NCBI GenBank assembly: GCA_965237565.1
Contig: OZ250145.1
Coordinates: 1,214,568 to 1,278,567, forward strand
Source: Bdellovibrionales bacterium
GTDB taxonomy: Bacteria > Bdellovibrionota > Bdellovibrionia > Bdellovibrionales > UBA1609
Direction: 5' to 3'
DNA length: 64,000 nt
Below, in pieces: positions 1-64,000 of the stretch. The translations under genes and the position numbers were made by a program. Each line of letters opens with the position of its first letter. Within the stretch, counting starts at the first letter, position 1. The notes under the pieces are model-generated. The model saw only the letters and a list, made by a program, of their open reading frames with translations. It searched no databases and was not told the DNA's origin.

Positions 1-2
1 CG

Positions 3-692
3 GCTCTTCTTTCCACAAAAAAAATCGTAGAAATAGCGGAAAAATACGGGAAGAAAGTTCATATCCTCCATGTCACAACGGAAGAGGAGATCCAGTTTTT
101 GGCCAAAAAGAGGGATTTTGCCTCTGTGGAGGTGACCCCTCAACACCTAAGTTTGGTGGCCCCTGATTGCTATGAAAAGCTAGGCACTCTCGCTCAAATG
201 AATCCCCCTATCAGAGAGAAAAGACATTCAAAAGCCCTGTGGGAGGCCCTTCGTTCAGGCCTAGTGACGATGATGGGTTCAGACCACGCTCCCCATAGCT
301 TGGAAGAAAAACAAAAAACCTATCCGGAATCTCCTGCCGGGATGCCTGGAACACAGACCATGCTTCCCCTCATGCTAGACCATGTGAACCAAAAAAGATT
401 GAGTTTAAAAAGACTGACTGAACTTTTGGCTATAAACCCTCACCGACATTACAAAATTGAAAAACAGGGGATGATTCGGGAAGGATTTATGGCTAATCTA
501 AGCTTCATTGACCTGAAAAAGAGAGCAACAATTTCAGGCGATTGGCTAGCTTCAAAATGTGCTTGGTCGCCTTTTGAAGGAAAAACCCTTACCGGTTGGC
601 CAATGGGGGTTTTGCTCCATGGGCAATGGGCCATGAGAGAAACTGAACTCATTGGTGAAAAAAAAGGTCTGGCTCTACAATTTGGGAGATGA
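3..692 (+). CDS. pyrC: Dihydroorotase, C-terminal part (5' end lies upstream of the window)
   Basis: The frame is open from the window edge (ALLSTKKIVEIAEKYGKKVHILHVTTEEE...) and continues into ORF 99..692. It contains the amidohydrolase/DHOase-type motif GSDHAPH. Confidence 0.85.
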   Translation, partial: ALLSTKKIVEIAEKYGKKVHILHVTTEEEIQFLAKKRDFASVEVTPQHLSLVAPDCYEKLGTLAQMNPPIREKRHSKALWEALRSGLVTMMGSDHAPHSLEEKQKTYPESPAGMPGTQTMLPLMLDHVNQKRLSLKRLTELLAINPHRHYKIEKQGMIREGFMANLSFIDLKKRATISGDWLASKCAWSPFEGKTLTGWPMGVLLHGQWAMRETELIGEKKGLALQFGR

Positions 693-1528
693 AGAATATG
701 CTCGCTAAAATGACTCAACTCTTTTCATTAAAGAAATTTTTATCCCTTTGTTTTTTTCTCATGTGTTTGAGCTGTTTACAAGCTTTTGCTCTCGACCCAA
801 CAAGCTCCTATGGCAAAACAATAAAAGAAAAAATCAGCCAAGGTTTGGAAAAGATTAGTAAACAGGCAAAATCTTATGGAAAAGATGTAAAAAAATTCAG
901 TCAAAAAACAAAGTCTTATGAAAAAGGTGTAAAAAGTTTTGAGCAAAAAGAAAAATTTTATGGTGAAAGTGCTAAAACAATACACGACAAAGTGGCTTCC
1001 TATGGAAAAGCCGTGAGGCATTTTAGAGAGAGAATACGTCCCTTCCCCCATTTTTTAGACCTTGCCATCGGCTCCAATTTGCTTCCCTCAATTTACCCGC
1101 TCAAGTTGGCAATCATCCCTCCGATACTTTCCCTCCACGTTCGTTACCGCCGAGAAAAATGGGGAAGTACTAAGTGGCCTGTGATTTTTTCTGCTCACTA
1201 TGAGTGGGATTTTAATTCCTCCTCCCCTGATCGAATAGAAAAAGTTTACGCTCTGATTGGCACTCGTGTTCCCCGCAGTCATGATTTGAATAAGGTGCAT
1301 GTAGATTTTTTGGCGGGAACTTCTTTTTTTATCAAATATCCCGAAAAAGATTTTTCTCCCTACATACCCATAGAACTGAGACTGCTTTTTACATACATTC
1401 TCAGCCCCGCTCACAAAACGGCCAGAATCTATGTGCAGGGAGGACTGAAATCCGAAATCATCTTTCGAGAAAATACCGAGTACCAGTTTGGCCTCGTGAT
1501 TCGAATCGGGCTGGACCTTTACATCTAA
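689..1528 (+). CDS. Hypothetical exported protein with Lys-rich SYGK repeats
   Basis: ORF track. ATGA overlap with the pyrC stop. Hydrophobic signal-like N-terminus (FLSLCFFLMCLSCLQAFA). Repeats centred on SYGK/SYEK/FYGE with 14-aa spacing. No family recognised. Confidence 0.5.
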   Translation: MKNMLAKMTQLFSLKKFLSLCFFLMCLSCLQAFALDPTSSYGKTIKEKISQGLEKISKQAKSYGKDVKKFSQKTKSYEKGVKSFEQKEKFYGESAKTIHDKVASYGKAVRHFRERIRPFPHFLDLAIGSNLLPSIYPLKLAIIPPILSLHVRYRREKWGSTKWPVIFSAHYEWDFNSSSPDRIEKVYALIGTRVPRSHDLNKVHVDFLAGTSFFIKYPEKDFSPYIPIELRLLFTYILSPAHKTARIYVQGGLKSEIIFRENTEYQFGLVIRIGLDLYI

Positions 1529-1538
1529 GAGAAAAAGC

Positions 1539-2018
1539 ATGACAGAGCCATTGATCAATATCATTCCTCCTTCCTTAGCCCTCACAAGTGGAGCCGATTT
1601 ATGGGTTGTTAGCGACTCCCAACACAGCCGATGGAATCAAAAAATTGATTGGTACATCCGATTCCAGATGAGAAAAAACAATCTTCAAAAAAGAAAAACC
1701 ACTTCAAAAGAAATGAAAACACTTTTAGAAAAACACAAGATTCAAATCAATGAATGGAACCTCAAAAAAACCTCTCCCCTTTTGGTAGAGAGCTCTCAAT
1801 TTTTGCCAACTTACTCAGTTTTGGAACTCGCCTACAGGGATGATTGGAGCCAAAGCGTTTATGAGATATGGAAGTCCATGAGAACCCCTTCGCTAAGAAT
1901 TTTCTTGCCCTTCTCACTACCATTTAATGAATTCAAAAAACTATGGTCTCCCTCTGAAAAATTACATACCATAGAATGTGTGGTGAAGGATTTTGAAAAA
2001 CAAAAGGATGAATTGTAA
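1539..2018 (+). CDS. Hypothetical protein
   Basis: ORF track. It lies 10 nt after the previous gene and abuts the GTG start of ppsR. No motifs recognised. Confidence 0.45.
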   Translation: MTEPLINIIPPSLALTSGADLWVVSDSQHSRWNQKIDWYIRFQMRKNNLQKRKTTSKEMKTLLEKHKIQINEWNLKKTSPLLVESSQFLPTYSVLELAYRDDWSQSVYEIWKSMRTPSLRIFLPFSLPFNEFKKLWSPSEKLHTIECVVKDFEKQKDEL

Positions 2019-2852
2019 GTGAAACCACTTTTTAAAGTCTACATTCTCTCGGATGGTACGGGAGAGACAGCCTCAGCAGTGTTAAAAGCTGCGCTGGTTC
2101 AGTACAAATCCGACCAAGCACAGGTGGTTCGATACCAAAATATTCGAACCAAGGAACAAACCCTCGCTATCATTGAAAAATTAGATAAAAAACACAGCCT
2201 TTTGATTTACACCACCGTATTGCCAGAAGTGAGAGAGGTGATTCAAAAAACTTATGCAAAAAACAAAATGAAGTCCATAGATGTTTTGGGGCCTCTTTTA
2301 AAAAACCTCGATGAGGTGTTGGAAAGTGATAAGGAAAAAATCCCCGGTTTGTTAAGAAGTGTGGATGAAAATTACTTTAAAAGGATTGAAGCTACAGAAT
2401 TTTCCCTCAGACATGATGACGGCAAATCAGTTAGTCGTTTGATAGATGCAGATATTGTCCTTGTAGGAGTGAGCCGAACGAGCAAAACCCCTCTCTCTAT
2501 TTATCTGAGCTTTAAGGGATTGAAAGTAGCCAATATACCCTTGGTGTTGGGCATCCCTTTGCCAACTAATTTAAAAAAATTGGACCATAGAAGGATTATT
2601 GGTTTAACCATTGATACAGACAATTTGATTCGTATCAGGAAGAACAGATTGAAAAAGTTTGGATGGAATTTTGATAGAGAGTATGCAGATAAGGCTCATA
2701 TTTTAAATGAGATGGAGTATTCGAGAGAAATTTTTGAAAAACATAGATGGCCAGTCGTGAATGTCACCGATCGAGCCCTAGAAGAAACGGCCGGAGAAGT
2801 TATACGTATTATGCGCTCTCGAAGGGGATTGCTAGGTGACACTCCGATTTAA
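2019..2852 (+). CDS. ppsR: PEP synthase / pyruvate phosphate dikinase regulatory protein (DUF299 kinase-pyrophosphorylase)
   Basis: N-terminal VYILSDGTGETA and P-loop-like GVSRTSKTPLS motifs. The 277-aa length is typical. GTG start. Confidence 0.85.
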   Translation: MKPLFKVYILSDGTGETASAVLKAALVQYKSDQAQVVRYQNIRTKEQTLAIIEKLDKKHSLLIYTTVLPEVREVIQKTYAKNKMKSIDVLGPLLKNLDEVLESDKEKIPGLLRSVDENYFKRIEATEFSLRHDDGKSVSRLIDADIVLVGVSRTSKTPLSIYLSFKGLKVANIPLVLGIPLPTNLKKLDHRRIIGLTIDTDNLIRIRKNRLKKFGWNFDREYADKAHILNEMEYSREIFEKHRWPVVNVTDRALEETAGEVIRIMRSRRGLLGDTPI

Positions 2853-2884
2853 AAACAAGCGATACCTTTTGAAATCTTTATTTT

Positions 2885-3451
2885 TTATGTGGCTGGACCA
2901 AGTACACACTGCACTCCAAAACCTGTTAGCCTCTGAGTAGGTGTCATAAGCAAATATGTTTGGCTGGTCGTAACCTCATAAATGACAACCGATCCAAACC
3001 TAGATGGATCAGCCGAACTAACAAGAATGACCATCAAACCATCAATGTGCTCAGTGGGAGAAAGAACGCTACCATAATAGGTCTTTGTGTTTTTGTTGTA
3101 TGTGACTTTCGCCTTCAGAGTTTGTTCACCAACATCTTGGTAAATCAAAGAAACGTCGAAATAATGGTTCGCACCATCTGCTGCTTCCCTTGATTCCAGT
3201 TTGCATTCTCCGCTTCCTTCCATTGCCAAATAAGTACTTTCCTGACTGAGCAAGCCAGTTTGTACCAAGAGTTTTTTTTCCTCTCCTGTGTTTGTAACAT
3301 TTCCAGTATCACCAGTGAGATTGTTGGTGGGTGTTAATCCATCAGCATCTGGTGTTGGTTGATAGCCTCTTGGATCCTTTTTCTTACCAAAAAAATCAGA
3401 ACAAGATAGCAATGAAAAACAAAGTAAAGCGAGACATATTTTTTGAAACAT
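2885..3451 (-). CDS. Hypothetical lipoprotein
   Basis: Signal peptide with a lipobox-like LLSC (MFQKICLALLCFSLLSCSDFF). No family recognised. Confidence 0.55.
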   Translation of the reverse strand: MFQKICLALLCFSLLSCSDFFGKKKDPRGYQPTPDADGLTPTNNLTGDTGNVTNTGEEKKLLVQTGLLSQESTYLAMEGSGECKLESREAADGANHYFDVSLIYQDVGEQTLKAKVTYNKNTKTYYGSVLSPTEHIDGLMVILVSSADPSRFGSVVIYEVTTSQTYLLMTPTQRLTGFGVQCVLGPAT

Positions 3452-3469
3452 AATTACTTACTCCTTCTA

Positions 3470-4300
3470 TTATTTTCTGTGGCGAGAAGAGGAATGATGT
3501 TCTCTTCTCCTGTGGCGAGAAGAGGAACCTTTTCCCCCTCTGTGTTTTTCCCTACTAGATTTTCTAGATAATTTTTTTCTTCTTTTTCTCAAAAAATAAA
3601 CAAGCAAAGCCAGTAAGAGCAGAAGCAAAAGAAACAAAACTTTGGGGTTTTTCAATAAGCTTTCCCCTTCTCCCTCTCCATACATTTCATCATCCAGTCC
3701 AAGTTCTTTTTCGGCATCAATTATACCCTGAATGTAATCCTGAGTACTCCCCACTCCCACATCGCCACCCCTTCCAACGGAAAAATCTGCAGGAGCTTTG
3801 AATACACGTAAACTGTTGATGGATTTTGCAAAATCAGAAGCATATTGCTTATAATGTTTTTTGTGGGCGCTATAGGTGACCAAAATACCCAAGCTTCCCT
3901 TGGTTGTTACCAAGTAGCGGGTGTAATAGTTGGGCACTTCTGAGCCTCCTTGAAAGCCATCCACCCACATGTGTCCATTGAGGACCCGTTGTTTGGCATG
4001 AAAAACCTTGGAGGGAGTGCTCGCCTCTCCCTTTCGACGAGATTTTACTTGGCGAGATGTTTTTACGTGCTTTAAATAAAGAGCCAAGGAATCCGAAGGA
4101 CCTTTTTGCTTCGCAGTCAAAATGATCATCGCTTCCGAAGCTTTTTTTCTATTGAATTTGTTTGCACATATCCAGTCGGTTCCCTCTGGATGGCATTGCC
4201 AGTTGTTTAAAAGATCAAAACTCACATAACTACTGACAAATTTCTTGGCAAAAGCAGGGGAAAAACTCAGCAAAATAGAAAAAATCAGCACTCGTCTCAT
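3470..4300 (-). CDS. Hypothetical exported, C-terminally membrane-anchored protein with Arg/His/Ser-rich tail
   Basis: Signal peptide (ILLSFSPAFA), a poly-Leu TM segment (LFLLLLLLLALLVYFL), then a basic tail. An 18-nt exact repeat at 33-nt period (3477-3494 / 3510-3527) encodes SSSRHR twice. Confidence 0.55.
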   Translation of the reverse strand: MRRVLIFSILLSFSPAFAKKFVSSYVSFDLLNNWQCHPEGTDWICANKFNRKKASEAMIILTAKQKGPSDSLALYLKHVKTSRQVKSRRKGEASTPSKVFHAKQRVLNGHMWVDGFQGGSEVPNYYTRYLVTTKGSLGILVTYSAHKKHYKQYASDFAKSINSLRVFKAPADFSVGRGGDVGVGSTQDYIQGIIDAEKELGLDDEMYGEGEGESLLKNPKVLFLLLLLLLALLVYFLRKRRKKLSRKSSREKHRGGKGSSSRHRRREHHSSSRHRK

Positions 4301-4373
4301 TTTGCCCCTATCGGACGCTAAGCCTCCTTATTACAGCTTTTTTCACCCCTAGAAAGCAATCTCAAAGGATTTT

Positions 4374-4394
4374 GGTATAAATAGGACTTATACC
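4374..4394. promoter_or_regulatory. Candidate LysR-type operator (perfect dyad GGTATAA-N7-TTATACC containing T-N11-A)
   Basis: Perfect 7-bp inverted repeat read directly from the sequence. It sits 43 bp upstream of the LysR-family gene start, in the divergent intergenic region. Confidence 0.3.
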
Positions 4395-4437
4395 TTGTCT
4401 TTACTCCACGTTACCCATAAAACTGATAGCCAAGGAA

Positions 4438-5349
4438 ATGATGGATTTTCAGCAGTTGATGACATTTTGTACGGTTGTCTCAGAGGGAAGTATGACAGCG
4501 GCCGCTGCGAAGCTCTCTGTCACTCAGCCAGCAGTGAGCCAACAAATCAGAAATTTGGAAACAGAGCTGGGTACAAAAATTGTCGTAAGAGGAGTGAGAC
4601 ACATTCGCCTCACTGTACAAGGACAACTTCTTTATAACCACGCAAGAAAAATCCTCAATCTCATGCAAAATGTGCGAACTGCTGTACAAACCATGTCGGA
4701 TGATTTGGAAGGAGAGATACAAATTGGAACTCTCAACTCCATCGGCATCAATCTCATCACTCCCATCATTGGAGCCATTTTAAAACCCAGTCAGCAAAAA
4801 CTACACATGGGACTTTCTTATGGTATTGGCTCTGAAATCATAAAAAAAATGCGAGATAAAGAAATCGACATTGCCATTTTACCTGACCTAAAAAGCGAAT
4901 ATGGATTGGAGCTCCCCTACTATGGATCTCAGTTCCTGTTCAAAGACGAATTGCTATTTGTGGGTTCTGGGCAAGCGAGTTCCCTGCCCAAAACAATGTC
5001 CATAAAAGATATGGGGATGCGCCCTATGGTGGGTTTTAAAAATCTCTTTCCTTCTTTTCGAAATTATTTTGACCAACTCAAAACAGAAAATCACATTGGA
5101 ATCAAACCAGTTTTTGAAAGCAATAATGTTGGAACGCTGAAAAGAATGATAGAGGCGTGGATGTGCTGGGGATTCTTACCATCTCACAGTATTCACAAAC
5201 AAATCCGAATGGGACGTCTTTCTGTGATACAAATTGAGGGCCTAAGCTATTCAATGAATATCAATGCCTATTACCGAGTGGATCTACCTGAAAAGAAAAA
5301 AATCATTGATACATTTTTGATGATGCTACAAAAGCAAAATCATTTTTGA
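4438..5349 (+). CDS. LysR family transcriptional regulator
   Basis: N-terminal wHTH (FCTVVSEGSMTAAAAKLSVTQPAVSQQIRNLETELG) and a ~300-aa length with a substrate-binding-like C-terminal part. Confidence 0.9.
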   Translation: MMDFQQLMTFCTVVSEGSMTAAAAKLSVTQPAVSQQIRNLETELGTKIVVRGVRHIRLTVQGQLLYNHARKILNLMQNVRTAVQTMSDDLEGEIQIGTLNSIGINLITPIIGAILKPSQQKLHMGLSYGIGSEIIKKMRDKEIDIAILPDLKSEYGLELPYYGSQFLFKDELLFVGSGQASSLPKTMSIKDMGMRPMVGFKNLFPSFRNYFDQLKTENHIGIKPVFESNNVGTLKRMIEAWMCWGFLPSHSIHKQIRMGRLSVIQIEGLSYSMNINAYYRVDLPEKKKIIDTFLMMLQKQNHF

Positions 5350-5552
5350 TCAGATGATGTAAAATCTTTTTCCTTAGAATCTTTTTCCTTAGAATCTGGT
5401 TCTTTAAAGATTTTTTCTGACTCACTTGCAAGGTCGGGCAAAGACTCTTTATGTTTCTCATACTCTTTATTTTCTATTCTTTGTTGCTGAAAACTCGAAT
5501 CAGCAATTCTTTTATCGAATTTAAACTCTTTAATAATACCATTTAGTTTCAT
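5340..5552 (-). CDS. Small hypothetical acidic/Lys-rich protein (70 aa)
   Basis: Strong SD (AAAGGAGAGATATA) immediately upstream of the ATG on the minus strand. Contains a 15-nt tandem duplication (DSKEKDSKEKD). No homology recognised. Confidence 0.4.
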   Translation of the reverse strand: MKLNGIIKEFKFDKRIADSSFQQQRIENKEYEKHKESLPDLASESEKIFKEPDSKEKDSKEKDFTSSDQK

Positions 5553-5640
5553 TATATCTCTCCTTTTTTACTATACGTTTTGATTTTCTTTTTCCCGCTC
5601 CTCCCGCCTAGCCGAAGGAAAAAAAAACACCTACAAAAAA

Positions 5641-6363
5641 TCACTCATCATCAGACAAAGTCTTGAATCCACGAAGGCGAGCCAAAGAAGAAGCCAGATG
5701 TTTTTGCCAAGTCCCTCTTAATTTAAGAAATAAAAGACCAGAAATCAAGCCCCCTAAATGAGCTAAATTGGCCGTGGTACCACCCAGACCAGAACCCAAA
5801 ACAGTCAATAACTCGACCGCAGCGATGAGAATAATAAAGTGCCTCGCCCGCATGGGAATAAAAAACATAAACAAAACCATGCGCTCGCCAAAAATCAAAC
5901 CATAAGCCAATAAAAGGCCAAATATAGCCCCCGAAGCTCCCACAACCGGAGTGGCAGCAATCAAACTATCCCCTCCAAAAAGAAGGTAAATCTGTATGCA
6001 AATAAAATAGATCAAAGCAGAACCTACACCGCAGACAAAGTAGTAGATCAGAAAAAACTTTTTTCCCCATAATCTTTCTAACTCAGAACCAAACATCCAT
6101 AGGATCAGCATGTTAAATAAAATATGAAAAACACCTGCCCCGTGAAGAAACATATAGGTAAAAAATTGCCAGATAAAAAAACGCGAAGACACCAGCGAGG
6201 GAGTGAAGCCAAAAAACCGATACACAAGCGGGAATTCTAAAAAATATGTTTGAAGGACTAAAACCAAAAAAAACCAGCAAGCAACATTGGCGATGACAAG
6301 AAGTTTGACTGCAGAACTTACTTTAGGGGCAAAAAGCTGAGGACCATAGTAGCCTTGCATCAC
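5641..6363 (-). CDS. Rhomboid family intramembrane serine protease
   Basis: Multi-TM protein with the GASGAIFGLL catalytic-Ser motif and a downstream AHLGG His motif. Confidence 0.85.
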   Translation of the reverse strand: MMQGYYGPQLFAPKVSSAVKLLVIANVACWFFLVLVLQTYFLEFPLVYRFFGFTPSLVSSRFFIWQFFTYMFLHGAGVFHILFNMLILWMFGSELERLWGKKFFLIYYFVCGVGSALIYFICIQIYLLFGGDSLIAATPVVGASGAIFGLLLAYGLIFGERMVLFMFFIPMRARHFIILIAAVELLTVLGSGLGGTTANLAHLGGLISGLLFLKLRGTWQKHLASSLARLRGFKTLSDDE

Positions 6364-7310
6364 ATGCCAATGGCTGGAGGAAAAATATAAAGAGGTTGAA
6401 CGCTAAATCGCAAACTCAAAATGACGGGGTCGATGAATTTGGATACTCGGTACAAGGTCTCTCCCCTAAACCACCGACTGAGACTGGAAGAAAATTTTTC
6501 ATTTAGGATTTCAAAGTAGCTTGGTTGGGGAGTGAAAAGGTTTGGGTTTTTCCCTAAACCACAAAGTTCCCCAATACGTTCGATGGCATCTGAATACGTA
6601 CCCACCGAATCAGCTAGTCCTACCGAAACAGCCGTCTCACCAGTAAAAACTCGTGCGTCCGTATAGGGTTCCAATTCCTCAGCAGATAGATCACGTCCTT
6701 TCATCAAAGCCAGCTTGAACTGCTCCAAAAACTCGTTGGCTAAATCTTGAAACAAAACTCTTTCTGCAGGAGTAATTGGACGAGTGGGAGAACCCGCATC
6801 TTTGAATTGTCCTGTTTTGATGACATAAGGATCCAACTTGGCCCATTCGTATAAGCCCGACATATTAATCATCGGAAAAATAACTCCAATTGAACCTACC
6901 AAACTTCCCGCATTTACAAAAATAATAGAAGCCCCTGCACTAGCATAAAGAGCACCGCTTGCCATCATTGAACCAACAGAGATAACCACTGGTTTATTTA
7001 AAACTTGTTTGATTTTATTAAATTCATGGTAAATCTCCTGACTCATGGACACCACTCCACCCGGTGAATCCAAATGAATCAAAACTCCCTTTACTTCTTC
7101 TTCATTGGAGTATTTTCGTAAATCCTTCATGAACTTATTTTTTTCAAAAATTGGACCTTTGAGATCCAAAGCCAAAATCACGCCCTTGCCAGAATGAAAG
7201 GGAATTTTCATTCGCTTTGGCGGAAAAATATTTACCCAATTGAAGAAGAAGACAAACACAGCTACGGCAATGCAGACTTTCCAAAAAAGAGAAAGGTTCT
7301 TTTTTTTCAT
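6360..7310 (-). CDS. sppA: Signal peptide peptidase SppA (36K type)
   Basis: N-terminal TM. ClpP/crotonase-like S49 motifs (GSMMASGALYASAGAS ... GSLVGSIGV). 4-nt overlap with the downstream rhomboid gene. Confidence 0.85.
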   Translation of the reverse strand: MKKKNLSLFWKVCIAVAVFVFFFNWVNIFPPKRMKIPFHSGKGVILALDLKGPIFEKNKFMKDLRKYSNEEEVKGVLIHLDSPGGVVSMSQEIYHEFNKIKQVLNKPVVISVGSMMASGALYASAGASIIFVNAGSLVGSIGVIFPMINMSGLYEWAKLDPYVIKTGQFKDAGSPTRPITPAERVLFQDLANEFLEQFKLALMKGRDLSAEELEPYTDARVFTGETAVSVGLADSVGTYSDAIERIGELCGLGKNPNLFTPQPSYFEILNEKFSSSLSRWFRGETLYRVSKFIDPVILSLRFSVQPLYIFPPAIGM

Positions 7311-7324
7311 AATCCTATTTTTCC

Positions 7325-9262
7325 CTAGTTAGAATCCGACTCATCATCAATGCGAGTGTCAGGAGAGAGCAGCGTTTTGGTTTCTTTAGTTTTGGCACTT
7401 TGTTTTTCAGTTTTATTTTTTCCGCTCAAATCAATCCCCAAAGAAGCTTTTAGAGCCTTGCCGAAAAAACTCTCTGTTTTCTTTTTTCTCGGTGCGGATG
7501 CGGCAGAGATTTCTAGCTCTGATTTTCCCTCTTTTCTTAATTCCACTTGCTTTACACTGAGACCAATTTTTCTCGCTTCCAAATCAATGCTCAAGACTTC
7601 TGCAGTTAAATTTTCATCCAGTTTGACAAAACTTTTCGTATCTTCCACGCGAGTGGTACTCAACTCGCTTACGTGGATGAGGCCCTCCACACCCGGCTCC
7701 AATTCCACAAAGACTCCAAAATCCATAAGCTTCACAACTCTCACCTCATGGCGAGAACCGGGAGGATACTTCGACTCTACATGAAGCCAAGGGTCTCCCT
7801 CTAACTTCTTCAAAGTTAAATTAAAATGCTCATCTTCCACACTCACACCCTTAGAAAACACACTCTTAAGCACATCCCCCACCTTGTATTTCGTTTTTGG
7901 ATCTATATGCTTTGTCCAAGATAAATCCGAAGCGTGAATGAAACCATCCACCTCCTCTTCTCCCTTTACTTTTATAAACATACCAAAATCAGTGACGGAT
8001 TTGACTTCCCCCTCCAACTCCGTCCCCACAGGATACTCCTCCTTCAAACGAATCCAAGGATTGTCTGTAAGCTGTCTGATCCCCAAACTAATGCGATGAT
8101 TTTCCTGATCAATACCCAAAATTTTCACGTCCACTTCTTGCCCCACTTCTAGCATCTCAGAGGGACGTTGAATCTTCTTTCCCCAAGACATTTCACTTAC
8201 ATGGACCAAACCCTCTACTCCATCTCGTAATTTCAAAAAAGCTCCGTAATCGGCGAGATTGACAACTTGGGCCTTCACCACATCATCAATCTTGAACTCT
8301 TTACTGACATTGCTCCAAGGATCATCTTGCAACTGCTTGAGACCCAAACTGACTCGATTTTTTTCTTGATCAAATTTCAATATCTTTACTTCTACCTCTG
8401 CTCCCAGAGAAATCACTTCAGAGGGATGCTTGATGCGACTCCAACTCATGTCCGTGATGTGCAAAAGCCCGTCCAAACCTCCCAAATCCAAAAAGGCTCC
8501 ATAATCTGTAATATTTTTCACCACTCCCTTCACCAAAGCTCCCTCTTTGATCTCCGACAAAGTGCGAGTGCGAAGGTTTTTTCTCTCTTGGCTCAACAAG
8601 GCTCTTCTAGACAAAACAATATTGCCTCGTTTTTGATTGAACTTAATCACCTTGAATTGGTATTTTTTCCCAATATAGCTGTTCAGATTGCGCACTGGAC
8701 GCAATTCAATTTGTGAACCAGGAAGAAAAGCTTTTACTCCAATATCTACGCTCAATCCCCCCTTCACTTTTGCAATCACCGTGCCTTCAATCACTTCCTC
8801 ATTATCAACCACTTTGGAAATATCTTTCCAGATGCGAATGATGTCTGCACGGTCCTTAGAAAGAACCATCATTCCTTCGTCATTCTCAATGCGGTCGATA
8901 TAAACCTCTATTTCTTGGCCAACTTGAAGGTCCTTTTCTTCACCCGGAATCAAGCAAAATTCTGATTTGGGAATCAAGCCCTCGCTTTTGTATTTGATAT
9001 CAACCAAAACATAATCCGATTCCACAGACGCAATACGCCCCTTCACCACATCTCCTTCTTTAAAGTCAGCGGTTTTCAAAGAATTTTCGTAGAGCTTTTG
9101 AAAAGACTCCTCGTCAGCCCCATTTCCCAATGGAGAAGAGTCCGTCTTTTGTGTCACTTCTTCTTGTGCAATCTGCTCTGCATCCGCCTGATCCAAAAGA
9201 CTCATGATTTTTTCTGTCTGGATCTGAGATTTTGTTTTTTTTATTTCGCCGTCCTTAACCAT
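7325..9262 (-). CDS. rpsA: 30S ribosomal protein S1
   Basis: Six consecutive S1 domains (repeated G.VV.G.V..I..YGAF..L. G..GL.H.SE patterns). Classic cmk-rpsA synteny. Confidence 0.95.
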   Translation of the reverse strand: MVKDGEIKKTKSQIQTEKIMSLLDQADAEQIAQEEVTQKTDSSPLGNGADEESFQKLYENSLKTADFKEGDVVKGRIASVESDYVLVDIKYKSEGLIPKSEFCLIPGEEKDLQVGQEIEVYIDRIENDEGMMVLSKDRADIIRIWKDISKVVDNEEVIEGTVIAKVKGGLSVDIGVKAFLPGSQIELRPVRNLNSYIGKKYQFKVIKFNQKRGNIVLSRRALLSQERKNLRTRTLSEIKEGALVKGVVKNITDYGAFLDLGGLDGLLHITDMSWSRIKHPSEVISLGAEVEVKILKFDQEKNRVSLGLKQLQDDPWSNVSKEFKIDDVVKAQVVNLADYGAFLKLRDGVEGLVHVSEMSWGKKIQRPSEMLEVGQEVDVKILGIDQENHRISLGIRQLTDNPWIRLKEEYPVGTELEGEVKSVTDFGMFIKVKGEEEVDGFIHASDLSWTKHIDPKTKYKVGDVLKSVFSKGVSVEDEHFNLTLKKLEGDPWLHVESKYPPGSRHEVRVVKLMDFGVFVELEPGVEGLIHVSELSTTRVEDTKSFVKLDENLTAEVLSIDLEARKIGLSVKQVELRKEGKSELEISAASAPRKKKTESFFGKALKASLGIDLSGKNKTEKQSAKTKETKTLLSPDTRIDDESDSN

Positions 9263-9326
9263 TCACTGTCCCCTATTCACTTGATTCACTCCTGTCAAAG
9301 GAAATTCCACGATATACAAAAAACAC

Positions 9327-10031
9327 CTAGGATTCAAGCGGTCTAAATACTTCGATAGAACGTTTATAGGCTTTCTCTAGCATTTTTTCACGATTCTCTT
9401 TTCCCGTATCAATAATCATCGCTCCCTCAGGCTCCATTAGAGGGTTTTTTTCACGACTTGTATCCTGCTCATCTCTTTCCTTGTGCAAAGTAATGACCTG
9501 AGACAAAGAAAGTTTATCATTCCTTTGGGAAATCCTTCTTTTCGCTCGCACCTGATTATCCGCCCAAAGATAAATTTTTAAAGGAGCTTCGGGGAAAATA
9601 GCTGTCCCACAATCCCTTCCCTCAACCACTAGACCTTGGGTGTTTTCCTCAAAGCAATCCCTTTGAGCTGGCAACAAAGCCTCCCTGACGAGAGGAAATC
9701 TAGCCACTTCAGAAGCTCTCTCATCTATCTCATTTGTATACATATGATCTGTTATGTCCTTTTCATTGTAAACAAATCTTGTCCCCTCATCAGTCAAACA
9801 CACCCGCCAATCGAATTCCTTTATCCATAAAACAATTGTTGATTCCATGTTTTTTCTCTCCAATTTTTTAGACAAGGATAGGTAGGCAAAGCCACGGTAA
9901 AACACACCCGTTGAAAGCCACTTCCAATTCAATTTTTTCGCTAGCTCTCGACCCAGCGAGCTTTTTCCGGAAGCTGTTGGCCCATCTATGGTAATTAGAG
10001 CTTCTGCTTTCATATTGTTTTTTTGCCTCAT
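9327..10031 (-). CDS. cmk: Cytidylate kinase
   Basis: P-loop ITIDGPTASGKSS followed by a typical CMP-kinase sequence. Located upstream of rpsA. Confidence 0.9.
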   Translation of the reverse strand: MRQKNNMKAEALITIDGPTASGKSSLGRELAKKLNWKWLSTGVFYRGFAYLSLSKKLERKNMESTIVLWIKEFDWRVCLTDEGTRFVYNEKDITDHMYTNEIDERASEVARFPLVREALLPAQRDCFEENTQGLVVEGRDCGTAIFPEAPLKIYLWADNQVRAKRRISQRNDKLSLSQVITLHKERDEQDTSREKNPLMEPEGAMIIDTGKENREKMLEKAYKRSIEVFRPLES

Positions 10032-11164
10032 TTTTGCATTAAAAATAAAAACTCTGTATTCTGATTTTCTTTTTCCTTAGTCCAGTCATGAGTCCAACGC
10101 ATACCTGACATGACATTACGCCTATAATCAATGGAAAATACACGCACTGTCTTACACTGACTTTTTATCACTTCGCATATTTCCTTTTTTGTCGCCCTTC
10201 CTCCACTGCTGTAAGAAAGCAATATGTAGGGAGAAGGACATTGCTGAATCAAACGTTCAATGGCCTCCAATGCAATAAAGCGACCCGCTTTATTTTTCCG
10301 AAACTCCTCAAAAACAGAGCCAGCCAGTCTGTCATTGCAATCCGCTCTACGGTTTGTCACTCCAAACAATTCCGGCTGATCGTTCAAACAAATGGTCTTC
10401 CAGATGTGATAGTAAGAAGCATAACGAACTCGGGAGGGAGGCATCTTCTCGTTGTTTGAACCATAAGGAGGATCAAAATAAGATAGCTCTGCTTTGATTT
10501 TTGGAAGCAAGGCAAAGATATCCTTGTTTGCAACCGAATGGCCATCACATTTTCGCTCAATCAGAGGCATGGAAAGTTTTAGACGATGAAAAGAACGAGG
10601 CGACCACTCTCGAAGATAAGAAACATAATGCCCCAAAGTGTTATCCACTTTGTCGAGTGCAAGCATCAAACTCGTCAATAAAATAGAGTGTTCAATTTTG
10701 TTGTCAGCTATTTTGTCTATTTCCTCTCTAATAACATCCAATTTTTTTGTATTGTGTATTTGCCAAATTTTTTTCTTGCCGTCTGAATGAATCGATATGC
10801 CCCCATTGCTACTCCCCCCATAATGTTTGGTAAACCAAGCAGCCCGGCCTCTCATTGCATTGAGATGATCAATTTTTTTTTGCAATTGAGAACTTTTGAT
10901 TCCTTTTAGATAGCACTCTCCAAAAACTTTTGACCAAATTGCCCAATCATTTGCAATCACTTGGTATCCTCGTTTGGCCAAAGCTTGACTGACTCTTGTG
11001 GTTCCTGAAAATCCATCAAAAACTCGCTTAATGGGCAGTGGCTCAATCACTGAAAGAATATAAGGCAATAATTTCAGTTTTGAGCCATTGTATTTCACAG
11101 CTTCTGTGCTGGGCGGTTCTGAATTCTTGTTTCCTATTTTTATCTTTGCATGAATTTCAAACAT
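10028..11164 (-). CDS. DNA adenine methyltransferase, D12/Dam class (alpha-type motif order), orphan
   Basis: N-terminal YNGSKLKLLPYI, AdoMet motif I FDGFSGTTRV, catalytic YFDPPYG about 180 aa later. 378 aa. 4-nt ATGA overlap with the cmk start. Confidence 0.8.
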   Translation of the reverse strand: MFEIHAKIKIGNKNSEPPSTEAVKYNGSKLKLLPYILSVIEPLPIKRVFDGFSGTTRVSQALAKRGYQVIANDWAIWSKVFGECYLKGIKSSQLQKKIDHLNAMRGRAAWFTKHYGGSSNGGISIHSDGKKKIWQIHNTKKLDVIREEIDKIADNKIEHSILLTSLMLALDKVDNTLGHYVSYLREWSPRSFHRLKLSMPLIERKCDGHSVANKDIFALLPKIKAELSYFDPPYGSNNEKMPPSRVRYASYYHIWKTICLNDQPELFGVTNRRADCNDRLAGSVFEEFRKNKAGRFIALEAIERLIQQCPSPYILLSYSSGGRATKKEICEVIKSQCKTVRVFSIDYRRNVMSGMRWTHDWTKEKENQNTEFLFLMQK

Positions 11165-11220
11165 ATTTGTACAAACCTATGACAACAAGTATAGCCAAAC
11201 TACAGCAATAAATGCACCAC

Positions 11221-12459
11221 TTAAGAGGGAGGTTTTTTGGTAACAGAGAGATTTTTAAGAGATAAGCGAATTTTTTGTAAATGCTCATTCGATTTTGTCT
11301 CTACAACAATATCCACCTGAACCAAACCGTGAGAAAGGCTTGGATTGTTTCTTTCATGATGTATGGATAAAATATTGGAGTGCAGAGAAGACAAAATAGA
11401 TGTAATGTGATTCAAAGCCCCTGGCTCATCTTTCACAACGAGAGACAAACGCCCCAAACGACCGCTTGCCTTCAAACCCTTTTCAATCACATAAGAAATA
11501 ATATTCAAATCAATGTTTCCGCCAGACAAAATAAGCGCACATTTTTTTCCAAAATTCCACTGAGACTTTTGCTTCAACAAAGCTGCAACCACGACAGCCC
11601 CCGAACCTTCCACAAGAGTTTTGGCCCGCTCAAGCAAAACTACTATCGCCTCTGATGTTTCATCCTCACTCACAGCAACAACGTCATCTACATATCGAGA
11701 AAGATAGGTTTCAAAGATGTATTGATTGGGCTTTTTTACACTAATTCCATCCGTCAAAACTGGAATCGAAAAATCTTTTTCTGGTTGATACTCTTTTTTG
11801 TGAAAAAGCTTCTCCATACCCGGAGCTGTCTCAGAAACTACTCCATATACACGACAACTCGGCTTGATTTGCTTGATCACACATGCCATCCCGCTCATCA
11901 AACCACCTCCACCAATGGGTACAATCACAGAATCCAAATCAGATATCTGCTCCAAAATCTCCAAGCCCACACTTCCCTGCCCAGAAATCACCATAGGATC
12001 CTTATAAGCGTGAACAAAAACACGTGAAGTTTCCTCACAAAGTTTTATGGCATGCTCGTAACTCTCATCGTAGATTTGTCCATGCGTAACCAACTCTGCC
12101 CCATAATTCAAAACAGCTTGTTGCTTGACCAAGGAAGTTTTGCGAGGAACCACGATCAAAGCTGAGGCCTTCACACATTGAGCCGCATAAGCCAAACCTT
12201 GTGCGTGATTGCCGGCCGAACAAGTGATTAAGCCTTTTTTTCTTTCTTCAGGGCTAAGAGACAAAACCTTATTCAAAGCTCCTCGTATTTTAAAACTTCC
12301 CGTTATCTGATTGTTCTCCATTTTTAAATAAACGGAAGTTCCAGATCTCTCGCTCAAGGTACGAGAGAAATCAATGGGAGTGAAATTCACCCATGATGAA
12401 ATGGACTTTCTTGATTTTTCAAACGTCGATAAAGAGATGGGAAATTCTTTCACAATCAA
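11221..12459 (-). CDS. ilvA: Threonine ammonia-lyase (threonine dehydratase) with C-terminal ACT-like domain
   Basis: PLP-lysine motif TGSFKIRGA, a GGGGL glycine loop, and a C-terminal regulatory domain. Non-ATG start implied by the ORF track. Confidence 0.85.
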   Translation of the reverse strand: MIVKEFPISLSTFEKSRKSISSWVNFTPIDFSRTLSERSGTSVYLKMENNQITGSFKIRGALNKVLSLSPEERKKGLITCSAGNHAQGLAYAAQCVKASALIVVPRKTSLVKQQAVLNYGAELVTHGQIYDESYEHAIKLCEETSRVFVHAYKDPMVISGQGSVGLEILEQISDLDSVIVPIGGGGLMSGMACVIKQIKPSCRVYGVVSETAPGMEKLFHKKEYQPEKDFSIPVLTDGISVKKPNQYIFETYLSRYVDDVVAVSEDETSEAIVVLLERAKTLVEGSGAVVVAALLKQKSQWNFGKKCALILSGGNIDLNIISYVIEKGLKASGRLGRLSLVVKDEPGALNHITSILSSLHSNILSIHHERNNPSLSHGLVQVDIVVETKSNEHLQKIRLSLKNLSVTKKPPS

Positions 12460-12520
12460 ACCTCACAAAAAAAGCAAATGATTTTTTCTCACCAGCCACC
12501 TATTAATTTTTTTTGGATTT

Positions 12521-13264
12521 TCAAGCCAAAACTCTCTCAAACAAATTGATAAAATTCTTCACGTCTAAAGAAGCTCCTCCTACCAAAAATCCATCAATTC
12601 CTTCCATAGAGGCTAGCTCACGAATGTTATCCTTATTCACACTGCCACCATATAACAGGGAAATCTTTTTTCCTCTTGAGTGAGAAAATTGGTGGATATT
12701 TTTTTGCATTTCATCAATTTGTGACAAGTTCGCTGATTTACCCGTGCCGATCGACCACACCGGCTCATAGGCCACAATGATTGGGGAAGTGAGATCTTCT
12801 CCCTTTTTTAAAAAAGCACTCAATTGTTTTTCAACCACTTGAATAGATTTTTTTTGTTCTCTCTCGCTAGCATTTTCTCCCACACACACCACTGGCTGAA
12901 TCGAATGCTTGGATAGGGCTCTTACTTTTTGTTCAACAAGAAAATCATCTTCAAAAAACAACTGCCTTCTCTCACTGTGACCAACCAAACAGTGAGTGGC
13001 TCCCATTTGCTTCAAAACCATGGGGGAGTTCTCTCCTGTAAAAGCTCCTGCTGATTCAAAATAGCAATTTTGCGCTCCCCAAGAAAAATGTTGCCCCTTT
13101 AACTCTTCCCTAAAAACATGAAGAGAAAAGGCGGGAGCAAAAAACACAAAATGCTTTTGCTGTTCCAATTTTGTCAGTTGAATCATTTGCCGAATAAACA
13201 CTCTAACTTCTTCAGGAGTTTTATTCATTTTCCAATTGGCGCACAAAAGAAATGAATCTTTCAT
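12521..13264 (-). CDS. tpiA: Triosephosphate isomerase
   Basis: ANWKMN start motif, VGHSERR, YEPVWSIGTG and GGASL motifs. Confidence 0.92.
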   Translation of the reverse strand: MKDSFLLCANWKMNKTPEEVRVFIRQMIQLTKLEQQKHFVFFAPAFSLHVFREELKGQHFSWGAQNCYFESAGAFTGENSPMVLKQMGATHCLVGHSERRQLFFEDDFLVEQKVRALSKHSIQPVVCVGENASEREQKKSIQVVEKQLSAFLKKGEDLTSPIIVAYEPVWSIGTGKSANLSQIDEMQKNIHQFSHSRGKKISLLYGGSVNKDNIRELASMEGIDGFLVGGASLDVKNFINLFERVLA

Positions 13265-13286
13265 TTTTCTCCCTATGATGCCAGTT

Positions 13287-14507
13287 TCAAATGATTTGTT
13301 CTCTCAACATTTTTTCCATTTTCAAACTTTCCACGCCAGGGAGTTTGCCTTCACTTAGGTATTTTAAGGACGCCCCTCCTCCAGTTGAAATATAATTGAA
13401 TTGGTCCGCTTGTCCAGATTTCAACACAGCTGCAATAGAATCCCCTCCCCCGATTACACGAAAAGCCTTCTTATGCTCAGCCAAAATCTGGCAAAGTTTC
13501 ATGGTCCCTTCAGCAAAATCTGATTTTTCAAAATTCCCCATGGGTCCAGTCCAAAAAATCGTATTGGCTTTTTTCAAAGCTCGTGAAAACATTCCCAAAG
13601 TCTTTGGGCCAATATCCACAGGACAAAAATCATTTGGAATATTTTGTCCAACCACATATTCTTTCTTTTTCTTTCCATTGTTTCCCTGAGAAGTCACCAC
13701 ATGATCCACAGGCAAAAATAAAGCTTTATTTCTTTCTTCCATCCGATTGATAATCTCCTTCACGGAAAACAAACTATCTTCTTGCACAAAAGCAGAACCC
13801 ACATGAAAGCCTTTTGCCTTTAAAAAAGTATAGGCAACCACTCCTCCAACAACCAAAAAATCCAAACGATCAATCATTTGTTTTGTTGCCTCAATCTTGT
13901 CACGTACCTTGGATCCTCCGATAACAAGAGCCCAAGGGGAAACAGCCTCCCTTTTCATATAATCCAAAATTTCCCTTTCTTTTTGCATAGAAAAACCTTG
14001 TCCTTTTTTTTGAACCATCTCAGGCAAAGCCTTTATACTTGCGTGCTTTCGATGCGAAACGCTAAAAGCATCATTGATATAAATATCCAAGGAACCTGCC
14101 AATTTTCGAATCCAATTTGCACTACCGGCCACCTCTTCTGGATAAAATCTCAAATTTTCCAACAAAATCATTTTTTTTGCATTCAAAGAGGAAAGCAAAA
14201 TGGGAGGGATTTCCAAATTTTGTTCATGAATAAACAAAACCTCACAATCCAAAACCTCCCCTAGATAGTAACCAAAGGGTTCAAGACTCAGTTCTTTTTG
14301 CACTCCCAGGGGACGGCCTCTGTGGCTTCCAACAATCACATAAGCGTGGTTTTCTAGTGCGTAGCGAATGGTTGGAATACAAGCCTGAAGCCGAATGTGA
14401 TCTTTGACCTGACCCTCTTTGACAGGAACATTAAAGTCAGTGCGAATGAAAACTCTTTGATCCCTTAAATCAAAATCTTTGATAGAATGCAAAACTGTTT
14501 GAGGCAT
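13287..14507 (-). CDS. pgk: Phosphoglycerate kinase
   Basis: RTDFNVP, GSHRGRP and a C-terminal STGGGASL motif. Start moved to the ATG at 14505-14507 (MPQTVLHS...), because the longer track ORF would overlap the gap stop at 14515. Confidence 0.9.
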   Translation of the reverse strand: MPQTVLHSIKDFDLRDQRVFIRTDFNVPVKEGQVKDHIRLQACIPTIRYALENHAYVIVGSHRGRPLGVQKELSLEPFGYYLGEVLDCEVLFIHEQNLEIPPILLSSLNAKKMILLENLRFYPEEVAGSANWIRKLAGSLDIYINDAFSVSHRKHASIKALPEMVQKKGQGFSMQKEREILDYMKREAVSPWALVIGGSKVRDKIEATKQMIDRLDFLVVGGVVAYTFLKAKGFHVGSAFVQEDSLFSVKEIINRMEERNKALFLPVDHVVTSQGNNGKKKKEYVVGQNIPNDFCPVDIGPKTLGMFSRALKKANTIFWTGPMGNFEKSDFAEGTMKLCQILAEHKKAFRVIGGGDSIAAVLKSGQADQFNYISTGGGASLKYLSEGKLPGVESLKMEKMLREQII

Positions 14508-14514
14508 AAAATCC

Positions 14515-15516
14515 TTACTTTCCTGACAAGTATTGAACAAAGTCAATCATCCGCTTAGAAAATCCTATTTCGTTATCATACCAAGCTAAAATTTTCACCA
14601 AATGACCTTTCACCTTCATTGTAGAAGGAAGATCCACAATAGCACTATAAGTACTCCCATTAAAATCCGTGCTCACAAGTTTATTGGATTCACAAAATAA
14701 AATTCCTTTCAGTTCATTTTTTTCAGCCTGAAGAAAGGCTTTGTGAATTTCCTCCACTCCTACCTCGTTTTTTGGCTTTATAACCACATCCACCAAACTA
14801 ACATTGGGGGTGGGCACTCGAATGCTCATTCCATTGATTTTATCTTTTAAGTCAGGAAAAATGCGAGCCAAAACAGAGGTAGCGCCTGTGCTTGTGGGAA
14901 TCATATTCAAATTTGCAGAACGTGCTCTTCTTACATCTTTTTTATGGCTAGAGTCCAAAAGGTTTTGATCTAGAGTATAGGAATGAATGGTCGTGAACAT
15001 CACTTCTTCTAGCTGAAACTTCTCATGCAAAACCTTTATCAGAGGAGCCAAACAGTTGGCGGTGCAAGAACCATTACTGATAATATGGTGCTGGCTCGGC
15101 TGATAAGAGAGGTGATTGATTCCATAAATGAGAGTCAGATCATCATCAGGAATCGGAGCAGCTACAAAAACTTTTTTTGCTCCGCCTTTCAAGTGAGCTT
15201 CCAAATCCTCTCTTTTTTTAAACACCCCCGCACATTCTAAAACAATATCCACCTGCCATTTGTGCCAAGGGATTTCTTTTGGATGCTTATATGAAACATA
15301 AGGAATTTGTTTTTTACCCACTCTTATACAATCCTTATCTGCCCGCACCTCTTTGGAATAAGGACCATGAACACTGTCATATTTCAACAAGTGAGAAACC
15401 ATTTCGATGGGAGCTAAACTATTGATCACAACAATGTCTAATTCATCTAAGCCTAAGCGAAGCAAACATCGGCCGATTCTTCCAAAACCATTAATACCTA
15501 CCTTGAGTCGAGACAA
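14515..15516 (-). CDS. gap: Glyceraldehyde-3-phosphate dehydrogenase
   Basis: INGFGRIGR Rossmann motif and active-site SNGSCTANCL. Sits in the gap-pgk-tpiA operon order. Confidence 0.93.
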   Translation of the reverse strand: MSRLKVGINGFGRIGRCLLRLGLDELDIVVINSLAPIEMVSHLLKYDSVHGPYSKEVRADKDCIRVGKKQIPYVSYKHPKEIPWHKWQVDIVLECAGVFKKREDLEAHLKGGAKKVFVAAPIPDDDLTLIYGINHLSYQPSQHHIISNGSCTANCLAPLIKVLHEKFQLEEVMFTTIHSYTLDQNLLDSSHKKDVRRARSANLNMIPTSTGATSVLARIFPDLKDKINGMSIRVPTPNVSLVDVVIKPKNEVGVEEIHKAFLQAEKNELKGILFCESNKLVSTDFNGSTYSAIVDLPSTMKVKGHLVKILAWYDNEIGFSKRMIDFVQYLSGK

Positions 15517-15591
15517 AAAAACCTTCCTCCTCTATCCTTGTATTTCTCAGACACTGTAACTGTAGATAGGGACGAATGCAAATCACAAATC

Positions 15592-16350
15592 TTATTTAAA
15601 AAATAAATCTTGGCTTGTCTTTTGGCTTTTCTCAGAAAGCTCTTGGATGGAAACACCGTGCAGATCAGCAACCACTTGTGCCGTATGCACCAACCAAGCT
15701 GGTTTGTTTTTATGACCTCGATGGGGAACAGGGGCTAGATAAGGAGCGTCTGTCTCTAGGTGTAGGCGATCCAAAGGAATTTTTTTACAAACTTCTTTTA
15801 ATTCTTGTGCTTTTTTAAACGTCACAATACCACTAAAAGAAATATTTAAGCCAAGGTCTAAAGCCCCACAAGCCATCTCCCAAGTTCCTGAAAAACAGTG
15901 CAGGAGGCCTCGCACACTAGCTTTAAATTCCTGTAAAATAGAGAGCGTGTCTGACTCAGCCGAACGGGTGTGAATCTCAACAGGTAAATCTTTTTCAGTG
16001 GCAATAACTAATTGACGACGAAAGACTTCTTTTTGTTTCTCTCTATCTGAATATTCATAATAATAATCCAAACCAATCTCTCCGCAAATTTCAATCCCCG
16101 GTTCATTCAACTTTTCTTTTAACAAATTTTCCACATCGTCATCATACAGCTCGACTGAATGAGGGTGAACCCCCAAAGCACCTATCACTTGAGGATATTT
16201 TTGTGCATCGTCTATCACTTTTTGCCAATCCTTTGGCTCGGTTCCAATAGTGATGAGAGTTTTCACTCCCGCAGAAAAAGCCTCCTTCACTACTGAATCC
16301 GTGGGAAGATCCAACATACCCAGATGAGTGTGTACATCCGTCCATTCCAT
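15592..16350 (-). CDS. tatD: TatD family metal-dependent hydrolase/DNase
   Basis: DVHTHL metal-binding start, EIGLDYYY, and LETDAPYL near the C-terminus. Confidence 0.85.
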   Translation of the reverse strand: MEWTDVHTHLGMLDLPTDSVVKEAFSAGVKTLITIGTEPKDWQKVIDDAQKYPQVIGALGVHPHSVELYDDDVENLLKEKLNEPGIEICGEIGLDYYYEYSDREKQKEVFRRQLVIATEKDLPVEIHTRSAESDTLSILQEFKASVRGLLHCFSGTWEMACGALDLGLNISFSGIVTFKKAQELKEVCKKIPLDRLHLETDAPYLAPVPHRGHKNKPAWLVHTAQVVADLHGVSIQELSEKSQKTSQDLFFK

Positions 16351-17342
16351 TATCTCAAAACCTCCTTGATTTGTGCTCTCATTTTAACCAGTAAATTGTC
16401 GAAAGCAAGAGGAGAATTGGCATACGATTTTACACTATTTTCCAGTTGAATCACTTCCATGAAGATTTGATCTAGAAATTCGTGAGGCAAATTTTTTAAA
16501 AATGCAATCAAGTCTTTATGATCCGCATGAACGAGATGAGATGATTGAAGCTGATCTTTTCTTGCATCTCTTATAATTTGTTCCCAACAAAGACAAACAA
16601 ACAAAGCTTGGCTTCTGTTCTTAACCAGATCATTCAATTCTTTTAAAGAAACTAGCTCTTGCTTGAGTAAGCTATTTCTTAATAGCATAAAGGCTTGGTC
16701 TCTGGTCGCTTGGTTTTCCTGCCATTTTTCTAACAGATCCAACCGACCTTGGCAGACGTGAATCAACCAATCGCTTGGTTGAGCAGCTTGCGATGGGTCA
16801 GAAGCCATTTTCTCCTTCATAACCAAGGCCACATGCTCTTTCTTTAGAGGAAGAAAACGCAGGACCTGCACTCTGGAGAGAATCGTAGAAGTAAGGCCAG
16901 ACAAATTAGAGGAAATCAAAATAAAATATACATTCTCTGGAGGCTCTTCCAAAATTTTTAGCAAGCTATTGCTTGCTTGCCTATTCATTTGGTGTGCAGA
17001 ATCTATCATGATGACACGAGCTGGTGATTCACTTTGTAGAGAAAGAAAATCCAGAATGTAGCGAATGGATTCTACTTTTATATTCAAAGACTCCGGCTCA
17101 ATAAAAAGTATGTTCTCGCTTTTTTGATTTTCCACTTTTAAACAAGATGAACACTTCCCACAAGCCAAGTTCGAGTTTTTACAAAGTAAAATTTGAGCGA
17201 AAGCCCAAGCTGATTTTTTCTTGCCAATGCCACTAGGACCCGCAAATAAAAGTGCGTGAGCTAAGCGACCTTTTTTTTTAGCTGACAAAAGTTGATCAAA
17301 TCCAGCTTTTTGACCGTAGATGCTCTTTAAGAGTTGAGCCAT
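16350..17342 (-). CDS. holB: DNA polymerase III subunit delta prime
   Basis: HALLFAGPSGIGKK Walker-like motif, Zn-module CGKCSSC, and LKILEEPP. tmk-holB synteny. Confidence 0.8.
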   Translation of the reverse strand: MAQLLKSIYGQKAGFDQLLSAKKKGRLAHALLFAGPSGIGKKKSAWAFAQILLCKNSNLACGKCSSCLKVENQKSENILFIEPESLNIKVESIRYILDFLSLQSESPARVIMIDSAHQMNRQASNSLLKILEEPPENVYFILISSNLSGLTSTILSRVQVLRFLPLKKEHVALVMKEKMASDPSQAAQPSDWLIHVCQGRLDLLEKWQENQATRDQAFMLLRNSLLKQELVSLKELNDLVKNRSQALFVCLCWEQIIRDARKDQLQSSHLVHADHKDLIAFLKNLPHEFLDQIFMEVIQLENSVKSYANSPLAFDNLLVKMRAQIKEVLR

Positions 17343-17953
17343 TTTCTTTTTTTGAACTCTTCTAGAATGGAGAGTACCAGTTGCTCAGTAGTCAATAAAG
17401 CATTCAATACTAACCAAGAATCCTTATTAGCACGAGCCATATCCAAGTAAGACTCTCTGACTCTTTGGTGAAAGCTTCTATCTTGTATTTCGAAGCGATC
17501 TACGAATTTGCCGGCAACTTGCCCTCGCTTTTCTTTTTCAACCAATGGCAAGTCTAACAATATCCAAAGATCAGGCTGTACATCAGAGACCGTGAATTGA
17601 TTGATCCACTTCACTTGTTCTTCCGGCAACCCCCGACCTTTGCATTGAAAAGCTGTTGTACTGGCCCAAAATCGATCACAGATCACCCATTGGCCAGATT
17701 CTATAGCCGGTAAAATTACCTTCTCAATATGGTCTTTTCGACCCGCTGACAGAAGTAAAACCTCCGTTTGTGGAGAAAGAGCCTCTCCATAGGGGTTCAA
17801 AATAATATCTCTGATCTTCTCTCCCAAAATTGTACCCCCCGGTTCACGGGTGACAACAAAATCGAGTTTTCTTTTTTCAAGCTCGGGAGACAAAGCCTTA
17901 ATTAAAGTGCTTTTTCCAGACTGATCCAAACCCTCAAACACGACAAAAGACAT
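17327..17953 (-). CDS. tmk: Thymidylate kinase
   Basis: FEGLDQSGKST P-loop, TREPGGT, and a DRF motif. Confidence 0.9.
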   Translation of the reverse strand: MSFVVFEGLDQSGKSTLIKALSPELEKRKLDFVVTREPGGTILGEKIRDIILNPYGEALSPQTEVLLLSAGRKDHIEKVILPAIESGQWVICDRFWASTTAFQCKGRGLPEEQVKWINQFTVSDVQPDLWILLDLPLVEKEKRGQVAGKFVDRFEIQDRSFHQRVRESYLDMARANKDSWLVLNALLTTEQLVLSILEEFKKRKWLNS

Positions 17954-18012
17954 AAACTTTTTCCTATATCAAAATTTAAACTGGCAATGAATAAATCCAA
18001 AACAAAAAAGAG

Positions 18013-18621
18013 TCAAGTTGTTTCACTCCAACTGGGCCAACCAGAAGGAAGATCTACAACAATTCTTTTCGACTCAAAATCAATGTCAAAAAGATATTCT
18101 TCAATAAAGGGAATCTCTATTTGTTTTTTGTTCCCTGCACTTACATTCAACAAATCTTGCGATCCATTGTGGGAAAAGGAAACAACTTCCCCTAGCTGTT
18201 TTTTTTCCCTATCATATACTTGAAAATTCAAGACTTCGATCAAGTAAATGGGTTCCCCCGAGTGAGAGGAAAACACATCCCTTGGAACATAAAAATCATA
18301 GCCTTTAAAAGGAATAACTTTTTCAATGCTATCCAGATTTTGTAGATGCACAATCATTCCCTTTTTGTGAAGACAAGCTTTTTGGATTTTTACTGAAAAT
18401 GTATTTGCTGGATGGATTGACAGCCTACCTTCGGGGATTTCTTTTGCTTTTTCTAGCCGAACCTCCTTGCCAAAGAGAAGATTGCAAATTTCCTGATTAA
18501 CAAAATAAGATGAAACAAATAGATCGCCTTTTAGGCCATGTGTGTGAGTGAATTGTCCAATTTTCAGATAAGTGGGCACGGAATTTAAACCATTGAAAAA
18601 ATTATTCTTTCTCTGTGTCAT
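18013..18621 (-). CDS. rimM: 16S rRNA processing protein RimM
   Basis: IGQFTHTHGLKGDLFV PRC-barrel family start motif. Start placed at the ATG at 18619-18621 (MTQRKNN), which overlaps the end of the upstream KH gene by 20 nt. The longer track ORF is unlikely. Confidence 0.8.
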   Translation of the reverse strand: MTQRKNNFFNGLNSVPTYLKIGQFTHTHGLKGDLFVSSYFVNQEICNLLFGKEVRLEKAKEIPEGRLSIHPANTFSVKIQKACLHKKGMIVHLQNLDSIEKVIPFKGYDFYVPRDVFSSHSGEPIYLIEVLNFQVYDREKKQLGEVVSFSHNGSQDLLNVSAGNKKQIEIPFIEEYLFDIDFESKRIVVDLPSGWPSWSETT

Positions 18622-18907
18622 CGTTGTCGTCATCATCTTCATCATCATCAATGATTTGGAAAAGACATCTTTGTTTTCTTTTTGCTCCACAAGCACCCAC
18701 AATCGTTCTCAAAGACTCTATGGTTCGGCCATTACGGCCAATCACCTTGCCCATATCTTTTTTGGATACACGAGCTTCAAAAATTACTGTTTTCTCGCCC
18801 CTGTTTTCTTGTACTTCTACTTGATCTGGCTCATCTACCAAGGCCTTAATCAGGGTTTCGATAATTTCAGCGATTGATCTTTCCATCTCCACACTCCAGA
18901 GAGCCAA
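18602..18907 (-). CDS. KH-domain RNA-binding protein (YlqC/UPF0109-like) with poly-acidic C-terminal tail
   Basis: GKVIGRNGRTIESLRTI KH motif. Located between rpsP and rimM, as in many bacteria. The tail is IIDDDEDDDDNDDTEKE. The true start may be Met8 (18886). Confidence 0.75.
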   Translation of the reverse strand: MALWSVEMERSIAEIIETLIKALVDEPDQVEVQENRGEKTVIFEARVSKKDMGKVIGRNGRTIESLRTIVGACGAKRKQRCLFQIIDDDEDDDDNDDTEKE

Positions 18908-18922
18908 ACATGCTTCGCTTCT

Positions 18923-19168
18923 CTAAACAGAATACACTTTTTTCGCTAAACTCCGAATAGTCTGACTCGGTTGAGCGCCCTTTTTTGTCCAATTTCTATA
19001 TTTTTCGATGTCCATGCGAAAAGCCTTTTTCTTATCCTTACAAAAGGAATCATAATAACCAATGATATCAATAAATCGACCTTTTGAACTGAAACGAGAA
19101 TCGGCTACTGTCACACGATATCTGGGCCTATGAATAGAACCGCAACGGGAAAGACGAATCACAACCAT
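18923..19168 (-). CDS. rpsP: 30S ribosomal protein S16
   Basis: MVVIRLSRCGSIHRPRYRVTVADSR is the canonical S16 N-terminus. Confidence 0.93.
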   Translation of the reverse strand: MVVIRLSRCGSIHRPRYRVTVADSRFSSKGRFIDIIGYYDSFCKDKKKAFRMDIEKYRNWTKKGAQPSQTIRSLAKKVYSV

Positions 19169-19189
19169 TATGACACTCTCTCAACTTTC

Positions 19190-19288
19190 ATGACATTCTC
19201 CAAATTTCGAGGACAATCGTACAGTCAGTAAAAAAATTTATCAACCTACTCATTAATGGCATTCTCCAAAATTTGAGGCCAATCATAC
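19190..19288. repeat. Two 33-nt direct repeats (28/33 identical) in the rpsP upstream region
   Basis: 19190-19222 atgacattctccaaatttcgaggacaatcgtac versus 19256-19288 atggcattctccaaaatttgaggccaatcatac. Aligned by hand. Confidence 0.6.
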
Positions 19289-19347
19289 TCTGAAAACTTC
19301 CTTCAGCAAGGAAAAAGCAACATTTTTTGTATTTTTCGCATACAGAA

Positions 19348-20901
19348 CTACTTTTCGATTTGCATGAGATAGCGAAAATCACCATACTCACTTAAATAGT
19401 AATTGTCTATCCCTTTCCTAACAACTGCAAACTGTTGGTTATACCACAAAGGAACAAAAGCCAAGTCAGCTAAAATAATTGCCTGCACATGATCATAAAT
19501 TTTTTTTCTCTTTTGCAAATCCATCACCTCATTACCTTGATCCAAAAGACGATCCACTTCCCTGTTCTTGTAAAAACCTCTATTCCTCCCCCTTGGACTT
19601 TGCTCCCTAGAGTGGAAGGCCAAACGATACACATCTGGATCCACAACCCCCACCCAATTCAGAAGTGCCAACTGAAATCGCCCCGAGCTAAGGTCGCCAT
19701 AAAAAGTTCCCCACTCAAAACTCTCCAATCGCACCTTAAAGTCTGCTTGTTTCATTTGCCAAACCAAAATCTTTGCATAGGCCATAACAGATTTTGAATT
19801 AGAAGTTTTTAAAGAAATTTGTTCTTTTTGACAGTCAAAAAATTGAGTCAAAAGTTTTTTTGCTTGAACTAAATCATAAGCTGGAGCTTGAATTTCCTTA
19901 TTGAAAAAGAAATGATTGGGGTGCAATATGGATGTTGCCGGTTGGGCAAAATTTTTGAACTTATATTGAATGATAGCAGAGCGATCAATGGTCGAGGCCA
20001 AGGCTTTTCGAAAATCTTTGTGTCTCAAGCACGAATCTTTAAAATTAATAAGGAGATAAGTCATAGACAGACTTGGCCCGCGAAAGATTTGAAATTGATC
20101 TTTACTCTTTAAGAATTGATCCATCATTTGAAATGGAATCTCTGATTGAGCGACGTCAATTTCTTGATTCAATATTTTTTGGAATCTCGTTAAATCATCA
20201 CGAATAATTTTAAATGTGACTTGCTCAATTTTCGGAATTTGTGGAACATCTGAACGGGCTTCCAACACAATTTTACTAGAACTTTGACTTTTTAGTTTAA
20301 ATGCACCAGTACCCATTAGTTTTTTGCCAAAATAACGCCCAGCTGATAGAGCTTCCTTCATGGGCAAAATTTTTAAAACAGGAAGATCAGCTATTAAAAA
20401 CTTAGCCGAATCTTTTTTTAGGTGAATTTTTAAAATAAGTTCCTTTTGATTCTCACTTATATCTACTGATTGAATGATTTGAAAAGCCGAAGAGAAAGGA
20501 GATTTTTCAGAACCATATTCTTGAAAGCTAAAAATAATATCTTCTTTTTTTAATTTTCTTCCATTCGAAAATTTAATGTTTTTATCAATAATAAAAGTGT
20601 AAGTTTTGTTACGGTACTTCCAACTCTTTGCCAAATCTGGAAGAACTGTAAAACGAGGTCCTAGGCGAATAAGTGATTGAAAAATCAAACTTGTGATTCT
20701 CATCCCATTTGCATCCGTCGCCCAACGAGGATCTAAAGTACGAGGCTCAGAACCTAAAGCCACCACTATGTTTTTATCTTTTACAAAATTCTTCTTATCT
20801 GCCTCTTCTTGCTTCAATGAAAAGAAAAATATATAAACGTAATAGGCTGAAAAACTCACAAACAAAATGAATGAAAATATCTTTAATAACTTTTTTATCA
20901 T
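19348..20901 (-). CDS. ABC transporter substrate-binding protein, family 5 (peptide/nickel type)
   Basis: N-terminal TM/signal segment. SBP_bac_5-like sequence (LDPRWATDANGMRITSLIFQSLIRL) at ~517 aa. No cognate permease or ATPase is adjacent. Confidence 0.8.
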   Translation of the reverse strand: MIKKLLKIFSFILFVSFSAYYVYIFFFSLKQEEADKKNFVKDKNIVVALGSEPRTLDPRWATDANGMRITSLIFQSLIRLGPRFTVLPDLAKSWKYRNKTYTFIIDKNIKFSNGRKLKKEDIIFSFQEYGSEKSPFSSAFQIIQSVDISENQKELILKIHLKKDSAKFLIADLPVLKILPMKEALSAGRYFGKKLMGTGAFKLKSQSSSKIVLEARSDVPQIPKIEQVTFKIIRDDLTRFQKILNQEIDVAQSEIPFQMMDQFLKSKDQFQIFRGPSLSMTYLLINFKDSCLRHKDFRKALASTIDRSAIIQYKFKNFAQPATSILHPNHFFFNKEIQAPAYDLVQAKKLLTQFFDCQKEQISLKTSNSKSVMAYAKILVWQMKQADFKVRLESFEWGTFYGDLSSGRFQLALLNWVGVVDPDVYRLAFHSREQSPRGRNRGFYKNREVDRLLDQGNEVMDLQKRKKIYDHVQAIILADLAFVPLWYNQQFAVVRKGIDNYYLSEYGDFRYLMQIEK

Positions 20902-20969
20902 TTATCTTTTCTTTCTTTTTTGCATTTTAATATTTACTTTTTCTTTCTTTTTTTGTACTTATCTTTTGG

Positions 20970-22424
20970 ATGACTTTTAAAAAACTACAATTTGTTTTTT
21001 TCTTTTGTATTTTCATCTATCCGCTCATTATTTCAGATAGTAAAGCCCAAGCCAGGACCCCTGTAAAGCCTCCTTCCGCTTTGCTCTCCAAATTAAGTCA
21101 CAATATTAAGAAAAGTCCTATTCGAAGCAAAGCACTTAGTATCCTCATAGCTGATGAAAACCAAATTTTTTATGAACTCAATGCAAATAAACCTTTTATC
21201 CCAGCTTCTCTAATGAAACTTTTCGTTGCTTCAACATTATTAGAACTTTTATCACCAGCTCTGCGATTTACAACTCAATTTTTAGCCACAAAACAAATCA
21301 AAAACTCAATCTTAAAGGGAGACCTCTATCTCAAAGGAGGAGGAGATGCGAGCTTTGTTTCAGAGAGTTTATGGAATTTGGTTAACAATCTCAGTCGAAC
21401 TGGTGTGAAAACAATCATGGGTGATTTGATTTTAGATGACACACGATTTGATCAAAAAAACAACAATCCAATAAATAAAAATTCTCACCGGAGTTACGAA
21501 GCCCCTACAGGCTCTTTGTCATTCAATTGGAACGTTTTGAATATTTATGTGCGTCCAGCTGAAAAAATTGGGGATCCCGCCAAAATATTTCTTGATCCTT
21601 CATCGCTTTATTTCCACTCCATAGTAAATAAAACAAAAACAGTCAAAGCTGATCAAAAAAAACGAATCACCATTAAGAGAAAAATTTCTCCCTCCTTCAA
21701 GGAATCATTAAAAATTACTGGTACCATTCCCCTCCGTCATAAAGAAATTCTTATCTACAGAAATATTTTCCATCCTGCTTTCTGGACGGGATGGAATGCA
21801 ATAGATTTTATGAAGCAAAGAAACATTACTTTAGAGGGCGACATAAAAAGAGGCCAAACACCCAAAAAAGCAAAAGTGCTGGCTGAGTGGGAAGGGAAAA
21901 CTTTGAGCGAAAGTCTGGGATTGATGATGAAACACTCTAATAACTACATGGTTGATATGCTTCTCCAAAATTTAGCCATTGAACTAAAAGATAAAAAAAA
22001 ATCTCGTAGTGGCATAGAACTTATGAAAAACCACTTAAAAAAATTAGGCATTCCTGAAAAAAACTACACACTCATTCAAGCTTCTGGGCTTAGCCAAAAA
22101 AATCGACTGAAAGCAAAAGATCTATTAAAGATACTTAGATACTGGAATCGCAATCCCCTGCAAGCTGAATTTGAGTCTTCCTTGGCAATTGCAGGTCTTG
22201 ATGGAACTTTGAAAAATCTAAATATTCGTTCAGAAATAAAAAAACGCATCCATGCCAAAACAGGCAGTCTAAAGGGAGTGAAAGGCTTAGCTGGTTACTT
22301 ACAAAAAGCTTCAGGAAAAAAATTGATGTTTGTGCTTATATTCAATGGACCTCAGAAAAAAGAATCAGAAGCTGAAAAACTTTTTATACAAATATTTGAA
22401 ATTCTCTATGGAATAACTATTTAA
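20970..22424 (+). CDS. dacB: D-alanyl-D-alanine carboxypeptidase/endopeptidase (PBP4, peptidase S13)
   Basis: Signal peptide. SxxK (ASLMKLF), SxN (HSNNYM) and KTG (AKTGSL) motifs in the PBP4-type order and spacing. Confidence 0.85.
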   Translation: MTFKKLQFVFFFCIFIYPLIISDSKAQARTPVKPPSALLSKLSHNIKKSPIRSKALSILIADENQIFYELNANKPFIPASLMKLFVASTLLELLSPALRFTTQFLATKQIKNSILKGDLYLKGGGDASFVSESLWNLVNNLSRTGVKTIMGDLILDDTRFDQKNNNPINKNSHRSYEAPTGSLSFNWNVLNIYVRPAEKIGDPAKIFLDPSSLYFHSIVNKTKTVKADQKKRITIKRKISPSFKESLKITGTIPLRHKEILIYRNIFHPAFWTGWNAIDFMKQRNITLEGDIKRGQTPKKAKVLAEWEGKTLSESLGLMMKHSNNYMVDMLLQNLAIELKDKKKSRSGIELMKNHLKKLGIPEKNYTLIQASGLSQKNRLKAKDLLKILRYWNRNPLQAEFESSLAIAGLDGTLKNLNIRSEIKKRIHAKTGSLKGVKGLAGYLQKASGKKLMFVLIFNGPQKKESEAEKLFIQIFEILYGITI

Positions 22425-22507
22425 AATCCTTATATAGGATAAATAGTACACATATTCATCCTATGTTGAGGAATGACTATCTAAAATTTGTTTTTTGCAC
22501 GTCCTTT

Positions 22508-24295
22508 TTACTCTAGTTCTCTATCTCCAATTTTATTCTGTGTCATCCTGTGAACAAACTCATCAAAATTATTTCGCATTTCCTGCTTTAGCTTTTTCTT
22601 TCCAACACGTCTTTGTTCACTGTTCACGAAAGATCCTAGATCTGTCACATTAGTACTAGATAAGGCTTTAAAATTCCACTGTAAAAGATCCCTCACTCCG
22701 TCTTTTCCAATAGTTCTTTCTATAGATTTTAAAATAGGTCTCAATCGAGACACATCAACGTTCATAAAAGTTGAAAAATCTTGTTTTATTATTTTTTTTA
22801 TTTTTATTGCCCCTTGTTTCCCAAAAAAATTATTCATATAGAAAATAACTTCTTTAAGACTTTTTTCTCTAGCGTAGAGGAAATTATAAATATTCTCTTG
22901 TATTCTTTCCTTAATAAATTCTCTATCGACAAAATTCTCTATCATTCCTACAATCTTTTTAAGCTTATGGATATTATCCTTGGAAAATTTCTGAAATTTT
23001 TGTTCCAAACCTTGTTGCAAAATCACTCCTATACTATCTTCATCAACAAATTCTTTCAAATAAAACACAAATTCTTTCAATTGAACTAATTTGGCTTCAA
23101 CGAAACCTTGAAAATTCACTCGCATTTCTTTCTTAATGGACTCTTCACTCATAAATTGTCTTAAGTAAGATACAACAGTTTCCAAATGATCTACTCTACC
23201 CATAACAAAAACATGAAAATCCTCCTTTATGGCATCACTTACTCTTTCTTTACCAATGAAATTCTGTACATAAGATACAGTTTTACTTAATTCATCGAAT
23301 TCAACGTTTTTAAATTCAGTGAGTTTGTATATTACCAATAATCGCAATTCTTCTTTTCCTATCAAGTCTTCTAAATAGGGTATAAGTTTTTGAAATTCAT
23401 CCATTTTAATTGTAGAAATAATTCGAAAATTTATTATTATTTTGTTCTTGAGCAGCAAGTGATTCACAAATAATTTTAATTGTTCTACAACGGATGAAAG
23501 ACGATTTATACTAGCTATAATGAAATTTATAGGATAGAGTCGTACAATATTTCTCGTTTCCTTCCGACCAATGAATCCTTCTAAATAAGATACAGCTTTT
23601 TTTAACTCACCCAATTTAACTATGCTGAACTCCCGAAAATGATTTTGCATTATCACTTTCAGTCTTTCTGGTTCAATAAATTTTAACAAGTAAGCTGAGA
23701 CTTTTTTAAGCTCATCCAATCTCGCAACAGGAATGAATTGAAGATGATGGTACATGACATTTTTAGTGACCCCTTTCCCAATGTACCCCTCCATAAATTT
23801 TACGACTTTTATTATCTCATTAATGTTCCCTTCATTGAATATTTTTAAAGAAGTCGTTAAATATTTTTGAATTCTCTTCTCTCCTATGTAGAGTTGATAG
23901 AAATTCACTCTTTCGATGAAGGATTGGTGATCTGTAAGCTTTATTTTAGGTATATCTCCAATTCGTTGTAAGCTATCCTGCTTCCCTATTTTTTCTATTA
24001 AAAAATTTAGAAATGTCTTTGCATCTTGATGAGTCCAATCTTTAGTGTATTCTTCTAATCCCCTCTCCCAATCTTTTCCCATCTTTTCAAGCCAATTCTC
24101 TCCATGATATTCTTTTGCAAAATCCACAAACACAGATCGGGCAGTTTTTTCTTCCTTAAATCCGACAGAAAAAGTTTCTTCACAAGATGTGGAAAACCCT
24201 TTTGGAGAGAGCAAGGAAATGAAGACCAAGGAGATGACAAAAGATATGTTTATCGTACGAAGTTTATACATAGACATAATATGACTTTTATACAT
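22508..24295 (-). CDS. Exported tandem-repeat protein, ~35-aa helical repeats with mTERF-like signature (paralog 1, intact)
   Basis: Signal-like N-terminus (INISFVISLVFISLLSP). At least 12 units of 34-36 aa with the pattern ELKKxVSYLxxFIGKE...F..F. The true start may be Met7 or Met9. The mTERF family assignment is inference only. Confidence 0.7.
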   Translation of the reverse strand: MYKSHIMSMYKLRTINISFVISLVFISLLSPKGFSTSCEETFSVGFKEEKTARSVFVDFAKEYHGENWLEKMGKDWERGLEEYTKDWTHQDAKTFLNFLIEKIGKQDSLQRIGDIPKIKLTDHQSFIERVNFYQLYIGEKRIQKYLTTSLKIFNEGNINEIIKVVKFMEGYIGKGVTKNVMYHHLQFIPVARLDELKKVSAYLLKFIEPERLKVIMQNHFREFSIVKLGELKKAVSYLEGFIGRKETRNIVRLYPINFIIASINRLSSVVEQLKLFVNHLLLKNKIIINFRIISTIKMDEFQKLIPYLEDLIGKEELRLLVIYKLTEFKNVEFDELSKTVSYVQNFIGKERVSDAIKEDFHVFVMGRVDHLETVVSYLRQFMSEESIKKEMRVNFQGFVEAKLVQLKEFVFYLKEFVDEDSIGVILQQGLEQKFQKFSKDNIHKLKKIVGMIENFVDREFIKERIQENIYNFLYAREKSLKEVIFYMNNFFGKQGAIKIKKIIKQDFSTFMNVDVSRLRPILKSIERTIGKDGVRDLLQWNFKALSSTNVTDLGSFVNSEQRRVGKKKLKQEMRNNFDEFVHRMTQNKIGDRELE

Positions 24296-24327
24296 GAAAT
24301 TAAAATTTCATAAATTAATTTTACTTA

Positions 24328-24363
24328 TTAATGTAACCTTTACATGTTAATGTAAAATTTACA
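24328..24363. promoter_or_regulatory. Two operator-like palindromes upstream of paralog 1 (ATGTAA-CCT-TTACAT and TGTAAA-A-TTTACA)
   Basis: Perfect palindromes at 24331-24345 and 24351-24363. Each is preceded by TTAATGTAA, a direct repeat 19 nt apart. They lie 36-68 nt upstream of the annotated ATG and are degenerate in the paralog-2 copy. Confidence 0.3.
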
Positions 24364-24630
24364 CGCCGATTATGGATGTTATCATACTTAGCAAAAATCT
24401 TGAACATACTTTTGGAGAATAAATGAAAATAATCAATGAAAAATAAAAAATATATATCTCACGACATGAACCCAATATTTAGTTGTTAGATAGTCATTTA
24501 TGAAATAGCATTTTACCAACTGCTTACATATTTTCCTAAACTAACATCCAATTCACTATGAAATAGGGAAATAACAGATTCATTCTAGTTTAGTATAATC
24601 AAACAAGTTATTTGTTTTTGCACGTCCTTT

Positions 24631-26336
24631 TTACTCTAGTTCTCTATCTCCAATCTCATTCTGTGTCATCCTGTGAACAAGCTTAGCAAAATTATCTCGC
24701 ATTTCCTGCCTTTATCTGCCTCCTGCCAATACAAGCTTCTTCATTCATTATAAAGGATTTTAGCTCCCTCACATTAATACGAGATAAGTGTTTAAGATGT
24801 TGCCACATTATGTACTTCATTTTTTCTTTTCCAACAGTACTTTTTATAAATTGTAAAACAGGTCTCAATCGAAACATATCAACTTTTATGAAGACTGAAA
24901 AATCCTGTTTTATTATTTTTGATATTTTTACTGTTTCTTTTTTCCCAAAAAGATTATTCATATAGGACATAAATGCTTCAAGATTTTCCTCTTTAGCATA
25001 AAGAAAATCATAAATATTATCTTGCATTTTTTCCTTGATAAATTCTCTATCGACAAAATTCTCTGTCATTTTTACAATCCTTTCAAGTTTATTAACACCA
25101 TGAGCAGAAAATTCTTCAAAATTCTTTCAATCGATTTAATTTAAATTCAACAAAACTTTGAAAATTCACCAGCATTTCTTTCTTAATGCTCTCTTCACTC
25201 ATAAATTGTCTTAAGTAAGATACAACAGTTTCCAAATGATCTCTTCTAGCTACAACAAAAGCGTGAAAATCCTTAACTACGACGTGCTTTACTCCTTTTT
25301 CACCAATGAAATTCTCTAAATAAAGTGCGAGCTTCTTGAATTCATCAAATTTGACGTTTTTAAGTGCATTAGTTTTGTATCTCATTAACATTTTGGATTC
25401 TTCTAATCCAATTAAATTATATAGATAATCCATAAGTTTTTTTAATTCGTCAATTTTAATTTCAACAATATTTTGAAACTCTGTCTTAATTTTTTCTTTA
25501 ACCATTTTATGATCCATAAATCGTTCGAACTTATTTGTAACGAATGAAAAATTACGAAAATCAGCTATAATAAACGATACAGGATTATGATATATAATAT
25601 TTTTCGTTACGCTTATTGAGTTTATATATCTTTCTATTGCTGCCATCTCATTGAATCGAGCCATAATGAACTCTCGAAAATTATTTCGCATTATCATTTT
25701 CAGTTTTTCTCGTTCAATAAATCTTAACAAGTAAACTGAGACTTTTTTCAGCTCATCCAATCTCGCAACAGGAATGAATTCAAAATTATAATACATGACA
25801 ATTTGGGTGGCTTCTTTTCCAAGATAGCTTTCTATAAATTTTATGACTTCTGCTATCTTATTAATGTCCCCTTCATTAAATATTTTTAAAGAGGCTGCTA
25901 AATATTTCTGAATTCCGTGTTCACCTATGTAGGATTGGTAGAGTTCTACTCTTTCGATGAAAGATTGGTGATCTGTAAGCTTTATTTTAGGTATATCTCC
26001 AATTCGTTGTAAGCTATCCTGCTTCCCTATTTTTTCTATTAAAAAATTTAGAAATGTCTTTGCATCTTGATGAGTCCAATCTTTAGTGCTTTCTTCTAAG
26101 CCCCTCTCCCAATCTTTCCCCATCTTTTTAAGCCAATTCTCTCCATGATATTCTTTTGCAAAATCCACAAACACAGATTGGGCAGTTTTTTCTTCCTTAG
26201 GTTTGAGAAAAAAAAATTCTTCACAAGAGATGGAAAAACCTTTTGGAGGGATAAATAAACCAAAGAGCAAAAAGACGATAAAAGATATGTTTATCATATG
26301 AGCCTTATACGTAGACATAATGTGACTTTTATACAT
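24631..26336 (-). pseudogene. Paralog 2 of the repeat-protein gene, disrupted by at least two frameshifts and internal deletions
   Basis: Track ORFs 25116..26336 and 24692..25069 are collinear with paralog 1 but lie in different frames. The break at ~25100 coincides with a deletion of about one repeat that is not a multiple of 3. A second shift near 24700-24715 separates ...QIKAGNAR* from an intact-looking tail QEMRDNFAKLVHRMTQNEIGDRELE* ending at 24631. Confidence 0.7.
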
Positions 26337-26455
26337 AGAATTAAAACTTCATAAATTAATTTCACCTATCAATGTAAATTTTATACAATGGTGTAAAATT
26401 TATATGCTGATTATAAATATTATGGTGCTAAAATGATGATTCTAAAATTATAATA

Positions 26456-27190
26456 TTAGGAAAAACTTTTTGCAATGCCTATGACTATATCTTTATAAAA
26501 AATCACAGAACCATTTCCTTTTAAATTTTTTTGAAGTACTTTGAACTCGTAATCATATGCTTCTGAATGATACAGATTCGAAGTGTGATCAAAAACCTTT
26601 TGACCATGATCGTACATCCTTGAACCATGCTTGTACTCTTTTGGAACATGATCGTAGCCCTTCGAACTATGATCATATCCATTTGAACTAATGATTTTCC
26701 AAGAAAAAATAATAATTTGCTTCATATAGGCTTGAATGACAAATTTGTTTAAACTTTTAAAGACAGCTTCTTTTGCTGACCACAAAGTCGCCGGATTGGG
26801 AGCTTGGCTAAGCTCCTCTTCTTGTGAAATGTAGGCAACTGTCTTAGCTTTGATTCGATTTTTTTGTTCTAGATCAAAACTGATGGAAGGCTGGGCTGAT
26901 TCAGAAATAATCATTCCCCCTAAGCCAAAACAATGAGAAAGTGAAAGAGAACGAGAGGGTAAATGAGGAGGCACACCCGGAGTTAATAAAAGTTTTTTTT
27001 GCTCATTTGAAAGATTGGTAACTTTTTTTTGAATCTGGGAAAGCATATTTTTACGCAGTTTTTTTCTCTGCTCCAAGTAAAACTTTTTGTGACCAAAATC
27101 CATAAGGTAACAAGTGAAAGCACAAGATAGTCGCCGGCTATGATTTTCGAGCAAGGATTCAATGGTTCTTAATTCTGAATTTGAAAACAT
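26456..27190 (-). CDS. 4'-phosphopantetheinyl transferase superfamily protein (Sfp/EntD-like) with heptapeptide-repeat insert
   Basis: PPTase-like motifs LSLSHC...ISFDLE and WSAKEAVFKSL. The insert is SSNGYDH SSKGYDH VPKEYKH GSRMYDH GQKVFDH. Confidence 0.6.
   Translation of the reverse strand: MFSNSELRTIESLLENHSRRLSCAFTCYLMDFGHKKFYLEQRKKLRKNMLSQIQKKVTNLSNEQKKLLLTPGVPPHLPSRSLSLSHCFGLGGMIISESAQPSISFDLEQKNRIKAKTVAYISQEEELSQAPNPATLWSAKEAVFKSLNKFVIQAYMKQIIIFSWKIISSNGYDHSSKGYDHVPKEYKHGSRMYDHGQKVFDHTSNLYHSEAYDYEFKVLQKNLKGNGSVIFYKDIVIGIAKSFS
26584..26688 (-). repeat. Five in-frame 21-bp tandem repeats (consensus atgatcrtannncnttngaac on + strand) inside the PPTase-like gene
   Basis: Units at 26584, 26605, 26626, 26647 and 26668, read directly. 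They encode xxxxYDH heptads. Confidence 0.8.
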
Positions 27191-27208
27191 AAGAAATAAA
27201 ATACAAGA

Positions 27209-28000
27209 TTACCAACGATGGTAACTTCCCTTATGTAAAGACCAAACAGCTACAACATGAAAAATGAATAAACCAAGGAGTGAAACAAAAAAAGCGGTAG
27301 CTAAAGACACATCAGAAACATCCAAAAATCCATAACGAGCCCCATTGATAAAATAAAATAAAGGATTCAAATGTGAAACAGCTTTCCAAAAAGGACTGAG
27401 ACCGTCTAGAGGAAAAAACACTCCTCCCAAAACAATTAAAGGAAAAATAACAAATCCCCCTATGGCGCTAATGTGATCAAAGCTTTTACCGAAAAAACCC
27501 ACAGCGATACCTAATTTTGTGAAAGCTAAGCCTCCAATCGAACAAAATAAAATAAAATAAAAAGGATGCTTCGGAATCAACCAAGCTCCCTCATAGAACC
27601 AATGAAACAACTCACCTACAAGGAGAATGACAGCCCCTACAATCAAACCACGAATCAAACCTCCTAAAGACATAGCCCATATAATTTGTTGCACTCTCAG
27701 AGGAGACACTTTGAGATCCCCTATGTCTCCACCAAATTTCATACCCAAAAGAGAGCTGGAACCATTCTGGTAACTGTTATTCATACAACCCATCACAATT
27801 AGGCCTGGAATTAAAAATTCCAAGTAAGACACTCCCTTTAAAACGATAATGCTTTTTCCCAAACTGATGCCAAAAATCAACAGATAAATAAGAGCATTGA
27901 TAACTGGAATCAACACAGTCTGGGCCATCACTTTGTAAAACCGCTTCACCTCGCGATACAAAAGAATCAAAAAAGGCGTCCATATCAAATCTTGCTTCAA
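27209..28000 (-). CDS. ABC-2 type transporter permease
   Basis: Six-TM ABC-2 (YadH/NodJ-like) profile. 4-nt overlap with the upstream ATPase gene. Confidence 0.85.
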   Translation of the reverse strand: MKQDLIWTPFLILLYREVKRFYKVMAQTVLIPVINALIYLLIFGISLGKSIIVLKGVSYLEFLIPGLIVMGCMNNSYQNGSSSLLGMKFGGDIGDLKVSPLRVQQIIWAMSLGGLIRGLIVGAVILLVGELFHWFYEGAWLIPKHPFYFILFCSIGGLAFTKLGIAVGFFGKSFDHISAIGGFVIFPLIVLGGVFFPLDGLSPFWKAVSHLNPLFYFINGARYGFLDVSDVSLATAFFVSLLGLFIFHVVAVWSLHKGSYHRW

Positions 28001-28887
28001 TGCACGTTCTCCTTTTTCAAGGTACGCTTAAAAGCATCTTCAAGACTGCCTTCTTGTATTTTCAGATCTAAAATGTTGTCATTGGGAAAATTTAGCTCAG
28101 ACAGAAAAGAACCCACTTCCTTTGAATAGGGAATGTGAAACTCCAATTTTTTACCCTCTTGGCGAAATAAATCCGGATGAGAACAATCAGTATTTTCCCT
28201 TAAGATGAAAATCAAACGACGAAAAGTTAATTGATGTATCAAATCCTTTGTATCACCTTGTTTTTCCATCTTCCCTTTGTGAATGATGATCACACGATCA
28301 CAAAGTTGCTCAGCTTCCTCTAAATAATGGGTCGTGAATAAAATAGCCACTCCCGATTTTTTTAGTTCTCTTACTTGATCCCAAATTGAATACCGCAACT
28401 CCACATCCACTCCCGCTGTTGGCTCATCCAACAAAAGCACTTGAGGTTGATGCACTAAGGCTTTGGCTATCATCAATCTTCTTCTCATTCCACCGCTGAG
28501 TTGGCGAACCTTTTTATAACGATGTTCCCAAAGCCCTAATTGTTTCATCAGTTTTTGATTTTGATCCTGATTGTATAACAAACCATAATAGCCTGATTGA
28601 AATTGTAAAATCTCCTCTACAGAAAAATACCCATGAGTGATAATCTCCTGAGGGACAAAACCTATAATGGCTTTCTCCTTTCTGCCAATTTTTTTGTCAT
28701 CAACGGTGACTCGTCCAGATGTGATGTTTTCCAAAGTGACGATTGTAGAAATAATAGAAGTTTTTCCAGCCCCATTGAGACCCAACAAACCAACAATCTC
28801 TCCCGGATTCACTTGAAAAGAAACATCATCCACAGCTCGAAGGGAACCATAATCTTTTACTAGATTGTTTACTTTTAAAACGGCCAT
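27997..28887 (-). CDS. ABC transporter ATP-binding protein (ABC-2/DrrA-YadG-like)
   Basis: Walker A GLNGAGKTS, signature LSGGMRRR, Walker B LLLDEPT. Confidence 0.9.
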   Translation of the reverse strand: MAVLKVNNLVKDYGSLRAVDDVSFQVNPGEIVGLLGLNGAGKTSIISTIVTLENITSGRVTVDDKKIGRKEKAIIGFVPQEIITHGYFSVEEILQFQSGYYGLLYNQDQNQKLMKQLGLWEHRYKKVRQLSGGMRRRLMIAKALVHQPQVLLLDEPTAGVDVELRYSIWDQVRELKKSGVAILFTTHYLEEAEQLCDRVIIIHKGKMEKQGDTKDLIHQLTFRRLIFILRENTDCSHPDLFRQEGKKLEFHIPYSKEVGSFLSELNFPNDNILDLKIQEGSLEDAFKRTLKKENVH

Positions 28888-29070
28888 AATTTCTTTTTAC
28901 TCCCTTAGTAAAAAATACAAAGAAACTCATCTTGCCCAATCCAATAAAACTTTTCAAGTGAAAACAATTTTGAAATTTTTTTAACTAAAGATTTTGGTTA
29001 AAGTTGAAGATTTGACGAAACTGAGAATTTTTTATAAAATATGTAAAATTTTTTTAAAGGACTCTAAAAG

Positions 29071-30021
29071 ATGATAAATACAGATGCAAAGAGATGGCGT
29101 TTCGAAATCATAAACTTTTACAAATTCAAAGCCTTCCCCCTCCCCATCTTAGAAGAATTTAAAAAAGAACTCTTGAAAAAGGGACAAGAAAAAAACATTC
29201 GGGGCCTTATTCTTTTGAGCAAAGAAGGAATCAATGCCAGTGTGTCGGGCGAAGCAACATACATAAAGGAATATCTTCAAGAAATAGAACAACTAACTGA
29301 TATTCATAATATTTTCTATAAAAAAACTCTGTCCAATACGAGAGGATTCAAGCAACTAAGGGTGAAAATCAAAAAAGAAATCCTTACAAGCAAAAAGCCG
29401 GAACCCATACCTGATTTTTCTGATCAAAGTCTCAAACCAAAAGAATGGGAAAAGATGCTTAGTGAAAACCCCATTACCCTCTTGGACATACGAAATGATT
29501 ATGAGATAGATGTGGGCCAATTCAAGGGAGCCAAAGATTTACAACTCAAAGAATTCAGCCAATTTCCAGATAAGCTCAAACGATCAGATTGTCCAAAAAA
29601 ACAAAAAACTTTAATTTATTGCACAGGTGGAATCCGTTGCGAAAAAGCTCTGTTGGAGATGAAAAAACAGGGATTCGAAGAAGTTTATCAATTAAAGGGA
29701 GGGATTTTAAATTATCTTAAAGAGTTTTCTCATAAAAGCTACGAGGGGGAATGTTTTGTTTTTGATCGAAGAGTGGCCGTGAACCAAAATAATGAAGCCT
29801 CTAAAAGATACACTCTTTGTCCACAATGCGGACAAGCGGGGGATCAAAAAATCAATTGTGCCTACTGTAATCAGGAAACAAAGATATGTAAAAAATGCTT
29901 AGCAAAAGATACCAAACATCTAATGACCTGCACAAAAAATTGTGCTTATCACCATAAAATGGGACACCGCTATAAAAGATCGCATAAAAAAAAAGACGCT
30001 ATGCTTGAAAATGAAAAATGA
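29071..30021 (+). CDS. trhO: Rhodanese-domain protein, UPF0176/TrhO (tRNA U34 hydroxylase) family, with Cys-rich C-terminal extension
   Basis: Rhodanese active-site loop CTGGIRCEKA and the family-typical N-terminal domain. The C-terminus is CPQCG...CAYCN...CKKC...CTKNC. Confidence 0.8.
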   Translation: MINTDAKRWRFEIINFYKFKAFPLPILEEFKKELLKKGQEKNIRGLILLSKEGINASVSGEATYIKEYLQEIEQLTDIHNIFYKKTLSNTRGFKQLRVKIKKEILTSKKPEPIPDFSDQSLKPKEWEKMLSENPITLLDIRNDYEIDVGQFKGAKDLQLKEFSQFPDKLKRSDCPKKQKTLIYCTGGIRCEKALLEMKKQGFEEVYQLKGGILNYLKEFSHKSYEGECFVFDRRVAVNQNNEASKRYTLCPQCGQAGDQKINCAYCNQETKICKKCLAKDTKHLMTCTKNCAYHHKMGHRYKRSHKKKDAMLENEK

Positions 30022-30057
30022 TTGCCAGAATGTAAAAAACTTCTACACTTTTACGAT

Positions 30058-30831
30058 ATGAAGCTGTTTCATTTGTTTTTTGTTTTGCTCTATCTCCCTC
30101 TTTTTTCCACGGCTACTATCCCAAAACAAAATCGCCCTTTTCAAGAATTTATCTCCTCAAAAGAAAAAGAAAATATTGTTGTGATTCTCAAACTTCCCTT
30201 AGAGAATCGCAAACAAGCTTTGAAAACCTATGACGGGAGAACTTTTACAATTTTAAAAACCTTGGCTACAAACAAGAAGGAAAATATAGGTTTTCGCTGG
30301 AAATCCTTAACTAGCTTGGCACGAATCTATCCCAAGAAATCTTACCCAATCATTCAGTCAGCACTGAAAAGTTCGAATTGCCTTATAAGAAATGCGGGTC
30401 TTGTTTCCATGGAAATTATCAACCCAGAAAAAAGCCTCGAATGGGCCGGCTATTTTCTGGATGATTCCTCTTTGATTGTAAGAACAGCAGCGGTTGATCT
30501 GATTAAAAAATTGAGGGCGGAAAAATATAAAATTCAGTTGATGGAAAAATTAAATGCACCCGATAGTTTTTACAAAAATAAGAGCTTGTGGATTCGACAC
30601 CACATCGTATCTGCCTTGGTTGATTTTTCAGAACCCGGAGAAGAAAAATTCTTTGTTTTTCTTCTCCATGATGAGGATCCAAGGATCCACTCTCCAGCTA
30701 TTGCCGCACTTGAGAAACTGACAGGGGAAACTTTTGACCTGCCAGAAAAAACGAAAAACATAACCAAAACAAAAAAACAAATGTGGATTTCTTGGTGGTC
30801 GGAAAATCGCCTTGATTCCTCTTCGCTATAA
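30058..30831 (+). CDS. HEAT/PBS-lyase-like repeat protein, exported
   Basis: Start moved to the ATG at 30058 (MKLFHLFFVLLYLPLFSTA signal peptide). HEAT-like units (DDSSLIVRTAAVDLIKKL; DEDPRIHSPAIAALEKL). Confidence 0.55.
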   Translation: MKLFHLFFVLLYLPLFSTATIPKQNRPFQEFISSKEKENIVVILKLPLENRKQALKTYDGRTFTILKTLATNKKENIGFRWKSLTSLARIYPKKSYPIIQSALKSSNCLIRNAGLVSMEIINPEKSLEWAGYFLDDSSLIVRTAAVDLIKKLRAEKYKIQLMEKLNAPDSFYKNKSLWIRHHIVSALVDFSEPGEEKFFVFLLHDEDPRIHSPAIAALEKLTGETFDLPEKTKNITKTKKQMWISWWSENRLDSSSL

Positions 30832-31305
30832 CATGTCTTTTTGTTCAAACTCTTTGGTAGCTTGATCCATTTGGATTTCACGAAACACACGATAGAGTAT
30901 GGATTTTTCTTCCAATCCATCTGAAGGGACGCTTTCCAAACCGCCTATAAAGCCTTTTCGTGTGAAAGCTTTTTTCAGAACCTGAACTTGAACCGTTTTT
31001 TCAGAACCCGTATTCCCCCTAAGCAAATAAATGTAAATTCTGTATTGAAAACCCGGCCATTTTCTTCCTGCATTAAATGGAAGCTTCCATATTTTATCCC
31101 CTTTAATTAGCCCTGTTTTCATATATCCTTCCTTTTTGTTCTCTTCTTCTACGGGATAGTTTTCTAGAGCAAACACAAGGGCTGTCCAGATCTCATCATA
31201 ATCTGCTACAAAAATTTTTGAGATGGGATACGTGACATCTTGAGGTAACTCAAAAATAGTGGTGCAAGCGGGAAAAAATAGAAACAAAAACAGCAAATTC
31301 TTCAT
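30826..31305 (-). CDS. Hypothetical lipoprotein
   Basis: Signal peptide plus lipobox-like FFPAC. The 3' end overlaps the convergent HEAT gene by 6 nt. Confidence 0.55.
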   Translation of the reverse strand: MKNLLFLFLFFPACTTIFELPQDVTYPISKIFVADYDEIWTALVFALENYPVEEENKKEGYMKTGLIKGDKIWKLPFNAGRKWPGFQYRIYIYLLRGNTGSEKTVQVQVLKKAFTRKGFIGGLESVPSDGLEEKSILYRVFREIQMDQATKEFEQKDML

Positions 31306-31465
31306 AAAAATTTCCCTTTACCCAAGAATCACAAACCTCAAGCAAGCCGTCCATTGCAAGCCATCCATCGCTCTCAATCCATAGATTAACCCTAATTTAC
31401 CGATAGGTAAAAATAAAAATTTCACATCTAAAAATCTTTATTTCCAACAATAGATCGAGGCTTAA

Positions 31466-31494
31466 TTGACAGAGCAAAATAAAACCAAGACAAT
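31466..31494 (+). promoter_or_regulatory. Candidate sigma70 promoter for the tRNA gene (TTGACA-N17-GACAAT)
   Basis: Perfect -35 at 31466-31471, a 17-nt spacer, and a 4/6 -10 at 31489-31494. It lies 13 nt upstream of the tRNA 5' end. Confidence 0.35.
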
Positions 31495-31507
31495 AACCGA
31501 CGGATAA

Positions 31508-31584
31508 GGCGGGGTAGCTCAGTTGGTTAGAGCAACGGAATCATAATCCGTGGGCCGGGGGTTCAAGTCCCTCCCCCGCTACCA
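31508..31584 (+). tRNA. tRNA with CAT anticodon (elongator tRNA-Met, or tRNA-Ile2 if lysidinylated)
   Basis: Hand-folded cloverleaf: acceptor GGCGGGG/CCCCGCT (G1-U72 wobble), D arm GCTC-AGTTGGTTA-GAGC, anticodon arm ACGGA-ATCATAA-TCCGT, T arm GGGGG-TTCAAGT-CCCTC, encoded CCA. It lacks the initiator features (no 3xGC anticodon stem, no 1:72 mismatch). Confidence 0.9.
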
Positions 31585-31665
31585 AAATATATTCATGCAT
31601 TAATAAACGAAATGGCTTCCAGAGATCCCTCATCCACCGATTGTTATGAATGGAAAGATCAAGCC

Positions 31666-32394
31666 TTAGGGGGCCAAAGCAATGGTGGTAGCTGTTTCAC
31701 CGATTGCACTCAAAAATTGTGCTTCCATCATGCCGGGTCTCACGCGATTGTCATACAAAAGACGAATCACTGCTCTATCAATGCTAGAATATTCGGTGGG
31801 TTTGTATTGAGGATCTTGCTGAAAAACACTGCTTGGGCAAGTGTAAGAATCTTTCATCAAACCAAAAGACTGAGTCAATTCCTCTCTAATTAAATGGTTT
31901 CTATGCTGAAAATTAGTAATTGTACTCTTTATACAAATATCAGCACCGAGGATGATCGAGAAATCTGCACCACCCAAGTTGCTAATAGAAAAATAACCAT
32001 CCTGCGGGTTGTATACAGGAAAGTTGGGTATGTATCTTTTGCATACATCAGGAGTAACAAAATAAATATTTATGTTGGGATTTTGTTCCACAATATCCAC
32101 ACTAAGCTTCGTTAAGCTAGAAAGCTCGGAGACAACACGCCTCACTTCCGCCAAATCTTGTGCCGTATAAGAACCATGTAACTTAACACGGACGCCGGAT
32201 CTCCATTTCCTTATTATTTTCCTATTATTTTCTTCAAATTCACTGCCAAAGCCAATCTCTCTAAAATAAGAAACAGCGTATTCTTCCTTACAATTTTCCG
32301 GAACATTTTGCGAAAGATCATACACTGGAGGGGCACAACAAATAAGCAAACCAGTCAGAACGAAAGAGAAAAGGACCCGAATAGAGATGATCAT
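31666..32394 (-). CDS. Hypothetical lipoprotein
   Basis: Signal peptide plus lipobox-like LLICC. No confident family assignment. Confidence 0.55.
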   Translation of the reverse strand: MIISIRVLFSFVLTGLLICCAPPVYDLSQNVPENCKEEYAVSYFREIGFGSEFEENNRKIIRKWRSGVRVKLHGSYTAQDLAEVRRVVSELSSLTKLSVDIVEQNPNINIYFVTPDVCKRYIPNFPVYNPQDGYFSISNLGGADFSIILGADICIKSTITNFQHRNHLIREELTQSFGLMKDSYTCPSSVFQQDPQYKPTEYSSIDRAVIRLLYDNRVRPGMMEAQFLSAIGETATTIALAP

Positions 32395-32535
32395 TTTTTA
32401 CGCCTATCATGTGCTTATTAAAAACTCAAGCTTACATGGCAATTGCCCCAGTCTTGACACAGGCGAAATGGATTGTGTAATGGACACAAAAACAATTACA
32501 AAAGTCGGCAAAGCTTGGTTTTTACCAAACAACAA

Positions 32536-33819
32536 TCACAAGAGCGGAAAGGCCTTTTTTCCAGCAAAAAGAGCTCGTTTTCCAAGTAGCTCCTCAATCC
32601 TCAAAAAGCGGTTGTACTTGCTCACCCTTTCCCCTCTGCAAACAGAACCTGTTTTGATCTGCTCGGCTGACCAAGCAATGGATAAATCAGCAATGCTACT
32701 GTCTTCTGTTTCTCCGCTTCGATGTGAAACACAACAAGTGTAGCCCTCCTTGTGAGCCAATTGAATGGCTTCATGAGTTTCTGTCAAAGTTCCCACCTGA
32801 TTCATTTTGGCCAACAAACAATTTGCCATTTTTCTTTCCACGCCTTCCATCAATCTATCTTTGCGTGTTACAAATAAATCATCTCCCACCAGCTGTATTT
32901 TCTTTCCGAGCTTTTCGGTCAGAGAAATCCAATCTCTCCAACCATCTTCAAACAAGCCATCTTCTATGCTGATGAGAGGAAAGCGAGCACTCCATTCCGT
33001 ATAAATGCTAATCAAATCCTCCCCTCGCAATTTTTCCTTTTCCCAAAGATACCACTGGCCCTCTTCATCATAAAATTCTGAAGCTGCGACATCCAAAGCG
33101 AGAACAATTTCTTCTCCCGGAGAGTAACCTGCTTCTTTAATGGACTTCAAAAGCAAATCCATGGCTTGCTCGTTAGTAGAAAGCTTGGGCGCAAAACCTC
33201 CCTCATATCCCACAGAAGTGGCTAGACCCCGTTCTTTTAATTGTTCTCTAAGAGAATGAAAAATTTCAGATGCGGCCTGTATCGCTCTTCGAAATGACTC
33301 AAAACCAAGAGGCACAATCATAAATTCTTGAACACTTAAGCCATTATCTGCATGAACTCCCCCATTTAAAACATTGATCAGAGGTACAGGTAAAATATAG
33401 TCTCCTCCCTCCTCTCCTCCCATCTGTTGAAAAAGCTCTTTTCCTTCCTTCATTGCTTGTGCCTTGGCAAAAGCCAAGGAAATAGCCAAAATAGTGTTCG
33501 CACCCAAGCGTGATTTATTTTTTGTTCCATCCAATTCTATCAAAAAAAGATCCAAAGATTTTTGGCTCTCAATCGAATAATTTTTAATCTCTTTGGAAAT
33601 GTCTTCAATATGAGTCAGACACTTCAAAAGGCCTTTTCCAAAAAAACGACCCTCCTCTCCGTCTCTCAACTCCAGCGCTTCGTGAGAACCGATGGAAGCT
33701 CCTGAAGGAACTGCGGAGCGAGCCGTGATCGAATCATCAAGGCTTAGCTCCACCTCCAAGGCTGGCTGACCTCTGCTATCTAAAATTTCTCGACCACGGA
33801 TATTGGAAACAAAACTCAT
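32536..33819 (-). CDS. eno: Enolase
   Basis: REILDSRG N-terminal motif, SHRSGETED and a LLRIEE-like motif. 427 aa. Confidence 0.95.
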   Translation of the reverse strand: MSFVSNIRGREILDSRGQPALEVELSLDDSITARSAVPSGASIGSHEALELRDGEEGRFFGKGLLKCLTHIEDISKEIKNYSIESQKSLDLFLIELDGTKNKSRLGANTILAISLAFAKAQAMKEGKELFQQMGGEEGGDYILPVPLINVLNGGVHADNGLSVQEFMIVPLGFESFRRAIQAASEIFHSLREQLKERGLATSVGYEGGFAPKLSTNEQAMDLLLKSIKEAGYSPGEEIVLALDVAASEFYDEEGQWYLWEKEKLRGEDLISIYTEWSARFPLISIEDGLFEDGWRDWISLTEKLGKKIQLVGDDLFVTRKDRLMEGVERKMANCLLAKMNQVGTLTETHEAIQLAHKEGYTCCVSHRSGETEDSSIADLSIAWSAEQIKTGSVCRGERVSKYNRFLRIEELLGKRALFAGKKAFPLL

Positions 33820-33867
33820 AACTGAAAAAACCTCTCTCGCATTATCTCATAGGTCTTTGCCACTTCC

Positions 33868-34752
33868 TCATAGTTGATCTTTTATCTTTCTCAATGCTCG
33901 CAAAGTAACATCTAATTGAGATAGGAAAGAGGCCTGATGAGCATCTTCCTTATCCAACTCTCCCCCATCTGAAAGCAATGAACTTTTCATTTGCAAAAGA
34001 TTTTGCTCCATCTCCGAAAGAGTCCCTTGGAGTTCATCCGGTAAGGGATTGCTGTGCAAGAGTAACTGATCCTTCAACTTCCAAATCTCCTTATCCTTTT
34101 GTTTGAGAAGTTCTTTTTGAGAATAAAGTTCTTTCTCAGCTTTTTTAAAGAACCTTTTAAAATCACTAAGTAATTTGGGGTTTAGATTTCGTTCAGAATG
34201 GGACGCAAAAAGAGAAGCTTGGTGGTAGGAATCCTCGTTCCACTGAATTTGGCTGTAATCACGAATCCATTTTACCTCCGCTCTTTGTTGAGCCACGTAA
34301 AGAGGCAGGGCCTCCAAAATGGAACGCAAGTACTCAGTCACAAGAGGATATTGCTCTGAGGAAAGATTGGATTTAAAGCTAACAAAGCCCGGCTTTTTCC
34401 TCATATCCCTAATGGAAAAATTAGAAGATAGGAAGTAGGAAAAAAAAACTGGCAAATTCTCAAACAAAGGTTCAGAACTAATTCGTAAGACGCTGTCCAA
34501 TTCCCCCCAAGACCCCAACTCGGGGCAAGCATGACCCACGCAAACAATGAAATCTTCATCTACAAAATGCTGAGCATATTCTTGAAAAATATTTTTCAAC
34601 AAATACTCCATCTCAGAAATTTTTAGCCACTTGCTAGAGTCCCTGACAAACTCCATCTCCAAAGCAGTCAATTCAGAGAAGCCAGAAACATCCAATTCAC
34701 GCGTTTTCAAAAAGCAATAAAAAGAGTGGATGATTTTAACACTGACCAACAT
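33868..34752 (-). CDS. Hypothetical protein with C-terminal coiled coil
   Basis: ORF track. No motif recognised. The C-terminal ~90 aa are heptad-rich (KELYSQKELLKQKDKEIWKLKDQL). Confidence 0.5.
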   Translation of the reverse strand: MLVSVKIIHSFYCFLKTRELDVSGFSELTALEMEFVRDSSKWLKISEMEYLLKNIFQEYAQHFVDEDFIVCVGHACPELGSWGELDSVLRISSEPLFENLPVFFSYFLSSNFSIRDMRKKPGFVSFKSNLSSEQYPLVTEYLRSILEALPLYVAQQRAEVKWIRDYSQIQWNEDSYHQASLFASHSERNLNPKLLSDFKRFFKKAEKELYSQKELLKQKDKEIWKLKDQLLLHSNPLPDELQGTLSEMEQNLLQMKSSLLSDGGELDKEDAHQASFLSQLDVTLRALRKIKDQL

Positions 34753-34835
34753 AATGCAAAACTGTACAGCTAAATTGATTTTTTTTCTACCAAGCGAGGA
34801 GAAAAATCAATTTTCAAAAAGTGCGTTGCGTTAGG

Positions 34836-35927
34836 TTAGGCAGAGGATTTCAGAGTAAATTTTTCCCTAGGAAAGGGAAATTGGTGGCCAATGATTTCGT
34901 TCATAAATGAGGGCTCCAAACCCGTAGCTTGTATTCGCCCCCCCAAACGACCGAGAGCATAGATGTCTTGCACTTGATAACTCCCTTTGTCCACTCCCTT
35001 CACCTCCGATACATGAGAGACACGACGAGAGCCATCAGGGAATCTGCTAATTTGAATGATCATATCAATGGCTGAGCTAATTTGGTGTTGAAGAGCTCTT
35101 TCACTGAGCTGAGAGTCTGCTCCCTGAGCCAAGGCTTCCAAACGAACCATAGCATCGTTGGGCGTGTTGGCATGAACCGTTCCCAAACAACCTTTATGTC
35201 CCGTATTCATAGCCTGAATCAGATACAAAGACTCTCCTCCTCTCACTTCTCCTACAATGATACGATCAGGCCTCAAGCGAAGAGAACTTTTTAGCAAATC
35301 CTCGACACCCACAGCCCCTCGACCTTTTTCGTCCCCCATTTTTGTCTCAAAAAAAACAACATGCTCATATTCCAATCTCAATTCAGAGGAATCTTCAATC
35401 ACAATCACTCTTTGCCCCTTCGGAATGCAACTGCATAAAACGGACAACAAAGTGGTTTTTCCCGAACCAGCTCCTCCGCTGATTAACATATTTTTTCCAA
35501 GTTTCGTGCAAATATCCAAGAACCGAGCCACATCTAAAGAAAAAGTGCCAAGACGAATGTACTCTTCAAAGTTGATTTGCACAGCAAAAAATTTACGAAT
35601 AGCCATGGTGGTTCCCTTCCTTGCACAAGGAGGAATCACAGCATGAATGCGATAACCATTGGGAAGACGAGCATCCAAACGAGGGGATTCATCATTAATT
35701 CTTCGACCCACGCTTTGGGCGATGTTGTTGACTGCGGCTCTTAGAGAATCTTCATCTAAAAAACGGGCGGAGGATTTGTGAATTTTCCCTCCTTTTTCAA
35801 TCCATATCTCGTCATGTTTGTTGATCATCACCTCTGTCACATTTTCATCCTGAAGGAGATCCCAAATCGGTTCCAAAAAATTCTTGATCGCCGAGCTAAA
35901 CACACTCTCTTTTTTTTCTGATTCCAT
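34836..35927 (-). CDS. CpaF/TadA-VirB11 family type II/IV secretion ATPase (stand-alone)
   Basis: Walker A GGAGSGKTT, Asp box and Walker B (VIVIEDSSEL), His box GHKGCLGTVHAN. No other Tad, T2SS or T4P genes are nearby. Confidence 0.8.
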   Translation of the reverse strand: MESEKKESVFSSAIKNFLEPIWDLLQDENVTEVMINKHDEIWIEKGGKIHKSSARFLDEDSLRAAVNNIAQSVGRRINDESPRLDARLPNGYRIHAVIPPCARKGTTMAIRKFFAVQINFEEYIRLGTFSLDVARFLDICTKLGKNMLISGGAGSGKTTLLSVLCSCIPKGQRVIVIEDSSELRLEYEHVVFFETKMGDEKGRGAVGVEDLLKSSLRLRPDRIIVGEVRGGESLYLIQAMNTGHKGCLGTVHANTPNDAMVRLEALAQGADSQLSERALQHQISSAIDMIIQISRFPDGSRRVSHVSEVKGVDKGSYQVQDIYALGRLGGRIQATGLEPSFMNEIIGHQFPFPREKFTLKSSA

Positions 35928-35974
35928 ACCTGACTTTTCGGAAAATTGGAAAAAAAGATGAAAAATTGATTCTT

Positions 35975-37309
35975 CTACAAAATATTCGCTGCCCTCTCAG
36001 CCAAATCAGATCTTTCCCCTTTGGTGAGGCTTACATGCGAAGACAAAATCTCTGATTTAAATTTTTCAACCGAAAAGGTCAGGCCATTGGTAACTGAATC
36101 TACATAGGGGTTATCAATTTGGTAGCAATCTCCGGTTAAAATTACTTTGGTTCCTTGGCCCGCACGAGTAAGCACTGTTTTGATTTCGTGGGGAGTGAGA
36201 TTTTGCGCCTCGTCTACGATGAGGTACTGATTGGGGATGCTCCTCCCTCGAATATAAGCTAGTGGTTCAACATTCACCAATCCTTGGTTGATTAAGTCCT
36301 CAGCCATGCGAGAAGCCCTTTTGCCCATGCCCATCAAAAACTCTATGCTATCAAAAATTGGTTGCATCCAAGGATTGAGTTTTTGTCCTATATCACCCGG
36401 TAAATAACCAATGTCCCTCCCCATAGGAAACACCGGACGAGAAACCAAAAGTTTTTGAAACGCATTTTCTTCTAGAGTTTTGTGCAAGCCAGCGGCTAGA
36501 GCCAAAAGTGTTTTCCCTGTTCCAGCTTTTCCCAGCAGGGAAACCAGCATACACTCATCGTTCAACAAAGCATCCATGGCGAATTGCTGTTCAACGTTCT
36601 TAGGACTCACACCCCAAATGGCTCCTTCCGGCTGAAAAATAGGAATCAAGGCATCCTTTTTCTTATCATAACGAGTGAGCCCCACTCTTTCTCCCTCTTG
36701 ATTTTTCAACACAACATATTGATTGGGATAGCATTTATTTCTCTCCAGACGCAGACATTTCAGATCTTGAAACTCCACCATTTGCTTTCCTGAAATGGAC
36801 AGAGTTCTCATGCCCGTGTAAAGACTTTCAAAATCTGGCGACTGATCCGGATCATAATCATTTCCCTCAATACCAAAAATATCGGCCTTAATTCGTAAGT
36901 TGATGTCTTTTGTAATCAATTCCAATTTTGCCGAAGGGTTTTGCTTCTGAAGAAGCAAAGCGGTTTCCAGAATGCGATTGTCCGCTTTGTCGGGGTCCAA
37001 CTCAGGCGTTGAAGAAGGAACATTCATGTGAACAAAAAGATAAGAGCCGAATTCGATTTTCACTCCCTCCGTGAGAGAAGCTTTTTGGCGAAGCAAATCT
37101 ATGCACCGATTGAAATGTCTGGCGTTTCGACCTTTTTCTCCCATATCCCTTTTAAATTTATCAATCTCCTCTAGTACAACAAAGGGAATATAAATATCGG
37201 CAGACTTAAACGCCTTGAAAGCAAGGGCGTCATAGAGGAGAGTGCTAGTGTCTAGGATAATTTTTTTATTGAACTTCCCTTTGGAAGCTGAAGCAGAGCT
37301 TTTCAACAT
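35975..37309 (-). CDS. PIN-domain plus PhoH-like ATPase (PhoH2/YlaK family)
   Basis: N-terminal PIN (ILDTSTLLYD ... DNRILE) and C-terminal PhoH with Walker A GKAGTGKTLLAL and IVDEAQN. Confidence 0.85.
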   Translation of the reverse strand: MLKSSASASKGKFNKKIILDTSTLLYDALAFKAFKSADIYIPFVVLEEIDKFKRDMGEKGRNARHFNRCIDLLRQKASLTEGVKIEFGSYLFVHMNVPSSTPELDPDKADNRILETALLLQKQNPSAKLELITKDINLRIKADIFGIEGNDYDPDQSPDFESLYTGMRTLSISGKQMVEFQDLKCLRLERNKCYPNQYVVLKNQEGERVGLTRYDKKKDALIPIFQPEGAIWGVSPKNVEQQFAMDALLNDECMLVSLLGKAGTGKTLLALAAGLHKTLEENAFQKLLVSRPVFPMGRDIGYLPGDIGQKLNPWMQPIFDSIEFLMGMGKRASRMAEDLINQGLVNVEPLAYIRGRSIPNQYLIVDEAQNLTPHEIKTVLTRAGQGTKVILTGDCYQIDNPYVDSVTNGLTFSVEKFKSEILSSHVSLTKGERSDLAERAANIL

Positions 37310-37342
37310 GTTTCACGGATAACACAAAAGATGTGCTAAAAT

Positions 37343-38518
37343 CTATACAGAAGAGCAAACTTTATTCCTTCCTTCTTTTTTTGCTTTGTATAGTAATTTA
37401 TCTGCGCGTACGTAAATATCCTGCCACTGCGTATCTTTTTCTAATTGAGTAGCCACCCCCGCAGAAATAGTGATTCGTATCTCCTGATTCTCGTGTTTGA
37501 AGACATGTTTTTCTATTTTCTTTCGAATATTCTCAATGGCACCTTTTGCTCTGTCGATTGAACTGCTCAGTAAAATGCAAAACTCCTCTCCCCCAAAACG
37601 AACCAGCAGATCACGCAAACGTACACAAGATTTGCTCAACTTGGCCACTTTTCGCAAAATCATATCTCCGGCTAAATGACCATAGGTATCATTCACCTTT
37701 TTAAAGTAATCGATATCAAAAATGATAAGAGATAAGGGCCGATCGAATTTCTTGCTCAATGTAAAAAATTCCGGAGCTTTTGTTTCTATCATGGCTCGAT
37801 TGCCAATTTTGGTCAAAACGTCATAGTAACTTTTTTTAAAACTATCCGCTATAGAAAAAAATTCCAAATTCCCGCTGTCTAAAAATTTCAAAATTACATT
37901 ACCAACTTTTAGCTGGTCATTATCCCGTAAAACAATCTCTTCTTTGGGCCCCAAAAGGCTGTCATTCACGAGAGTTTTGTTTGTAGAACCAAAGTCAGAA
38001 ATGCTCACTTTCCCTCCAGAAAACAAATGAATCTTTAAATGTTTTTTACTCACTGAAGATTCGGGTATGGAAATGTCACACTTACTGCTACGTCCTAAGC
38101 TCAATTCATTTTTACCGATAGACCATTGCTGGCCCACCATAGAATCAGGACCAAAAATCACTACCAGACTGGCTGGAATGGATTGTACAAATGTGTTGGA
38201 ATAAAGATCCTCTTGTGCAACGGCAGTTTTATCCCATCCCACTACGTCCGTGACGGTTTTTTCGTCTGCTTGTGCCTTTGTTACGTGTACAGTTTCCTCG
38301 TTTTTAGCTGGCTTCCCATCCGCTCTGGCCCTTGCCTTACTTGCCTGCTCCCCTTTGTCTCCCCAGCCTTTGGAAAAATCTTTCTTTTCTTTCTTTGACT
38401 CAGCCATGAGCGATTCCAATTTTTTGCCATCCAACATGTTTTGATCTTCCACTAGGAATGGACGTTCCAAGACGTTTGCATTTTTTTGCTTTGCTTTTTT
38501 TGTACTTGAATCTCGCAT
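37343..38518 (-). CDS. FHA-domain diguanylate cyclase (FHA-GGDEF)
   Basis: Disordered N-terminus, an FHA core (LGRSSKCDISIPESSVSKKHLKI ... GSTNKTLVND), and a GGDEF domain with active-site RFGGEEF. Confidence 0.85.
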   Translation of the reverse strand: MRDSSTKKAKQKNANVLERPFLVEDQNMLDGKKLESLMAESKKEKKDFSKGWGDKGEQASKARARADGKPAKNEETVHVTKAQADEKTVTDVVGWDKTAVAQEDLYSNTFVQSIPASLVVIFGPDSMVGQQWSIGKNELSLGRSSKCDISIPESSVSKKHLKIHLFSGGKVSISDFGSTNKTLVNDSLLGPKEEIVLRDNDQLKVGNVILKFLDSGNLEFFSIADSFKKSYYDVLTKIGNRAMIETKAPEFFTLSKKFDRPLSLIIFDIDYFKKVNDTYGHLAGDMILRKVAKLSKSCVRLRDLLVRFGGEEFCILLSSSIDRAKGAIENIRKKIEKHVFKHENQEIRITISAGVATQLEKDTQWQDIYVRADKLLYKAKKEGRNKVCSSV

Positions 38519-38530
38519 AGAACAAAATCC

Positions 38531-39616
38531 TTAGATGGTTTCTTTTTTCTCTTCCTCATCCTCAAGAAACCCATGGCCCGATCTCAAAACATTTAGAGCC
38601 ATCTGCAAAGCCCGAACAGCCTGACGAGACTGGGTCCTTATACTTTCCAATTGATGGATATTTTCTCCGCCTCTCCTCTTCTCATTTTCTAAATCCATTG
38701 TTAAGCGATTCATTTGCCTCTTAAGATCCAAAATATATCTATCTTTTTCACGAGACAAAGTGTTTTGCTCTAACTTCATTAGCTCCAAACGGTTTTCCAA
38801 TTCTCTTTCACGCACCTGAATGTGTTGAATACTATTTGAAAGTCTCTTCTCCATTTCTTGATTTTTTAGTTTCATTTTGTCAATTTCTACACTTTGCTGA
38901 TTAAAAGTTTCCATCAAAATTTTCTTTTCTTCTTCAAAATCTTCACGGCTCTCCTCATAAATTTTCTTCAAATGATCCCTTTGCACCAAGGCCTTATCCA
39001 AGCGCTCTCTAAAAATATCTCCCGTTGATACAATCTCTTCATTCTCTTCACGAAGCCTCTTGATTTCTGTTTCTAGGGCCAAAATTCTTTCCTGAGCCAC
39101 TCTGAGGTTTTCCGATTGTTTCAAGGTAATGTGGACAGGGATGATGGAAGCGTCTAGCTTGGGAACCCCCGTATGATGGCCCATCAAAGAAGTCCTCGTG
39201 TGGGTGTGAGTGATAGGAGGGCTTTCTTTTTTCTCCTCTTTCTCCTCTTTCTCCTCTTTGCCAAACATAGCACCCAACCAGTGCTTTGATTTTTTTTCCT
39301 CTGATTTTGAAGATTTTTTTGGAGCAGAGGAATCCAAAACCCTAAGAGAACTTGGCTTCTTTGGTTCTTGCTTCTTTACCACTCCGACAGGAGCCTTCTC
39401 CTCGGGAAACCTTGCATCACTTTTTTCTTCGTAAGAGCTAAAAAATGGATGGATCTTTTCTGAAGAGCCCACTTTTGACTGATTTTCTTCTTCTTTTGAA
39501 ATTTCGTGAAAAAGACCGGTCCCGGACGAAGTGAGGGAAGTTTTGATCTCTTCACTAGATTCTAGCAAATCGTCCATCACTTCTTGCAGAGCCTGTGAAT
39601 TTTTTCTTTTTCCCAT
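38531..39616 (-). CDS. Hypothetical protein: disordered Ser/Lys/Glu-rich N-half, long coiled-coil C-half
   Basis: ORF track 38531..39652. Start tentatively placed at the ATG at 39614-39616 (MGKRKNS), which follows GGTGGGA. A 9-nt repeat x3 encodes KEEKEEKEEK. Confidence 0.5.
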   Translation of the reverse strand: MGKRKNSQALQEVMDDLLESSEEIKTSLTSSGTGLFHEISKEEENQSKVGSSEKIHPFFSSYEEKSDARFPEEKAPVGVVKKQEPKKPSSLRVLDSSAPKKSSKSEEKKSKHWLGAMFGKEEKEEKEEKKESPPITHTHTRTSLMGHHTGVPKLDASIIPVHITLKQSENLRVAQERILALETEIKRLREENEEIVSTGDIFRERLDKALVQRDHLKKIYEESREDFEEEKKILMETFNQQSVEIDKMKLKNQEMEKRLSNSIQHIQVRERELENRLELMKLEQNTLSREKDRYILDLKRQMNRLTMDLENEKRRGGENIHQLESIRTQSRQAVRALQMALNVLRSGHGFLEDEEEKKETI

Positions 39617-39636
39617 ATCATTCCCACCGACCTGAT

Positions 39637-39669
39637 GAATCGGAGCAAACACAAAACAAACTCCGATTC
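39637..39669. other. Perfect 9-bp inverted repeat GAATCGGAG-N15-CTCCGATTC in the divergent intergenic region
   Basis: Read directly from the sequence. No T-tract follows on either strand, so it is not a classic terminator. Confidence 0.4.
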
Positions 39670-39834
39670 CTTGACCTTATCGGAAATGACGATAAATTCT
39701 TAAAAAGAGGATTCCCCCAATCTCATAAAAATTTCCACTTGCTAGACCCAAGTCCTAAAGAGATAGAACACAGGAAATCGCCCGTATAATAGACGAGAAG
39801 GATTGACAAGAATGGCTCTATTTTATGAAACTGA

Positions 39835-39850
39835 TGGGAGCCATTTTGCG
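39835..39850 (+). promoter_or_regulatory. Weak sigma54-like -24/-12 element (TGGgagccattTTGCg) upstream of gdhA
   Basis: GG-N10-GC spacing is correct and TTGC is present, but there are 4 mismatches to TGGCACG-N4-TTGCW. It lies ~108 nt upstream of the gdhA ATG. Confidence 0.2.
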
Positions 39851-39957
39851 TAATGGGAAGAGGCAAATTTTCGTTGTAACTTGGAATAAATGAAGTATTT
39901 TTAACAAAACTAAGATTGACAATTCATACTTTCCTTCAGAATCTTTAAAGGCAACTT

Positions 39958-41244
39958 ATGGAAAAAAGTGAAGATGAAATTCTAAAAAATCCGCTCCATC
40001 AAAGCGTTATTTATGGTCTGGAGAAAGCGAGTAAGCATGTTGGCATCAGTCGAAACGTTGTAGAGAGACTAAAACTGCCTCGACGCGCCATCCGTGTCTC
40101 CATCCCCGTGCGGATGGATAATGACCAAGTGCAAGTTTTCAACGGATACCGGGTGCAACACAACCACACTCTGGGTCCATTCAAGGGAGGCGTTCGCTAC
40201 CATCCCAGTGTGAATATTGGAGAAGTGGCTGCCCTAGCTGCCTTGATGACTTATAAAAATTCTTTACTGAATCTTCCCCTAGGGGGAGCCAAGGGAGGGG
40301 TCCAATTGAACCCATCTTCCTTGTCAAAAGCTGAACTGGAAGCCCTCACGAGAAGATACACCTCTGAGCTCAGCCCCTTTATTGGACCGGATAAGGACAT
40401 CCCTGCCCCAGACGTGGGAACCAACTCAGAGACCATGGCTTGGATGCTGGACACCTACTCCTTGGAATCCGGCTTTTCTCAAACTGGAGTGGTCACGGGA
40501 AAACCTGTGGAAATTGGAGGCTCCAAAGGAAGAGAATGTGCTACAGGCTTGGGAGCGGTTTATATTTTGGAAAAGGCTTTAGCGGTCCAAAATAAAAATA
40601 TTAGTGAAGTTTCTTTAGCGATACAAGGTTTCGGAAAAGTGGGCATGCATGCATGCGTAGAGGCTCACGCTCTGGGAGCTAGGGTAGTGGCCATCAGTGA
40701 TCGCTCCGGCGGTATTTTTAACCCCAAGGGGATCAACCTTACTGATTTGCTTCAACACAAAACAGCTCACCACTTCATCAAGGGTTATCCTAAGGCTCAG
40801 GCCATTTCCAACGAGGATCTCCTAGCTCTGGATGTGGATGCTGTCATACCCTGTGCATTGGATGCTACCATCAATAAAAACAATATGAGAGAGATCAAAG
40901 CTCCCCTGATTGTGGAAGGAGCCAATGGACCGATCACCCCAGAGGCGGGAGAGTATCTCGTAGAGAAAGACACCCTCATCGTCCCTGATATTTTAGCAAA
41001 TGGAGGGGGAGTTGTGGTTAGCTACTTCGAATGGGTACAGGATATTGGCTGGCTTTTTTGGACAGAAAAAGAAGTAAGGGATAAATTGCGAAATATCATG
41101 AACAGATCATTCGATAAGGTTTATGCCTTTGCGGAAGAAAAACAAGATTCTCGAAAAAAGAAACAAAAGGATTTGCGATTGGCCGCAATGAGTGTGTCTT
41201 TGTTGCGATTGGAAAAAGCAATGAAACTAAGAGGACAATCTTGA
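39958..41244 (+). CDS. gdhA: Glutamate dehydrogenase (Glu/Leu/Phe/Val dehydrogenase family)
   Basis: Catalytic LPLGGAKGG motif, Rossmann motif GFGKVG, 428 aa. Confidence 0.9.
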   Translation: MEKSEDEILKNPLHQSVIYGLEKASKHVGISRNVVERLKLPRRAIRVSIPVRMDNDQVQVFNGYRVQHNHTLGPFKGGVRYHPSVNIGEVAALAALMTYKNSLLNLPLGGAKGGVQLNPSSLSKAELEALTRRYTSELSPFIGPDKDIPAPDVGTNSETMAWMLDTYSLESGFSQTGVVTGKPVEIGGSKGRECATGLGAVYILEKALAVQNKNISEVSLAIQGFGKVGMHACVEAHALGARVVAISDRSGGIFNPKGINLTDLLQHKTAHHFIKGYPKAQAISNEDLLALDVDAVIPCALDATINKNNMREIKAPLIVEGANGPITPEAGEYLVEKDTLIVPDILANGGGVVVSYFEWVQDIGWLFWTEKEVRDKLRNIMNRSFDKVYAFAEEKQDSRKKKQKDLRLAAMSVSLLRLEKAMKLRGQS

Positions 41245-42254
41245 TAAAACCTTGGCTTCTCCTGCCAGCTGAGTGGTCTCACGCACTTCATGATCCTTTG
41301 TTTTCTTTTTATTCCCAGTGCAGTAGAAATCGCAAAGCTCCGGAATGGAAGCCCCTGTATTGGAGGGGTCTTTACTTTCCCAATCCTTTAGCTCCTGCAG
41401 GAGGGGTGGACAAATCGGCCAAACATATAAAGGCTTGGTGGGCCCTAGGGGCCGGTTTTATTGAGCTGGGGACCATCACTCCTTTGCCACAAAAAAAAAA
41501 TGAAGGACCATTTTTAAAAAGAAATATTCAAAAACAAGCTCTTTGGAATCACTTGGGCTTCCCCAACGAAGGAGTGAATGCCGTAACACAGAGATTGGAG
41601 GCTCTTACTTCCTTTAAACCTACACCGATTTTTGCCAATATCGGAAAAAATAGAAACACCAAAAATGAGAGAGCCCAAGAGGATTGCATCCAATGCATTT
41701 CAAAACTTTCCCCCTTTGTGGATGCTTTCGTAATCAATATCAGCAGTCCCAATACAGAAAAGCTCACTGAGCTTTTTCGACCAGAACTTTTACGGCCTTT
41801 TTTAAAAGACATTCAGCAAAAACTCAGTGATTTGGAAAAACCTCTTCCTTTCTTTTTAAAATGGAGCCCTGATCTCACTGAAAAGGATTTCTTATTGGCC
41901 CTCGATATAGCTCTAGAATGTGGTTCCAGCGGTCAAATTCTATGCAATAGTACCAAGCAAAACAAGGACTGCGGATTTCCAGAATACGGAGGGGTATCAG
42001 GGGCTCCCTTGGCTTCATCTGCAGAAGAAAAACTACTCTCCACTATCAAGCATTTGGGGCCAGAGAAAAAAAATCAGCTTCTTGTTTCCGTGGGAGGAGT
42101 TCTCAGTCCAAAGGACGTATTTAAAAGATTGGACATGGGTGCCGACCTCGTGCAGACCTATTCAGCACTTGTGTTTCAAGGACCTTTTTTTCTCAGACGA
42201 GTCCAAAAGGAAGCCCACGGACGAAAAGATAGAAATTTTCAAGAAAAAAAATAA
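41241..42254 (+). CDS. pyrD: Dihydroorotate dehydrogenase (quinone), class 2
   Basis: GFIELGTITP, NISSPNT and a C-terminal GADLVQTYSALVFQGP. TTGA overlap with the gdhA stop. Confidence 0.88.
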   Translation: MIKPWLLLPAEWSHALHDPLFSFYSQCSRNRKAPEWKPLYWRGLYFPNPLAPAGGVDKSAKHIKAWWALGAGFIELGTITPLPQKKNEGPFLKRNIQKQALWNHLGFPNEGVNAVTQRLEALTSFKPTPIFANIGKNRNTKNERAQEDCIQCISKLSPFVDAFVINISSPNTEKLTELFRPELLRPFLKDIQQKLSDLEKPLPFFLKWSPDLTEKDFLLALDIALECGSSGQILCNSTKQNKDCGFPEYGGVSGAPLASSAEEKLLSTIKHLGPEKKNQLLVSVGGVLSPKDVFKRLDMGADLVQTYSALVFQGPFFLRRVQKEAHGRKDRNFQEKK

Positions 42255-42424
42255 ACAAGACCCGCGACCAAAAAGAAGCGAGCTTACAAAACTATGCCCT
42301 TTATCCTTTGAAAGCAAAGTTATGAATTTTACACTCCAGAAATGAGAAAAATTTCTAAAATACGCAAAAAAATATTACTTTCAAGTTGTCAAAGGCTTCG
42401 AAGCTTTTATATAGTGGCCAAAAT

Positions 42425-42745
42425 ATGGTCAAAAAAAGTAAGCTCCCTTATTTTACGAAATCAGAACTAATCAATGAGATAGCCAGAAAGCATCGATTAA
42501 AAAAGACCCTTGCGGAAGTGGCTGTCAATAGTGTTCTGGAATCCATCAGCACCACCTTGGAGCAAGGAAATCGAGTAGAGGTGCGAGGCTTTGGCACTTT
42601 TGAATTAAGAAAGTACGGATCTTACCAAGGACGCAATCCCCAAACTGGAGAGCTCATTCGAGTGAAATCAAAAAAACTTCCCTTCTTTAAAGCCGGTAAG
42701 TTTAAAGAAGAGATCAACAAGAGTCGGAAAAAATCAGCTAGCTAA
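42425..42745 (+). CDS. HU/IHF family DNA-binding protein (IHF beta-like)
   Basis: TKSELINEIA ... RVEVRGFGTFELRKYGSYQGRNPQTGELI ... FKAGK. The start is uncertain (ATG 42425 versus TTG 42386). Confidence 0.8.
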   Translation: MVKKSKLPYFTKSELINEIARKHRLKKTLAEVAVNSVLESISTTLEQGNRVEVRGFGTFELRKYGSYQGRNPQTGELIRVKSKKLPFFKAGKFKEEINKSRKKSAS

Positions 42746-42787
42746 TAAGTGCCAAATAGCCTTTTGTCTCCCATCCCACAATCACCT

Positions 42788-44125
42788 CTAAGGGAAATGT
42801 CTCATTTGTTTTATATCACTGAGCTTTGTAAAAATTAAAAATAGACGATCCAGACCCAAGGAAATTCCAGAAGCAGGAGGCATTCCGGCCTTCATATCAG
42901 CCAAAAGTGAAGAGGAAAAAGGCACAGCCAATTTATTTTTTTGTTTTCTTTTTTGTAAGTCGCTCCGAAAACGACTCTCTTGCTCTTTCGCTTCTATCAC
43001 CTCATCGTAAGCATTGGCTAACTCCATCCCCTTCCAAAAAAGTTCGAAACGACTGGCCCAAGCTTCAGAATTCACACGAGCATTGACTTTTTGAAAAGCA
43101 GGATAATCATAAATAATCAAAGCCTCTTCCTTGTCCAAAAAAGGCTCAATGCCATTTAGAAACAACAAATAAAACAAATCGTCCAAATGATAGGACTGAT
43201 CAAAGGGAATCTCCATTTTTTTTAGCTGATCAATAAAATCTTGTTTTGAATTGTTTGGATCAAGTTCCATTCCGAGATACTCCTTGAATAAAGATCTCAT
43301 GCTCTTTTTTTTCAGCACCGGGGCGGAACAAAAAGCAAATGTTTGTGATACATCTTCTAACAATTGGCCCAAATCTTCTATCAGGCGATCCAAACTCGCA
43401 TGAGCACGATACCATTCCAAAAGATAAAACTCGTGATGATTGAAAGGACCCTGCTCCCTATTTCTGAAACATTTTTTTATTTCATAAATATCTGTCCAAC
43501 CACGACAAAGCAGTCTCTTCAAATGAATTTCAGGACTGGTTGGCAAGAACACTCTCTTTTGCTCTTTTTCTAAGGATAACTCCGTCTCAAATACAAACAA
43601 ATCTGGTTCCGTGCCGGGGCAATCCACCAAGGAAGGGGTCTGGACAGGAACCAAAGACAAATCCTGAAGAGCTTTCTGGACACAATGTAAAAAAACAAAC
43701 CAGCTTTTTTGTCTCTCAAAACTGAAGGGGCTAAAAAGAACTTGGCTCTGAGAAACAGAAGTGAGAACCAATTTTTCAAGCTGATGAATCTCCCCTTTTT
43801 TTACTTGGTCCTTTTGAACCTGAATGAGAAGCGAATCTCCTGCCGCCAAAACAGAATATACCTCGTCCCATGTTTGCCCCTTCCTGAAAGAGAAATCAAA
43901 AAATAACTTGGCTTTCGGAGACACAAAACATTTCACTTCCTGAGACGAGCTTCGCAAAATGAAACAATTTTTTGAAATTTTTTCAGATAAGGAAGCTCCC
44001 AACCAAAAAAAACCATCCGGCGAACTCTTTACATGAAAAAAATGATGCAAAGAAAAGGCTTTCTCAGGCATGGACGGATACAGACAATTTTGAACGAATT
44101 CTTTTCTTGTTTTCATGAAAACCAC
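42788..44125 (-). CDS. epmA: EpmA/GenX-like class II lysyl-tRNA-synthetase paralog (EF-P lysylase family) with ~120-aa N-terminal extension
   Basis: Class II core motifs (LPTSPEIHLKRLL; FRNRE; ELANAYDE; SGISLGLDRL). The N-terminal region resembles an OB fold (GDSLLIQVQ...LVLTS). Confidence 0.7.
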   Translation of the reverse strand: MVFMKTRKEFVQNCLYPSMPEKAFSLHHFFHVKSSPDGFFWLGASLSEKISKNCFILRSSSQEVKCFVSPKAKLFFDFSFRKGQTWDEVYSVLAAGDSLLIQVQKDQVKKGEIHQLEKLVLTSVSQSQVLFSPFSFERQKSWFVFLHCVQKALQDLSLVPVQTPSLVDCPGTEPDLFVFETELSLEKEQKRVFLPTSPEIHLKRLLCRGWTDIYEIKKCFRNREQGPFNHHEFYLLEWYRAHASLDRLIEDLGQLLEDVSQTFAFCSAPVLKKKSMRSLFKEYLGMELDPNNSKQDFIDQLKKMEIPFDQSYHLDDLFYLLFLNGIEPFLDKEEALIIYDYPAFQKVNARVNSEAWASRFELFWKGMELANAYDEVIEAKEQESRFRSDLQKRKQKNKLAVPFSSSLLADMKAGMPPASGISLGLDRLFLIFTKLSDIKQMRHFP

Positions 44126-44280
44126 TCCAAGAATACTAATTGTTTTTTTTATTTCTAGACAGTTTGATGCACTTAGACCTTAATAAAAAAATATCCTTGC
44201 CTTATTTTTTCACTGAATACATAAAATGAGCCGTAGATTTCTCTTCTTTTATGCAAGAATTTTACACATAGGACTCTTTA

Positions 44281-47142
44281 GTGAATCTGGATCAAAAAGC
44301 GGGTTTTGTTTATCGACACATTGGTCCAAGAGATCATGAAATTCAGGATATGCTAAACAGCCTAGACTGTAGCAGTCTGGATGATTTGGTAAAACAGTCT
44401 GCTCCCAAAGAAATCATCAGCCAAAACAAGCTGAACCTTCCTCCTAGCCTAACGGAAGTGAAGTGCTTAGAAGAAATAAACAAATATGCCGAACAAAATA
44501 AAATTTTCACATCCTACATAGGGAATGGATACTATGACACTGATCTACCCCCTGTGATCCAAAGAAATATTTTAGAAAACCCATCTTGGCTCACTCCCTA
44601 CACTCCTTATCAATCCGAAATTTCTCAGGGCCGTTTGCAAGCCCTGCTGAACTTTCAAACCATGATTACGGAAATGACGGAAATGGAAATAGCCAATGCC
44701 TCCTTGCTAGATGAAGCAACAGCCTGTGCAGAAGCTGTCACCATGGCTTATAGGTACCAAGAAAATTTGGAAGCTAAGCACATCTTTGTGGACCAATTGA
44801 TTTTTCCTCAAACACTTTCCGTACTCAGAACAAGAACGAGGTCCATGGGTATAAAAATTGTCCTCGGCTCTGCAAAAGATTTCACTTTTGATCCAAAAAA
44901 ATTCTTTGGCATTGTGATTCAATATCCCTCTTCCAACGGCCAAGTGGAAAACTGGCAGACCCTTTGTGAGAAAGCACGAGAAAAAAAAATCATGAGCTTA
45001 TTCAGTGCAGATTTATTGAGCCTTTGTCTATTGAAAACACCTGGCGAGATGGGAGCTGACATTGTCACGGGTTCTTGCCAAAGAATGGGACTGCCCATGC
45101 TTTGCGGAGGACCCCACGCTGGCTACCTAGCTACTAGGGAAAAATATGTTCGCCTTGTACCCGGACGCATTGTCGGAGTGTCGAAAGATCGGCATGAACA
45201 AAAAGCTTTGCGCTTGGCTTTGCAAACCAGAGAACAACACATTCGACGAGAAAGAGCTACTAGCAACATTTGCACCGCTCAAGCACTGCCGGCTGTATTG
45301 TCCAGTATGTATGCCATTTATCACGGAGCAAAGGGGCTTAAAAACATAGCCCTATCCATTCATTGTCTCGCTCTCAGCCTCGCTGAATCACTAAAAAAAA
45401 TGAATTTTAAAATAAAAACAAAAGATATTTTTGATACGGTTCAAATAGAATTGTCGAAGGAAAAATGCAATGAGATTTACCAAAGACTCCTTCAAAATAA
45501 AATCAATGCTTACCTTGTGAATCCACAACTTTTGTCTTTTTCCATCAACGAAACAACCCACTTAGAAGATATCAAAAAACTTTTAACTATTTTGAATCCT
45601 GAAAAAGCAGATTTGATTGAAATCAAAGAAAGCAAGCTACCTGCCATTTACCAAAGAAAATCAGCCTGCCTAAAACATCCCGTCTTCCAAAACTATCACT
45701 CTGAAACAAAGTTCCTTCGCTACATTCATAAGTTGCAAAATGAAGACCTCTCCTTGACCCATTCCATGATTCCCCTAGGCTCTTGTACGATGAAACTCAA
45801 CGGCACAACAGAACTCTTACCAGTCACTTGGCCAAAATTTTCAAAAATTCATCCCTTTGCTCCTCTGGAACAAAGAGCAGGTTATACAAAAATCATTAAT
45901 GAATTAGAAAAAGCTCTATGTGAAATCACTGGATTTGGTGCTGTTTCCTTTCAAGCCAATGCAGGCTCCCAAGGAGAATATGCCGGCCTTCTGGTGATTC
46001 GCCAGTATCATGAACAAAGAGGGGAAAAAGAAAGAAAAATTTGCCTCATCCCTTCCTCCGCCCATGGCACCAATCCAGCAAGTGCTACGATGGCTGGATT
46101 AAAAACAGTGATTATCTCTTGTGATAAGAAAGGAAACATCTCACACAAAGATTTAAAAGAAAAAATTGCCCTTCACAAAAATCATTTAGCTGGTTTGATG
46201 ATTACCTATCCTTCCACCTTTGGTGTTTTTGAAAGACATATCCCCCAAATATGCGAGTGGGTACATGAAGCAGGGGGCTTGGTGTATTTGGATGGAGCGA
46301 ATATGAATGCCCTAGTTGGCATCAGCCGACCTGCTGAGTGGGGAGCGGATCTTTGTCATCTCAATTTGCACAAAACCTTTTGCATTCCTCATGGAGGAGG
46401 AGGCCCCGGAGTTGGCCCTCTCGTTGTAAAGAAAAAGCTGAAAGATTTTCTTCCCTCCCATCATTTCTCATCTGAGCCCTCTAAAGAACTAGCCATTTCC
46501 CCCATCAGCTCAGCCCCTTGGGGAAGTGCAGGGATTTTGATGATCCCCTTGGCCTATATCAAATTGCTGGGAGCAGAGGGCCTAAAAAAAGCCACACAAG
46601 TGGCCCTTTTGAATGCCAACTACATTGCACAAAAACTGAAGGGAAATTATAAAATTCTCTATACGGGAGAAAATGAGCGAGTGGCTCATGAATGCATCGT
46701 GGACCTTAGAAAATTCAAACACAGTGTGGAAATCACTGTAGATGATGTGGCCAAAAGACTCATTGACTATGGCTTTCACGCACCCACTATGAATTGGCCC
46801 ATACCCGGCACGCTCATGATCGAACCCACAGAAAGCGAAGACCAAGAAGAACTACTTCGCTTTGTTTCCGCTTTGATTGAAATACGAAAAGAGATCAAAG
46901 AAATTGAAAAGGGAGTGTATGATAAAAAACACAATGTTCTAAAAAACGCCCCCCACACTCTGGCAGATAGCTTACATGAAAAGTGGTCCTTTCCCTATTC
47001 CAAGCAAAAGGCTTTCCATCCACTACCATGGGTAAAAGATCATAAATTTTGGCCAAGCGTCTCAAGAGTGGAAAATGCCTTTGGAGATATCAATCTCTCT
47101 TGCTCCTGCCCTCCCATCGAACTGGAAACACCCTTACTCTAG
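44281..47142 (+). CDS. gcvP: Glycine dehydrogenase (decarboxylating), single-chain P protein
   Basis: 953 aa. The PLP-Lys region is NLHKTFCIPHGGGGPG. Typical N-terminal FVYRHIGP. GTG start. Confidence 0.95.
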   Translation: MNLDQKAGFVYRHIGPRDHEIQDMLNSLDCSSLDDLVKQSAPKEIISQNKLNLPPSLTEVKCLEEINKYAEQNKIFTSYIGNGYYDTDLPPVIQRNILENPSWLTPYTPYQSEISQGRLQALLNFQTMITEMTEMEIANASLLDEATACAEAVTMAYRYQENLEAKHIFVDQLIFPQTLSVLRTRTRSMGIKIVLGSAKDFTFDPKKFFGIVIQYPSSNGQVENWQTLCEKAREKKIMSLFSADLLSLCLLKTPGEMGADIVTGSCQRMGLPMLCGGPHAGYLATREKYVRLVPGRIVGVSKDRHEQKALRLALQTREQHIRRERATSNICTAQALPAVLSSMYAIYHGAKGLKNIALSIHCLALSLAESLKKMNFKIKTKDIFDTVQIELSKEKCNEIYQRLLQNKINAYLVNPQLLSFSINETTHLEDIKKLLTILNPEKADLIEIKESKLPAIYQRKSACLKHPVFQNYHSETKFLRYIHKLQNEDLSLTHSMIPLGSCTMKLNGTTELLPVTWPKFSKIHPFAPLEQRAGYTKIINELEKALCEITGFGAVSFQANAGSQGEYAGLLVIRQYHEQRGEKERKICLIPSSAHGTNPASATMAGLKTVIISCDKKGNISHKDLKEKIALHKNHLAGLMITYPSTFGVFERHIPQICEWVHEAGGLVYLDGANMNALVGISRPAEWGADLCHLNLHKTFCIPHGGGGPGVGPLVVKKKLKDFLPSHHFSSEPSKELAISPISSAPWGSAGILMIPLAYIKLLGAEGLKKATQVALLNANYIAQKLKGNYKILYTGENERVAHECIVDLRKFKHSVEITVDDVAKRLIDYGFHAPTMNWPIPGTLMIEPTESEDQEELLRFVSALIEIRKEIKEIEKGVYDKKHNVLKNAPHTLADSLHEKWSFPYSKQKAFHPLPWVKDHKFWPSVSRVENAFGDINLSCSCPPIELETPLL

Positions 47143-48633
47143 CATTTCAAGTATCGACTGAAACTCGTTAGACTCACTGGGTGTAGGCTCTCTGGGGACA
47201 AACATTTTTCCCTCTTTTACAAGAAAAATATTGCCTTTGTAATCCACTTTTTCATCCATGAAGTTCACCTCTCTTCCCCTCATAAGGATTTTTGCCGGAT
47301 CTCTTCTTTCCTTGGAGATCGAAGCAGTCTTTTTCACTTTTTCAAGATTCATTATCTCCTTTGTCGATGCAATCTCTTTATCAATTTTTGGAGCAGGATC
47401 CGCAACAAAGAAAAGCTTACCCTCTCTGAAAATAAAAATTTTTCCTTTGTAATCAACAAATTGATCAATGAAATTCACCTTGCTTCCCCTCGTAGCTATG
47501 GCTTTGTAAATATTCAAACTCTTTGATTGATTGGTTTTCCCTTTTAAAGAATCTCGAAAATCCCCTGTCATTTTTAATTGCTGTATAATAAAATGAGCTT
47601 TTTTGTTTTTATAGTAATCCGCCACCAAAACCGCTGCTCCCGTGGCAAAAGCCGTTGACTGAGAAGTCCCCTTCATGTGTCCGTATTTCCCGCCCGGCAG
47701 AGTAGAAAGAATATCCACGCTTCCAGGGGCGGCCTGCCCTACATACTTTTTCCCTTTGCTCGCCCACCCACCCTCAAACTCTTTCTTTTTATTCACCGCT
47801 GTAACAGCAAGAATATTCTTGAGATCATAACTAGCTGGATAATATTTTTTCTTATCCACATTAGAACCCTGATTGCCGGCAGCTACCACAACCAAAATCC
47901 CTTTTCTCTCAGCTTCCTTTAGAACCCTTTTTTCCTTCTCGCTTGACCCCGGACCGCCACCCGAATAATTGATAATGTCTGCACCATTTTTGATGGCATA
48001 TCGAATGGCCTCAATCGTATTTTCCAAATTGTATTCTCCGTCGTATTGTGCACCGTAATATTTTAGAATCATAAGGCTCACTTTGGGAGCCACTCCGCTT
48101 ATGCCGATCCCATTGTTTCCAACGGCTCCGATAATGCCCGCAATGTGAGTTCCATGTCCATGGATATCTCGAATATCCTTGTTCCCCCATTTGCATCCTA
48201 TTTTATTCGTACTTTTTTTATCTTTGTTTGTTTGATCGGAAAAATTCCAGCCGTGTATATCATCTATACAGCCGTTGCCATCATCGTCTTTTCCATTCCC
48301 TGCAATCTCCCCCAAATTTGTCCAGATATTCTCCTTTAAATCAGGGTGTTCAACATCTGCTCCCGTATCAATGACAGCCACCACCACATCTTTGCTTCCT
48401 TTTGAAAAATTCAGCCAAACATCCCCTGCTTTTACTTGTTTTAAACCCCATTTTTCCCATATACGAGGGTCTTTCATAATTGTCTCTAATTCTTTGGTCG
48501 GTGAGTCTTGCACCTCTGCCTCTCCAAAAGACGATTCCCGCTTTTGCTCCTGAAATAAGCGAAACTGAAAAATGGCAAAAATTAGAAAAAATAAAAAGAA
48601 GCTCCCTAAAATGATGCGAATAAAAATAGTCAT
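47134..48633 (-). CDS. Secreted subtilisin-like serine protease (peptidase S8) with duplicated C-terminal module
   Basis: N-terminal TM/signal segment. Catalytic triad motifs VIDTGAD, HGHGTHIAG and GTSQSTAF. The C-terminal 34-aa module occurs twice (aa 382-415 and 452-485). Confidence 0.88.
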   Translation of the reverse strand: MTIFIRIILGSFFLFFLIFAIFQFRLFQEQKRESSFGEAEVQDSPTKELETIMKDPRIWEKWGLKQVKAGDVWLNFSKGSKDVVVAVIDTGADVEHPDLKENIWTNLGEIAGNGKDDDGNGCIDDIHGWNFSDQTNKDKKSTNKIGCKWGNKDIRDIHGHGTHIAGIIGAVGNNGIGISGVAPKVSLMILKYYGAQYDGEYNLENTIEAIRYAIKNGADIINYSGGGPGSSEKEKRVLKEAERKGILVVVAAGNQGSNVDKKKYYPASYDLKNILAVTAVNKKKEFEGGWASKGKKYVGQAAPGSVDILSTLPGGKYGHMKGTSQSTAFATGAAVLVADYYKNKKAHFIIQQLKMTGDFRDSLKGKTNQSKSLNIYKAIATRGSKVNFIDQFVDYKGKIFIFREGKLFFVADPAPKIDKEIASTKEIMNLEKVKKTASISKERRDPAKILMRGREVNFMDEKVDYKGNIFLVKEGKMFVPREPTPSESNEFQSILEMLE

Positions 48634-48825
48634 GTGAATTTTTCCTCGAATTCACTTTTCGGCTGATCAAAAGGCGTACTTAAAGCCATGATTGACTTTT
48701 CGGAACTTATTGAGCTTTTCCGGCTTTTTTATATTTTATCTCTCATTAGCATTGACCGACAGACGGCTTTCCTTTAGCTTGGTGTGAAAGAGGAATTTTT
48801 TCAGTCCTTTGTGGAAATTTTAAAA

Positions 48826-49131
48826 ATGTCGAATCTACTGGGAAATCAACAACTAAATACTTATGAGGTTCAAATTGGAGGTTGTTCGCTCAAACTGAAA
48901 TCTAGTCATAGCTCAGCAACTGTTGATAGAATTGTGGAAGTCGCCAAAAAGCAATTCCATTCTTCAAAACAGAAAAACCCTTCCTTACCATTGCAAAAAA
49001 CTCTTACTTTGAGTTGCTTGAATATGGCCGAGGAATTGGTTTGCTTAAAAAAAAATCTTTCGCAGAAATTAGACAAATTAGAATCTTCCGCCCAAATGAT
49101 TGCTTCTGAACTGAAGTCTTCCTCTCTGTAA
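48826..49131 (+). CDS. zapA: Cell division protein ZapA
   Basis: Collinear by hand with E. coli ZapA (YEVQIGGCSLKLKS... versus VDIQIFGRSLRVNC...). Synteny with the 5-FTHF cyclo-ligase gene. Start moved to the ATG at 48826. Confidence 0.7.
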   Translation: MSNLLGNQQLNTYEVQIGGCSLKLKSSHSSATVDRIVEVAKKQFHSSKQKNPSLPLQKTLTLSCLNMAEELVCLKKNLSQKLDKLESSAQMIASELKSSSL

Positions 49132-49191
49132 AAAAAATCGGAGTGACAGTTTCTTATCTGTTGCTTCCTTCACAGATGGAGGACCAGGGCT

Positions 49192-49797
49192 TTGTCGGGC
49201 TGGAGCAAAAACAAGCAACGTGTATTTTTCAAGAAAAAAATCAATGACATTGTAAAAGTTGCTGATTTTATTGAACTTTCCAAGAAGTTAGAATCTCAAC
49301 TCTCTGCCCTAAACCTATGGAAAAAAAATCCCGCACCAGCAGTGGCCTCCTATCGTGCCCTAAGCTCGGAACTCTCTCCTCATTTTTTTGAAGAAAGGCA
49401 AAACCACTGTCACTTTGTTTTCCCTAGAACCAATAAAAATTTGACAGATATGGAGTTTGTTTCCCCTCAGCCCAATACAAACTGGAAAAAAACTTCCCTA
49501 GGAATTTTAGAAGCCACTCAGGCTACTCCCTTTCCCACCGAGGACATTCAAATATTTTTGGTTCCAGGTCTCGTCTTTGACCGAAGAGGACGTAGATTGG
49601 GCAGAGGCCTAGGACTTTATGATCGTGTCCTAGCCAAAGCCTCTGGCATAAAAATTGGTGTCACCCTTTCCCAGCAAATTTGCAACGAAAACCTCACAGA
49701 AGAAACACATGACATCCCAATGGACGCCCTAGCAACCGAAAATTTTACTCTAATTTTCACTACTCAACATTCACCTCTTTTCAATGGAGCTCATTAA
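49192..49797 (+). CDS. 5-formyltetrahydrofolate cyclo-ligase
   Basis: VPGLVFDRRGRRLGRGLGLYDR motif and C-terminal HDIPMD. TTG start per the ORF track. Confidence 0.8.
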   Translation: MSGWSKNKQRVFFKKKINDIVKVADFIELSKKLESQLSALNLWKKNPAPAVASYRALSSELSPHFFEERQNHCHFVFPRTNKNLTDMEFVSPQPNTNWKKTSLGILEATQATPFPTEDIQIFLVPGLVFDRRGRRLGRGLGLYDRVLAKASGIKIGVTLSQQICNENLTEETHDIPMDALATENFTLIFTTQHSPLFNGAH

Positions 49798-49800
49798 AAA

Positions 49801-51378
49801 ATGGATCAATTGTTTTGGATTCTTGTTAGTTCCCTATCCGGCTTTATAATAGCTTGCACTGTTTTTTTGTTTTATTTCAAAATTTCTCAGAGACGTAGAA
49901 AAAAAGATTTGAGAAAAGAAATGAATCTCATCATCAACCAAGCCAAATCGCAAGCCATGCGAATTGAGAAAAATATGCATGCCAAGTCTAGAGATTTTGA
50001 ACGTAAAACCAGACACAAACTGGAAAGCGAAATCAAAAAAGAGAAACAGCAATTGGAGAACGCCAAATACCAATTGGAAAATCAAAAAAACAAAGTAGAA
50101 TCCGAATGGAAAAGAAAAGCAGCAGAGATGGAAGATAAAATCAAAGGATTGGATCGTGAAAAAGAGCGAATGATCACTATGGAACAACAATTGGAAAAGA
50201 TGACAAAAAAAACAAGTACAAAAATGGAAGATCTCAACAATCTTCTAGAGAGAACAGCAAGCATGACTCGTGAGCAAGCTCGAAATGAAATAAAAAACAC
50301 ATTGGAAGAAGAGATGAAAAAGCAGATGATCCCTCAACTCATAAAAGTTGAAGAGGAAATGAAAACCGAATCTGAAAAAAGAGCCAAACAAATCCTGTCA
50401 AAGGCTATTGCCCGCTTTGCCTCTGAAGTTTCCACAGAAAGAACGATTTCCTCAATGCCCATTCAAGGAGAAGAAACCAAAGGAAAAATCATTGGTCGTG
50501 AAGGAAGAAACATTCGCGCCCTAGAAGCTGCCTGTGGTGTGGACATTATTATTGATGAAAGCCAAGAAACCATTATCATCTCTTGTTTTGATTCTCTGAG
50601 AAGAGAAGTGGCTCTTCAATCCATTCACAGATTACTAGAAGAAGGCCGAGTCCATCCAGCTCGTATTGAAGAAGTTGTTGGAAAAATCAAAAGAGATATT
50701 TTTTTATCCCTTGCAGAACAAGCCAAACAAGTTTGCTTTGAACTAGGTATTCACAATGTCAAACCCACTTTGATTGAAAGTCTGAGTTTTCTCAAATATC
50801 GTTTTGTGTCAGGGCAAAACATGTTAAAAGCTAGCAAAGAAATAGCCTATTTGGCTGGACTGATTGCCTCTGAAATAGGCGTAGATGATAAACAAGCCAA
50901 GAGGGCCGGATTGCTTCATGCCATCGGCTTGAGCGTGGATCACCACATTGAAGGAAGCTACTCACTGGTTGGCTCTGAATATGCGAAAAAAAATGGAGAA
51001 TCAGAAGCCATCTGCCAAGCTATCCGTTGTCACAACGAAGAACTGCCCGCCCAATCCACTTTGGACCACATCCTTCAATCAGCCTATAGCCTTTTCCATG
51101 AACGCCCGGGGGCTCAACAAAAAGTAATAGAAAATTATATCAACCGACTCAAAGACATGGAATCCATTGCCAATAGCTTTGACGGAGTCATTAGAAGCTT
51201 TGCCATCCAAGCTGGAAAAGAAATACGAGTGCTAGTGGATAGCGGAAAAGTCACAGATGAACAAGCTTTTATGCTGAGTCGAGACATTGCTAGAAAAATT
51301 AACAAAGAAATAGAAGCGAGCGGACAACTGACCGTGAGTGTACTTAGAGAATGCAGAATGGTTGAACAAGCAAGATAA
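49801..51378 (+). CDS. rny: Ribonuclease Y
   Basis: N-terminal TM, a coiled coil, KH (GKIIGREGRNIRALE), and HD domain (LLHAIG...). 525 aa. Confidence 0.92.
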   Translation: MDQLFWILVSSLSGFIIACTVFLFYFKISQRRRKKDLRKEMNLIINQAKSQAMRIEKNMHAKSRDFERKTRHKLESEIKKEKQQLENAKYQLENQKNKVESEWKRKAAEMEDKIKGLDREKERMITMEQQLEKMTKKTSTKMEDLNNLLERTASMTREQARNEIKNTLEEEMKKQMIPQLIKVEEEMKTESEKRAKQILSKAIARFASEVSTERTISSMPIQGEETKGKIIGREGRNIRALEAACGVDIIIDESQETIIISCFDSLRREVALQSIHRLLEEGRVHPARIEEVVGKIKRDIFLSLAEQAKQVCFELGIHNVKPTLIESLSFLKYRFVSGQNMLKASKEIAYLAGLIASEIGVDDKQAKRAGLLHAIGLSVDHHIEGSYSLVGSEYAKKNGESEAICQAIRCHNEELPAQSTLDHILQSAYSLFHERPGAQQKVIENYINRLKDMESIANSFDGVIRSFAIQAGKEIRVLVDSGKVTDEQAFMLSRDIARKINKEIEASGQLTVSVLRECRMVEQAR

Positions 51379-51423
51379 TTTGAAATGCAAATGCTCGCAT
51401 CAAAAAAAAATGGATTTTTACAT

Positions 51424-52650
51424 ATGAACTTTATTGCTCCTGAAAAACAGTTAAGTCAAATAAAATGTCAAGCCGTTGATTTGGTCTCAGAAGAAGAGTT
51501 GTTAAAAAAACTAAAAAAAAGTTTCCAAACAAAAAAACCCCTGCGGATCAAAGCAGGATTTGATCCCTCCCGTCCAGATTTACATCTAGGACACGCCGTT
51601 TTGCTCAACAAATTGAAATTGTTCCAAGATTTACACCACCAAGTTGTCTTCCTCATCGGAGACTTTACAGCCCAAATCGGCGATCCTTCCGGCATGGACC
51701 AAACTCGCCCCATTTTAAATAAAGAAGAAGTGAAACAAAATTCTAACACCTACTTGAAACAAGTTTTCAAAATTCTAGACAAAAATAAAACGGAAGTGCG
51801 ATTCAACTCTTCTTGGATGGACAAAATATCGCCTGCAGATATGATCCATCTAATCAGCCAATACACTCTTGCTCGCATGTTAGAAAGAGAAGACTTCTCT
51901 AAAAGATTTGCAAACAAAAAATCCATCTGCCTACATGAATTTTTGTACCCTCTTTTGCAAGGCTATGACTCTGTCGTCCTGAAAGCAGACATAGAGCTAG
52001 GGGGAACAGACCAACTGTTCAATCTTTTGGTGGGACGAGAATTGCAAAAAAAATACAAGCAAGAATCTCAATGCATTCTAACTATGCCAGTTTTGGAGGG
52101 CCTAGACGGTGTAAAAAAAATGTCCAAAAGTTATGATAATTTTATTGCGCTAGAAGATAGCCCTAGAGAAATGTTCGGAAAAACAATGAAAATCAGCGAT
52201 AAACTCATGCTTCGCTACTATGAACTGCTCACAGATAAAACAGAAAAACAAATCTCTGAATTAAAACAAAATCTCCAAACGAAAAAAATTCACCCAAAGA
52301 AAATCAAAATGGAATTGGCTAGCTTTTTTGTGGAAAAATTTCACAGCCCCTCTCTAGCAAAAAAAGCAGAAAAAGAATTTCAAAATATCTTCTCTGAAGG
52401 AGGAATTCCCTCGGATATGGAGGAATTTGTTTGCTCTTCATCCAAACCCATATGGATCTGTCGCCTCATTCATGAAGCAGGTCTTTGCTCATCGACCAGC
52501 GAAGCTCGCCGGCTAATCAAAAGCTCTGCCGTCAGTTTGGATGGAAAAAAAATCAAAGATATTGATTCGCAAATTCAATTGAAAGAAAAAGAAAATCCAA
52601 TCCTAAAAGTTGGCAAAAGACGATTTATAAAAATAAAGGTGGTAAAATGA
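51424..52650 (+). CDS. tyrS: Tyrosine--tRNA ligase (type 2, with S4-like C-terminal domain)
   Basis: HIGH-type [13 protein letters not shown] (KKMSKS), and a C-terminal S4-like [16 protein letters not shown]. The start is uncertain (51385, 51391 or 51424). Confidence 0.92.
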
Positions 52651-53255
52651 AAATTACATTCCTCCCGCAAAATATATCAACCGAGATCACATCTGGAAAA
52701 AGTGTGATGGATATTGCTCGTGAAAAGAAACTGCCCGTTAGCTCCTCTTGCAATGGTATGTGTACCTGTGCAGAATGCCGTATTTATGTCGTAAAAGGAG
52801 AAGCTCACATCCTACCCCCCTCGACAAAAGAAATGGAATTGATCGGAGGAGGCTATTATATCGACAATCGCAGGCTCGCTTGCCAACTCTTTTGCTTTGG
52901 AGATGTTACAGTGGATCTGTCTGAACAAGTGGAAAGAGCAAAACAAAAAACAGGCATTACAAAACAATTTTTGAAAAGATTGCAAAAAACAAACCCGCAA
53001 GAGTCTTCTTCAGTGAGTGGAATTTTGATCGAACAAGACCAAGCTATTAAGAATATTAAACCCTCTGAAGTAGAACATTTTGAAAAAAAATTCCAAGATC
53101 TAGACCCTTTTTACCAAGTAAAAAAAGAAAACTTCTTCCAGCAAAAAAGATCATCAGACCAAGAAAAAAAATCATCCAATTTTCGCGATGAACAATGGAA
53201 AAGCCGAAACAAAAAAAGAAGAAATAATAGAAAAAGGAAAAACAAAAAATATTAA
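52647..53255 (+). CDS. Adrenodoxin/putidaredoxin-type [2Fe-2S] ferredoxin domain protein with long polybasic tail
   Basis: C-x5-C-x2-C ([10 protein letters not shown]) followed by RRLACQ. The ~100-aa C-terminal extension ends [18 protein letters not shown] overlap with the tyrS stop. Confidence 0.7.
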
Positions 53256-54442
53256 ATGCGGTGTTTTTCCAACTCCTTGGCGATGTTTTTTTCCAGAGCC
53301 TCATTGGTGCCTCCGCCAATTTCTAATAGCTTCGCATCTCGCCAAAATCTCTCTACCTTGTACTCTCCCACATAACCATAGCCTCCCAAAACTTGAATCG
53401 CCCGGTCAGCCACCTTTTTTGCCATCTGAGCAGAAAGCAACTTCACAGCATCACAGTCAAGCCTCTGATTCACTTCATTCAAACGTATTTCCCTAGCTAC
53501 CTTGTACACGTAGCTCCGACAAGCCATGAATTCTGCATAACTCTCAGATAAATATTTTTGAATCTGGCCAAAATGACGAATTGTCTTTTTAAAAGCCATT
53601 CTTTCACTAGCGTATTTATTCATCTCAGCGAGACATCTCTTAGCAATACCCAAAGCCATAGCCGCCAAACTAAGCCTCTCAATTTCCAAATTTCTCATCA
53701 TTTGAGTGAGTCCTCCCTCCCCTTTCACTCCCAATTTATTTTTCTCAGAAATCAAACACTCATTAAAAACCAATTCAGCCGTATTCGAGCTTCTCATTCC
53801 TGTTTTGTACTTGATTTTTTGTCCTACCGCATAGCCCTTACACCCCTTCTCCACTATGAAGGCAAAGATTTTTCCTTCTTCTGATTTTGCATATACCAAA
53901 AGACAATCTGCAGGAGTTTTGTCCTCATCCAACGTGCCATTTGTGATCCACATTTTTCTGCCATTTAATACAAAAGCATCTTTTTTTCTCTCAAAGGATG
54001 TCCTCATAGCCAAAACATCCGTTCCCGCTTCTGCCTCAGACATAGCCATTGCTCCAACCCATTCCCCTGAACAAAGCTTGGGAAGCCACCTTTTTTTCTG
54101 CTCCGCTATGGCGTTTTGTGCAATATTGTGAGTACACAACATAGAGTGAGCCAAATAAGCCAAACACAGACCAGGGTCAGAGCTACTGAGCTCCTCATGA
54201 GCAATGACAACAGTTACGGCATCCATTCCCGAACCCCCATACTCCGGATCTACCGTGATACCCAGTAAACCCAAAGGACCCATTTTTTTGAACAATGCTA
54301 AGTTGAATTTCTCTTTGCGATCATGAAAAGAAGCCTGTTTTTCCACCTCTTCTTTCACGAAAGAAAGCATAGTCTGGCGAAAAATTACATGCTCCTCCGC
54401 AGGATGAAAAAGATCAAACTTTCGTGGGCCATTTGTCTCCAT
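53252..54442 (-). CDS. Acyl-CoA dehydrogenase (isovaleryl-CoA dehydrogenase-like)
   Basis: ACAD N, M and C domains: EYGGSGMD, MSEAEAGTD, QVLGGYGYVGEY and LEIGGGTNE. Confidence 0.9.
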   Translation of the reverse strand: METNGPRKFDLFHPAEEHVIFRQTMLSFVKEEVEKQASFHDRKEKFNLALFKKMGPLGLLGITVDPEYGGSGMDAVTVVIAHEELSSSDPGLCLAYLAHSMLCTHNIAQNAIAEQKKRWLPKLCSGEWVGAMAMSEAEAGTDVLAMRTSFERKKDAFVLNGRKMWITNGTLDEDKTPADCLLVYAKSEEGKIFAFIVEKGCKGYAVGQKIKYKTGMRSSNTAELVFNECLISEKNKLGVKGEGGLTQMMRNLEIERLSLAAMALGIAKRCLAEMNKYASERMAFKKTIRHFGQIQKYLSESYAEFMACRSYVYKVAREIRLNEVNQRLDCDAVKLLSAQMAKKVADRAIQVLGGYGYVGEYKVERFWRDAKLLEIGGGTNEALEKNIAKELEKHRI

Positions 54443-54618
54443 TACCCCTCCGTTCTATCATAAATAAATAAAAGTTGCCCAAAACCAGCCCCTCGTGCTA
54501 CGCTAAGTAAGAGGAGCTATCGAGTCAAGTTTCATTCCAGTAAACAAAAAAAGCTCATTGCAAAGGCGAAAGAATCACCTACCTGCTCCACCCAGTGATT
54601 GAACAAAGGATGTAAAAA

Positions 54619-54945
54619 ATGATTGTAATATCCAATTCGGCTGCTGAACAAATAAAGGTCTTGATAAAAAAAGACCAGTTGGATGGTAGCAAACTCTTGC
54701 GAGTGTCTGTCAAAGAAGGTGGGTGCTCTGGATTTTCCTACAATTTGGATTTTGATCAAGATAAAAATGACAATGACAAAGTTTTTGAATCCAACGGAGT
54801 CCAACTCATCGTGGACTCTAAAAGCCTTCTCTACCTCATGGGTATGTCCCTCAATTTTGATGGCGGATTAAGCGGAAAAGGCTTCACCTTCTCCAATCCA
54901 AACGCTTCCAAAACCTGTGGATGCGGTTTTTCCTTCAATGTGTAA
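54619..54945 (+). CDS. erpA: Iron-sulfur cluster insertion protein (HesB/IscA/ErpA family)
   Basis: LRVSVKEGGCSGFSY and C-terminal CGCGFSF. Confidence 0.85.
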   Translation: MIVISNSAAEQIKVLIKKDQLDGSKLLRVSVKEGGCSGFSYNLDFDQDKNDNDKVFESNGVQLIVDSKSLLYLMGMSLNFDGGLSGKGFTFSNPNASKTCGCGFSFNV

Positions 54946-55003
54946 AATCAAAATACAAAGATGAATCCCCTCGTTGGAAAGCGCTTGCCTATCGGCAAAT
55001 CAA

Positions 55004-55885
55004 TCACTTGCCGGAAAATAAAAGAGACTTTTGATAAATCTTTTTGATTTCCTCTTGGTTGAAATAGTTTTTGTGTTTCTCATAGCCCTTTAATAGAATT
55101 TGGCACTTCTCTCTAAGCACATGAAGCAATTCTCGCCTTTCATATTCTGCGAGCAGAGGATTTTCCAGATGCTCTGCCAAAGCCCTCACTCTCCATTCAT
55201 CCATCGCTTTGTATTTTTTGGATAGCTGCCCCGAATGGCCTCCATACTTCCTCACCAAGGGACGCTCAACAAAACCAACAAGAGTGCGAGAGGTGATCCG
55301 CAACCACATCTCATAGTCTTCACAAACGGGAAAATCTTCACGAAAAAATCCAACCTGATTCAATAGTTCCCTTTGAACCAGCACGGCAGAAGGGCTGATA
55401 CAACAGAGCCACAAATTATCTACAAAAACACGCCCTCCCCTTTTTCGATGCTTTTTTTTTTGATTCACTTGCTTCCCATCACGAATCCAAATTTCATTCG
55501 TGTGAACCAAAAGATGCTCCGGATGCTCAGCCACCCACCCCATCTGTTGGCCGAGTTTCTCATCCAACCACTCATCATCAGAATCCAAGAAAGCCACCCA
55601 CTTCGCCCGACCCTCTTCCAATCCCAGGTTGCGAGCAAAACTAACCCCTCTGTTCAAAGCCTGATGGATGACCCGCATCTGCCGATCAGGAAATAGCCTT
55701 TGCCACTTTTTTAAAAGAACCCTTGTTTCATCTGTGGAACCATCGTCCACCACCCACAAAGTAAATTTTTTAAACTTCTGTGCAAACACTGAACGAATGG
55801 AACGATCCAAGGTAAAAGCCCGATTGAAAGTAGGAATGATAATATCTATTTCTGAAAGCATATTTGAATTATTTAATTTTTTCAC
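55004..55885 (-). CDS. Glycosyltransferase family 2
   Basis: IIIPTFNR start, VVDDGSTD, and a DSDDEW (DxD) motif. Confidence 0.8.
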   Translation of the reverse strand: MKKLNNSNMLSEIDIIIPTFNRAFTLDRSIRSVFAQKFKKFTLWVVDDGSTDETRVLLKKWQRLFPDRQMRVIHQALNRGVSFARNLGLEEGRAKWVAFLDSDDEWLDEKLGQQMGWVAEHPEHLLVHTNEIWIRDGKQVNQKKKHRKRGGRVFVDNLWLCCISPSAVLVQRELLNQVGFFREDFPVCEDYEMWLRITSRTLVGFVERPLVRKYGGHSGQLSKKYKAMDEWRVRALAEHLENPLLAEYERRELLHVLREKCQILLKGYEKHKNYFNQEEIKKIYQKSLLFSGK

Positions 55886-55997
55886 ACATTTTAACGAAAA
55901 AATGAGTTGATTTTATCCATGGTTTTTGATCTTCTTTTATGAAAAGTCAAGCACTCAAAAGTTTACCAACCCCCTATCTTATTGGAGTATCCCAACC

Positions 55998-56957
55998 ATG
56001 CAACCCTCTACTCTCTTTGAAGGCTCTGAAAAAAAATTAGAAATCATTTTCTCCCCCACTATGGAACCTCTAAGAAATCGCAAACACTCCCTTTGGAAGA
56101 AAATTTGTGAGAAAGCAAATAGCCATATCGTTTCTCGCTTTTCCAGTCGCTTTTGCAATTCATACATCCTGTCAGAATCCAGCCTGTTTGTTTGGGATCA
56201 CCGATTGTTAATGCTCACTTGTGGCCAAACATCTTTGATTCACTCTATTATTGCTCTGCTGAAACATTTCAAAGATTCAGATATTGAATTGCTGTTTTAC
56301 CAACGAAAAAATGAACTCTTTCCACATAATCAAAAAAGTTCCTTCATGGAAGACATTTACAAAATCGAAAAAAAAATGCCAGGGCAAGCGTACCGTTTTG
56401 GACAACCGCATGAGCATCACTTTCAAATATTCCACTCAAAAAGTGACTACCAAGAAAAAAATCAAGACCGAACCATTGAGATACTCATGTATGACTTGGA
56501 TGACAGAATTAAACAATTTTTTTTTGAGGCCGAAGGATCTGCCGAAGTCAGAAAGCGATTCAAGTTGGATCAACTATTTAAAAATACACAAATAGATGAT
56601 CACCACTTTAGCCCGCACGGCTACTCCCTCAACGGACTGAGAGACAAAAAGGAATACTACACCATTCATGCCACTCCCCAAGAACCTGGATTCTATGTCA
56701 GTTTTGAAACAAATATCATCGAAGAACCGCCCAAACAAATTATCGAGAAAATACTCAAGCTATTCAAACCAACTACTTTTGATCTCATCTTGTTCTCCTC
56801 CAATAAAAAAATAGAAAACTTTTCTTTTGATCTTTTTACACAATCAGCCTACTTTACAAAACGCTTGGAATGCGAATACGAAATCCATTTTTATAGTTTT
56901 TTTCAATCCTTTGCGTATCCCCTTCCAGCCTTTCAATTGAAACACAAGGGAGGATGA
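55998..56957 (+). CDS. speD: S-adenosylmethionine decarboxylase proenzyme, eukaryotic-type (class 2)
   Basis: Collinear by hand with human AMD1 over the whole length: FEGSEKKLE, the self-processing site YILSE|SSLFV (E60|S61, Ser codon 56178-56180), LTCGQT, FYQRKN, TIEILMYDLD, PHGYSLNG, YYTIHATPQEPGFYVSFETN and LFKP. Start placed at the ATG at 55998, after GGAG. Confidence 0.85.
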   Translation: MQPSTLFEGSEKKLEIIFSPTMEPLRNRKHSLWKKICEKANSHIVSRFSSRFCNSYILSESSLFVWDHRLLMLTCGQTSLIHSIIALLKHFKDSDIELLFYQRKNELFPHNQKSSFMEDIYKIEKKMPGQAYRFGQPHEHHFQIFHSKSDYQEKNQDRTIEILMYDLDDRIKQFFFEAEGSAEVRKRFKLDQLFKNTQIDDHHFSPHGYSLNGLRDKKEYYTIHATPQEPGFYVSFETNIIEEPPKQIIEKILKLFKPTTFDLILFSSNKKIENFSFDLFTQSAYFTKRLECEYEIHFYSFFQSFAYPLPAFQLKHKGG

Positions 56958-57853
56958 ATATGAGTCTGCTAGATTGGGAAACACAAAAAAGCTCTGGGAT
57001 GGACCTGTGGGTTGAAGAAAGACACAGAAAAGACTACTATGCCACTCGTTTTAAATGCAAAAAAGTACTGTTTTCTGCAAAAACAAACTATCAGCACATC
57101 GATGTGATTGATACGGAAGCCTACGGACATATCTTATTGAATGACGGCATCATACAATTGAGCGAAAAAGATGAGTTTGTTTACCATGAAATGATGGCCC
57201 ATGTCCCTTTATTTACACACCCCAAACCAGAAAATGTATTGATCATCGGTGGAGGAGACGGCGGGGTGGCTCGCGAGGTCCTACGTCATGATAGTGTGAA
57301 ACAATGCACTCTCGTAGATATTGACGAAGTGGTGGTTCAAGTCTCCAAAAAATATTTTCCAAGTATGTCGCCTGTTTTTAACAATCCGAAACTGAAACTG
57401 AAAATTGAAGACGGAGTGCAATTTATAAAAAATACAAATGAAAAATTTGATATTATTTTGGTGGATTCCACAGATCCTATCGGCCCAGCTTCTGCCCTAT
57501 TTGCAAAAAAATTCTACGAAGAAATCTCTTCTACCCTGAACAGTGAAGGGTTGGTCGTTGTTCAGGCGGAATCCTCATTCTTTGAAATCAAAACACAAGC
57601 TCTTATTTTACAATGTTTTCATTCTCTATTTCCGGTCTCTCAACTCTATCATTTCTCCAACATGGTTTACCCAGGAGGACTCTGGTCTTTTGCACTTGGA
57701 TCCAAGCGATTTCATCCTATCAAAGATGTTCAAAAAGAAAAGAACTCCTGCACCGGCTGGGATCTATGCTATTATAACCCAAAGATTCATCAATCCGCCT
57801 TCTCACAACCTGAATTTGTAAAAAAAGAATTGGGGCAATGGGTCAAAGGATGA
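56954..57853 (+). CDS. speE: Spermidine synthase
   Basis: IIGGGDGGVAREV, VDIDE and DSTDPIGPA motifs. ATGA overlap with the speD stop. Confidence 0.9.
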   Translation: MNMSLLDWETQKSSGMDLWVEERHRKDYYATRFKCKKVLFSAKTNYQHIDVIDTEAYGHILLNDGIIQLSEKDEFVYHEMMAHVPLFTHPKPENVLIIGGGDGGVAREVLRHDSVKQCTLVDIDEVVVQVSKKYFPSMSPVFNNPKLKLKIEDGVQFIKNTNEKFDIILVDSTDPIGPASALFAKKFYEEISSTLNSEGLVVVQAESSFFEIKTQALILQCFHSLFPVSQLYHFSNMVYPGGLWSFALGSKRFHPIKDVQKEKNSCTGWDLCYYNPKIHQSAFSQPEFVKKELGQWVKG

Positions 57854-58182
57854 AACAGAAATTTCTCCATAAGAGATGCAATTTTTTCATTCAGAAAAAT
57901 CAATGGGTAAGAACACATAAATAAAGATCATTTCTCTGCAGAAAGCGAGCCTTCTCTAATGAAAAAAAAATTAAATAGGAAAATATTACACGTTCAGAAA
58001 GGATTCTTCCATCGAAAAAGCCAACAGAAAAAACATACCAAAGTCCTTCAAGTAACTTACGCCCTTGAATCAATAATAAAAGTATATTTGCTTCTTATTT
58101 TCGTTGCCCCCTATATGTTTTCTAACTTAGTCTGTTACGTAGATAGTTGCATAACAACCAGAAACCCTCATAAAAAGGTCAT

Positions 58183-61083
58183 ATGCGCTTAGCATTCTAT
58201 TTCACTTTCCTTCTCTTTTTATCTTATTCATTTTTTTCCTCGGCAGAGAGTAAAAATTTTTGCAAGGAGATTTTCAGTCATCATCCCTCCAATCTCAAAT
58301 ATTCCAAACTTTATTATGAAGAACAAGCCCTCAAAAGAGACCAAAGGAACGGGAAAAATAAACACCCAGAATATACACATGTTGAAAGAGATTATCAGAG
58401 GGTAAAACTATGGGATGAAAAAGATGAGCGATTCATTGATTCTCGGATTTTGAATTTTTTGCTCCCAGATAATACCTTTGTTATCAACCATCAACTCGAT
58501 CGCCCAGGAAACCAAACCACCGTTAAGCTAGGAGAACCAGGTTCAGCCGTGATCGTAAGAGCCAATTACGAATATGGAGGCTACAATCTTGCGACTAATG
58601 TTACCTTCAGCAATAGAGCCCTCGCGAAAAACATGGAGGAAACAGAACAAAAATGGCTGGTGGGCAGAGATGCAAAGGCGGCGATTTTATACCTGCATGG
58701 CGGTGGAACAAAATCAACGGGATCTCATGTCGCTAATGCCATGATTAGTCATTTTAAAAATTACGATATTGATGTCTTAGCCCCAGATCTGCCTTGGCAT
58801 GCCAATGGCCACAGGGAGTTTATTCCTTCTTTTGAAACTGAGATAAATATTCTGAGCGCTTTTAGTAAAAAATATATCCCTCCCAACGTGCCTTTGTTTG
58901 TCTGGGGACATAGCTGGGGGGCGGTTTTTGCGGAAAAACTCATGACAATGACAGATAGAGAGAATTTTTCTTTTCACCCCAGTTTAAAAGGAGTGATCAT
59001 TCTTTCACCCCCTGTAGATGCAGCTCCAGGAAAACCCATAAATGAAAAATTTAACGCATACTATAAAAGGATAGATCACGCTAAACAAAATCTGACTCAC
59101 GAATTTGCAGACAGCGAGATGTATCTCTCGAAAGATATGGTGGCTGCCGGAAAAATTAGTCCGCTGGGTTCACTCTATTCCATGCACACCATGTTGCAAA
59201 TGAACCAAATAATCCCTACACATAAAGGAAGCAAATACATACCAGCCCTAATGGTGGTTGGAGAATCAGATCCCCTTGTCTATGTGGGATTCGGTGACTT
59301 GTTCAAAAAATATTATGACAAACTTGAAAATGTGGATGTTCACTACTTGCGTAAATTGCCTCTCCTGATCAATGGTGTCAACGAAGACACGAAGAGGGTC
59401 GGTCACATGCTGGGTGACTACATAGACCCAAACTCCAGGGAGCCCATTCATTCTCATCTGGGACAGAAGTTTATGTCTCGTGTAATGAATGTTCCGATAG
59501 GAAAAGTAAATATACCACTCATTCACCCTCTAGTCAGGATTACGCAACTCCATGCAAATGATCTGGCATTTAGAGAATTCATCAATTACCACATTCACAT
59601 CTCTGTAAACACAATTTCTACCTATAAACAATTATTTGCACAAAATTTAACGCAAATACGGCAGAATATACAACACATTCTCAATCGTGCACTTTCTCGC
59701 AAAATGCAACTCCACGAACTATTGTCCCAACTCACTGAAATTAAAACTGAACAAGAGCTAGACTCCATCACAGAGAAATTGGATCTATTATTGAAAACAA
59801 ATGAATTGCTATCTCATAAAGATTTGCGAAAAGATCTTTTTGAGTTGCAAAACGATTTATCTGTGGAGAAAATGTCCTTTGTAGCACAGAAACTTTTAAA
59901 CAAATACGAAAAAATATTGCGTAAGACGCCAAAAAGAATTGAGAAAATTGTCAACTCCATACTGAAAGCTGGTAGCATATTAAACGCAATCAAAATACTG
60001 CATAATCAGGCTGTGCCTTACGAGGTAAAAAACCAAATCAAAAAATCTCTCCTTCAATATTTCAAGTTCCAAGAGATCAGCGAGGGAACCTACGCTCCCA
60101 GATTAAAAGATCTATTAGAAGAATTTCACTTGGAACAACCAGAACAAATAAAAATGATCAAACGTCAACTCAATGAAATTAGATCAATTGTTCACTCCAG
60201 AAAAGAATTAAAAAGAAAAATAAGGGCATTGTCGAAGGAACAAAAAACTTTGTCAGCGGAATACAACAATCTTGTAGAATTGGTACGAAAAAAGATCAGA
60301 CTAATTAAACTAGTCATAGAAAAAGCAAGCTCGGAACCTCCTAAATCCCTTCTCCAAAGCTACGAAAATAGCAAAAAAGAATTGGAATCATTACAGAATC
60401 TCTCAGACAGTATGACCAATGTGATCGAAAAGTTAAGTTTCAACTTCATTGACAAAAAAACCAATGCAAGCATAGAAGAAATAAATAATAGCGTAAATCA
60501 AAAACGAGAGAAAATGGACCAGTTCAGTGAATTGTACAGCCAGTACATGAAGAATAGAACAGCACTAAGAGCACAATTGCTAAGAGTCGTGGAGAAAGGA
60601 GGCATGGGGGATGAGTCCCGAGAAGCTGTTGTTGCCATTTACGGGGATAAATCAAACGGCTACTATCCGACGAAAGGAACAAAAAGTATTTATTTGGATT
60701 TACAAAAAAAGATGACAAAACTGGCAGAAAAGGAAGATATGTTCTACAAAGTAAAAATCAAACATGGCCACTTAATCTTAGAATACCAAGATCTTTATAT
60801 GAAATTGTTTAAGCAATTGACTCCAAAAAATGATAACAAGTACACCAAAGCCATGACAATCGCCAACCAAGTTGTTTCCGTTAAGTTTCAAAATTTAAAG
60901 GAAATTCTTAGCCTCAAAAATCCAAATATTTGGGCTACAATAGAGAAGCGACCACAACATGAACAAAGGGAATACATTTTGTCTTACATTCAGACACACG
61001 AAAAATTGTTTCAAGAAGTCATCAATCTATGGAACCGGCTCAACTCTAGCCTACCACCGCTGTTGCCTCATGAAGCAATGTAG
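58183..61083 (+). CDS. Secreted alpha/beta-hydrolase (GHSWG nucleophile elbow) fused to a ~550-aa helical/coiled-coil region
   Basis: Signal peptide (FYFTFLLFLSYSFFSSAES). HGGG oxyanion-like YLHGGG, VWGHSWGAVFAE, candidate Asp (GESDPLV) and His (RVGHMLGD). The C-terminal two thirds are Lys/Glu/Leu-rich. Confidence 0.6.
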   Translation: MRLAFYFTFLLFLSYSFFSSAESKNFCKEIFSHHPSNLKYSKLYYEEQALKRDQRNGKNKHPEYTHVERDYQRVKLWDEKDERFIDSRILNFLLPDNTFVINHQLDRPGNQTTVKLGEPGSAVIVRANYEYGGYNLATNVTFSNRALAKNMEETEQKWLVGRDAKAAILYLHGGGTKSTGSHVANAMISHFKNYDIDVLAPDLPWHANGHREFIPSFETEINILSAFSKKYIPPNVPLFVWGHSWGAVFAEKLMTMTDRENFSFHPSLKGVIILSPPVDAAPGKPINEKFNAYYKRIDHAKQNLTHEFADSEMYLSKDMVAAGKISPLGSLYSMHTMLQMNQIIPTHKGSKYIPALMVVGESDPLVYVGFGDLFKKYYDKLENVDVHYLRKLPLLINGVNEDTKRVGHMLGDYIDPNSREPIHSHLGQKFMSRVMNVPIGKVNIPLIHPLVRITQLHANDLAFREFINYHIHISVNTISTYKQLFAQNLTQIRQNIQHILNRALSRKMQLHELLSQLTEIKTEQELDSITEKLDLLLKTNELLSHKDLRKDLFELQNDLSVEKMSFVAQKLLNKYEKILRKTPKRIEKIVNSILKAGSILNAIKILHNQAVPYEVKNQIKKSLLQYFKFQEISEGTYAPRLKDLLEEFHLEQPEQIKMIKRQLNEIRSIVHSRKELKRKIRALSKEQKTLSAEYNNLVELVRKKIRLIKLVIEKASSEPPKSLLQSYENSKKELESLQNLSDSMTNVIEKLSFNFIDKKTNASIEEINNSVNQKREKMDQFSELYSQYMKNRTALRAQLLRVVEKGGMGDESREAVVAIYGDKSNGYYPTKGTKSIYLDLQKKMTKLAEKEDMFYKVKIKHGHLILEYQDLYMKLFKQLTPKNDNKYTKAMTIANQVVSVKFQNLKEILSLKNPNIWATIEKRPQHEQREYILSYIQTHEKLFQEVINLWNRLNSSLPPLLPHEAM

Positions 61084-61104
61084 TACAAAATATTTGATTA
61101 TTTT

Positions 61105-61821
61105 CTAGAAAAGAAAAACAACACTCAATACACCAATAAAGAAAGTCAACATGATCACATCAAAAAGATGGCTGCTCATCAATTGTTCCCATGCCTTGTG
61201 TAATACATCCCTATACTTTATCATTCCTTTTGGAAGATAGCTTTTTTCCTTAAAGAGCCAAGTCAAACCCTCCATTCGCTGAATCATCTTTTTTGCTATT
61301 TTGTTATTTAGATCCGATTTTAAAACTCTGCCATAACAAAAAATCCCGTAGAACAAATCATTTCTTTTATAACAAGAAGCCAAAAATGCATCGTGTGCCT
61401 TCTGATTGTACCAATTTTTAATCACATTGCCCCAAAGAGCACGCAATTCAAATGGAGAGGCCTCCGCATTTTCCATAAACTTAATAAACACGAGTCCGCA
61501 GTGAGAACACTCTTCGTCGTGGATGGGAGAGAATTTATGACATCTAAGACAAATTTTCTTAGGGGTCTGTAACAAACGATTGGAAAACAAAGATTTCTTT
61601 TCCACTTGCTTGGCTTTCCCGACAATTACTTGAGAGGAATCTCTTGGATTCAGCCAAAAAAATTTTTGACAACTGGAACATTGAAAATCGGGATAATCCT
61701 CTTCAAATTCACCTGGAAAAGCTCTAAAAATTTGACGACAGTAAGGACATCTGACCCTGAGAGAAGAACGGAAAGAACCTTTTTCAACTTCATGGGACTG
61801 TCTCATAATGGTACTATACAC
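61105..61821 (-). CDS. Double zinc-ribbon protein with C-terminal TM anchor
   Basis: CPYC...CSSC and CLRC...CSHC pairs, with a C-terminal hydrophobic segment (VIMLTFFIGVLSVVFLF). Confidence 0.5.
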   Translation of the reverse strand: MYSTIMRQSHEVEKGSFRSSLRVRCPYCRQIFRAFPGEFEEDYPDFQCSSCQKFFWLNPRDSSQVIVGKAKQVEKKSLFSNRLLQTPKKICLRCHKFSPIHDEECSHCGLVFIKFMENAEASPFELRALWGNVIKNWYNQKAHDAFLASCYKRNDLFYGIFCYGRVLKSDLNNKIAKKMIQRMEGLTWLFKEKSYLPKGMIKYRDVLHKAWEQLMSSHLFDVIMLTFFIGVLSVVFLF

Positions 61822-61937
61822 GGAACAGGATTTGAAATCATGTTTTTTTCAACCTATGAATTTTCTTGCATTTTATTCTCTCCCCCCTATTGTTTGGAGC
61901 ACGGATTGAGATAAGAATCCAAGCCCAAGAGGGGACT

Positions 61938-63533
61938 ATGAACTTTTTGAAACGTTATTTTTACCCCCTGCTGTCCGGAATTCTCATCGGAACAAGCTAT
62001 ATTCCTTTCCCGCCATGGGCTATTTTTTTCTGCTACATTCCGCTATGGCTTTTTGCTCTCAAACAAAAAAAATTAAAACCCCTACTGATAGGAGCTTGGC
62101 TGAGTCAGTTCACGCTCTCTTTGATCGGCTTCAATTGGATCATCTTTACCATTAGAGAATTTGGAAATTTTTCTTGGCCTCTTTCTGTGATTGGATTTTT
62201 ATGCTTTGCAACTTTCGCCAATTTGCATATCCCTATCTCCTTAGCTTTCTGGTTTTTTTCAAAAAAACAATTTGAAAAAATCCAACGTCCCTCCTTGAGT
62301 TCACTATGTATTTGGCTTTTGCTTCCTATTTATACTGCCTTAGGATTCAAATATTATCCCATGATTTTCGATTGGCACCTTGGCTACACTTGGTTTTATG
62401 CCGGCTGGCCAGCAAGCCAAACAGCAGAAATATGGGGATTCCAGTTCATTAACACAATGATTTTATTTTCTAACCTCAGTTTCTTATTTGTACTCAAAAA
62501 ATTCAGAAGCAAAAAAGGCTTTCTTGTTTTGCTCTCTTGGACCATAGCTTTTATCGGGATAAGCCAGTGGGGAAAATATTTAAAAAATAGATGGCCAGAA
62601 CCGGATCAAAAAGCTAGGGTGCTCGTCGTCCAACCCAACATATCCCCTCCTAGTCGAAAAAAAGCCCGAAGAAATTCAAACTCCCTCATCATTTCAAAAT
62701 TAATGGATGAAACAAAGAAACACATTTTGAAGGAACAAAATTCCATTGATTTTATTTTGTGGCCAGAAGGTGCCTATCCCTACAATCTCAAGGATTTCAA
62801 ACTCAAGAGGAAAGATACCCTCATTCAAAAATTGATCCAAAAACTGCAGACTCCCATGGTGGTTTCTGCCATAGGACAAAGTTCTGAAGGAGCCACCAAC
62901 TCCATATTTGTATTCAATAAAAAAGGAGAACTAATTGAAAAGCCCTACCACAAAACCGTCTTGCTCGTCTTTGGCGAATATCTGCCTTTCGAGAATATCC
63001 TCCCCGTCAATCAACTTCTTCCCTATTATGGTGACAGCTTCAAAAGAGGGACAGGTGCTAACAAAGTGATAGAACTAAATGGTATCCATTTGGGATTTCA
63101 AGTTTGTTACGAAGCCTTGTTCGACGATCTTACAAGAGACTTGGCCAAGAACCATGTAAATATTTTAATCAACGTAGCCAATGAATCTTGGTTTGGAGAC
63201 GGACAAGAAAGATGGCAACACTTGTATATGAGCCTTGCACGGTCTATAGAAATCAGAAGACCCATCCTCAGGGGAACCAATTCTGGCATCTCTGCCTTTG
63301 TCTCAGCAAAAGGAGATATTGAAAACTTATCCCAGATCAATAAAGTCGCTAGCTGGATCCAAGACATTCCTTACACTGGGAAGGATAAAGAAAAACAAAG
63401 CGTATTTACATTATGGGGCTATTTCATCAATACGTATTTTTGTTGGATATTGTTTCTGGTGATCCATTTTTACTGGATTAAAGTCCATCTCACATCCATT
63501 TCATTAAAACCATTCATAAAAACAACCGACTAG
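61938..63533 (+). CDS. lnt: Apolipoprotein N-acyltransferase
   Basis: Multi-TM N-terminal half and a CN-hydrolase C-terminal half (VLVVQPNI, LWPEGA, VCYEALF). Start moved to the ATG at 61938, after AGAGGGG. Confidence 0.88.
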   Translation: MNFLKRYFYPLLSGILIGTSYIPFPPWAIFFCYIPLWLFALKQKKLKPLLIGAWLSQFTLSLIGFNWIIFTIREFGNFSWPLSVIGFLCFATFANLHIPISLAFWFFSKKQFEKIQRPSLSSLCIWLLLPIYTALGFKYYPMIFDWHLGYTWFYAGWPASQTAEIWGFQFINTMILFSNLSFLFVLKKFRSKKGFLVLLSWTIAFIGISQWGKYLKNRWPEPDQKARVLVVQPNISPPSRKKARRNSNSLIISKLMDETKKHILKEQNSIDFILWPEGAYPYNLKDFKLKRKDTLIQKLIQKLQTPMVVSAIGQSSEGATNSIFVFNKKGELIEKPYHKTVLLVFGEYLPFENILPVNQLLPYYGDSFKRGTGANKVIELNGIHLGFQVCYEALFDDLTRDLAKNHVNILINVANESWFGDGQERWQHLYMSLARSIEIRRPILRGTNSGISAFVSAKGDIENLSQINKVASWIQDIPYTGKDKEKQSVFTLWGYFINTYFCWILFLVIHFYWIKVHLTSISLKPFIKTTD

Positions 63534-63539
63534 TGAAGC

Positions 63540-64000
63540 ATGAGAACAAAGACAAAATTCTCCATGCTCCACGTGGTGACAATTCTATCTATCTCGGTCC
63601 TGATGGGTTGTACATTTGATGGCTTGTTTTCTAATTTTGAAATAGAAAGTTCTCTGCCGACAGAATATGAACAAGCAAGCAGAGAAGACAATGGTTCCTC
63701 TTTCGCCTACTGCAATCAGTTTAATAGCAATGAATTCTCAGGAGCCCTAGTTGCCTACTTTGACCAGGAGAAGCAAGCCTTTAACAAGAACAAAGCTTTT
63801 CTCATTTTGTGGTCCCTACCCGACGTACTGATTCATCCCAACACGAACTATTTTCAGATACATTCTTTTTCGGTCGAGAACAATCGTGAAATTTATAATA
63901 ATACTCCCGTTACCATAAACGTAATTTCTGAAGAAAAGTCCCATGTACTGAATGCAACTGCCATCGGCGATAAGGTACTAGATCAATTGGGCTTTATATC
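63540..64000 (+). CDS. Hypothetical lipoprotein, N-terminal part (runs off window end)
   Basis: Not in the ORF track because it has no stop in the window. I translated the ATG at 63540 by hand with no stop through 64000: MRTKTKFSMLHVVTILSISVLMGCTFD (lipobox LMGC). Confidence 0.5.
   Translation, partial: MRTKTKFSMLHVVTILSISVLMGCTFDGLFSNFEIESSLPTEYEQASREDNGSSFAYCNQFNSNEFSGALVAYFDQEKQAFNKNKAFLILWSLPDVLIHPNTNYFQIHSFSVENNREIYNNTPVTINVISEEKSHVLNATAIGDKVLDQLGFI

Follow-up and report, generated by a model that had tools for sequence, protein, structure and literature searches.

The genome of a Bdellovibrionales bacterium contains a gene for a class 2, eukaryote-type S-adenosylmethionine decarboxylase (AdoMetDC) directly upstream of speE, and the two very probably constitute a polyamine operon in which the decarboxylase supplies decarboxylated AdoMet (dcAdoMet) to the adjoining SpeE. 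The window, that is, the whole stretch of DNA that we analyzed, is 64,000 nucleotides long, and positions are given within it. The features that are needed for the analysis are as follows:

55984..55987, + strand: GGAG, a putative ribosome-binding site seen in the sequence 10 nt upstream of the AdoMetDC ATG
55998..56957, + strand: class 2 (eukaryote-type) AdoMetDC proenzyme gene, 319 aa, assigned from PF01536, the match to the human proenzyme and an AF2 model
56175..56180, + strand: codons of Glu60-Ser61, the predicted autoprocessing site, aligned to human Glu67/Ser68
56220..56222, + strand: codon of Cys75, equivalent by alignment to the human catalytic proton donor Cys82 and conserved in 264/264 homologues
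56607-56609, + strand: codon of Phe204 (human Phe223), just upstream of the Ser210-His224 segment
56625..56669, + strand: Ser210 (human Ser229) to His224 (human His243), residues of processing and catalysis
56948..56953, + strand: GGGAGG, a Shine-Dalgarno-like motif for speE read from the sequence within the end of the AdoMetDC gene
56954..57853, + strand: speE, a polyamine aminopropyltransferase of the spermidine synthase type, 299 aa (297 aa if the start is at 56960)

The AdoMetDC open reading frame (55998-56957) begins with ATG. A longer reading from a TTG at 55926 was rejected because the homologues begin 4-5 residues before FEGSEKK. The earlier note on this DNA had proposed that the product is a class 2 enzyme in a bacterium and is collinear with human AdoMetDC over its full length, and both proposals held. 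In the profile comparison that it had suggested, the 319-aa protein matched the Pfam family PF01536 (SAM_decarbox) with an E value of 1.3e-65 and 222.2 bits (cut-off 22.2), residues 6-276 covering model positions 3-306 of 343, and gave no match to the class 1 family PF02675 (AdoMet_dc) at E<=0.01. A phmmer search of the PDB aligned residues 2-306 with residues 2-326 of the human proenzyme (E 1.3e-36), and the human proenzyme entries 1msv and 1jl0 were matched over their full length at E ~1e-36. The sequence match to the human proenzyme is far above chance. All of the motifs that had been quoted from the translation were found: FEGSEKKLE, YILSESSLFV, LTCGQT, FYQRKN, TIEILMYDLD, YYTIHATPQEPGFYVSFETN, LFKP and FSPHGYS. 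The AF2 model (pLDDT 89.9, pTM 0.89) aligned in Foldseek with human 1msv over 317 columns at a TM score of 0.85, and with the class 1b SpeD of Thermotoga maritima over 114 columns only. It predicts a complete two-lobed alpha-beta-beta-alpha sandwich in one chain, corresponding to a pair of fused class 1b units.

The NCBIfam equivalog model TIGR00535 scored this protein at 156.8 bits, under its cut-off of 233.15. The model appears to be tuned to eukaryotic sequences, which is probably why public annotation of the clade is inconsistent; one relative (P0011) is labeled hypothetical protein and another (P0066) adenosylmethionine decarboxylase. The best identity of the window AdoMetDC to any other sequence found was 64%.

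Residues 58-62 (L58-S59-E60-S61-S62) are the counterpart of human L65-S69, the LSE/SS processing site, and the Glu and Ser of this site are kept in all 264 bacterial homologues. The equivalents of human E67, S68, C82, F223, S229 and H243 are likewise conserved in 264/264, and E8, E11 and F7 are kept in more than 95%. The window protein has Cys75, Ser210, His224, Glu8 and Glu11 (human Cys82, Ser229, His243, Glu8 and Glu11), and the adenine-stacking pair Phe7 and Phe204 is intact (conserved in 251/264 and 264/264). Cleavage at E60/S61 would leave residues 1-60 as the beta chain and residues 61-319 as the alpha chain.

If it behaves like the human enzyme, the proenzyme would cleave itself at the Glu60-Ser61 bond through non-hydrolytic serinolysis, with assistance from Ser210 and His224. 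The products would be a beta chain of ~7 kDa and an alpha chain of ~30 kDa, and Ser61 at the alpha N-terminus would become the pyruvoyl cofactor. This group would form a Schiff base with S-adenosylmethionine, its adenine stacked between Phe7 and Phe204; with CO2 released, Cys75 would reprotonate the intermediate and decarboxylated AdoMet would be set free. SpeE would be translated from the AdoMetDC mRNA, through the ATGA overlap or past a 2-nt gap, and would then move the aminopropyl group onto putrescine (or agmatine) to give spermidine (or N1-aminopropylagmatine).

That the downstream gene encodes a member of the spermidine synthase family, as had been claimed, is confirmed by matches to PF01564, PF17284 (the N-terminal tetramerisation domain), TIGR00417 (316.4 bits, cut-off 249.55) and NF002010 (338 bits, cut-off 260). 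Its closest PDB match is Bacillus subtilis SpeE (1iy9, E 9e-78). The segment IIGGGDGGV carries the SpeE dcAdoMet motif GGG(D/E)G(G/A), and GGGDGG together with VDID, which we assigned to motif 3 by eye, fits the pattern of spermidine or N1-aminopropylagmatine synthases (PMC11107197). The motif-2 Asp and this VDID argue against a spermine or thermospermine synthase (PMC11107197). The earlier note had the two genes overlapping by ATGA. This tetranucleotide is present, with an ATG at 56954-56956 and the AdoMetDC stop codon TGA at 56955-56957, but GGGAGG lies 0 nt from that ATG and 6 nt from a second in-frame ATG at 56960. Because the motif adjoins the first ATG with zero spacing, the real start may be 56960, 2 nt past the AdoMetDC stop, in which case there is a 2-nt gap and no overlap.

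AdoMetDC and speE form a tight two-gene operon on a genuine bacterial chromosome, with RNase Y, TyrRS, GcvP, Lnt and acyl-CoA dehydrogenase genes as neighbors. A promoter and terminator scan gave nothing above shuffled expectation, and Rfam detected neither a riboswitch nor a leader in 55800-56100; a tRNA-Met is the sole Rfam match across the whole window. Within the 64 kb, no source of putrescine or agmatine is apparent.

Scanned with an alignment, the species-representative genomes yielded 413 relatives of the window AdoMetDC; a single-protein query of the same genome contigs found none. The best 80 of the 413 are mostly from Bdellovibrionota, and Shewanella and Ferrimonas are also among the relatives. 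These numbers bear out the suggestion of an under-appreciated bacterial lineage, and predicted class 2 enzymes are common in Bdellovibrionota. In 64 of the best 80 loci speE lies directly downstream, and the identities of AdoMetDC and SpeE co-vary across relatives (r = 0.95). An NTGA overlap occurs in 23/65 AdoMetDC-speE junctions. Two independent clusters contain fusions of class 2 AdoMetDC to spermidine synthase (SpdSyn), one of 620 aa (P0190), which is present in Logan as well as ENA assemblies, and one of 633 aa (P0212). The Shewanella fodinae homologue lies within a speE-speA-AdoMetDC cluster. With eukaryotes counted in, the family comprises 887 clusters at E<=1e-30; clusters (50% identity) that score above 260 bits number at least 150.

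An ordinary AdoMetDC function is most likely. The earlier note had cautioned that substrate specificity cannot be assumed, which is reasonable: neofunctionalization of SpeD to arginine or ornithine decarboxylases is widespread and has happened repeatedly among class 1 homologues (PMC10407285), so that family membership alone leaves the substrate unfixed. The protein could accordingly be a neofunctionalized homologue that applies pyruvoyl chemistry to another substrate, such as L-arginine or L-ornithine, or that makes dcAdoMet for a use other than polyamines. The replacement of human Lys80, the change of the human ribose ligand Glu247 to Gln228 and the low TIGR00535 score would fit this, as would the relatives that have no adjoining speE (Bdellovibrionales loci L015 and L017 and Ferrimonas locus L056). 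According to what is reported of the 2019 work of Li and colleagues, the partner of some bacterial AdoMetDCs is an MFS–SpdSyn-like fusion, in cells that are free of spermidine. However, the published neofunctionalized speD genes are known by a missing speE or a second speD copy, whereas here speE adjoins, as it does in most of the best-matching relatives with co-varying divergence. Both adenine-stacking Phe residues are conserved, and the SpeE of the window is canonical, soluble and above the TIGR00417 cut-off, and it is no MFS fusion (its NF037959 score of 36 bits falls short of the cut-off of 40). That the linkage to speE is conserved and that AdoMetDC–SpdSyn fusions exist largely answers the caution about substrate, and we consider a neofunctionalized enzyme improbable.

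It is more improbable still that the protein is an inactive or regulatory paralogue with the AdoMetDC fold but no catalysis, like the trypanosomatid prozyme. Chains of the Trypanosoma brucei prozyme do match the AF2 model in Foldseek at TM 0.67-0.71, but their identity to the window protein is 15-16%, compared with 29-30% for the active human enzyme. The processing Ser, Cys75, His224 and Ser210 are invariant in the clade, Glu8 and Glu11 are kept, and no second AdoMetDC gene was seen alongside that of the window. The idea that a fragment of a eukaryotic gene was mis-joined into a bacterial contig by assembly or binning draws on the fact that the nearest characterized relatives are all eukaryotic, and it is effectively refuted. 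The G+C content of the AdoMetDC-speE stretch (38%) is within that of its neighbors (36-42%), bacterial genes lie on both flanks, and the AdoMetDC gene is intron-free, with Shine-Dalgarno-like motifs and a 4-nt overlap or 2-nt gap to a bacterial-type speE. The same gene pair recurs in dozens of independent assemblies, including closed chromosomes of 1.3-2.3 Mb, and the bacterial sequences form their own clade.

Compared with human AdoMetDC (AMD1; PDB 1JEN, 1MSV, 1JL0, 1I7B), the window protein has the same fold and shares the LSE/SS site and the residues of catalysis and adenine stacking described above. It is 15 residues shorter, with trimmed loops, and its gene is operonic with speE; the uORF and mRNA regulation of eukaryotes is inapplicable. 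The five residues of the human putrescine pocket (Glu15, Asp174, Thr176, Glu178 and Glu256) are all kept, as E15, D157, T159, E161 and E237. The human-type putrescine-activation network is nonetheless incomplete. Human Leu13 is Lys13 in the window protein and Lys or Arg in 260/264 bacterial sequences, and Lys80, part of the charge-relay network, is Leu73 here and Ile, Leu or Val in 263/264. Human Glu247 is said, from work by Tolbert and colleagues in 2001, to bind the ribose hydroxyls of AdoMet. It is replaced by Gln228, with Glu229 adjoining; 171 of the 264 bacterial sequences have Gln at this site, 79 have Glu and 7 have Asp. These three differences from the human enzyme (L13K, K80I/L and E247Q), which the earlier note had not mentioned, look systematic, and these clade-specific substitutions suggest that putrescine regulation is altered. 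The network marks putrescine-activated enzymes only and not the whole class 2 family; plants also are without it. The one difference that the earlier note had singled out, human Cys226 to His207 (FNPCGYS to FSPHGYS), is uninformative because the position varies freely within the bacterial clade.

The putrescine-independent AdoMetDC of potato (PDB 1MHM) is likewise basic where the human enzyme has Leu13: it carries Arg18, and the window protein Lys13. Arg18 reportedly sits in the putrescine site (Bennett and colleagues, in 2002). The potato enzyme is far less similar to the window protein than is the human one (E 1.7e-14, 19-20% identity), and in it Lys80 is retained but Phe111 and Asp174 are replaced; the window protein, in contrast, retains the corresponding Phe100 and Asp157. 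We set aside the MAFFT column for potato at human Asp174, which appears to be one residue off the published structural alignment. The clade-wide swap of charge between Lys13 and the hydrophobic residue at position 80 could supply the buried acidic pocket with a cation of its own and so give putrescine independence by a route other than that of plants.

Class 1b SpeD (T. maritima, 1TLU/1VR7; PF02675) has in common with the window protein the pyruvoyl chemistry and a frequent partnership with speE. Its protomer has the fold of one class 2 lobe (Foldseek E ~4e-4, 114 columns), but no sequence-profile match was detected between the two. At ~120-130 aa it reaches the two-lobed unit by dimerizing, whereas the 319-aa window protein holds both lobes in one chain. 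SpeD–SpeDC fusions from Lentisphaerota, Omnitrophota and Desulfobacterales also have two SpeD-like lobes per bacterial polypeptide, and that of V. vadensis, with a degraded, non-processing C-terminal lobe, has been put forward as a model of how class 2 arose (PMC10407285). These fusions are class 1b by sequence, whereas the window protein belongs unambiguously to PF01536 and clusters with the eukaryotic class 2 enzymes.

The established classification cited in the earlier note, with class 2 confined to eukaryotes, is not supported: Li et al. (JBC 2023; PMC10407285) acknowledge that some bacteria encode such enzymes and cite Li, Kurihara, Kim, Liang & Michael (Biochem J 2019; 476:2579). As far as that account describes them, the 2019 enzymes are, like the window protein, single-chain, eukaryote-type members of PF01536 in bacterial genomes. 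The earlier note would have counted its claim refuted if such genes were common and already described in this bacterial lineage; they are common, with relatives in 413 species genomes, and already described for bacteria in general; a claim of novelty for bacterial class 2 AdoMetDC fails since bacterial enzymes are already published. Full-text literature searches pairing AdoMetDC with Bdellovibrio found nothing relevant. The bacterial class 2 enzymes of the 2019 report are said to be enzymatically functional, and their genes were reportedly called 'phylogenetically limited'.

We built a neighbor-joining tree (Scoredist distances, 200 bootstraps) in which the eukaryotes, drawn from the best 120 profile matches, were vertebrates, Saccharomyces and plants only, with protists unsampled. 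The sampled bacterial class 2 sequences formed one clade with 99.5% bootstrap support; the bacterial clade is all that this tree gives, as neither the root nor nesting inside unsampled protists is resolvable from it. The clade is almost as divergent internally as animals, fungi and plants are from one another, and its point of attachment lies outside these three groups in this limited eukaryote sample with the root not placed. A bolder reading, which we consider unlikely, joins these observations: the clade would be ancient and Bdellovibrionota-wide, with a vertically inherited amd-speE operon, and not a minor recent eukaryotic offshoot; its modest version is the putrescine-independent charge swap. 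Under this ancient-lineage reading, the gene might have been transferred very early, or bacteria might have passed it to the eukaryotic stem.

The value of the polyamine-operon assignment is correct annotation and not discovery: it assigns a spermidine operon to a lineage of Bdellovibrionales with small genomes, where one relative is labeled as hypothetical and the clade escapes the NCBI equivalog model. In present-day metagenome-assembled genomes, the bacterial class 2 family is now far larger than the limited set reportedly described in 2019. The systematic changes at putrescine-activation residues offer a natural experiment on allosteric activation by putrescine. With proper sampling, a phylogeny could look again at when, and in which direction, the inter-domain transfer took place, and an ancient bacterial lineage, if true, would be relevant to the question of where the class 2 fusion originated.

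The S-adenosylmethionine decarboxylase (AdoMetDC) gene of the window lies at 55998-56957 on the + strand and encodes a class 2 (eukaryote-type, single-chain) protein of 319 aa. A longer reading frame from an in-frame TTG at 55926 was rejected because homologues start 4-5 residues ahead of the FEGSEKK motif. Using hmmscan against Pfam, we found PF01536 (SAM_decarbox) as the sole family for this protein (E 1.3e-65, 222 bits, cut-off 22.2; residues 6-276) and no match to PF02675, the class 1 family; every motif quoted in the earlier note was found in the ORF. A phmmer search of PDB sequences aligned residues 2-326 of the human proenzyme (1msv, 1jl0) to window residues 2-306 (E ~1e-36), with the enzymes from T. 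brucei (E 3e-20) and potato (E 2e-14) as the next matches. An AlphaFold2 model based on an alignment of 27 sequences was confident (pLDDT 89.9, pTM 0.89). In Foldseek it matched the human proenzyme with a TM of 0.85 over 317 columns, whereas the class 1b enzyme from Thermotoga matched only one lobe (114 columns). Thus, family, alignment and fold confirm, far beyond chance, that this is a class 2 AdoMetDC collinear with the human enzyme. The NCBIfam equivalog for AdoMetDC, TIGR00535, gave 156.8 bits, well below its trusted cut-off of 233.15; such under-scoring of the bacterial clade is probably why one relative was deposited as a 'hypothetical protein'.

The genes around AdoMetDC and speE are ordinary bacterial genes encoding tyrosyl-tRNA synthetase, RNase Y, glycine dehydrogenase, acyl-CoA dehydrogenase, an iron-sulfur cluster scaffold-like ORF, a GT2 glycosyltransferase and apolipoprotein N-acyltransferase. 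The G+C content around the locus is uniform at about 38-42%. These bacterial flanking genes and the uniform G+C exclude contamination with eukaryotic DNA.

Alignment with the human enzyme gave the following correspondence.

Human residues, their window equivalents and roles
Phe7, Glu8, Glu11, Glu15: identical numbers, unchanged
Glu67/Ser68: Glu60/Ser61, predicted processing site
Cys82: Cys75, catalytic proton donor
Phe111: Phe100, putrescine pocket
Asp174, Thr176, Glu178: Asp157, Thr159, Glu161, putrescine pocket
Phe223: Phe204, adenine stacking
Ser229: Ser210, processing
His243: His224, processing and catalysis
Glu256: Glu237, putrescine network

The processing Glu-Ser pair, the Cys, Ser and His, and the Phe223 equivalent are invariant in 264 bacterial homologues. 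This conservation suggests that the window AdoMetDC most likely follows the standard class 2 mechanism. The proenzyme would cut itself by autocatalytic serinolysis into beta (1-60) and alpha (61-319) chains, forming a pyruvoyl group at the alpha-chain N-terminus. AdoMet would then lose its carboxyl group via a Schiff base and, once decarboxylated, would be passed to SpeE, the polyamine aminopropyltransferase.

The replacement of human Cys226 by His, which the earlier note had flagged, is at a position that varies freely across the clade (V, C, A, Q, S and others). Three other changes, not mentioned in that note, run systematically through the bacterial sequences. The position of human Leu13 is Lys in 254 and Arg in 6 of the 264 bacterial sequences; potato AdoMetDC has Arg where the bacterial clade mostly has Lys. 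Lys80 is kept in the human, yeast and potato enzymes, whereas 263/264 bacterial sequences have Ile, Leu or Val, and at human Glu247 there is Gln in 171 and Glu in 79 of the 264. In the human and potato structures, Lys80 reportedly belongs to a buried charge network relaying putrescine activation, potato Arg18 is said to occupy the putrescine site, and Glu247 to contact ribose. From these reported roles, we hypothesize that the bacterial clade may be regulated differently.

The junction with speE (to 57853, + strand) contains these features.

56948-56953, +: GGGAGG motif, 0 nt before the ATG at 56954
56954, +: ATG giving an ATGA overlap, candidate speE start
56955-56957, +: AdoMetDC stop codon TGA in the sequence
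56960, +: second in-frame ATG, 6 nt from GGGAGG, candidate speE start

The ATGA overlap described earlier is present, but a start at 56960 would leave a 2 nt gap instead of a 4 nt overlap. Among the relatives, 23/65 junctions have a start codon at -4 (NTGA), usually with a Shine-Dalgarno-like motif 5-10 nt upstream. Tight co-translation of the two genes is plausible. The window SpeE matches PF17284 and PF01564 and exceeds the cut-offs of TIGR00417 (316 bits) and NF002010 (338 bits); among solved structures, B. subtilis SpeE is the best match (E 9e-78). By the criteria of PMC11107197, the GGGDGG and VDID motifs of this protein agree with the spermidine/N1-aminopropylagmatine synthase pattern, not with that of spermine or thermospermine synthases. 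The product is a canonical bacterial-type aminopropyltransferase.

Other ORFs of the window were as follows.

52647-53255, +: 202 aa, overlapping the tyrS stop by 4 nt; Cys-rich N-terminal part, 2Fe-2S ferredoxin-like by eye; strongly basic Lys/Arg/Asn-rich tail
58183-61083, +: 966 aa, just 3' of speE; N-terminal alpha/beta-hydrolase domain (Hydrolase_4, residues 163-368); C-terminal ~550 residues Lys/Glu-rich, without a Pfam match, coiled-coil-like by eye
22508-24295, 25116-26336 and 26456-27190, -: 595, 406 and 244 aa, without a Pfam match

The last three occupy a low G+C stretch (22508-27190, 29-33% versus ~40% elsewhere) that adjoins an ABC-2 transporter pair. This stretch may have arrived as an island by horizontal transfer, or it may encode a lineage-specific set of surface proteins.

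Bacterial class 2 enzymes are reportedly functional and phylogenetically limited. A word-indexed protein search with the window AdoMetDC returned 823 matches, the best 120 being 39-64% identical, with the few source-named ones labelled Bdellovibrionales or S-adenosylmethionine decarboxylase. When the 50%-identity representatives were searched exhaustively with a profile, 2612 clusters reached E<=1e-3 and 887 of them E<=1e-30; the best 150 of the 2612 all exceeded 260 bits. Scanning one genome per GTDB species, we found relatives in 413 genomes. The best 80 of these include Bdellovibrionales, Pseudobdellovibrionaceae, Bacteriovoracaceae, Halobacteriovorax and Oligoflexales, a few MAGs labelled Myxococcales or Elusimicrobia, and cultured Shewanella, Ferrimonas and Pokkaliibacter. 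At 64 of the 80 loci speE is directly downstream, and the divergences of the two genes co-vary (r = 0.95), which indicates that the pair is passed on as a unit. The order differs in Shewanella fodinae KCTC 22506 (locus L070, 2135-5924), where speE, a PLP-dependent arginine decarboxylase (speA type) and the class 2 AdoMetDC are followed by a pyridoxamine-phosphate oxidase gene. Some genomes have a stand-alone AdoMetDC. Two Bdellovibrionales MAG loci, L015 (4995-5918, on a 1.4-Mb chromosome and followed by rpiB and glyA) and L017, have no speE within 5 kb. Either speE is elsewhere in these genomes or these copies serve another acceptor. Two metagenomic clusters, P0190 (620 aa, in two independent sources) and P0212 (633 aa), are fusions joining PF01536 to PF17284 and PF01564, a complete spermidine synthase, in single polypeptides. 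Class 1b AdoMetDC–aminopropyltransferase fusions are already published; no class 2 fusion was mentioned in the literature examined.

A neighbor-joining tree was built with Scoredist distances and 200 bootstraps from 39 bacterial sequences and 15 eukaryotic ones, the latter from vertebrates, Saccharomyces and plants. The bacteria grouped together as a single clade (99.5% support). Support for where this clade joins the three eukaryotic groups was divided (32%, 56% and 12%), and with this sampling and method the tree does not decide the direction of transfer. Mean distances were 1.15 within bacteria, 1.30-1.44 between eukaryotic kingdoms and 1.57-1.72 between bacteria and eukaryotes. These distances and the single clade argue that the bacterial enzymes are old and diverse and do not nest near the animal, fungal or plant enzymes.

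A passage of PMC10407285, citing Li et al. 2019, states that some bacteria have class 2 AdoMetDC, apparently eukaryote-derived. Since this passage places the description of the kind in 2019, and such genes are common in the phylum, the novelty proposed by the earlier note fails on the note's own terms for refutation. The window gene is real and part of a conserved bacterial amd-speE (AdoMetDC-speE) operon and almost certainly functional. What remains of interest is how large and deep the bacterial clade is, together with the systematic substitutions in its putrescine-activation network.
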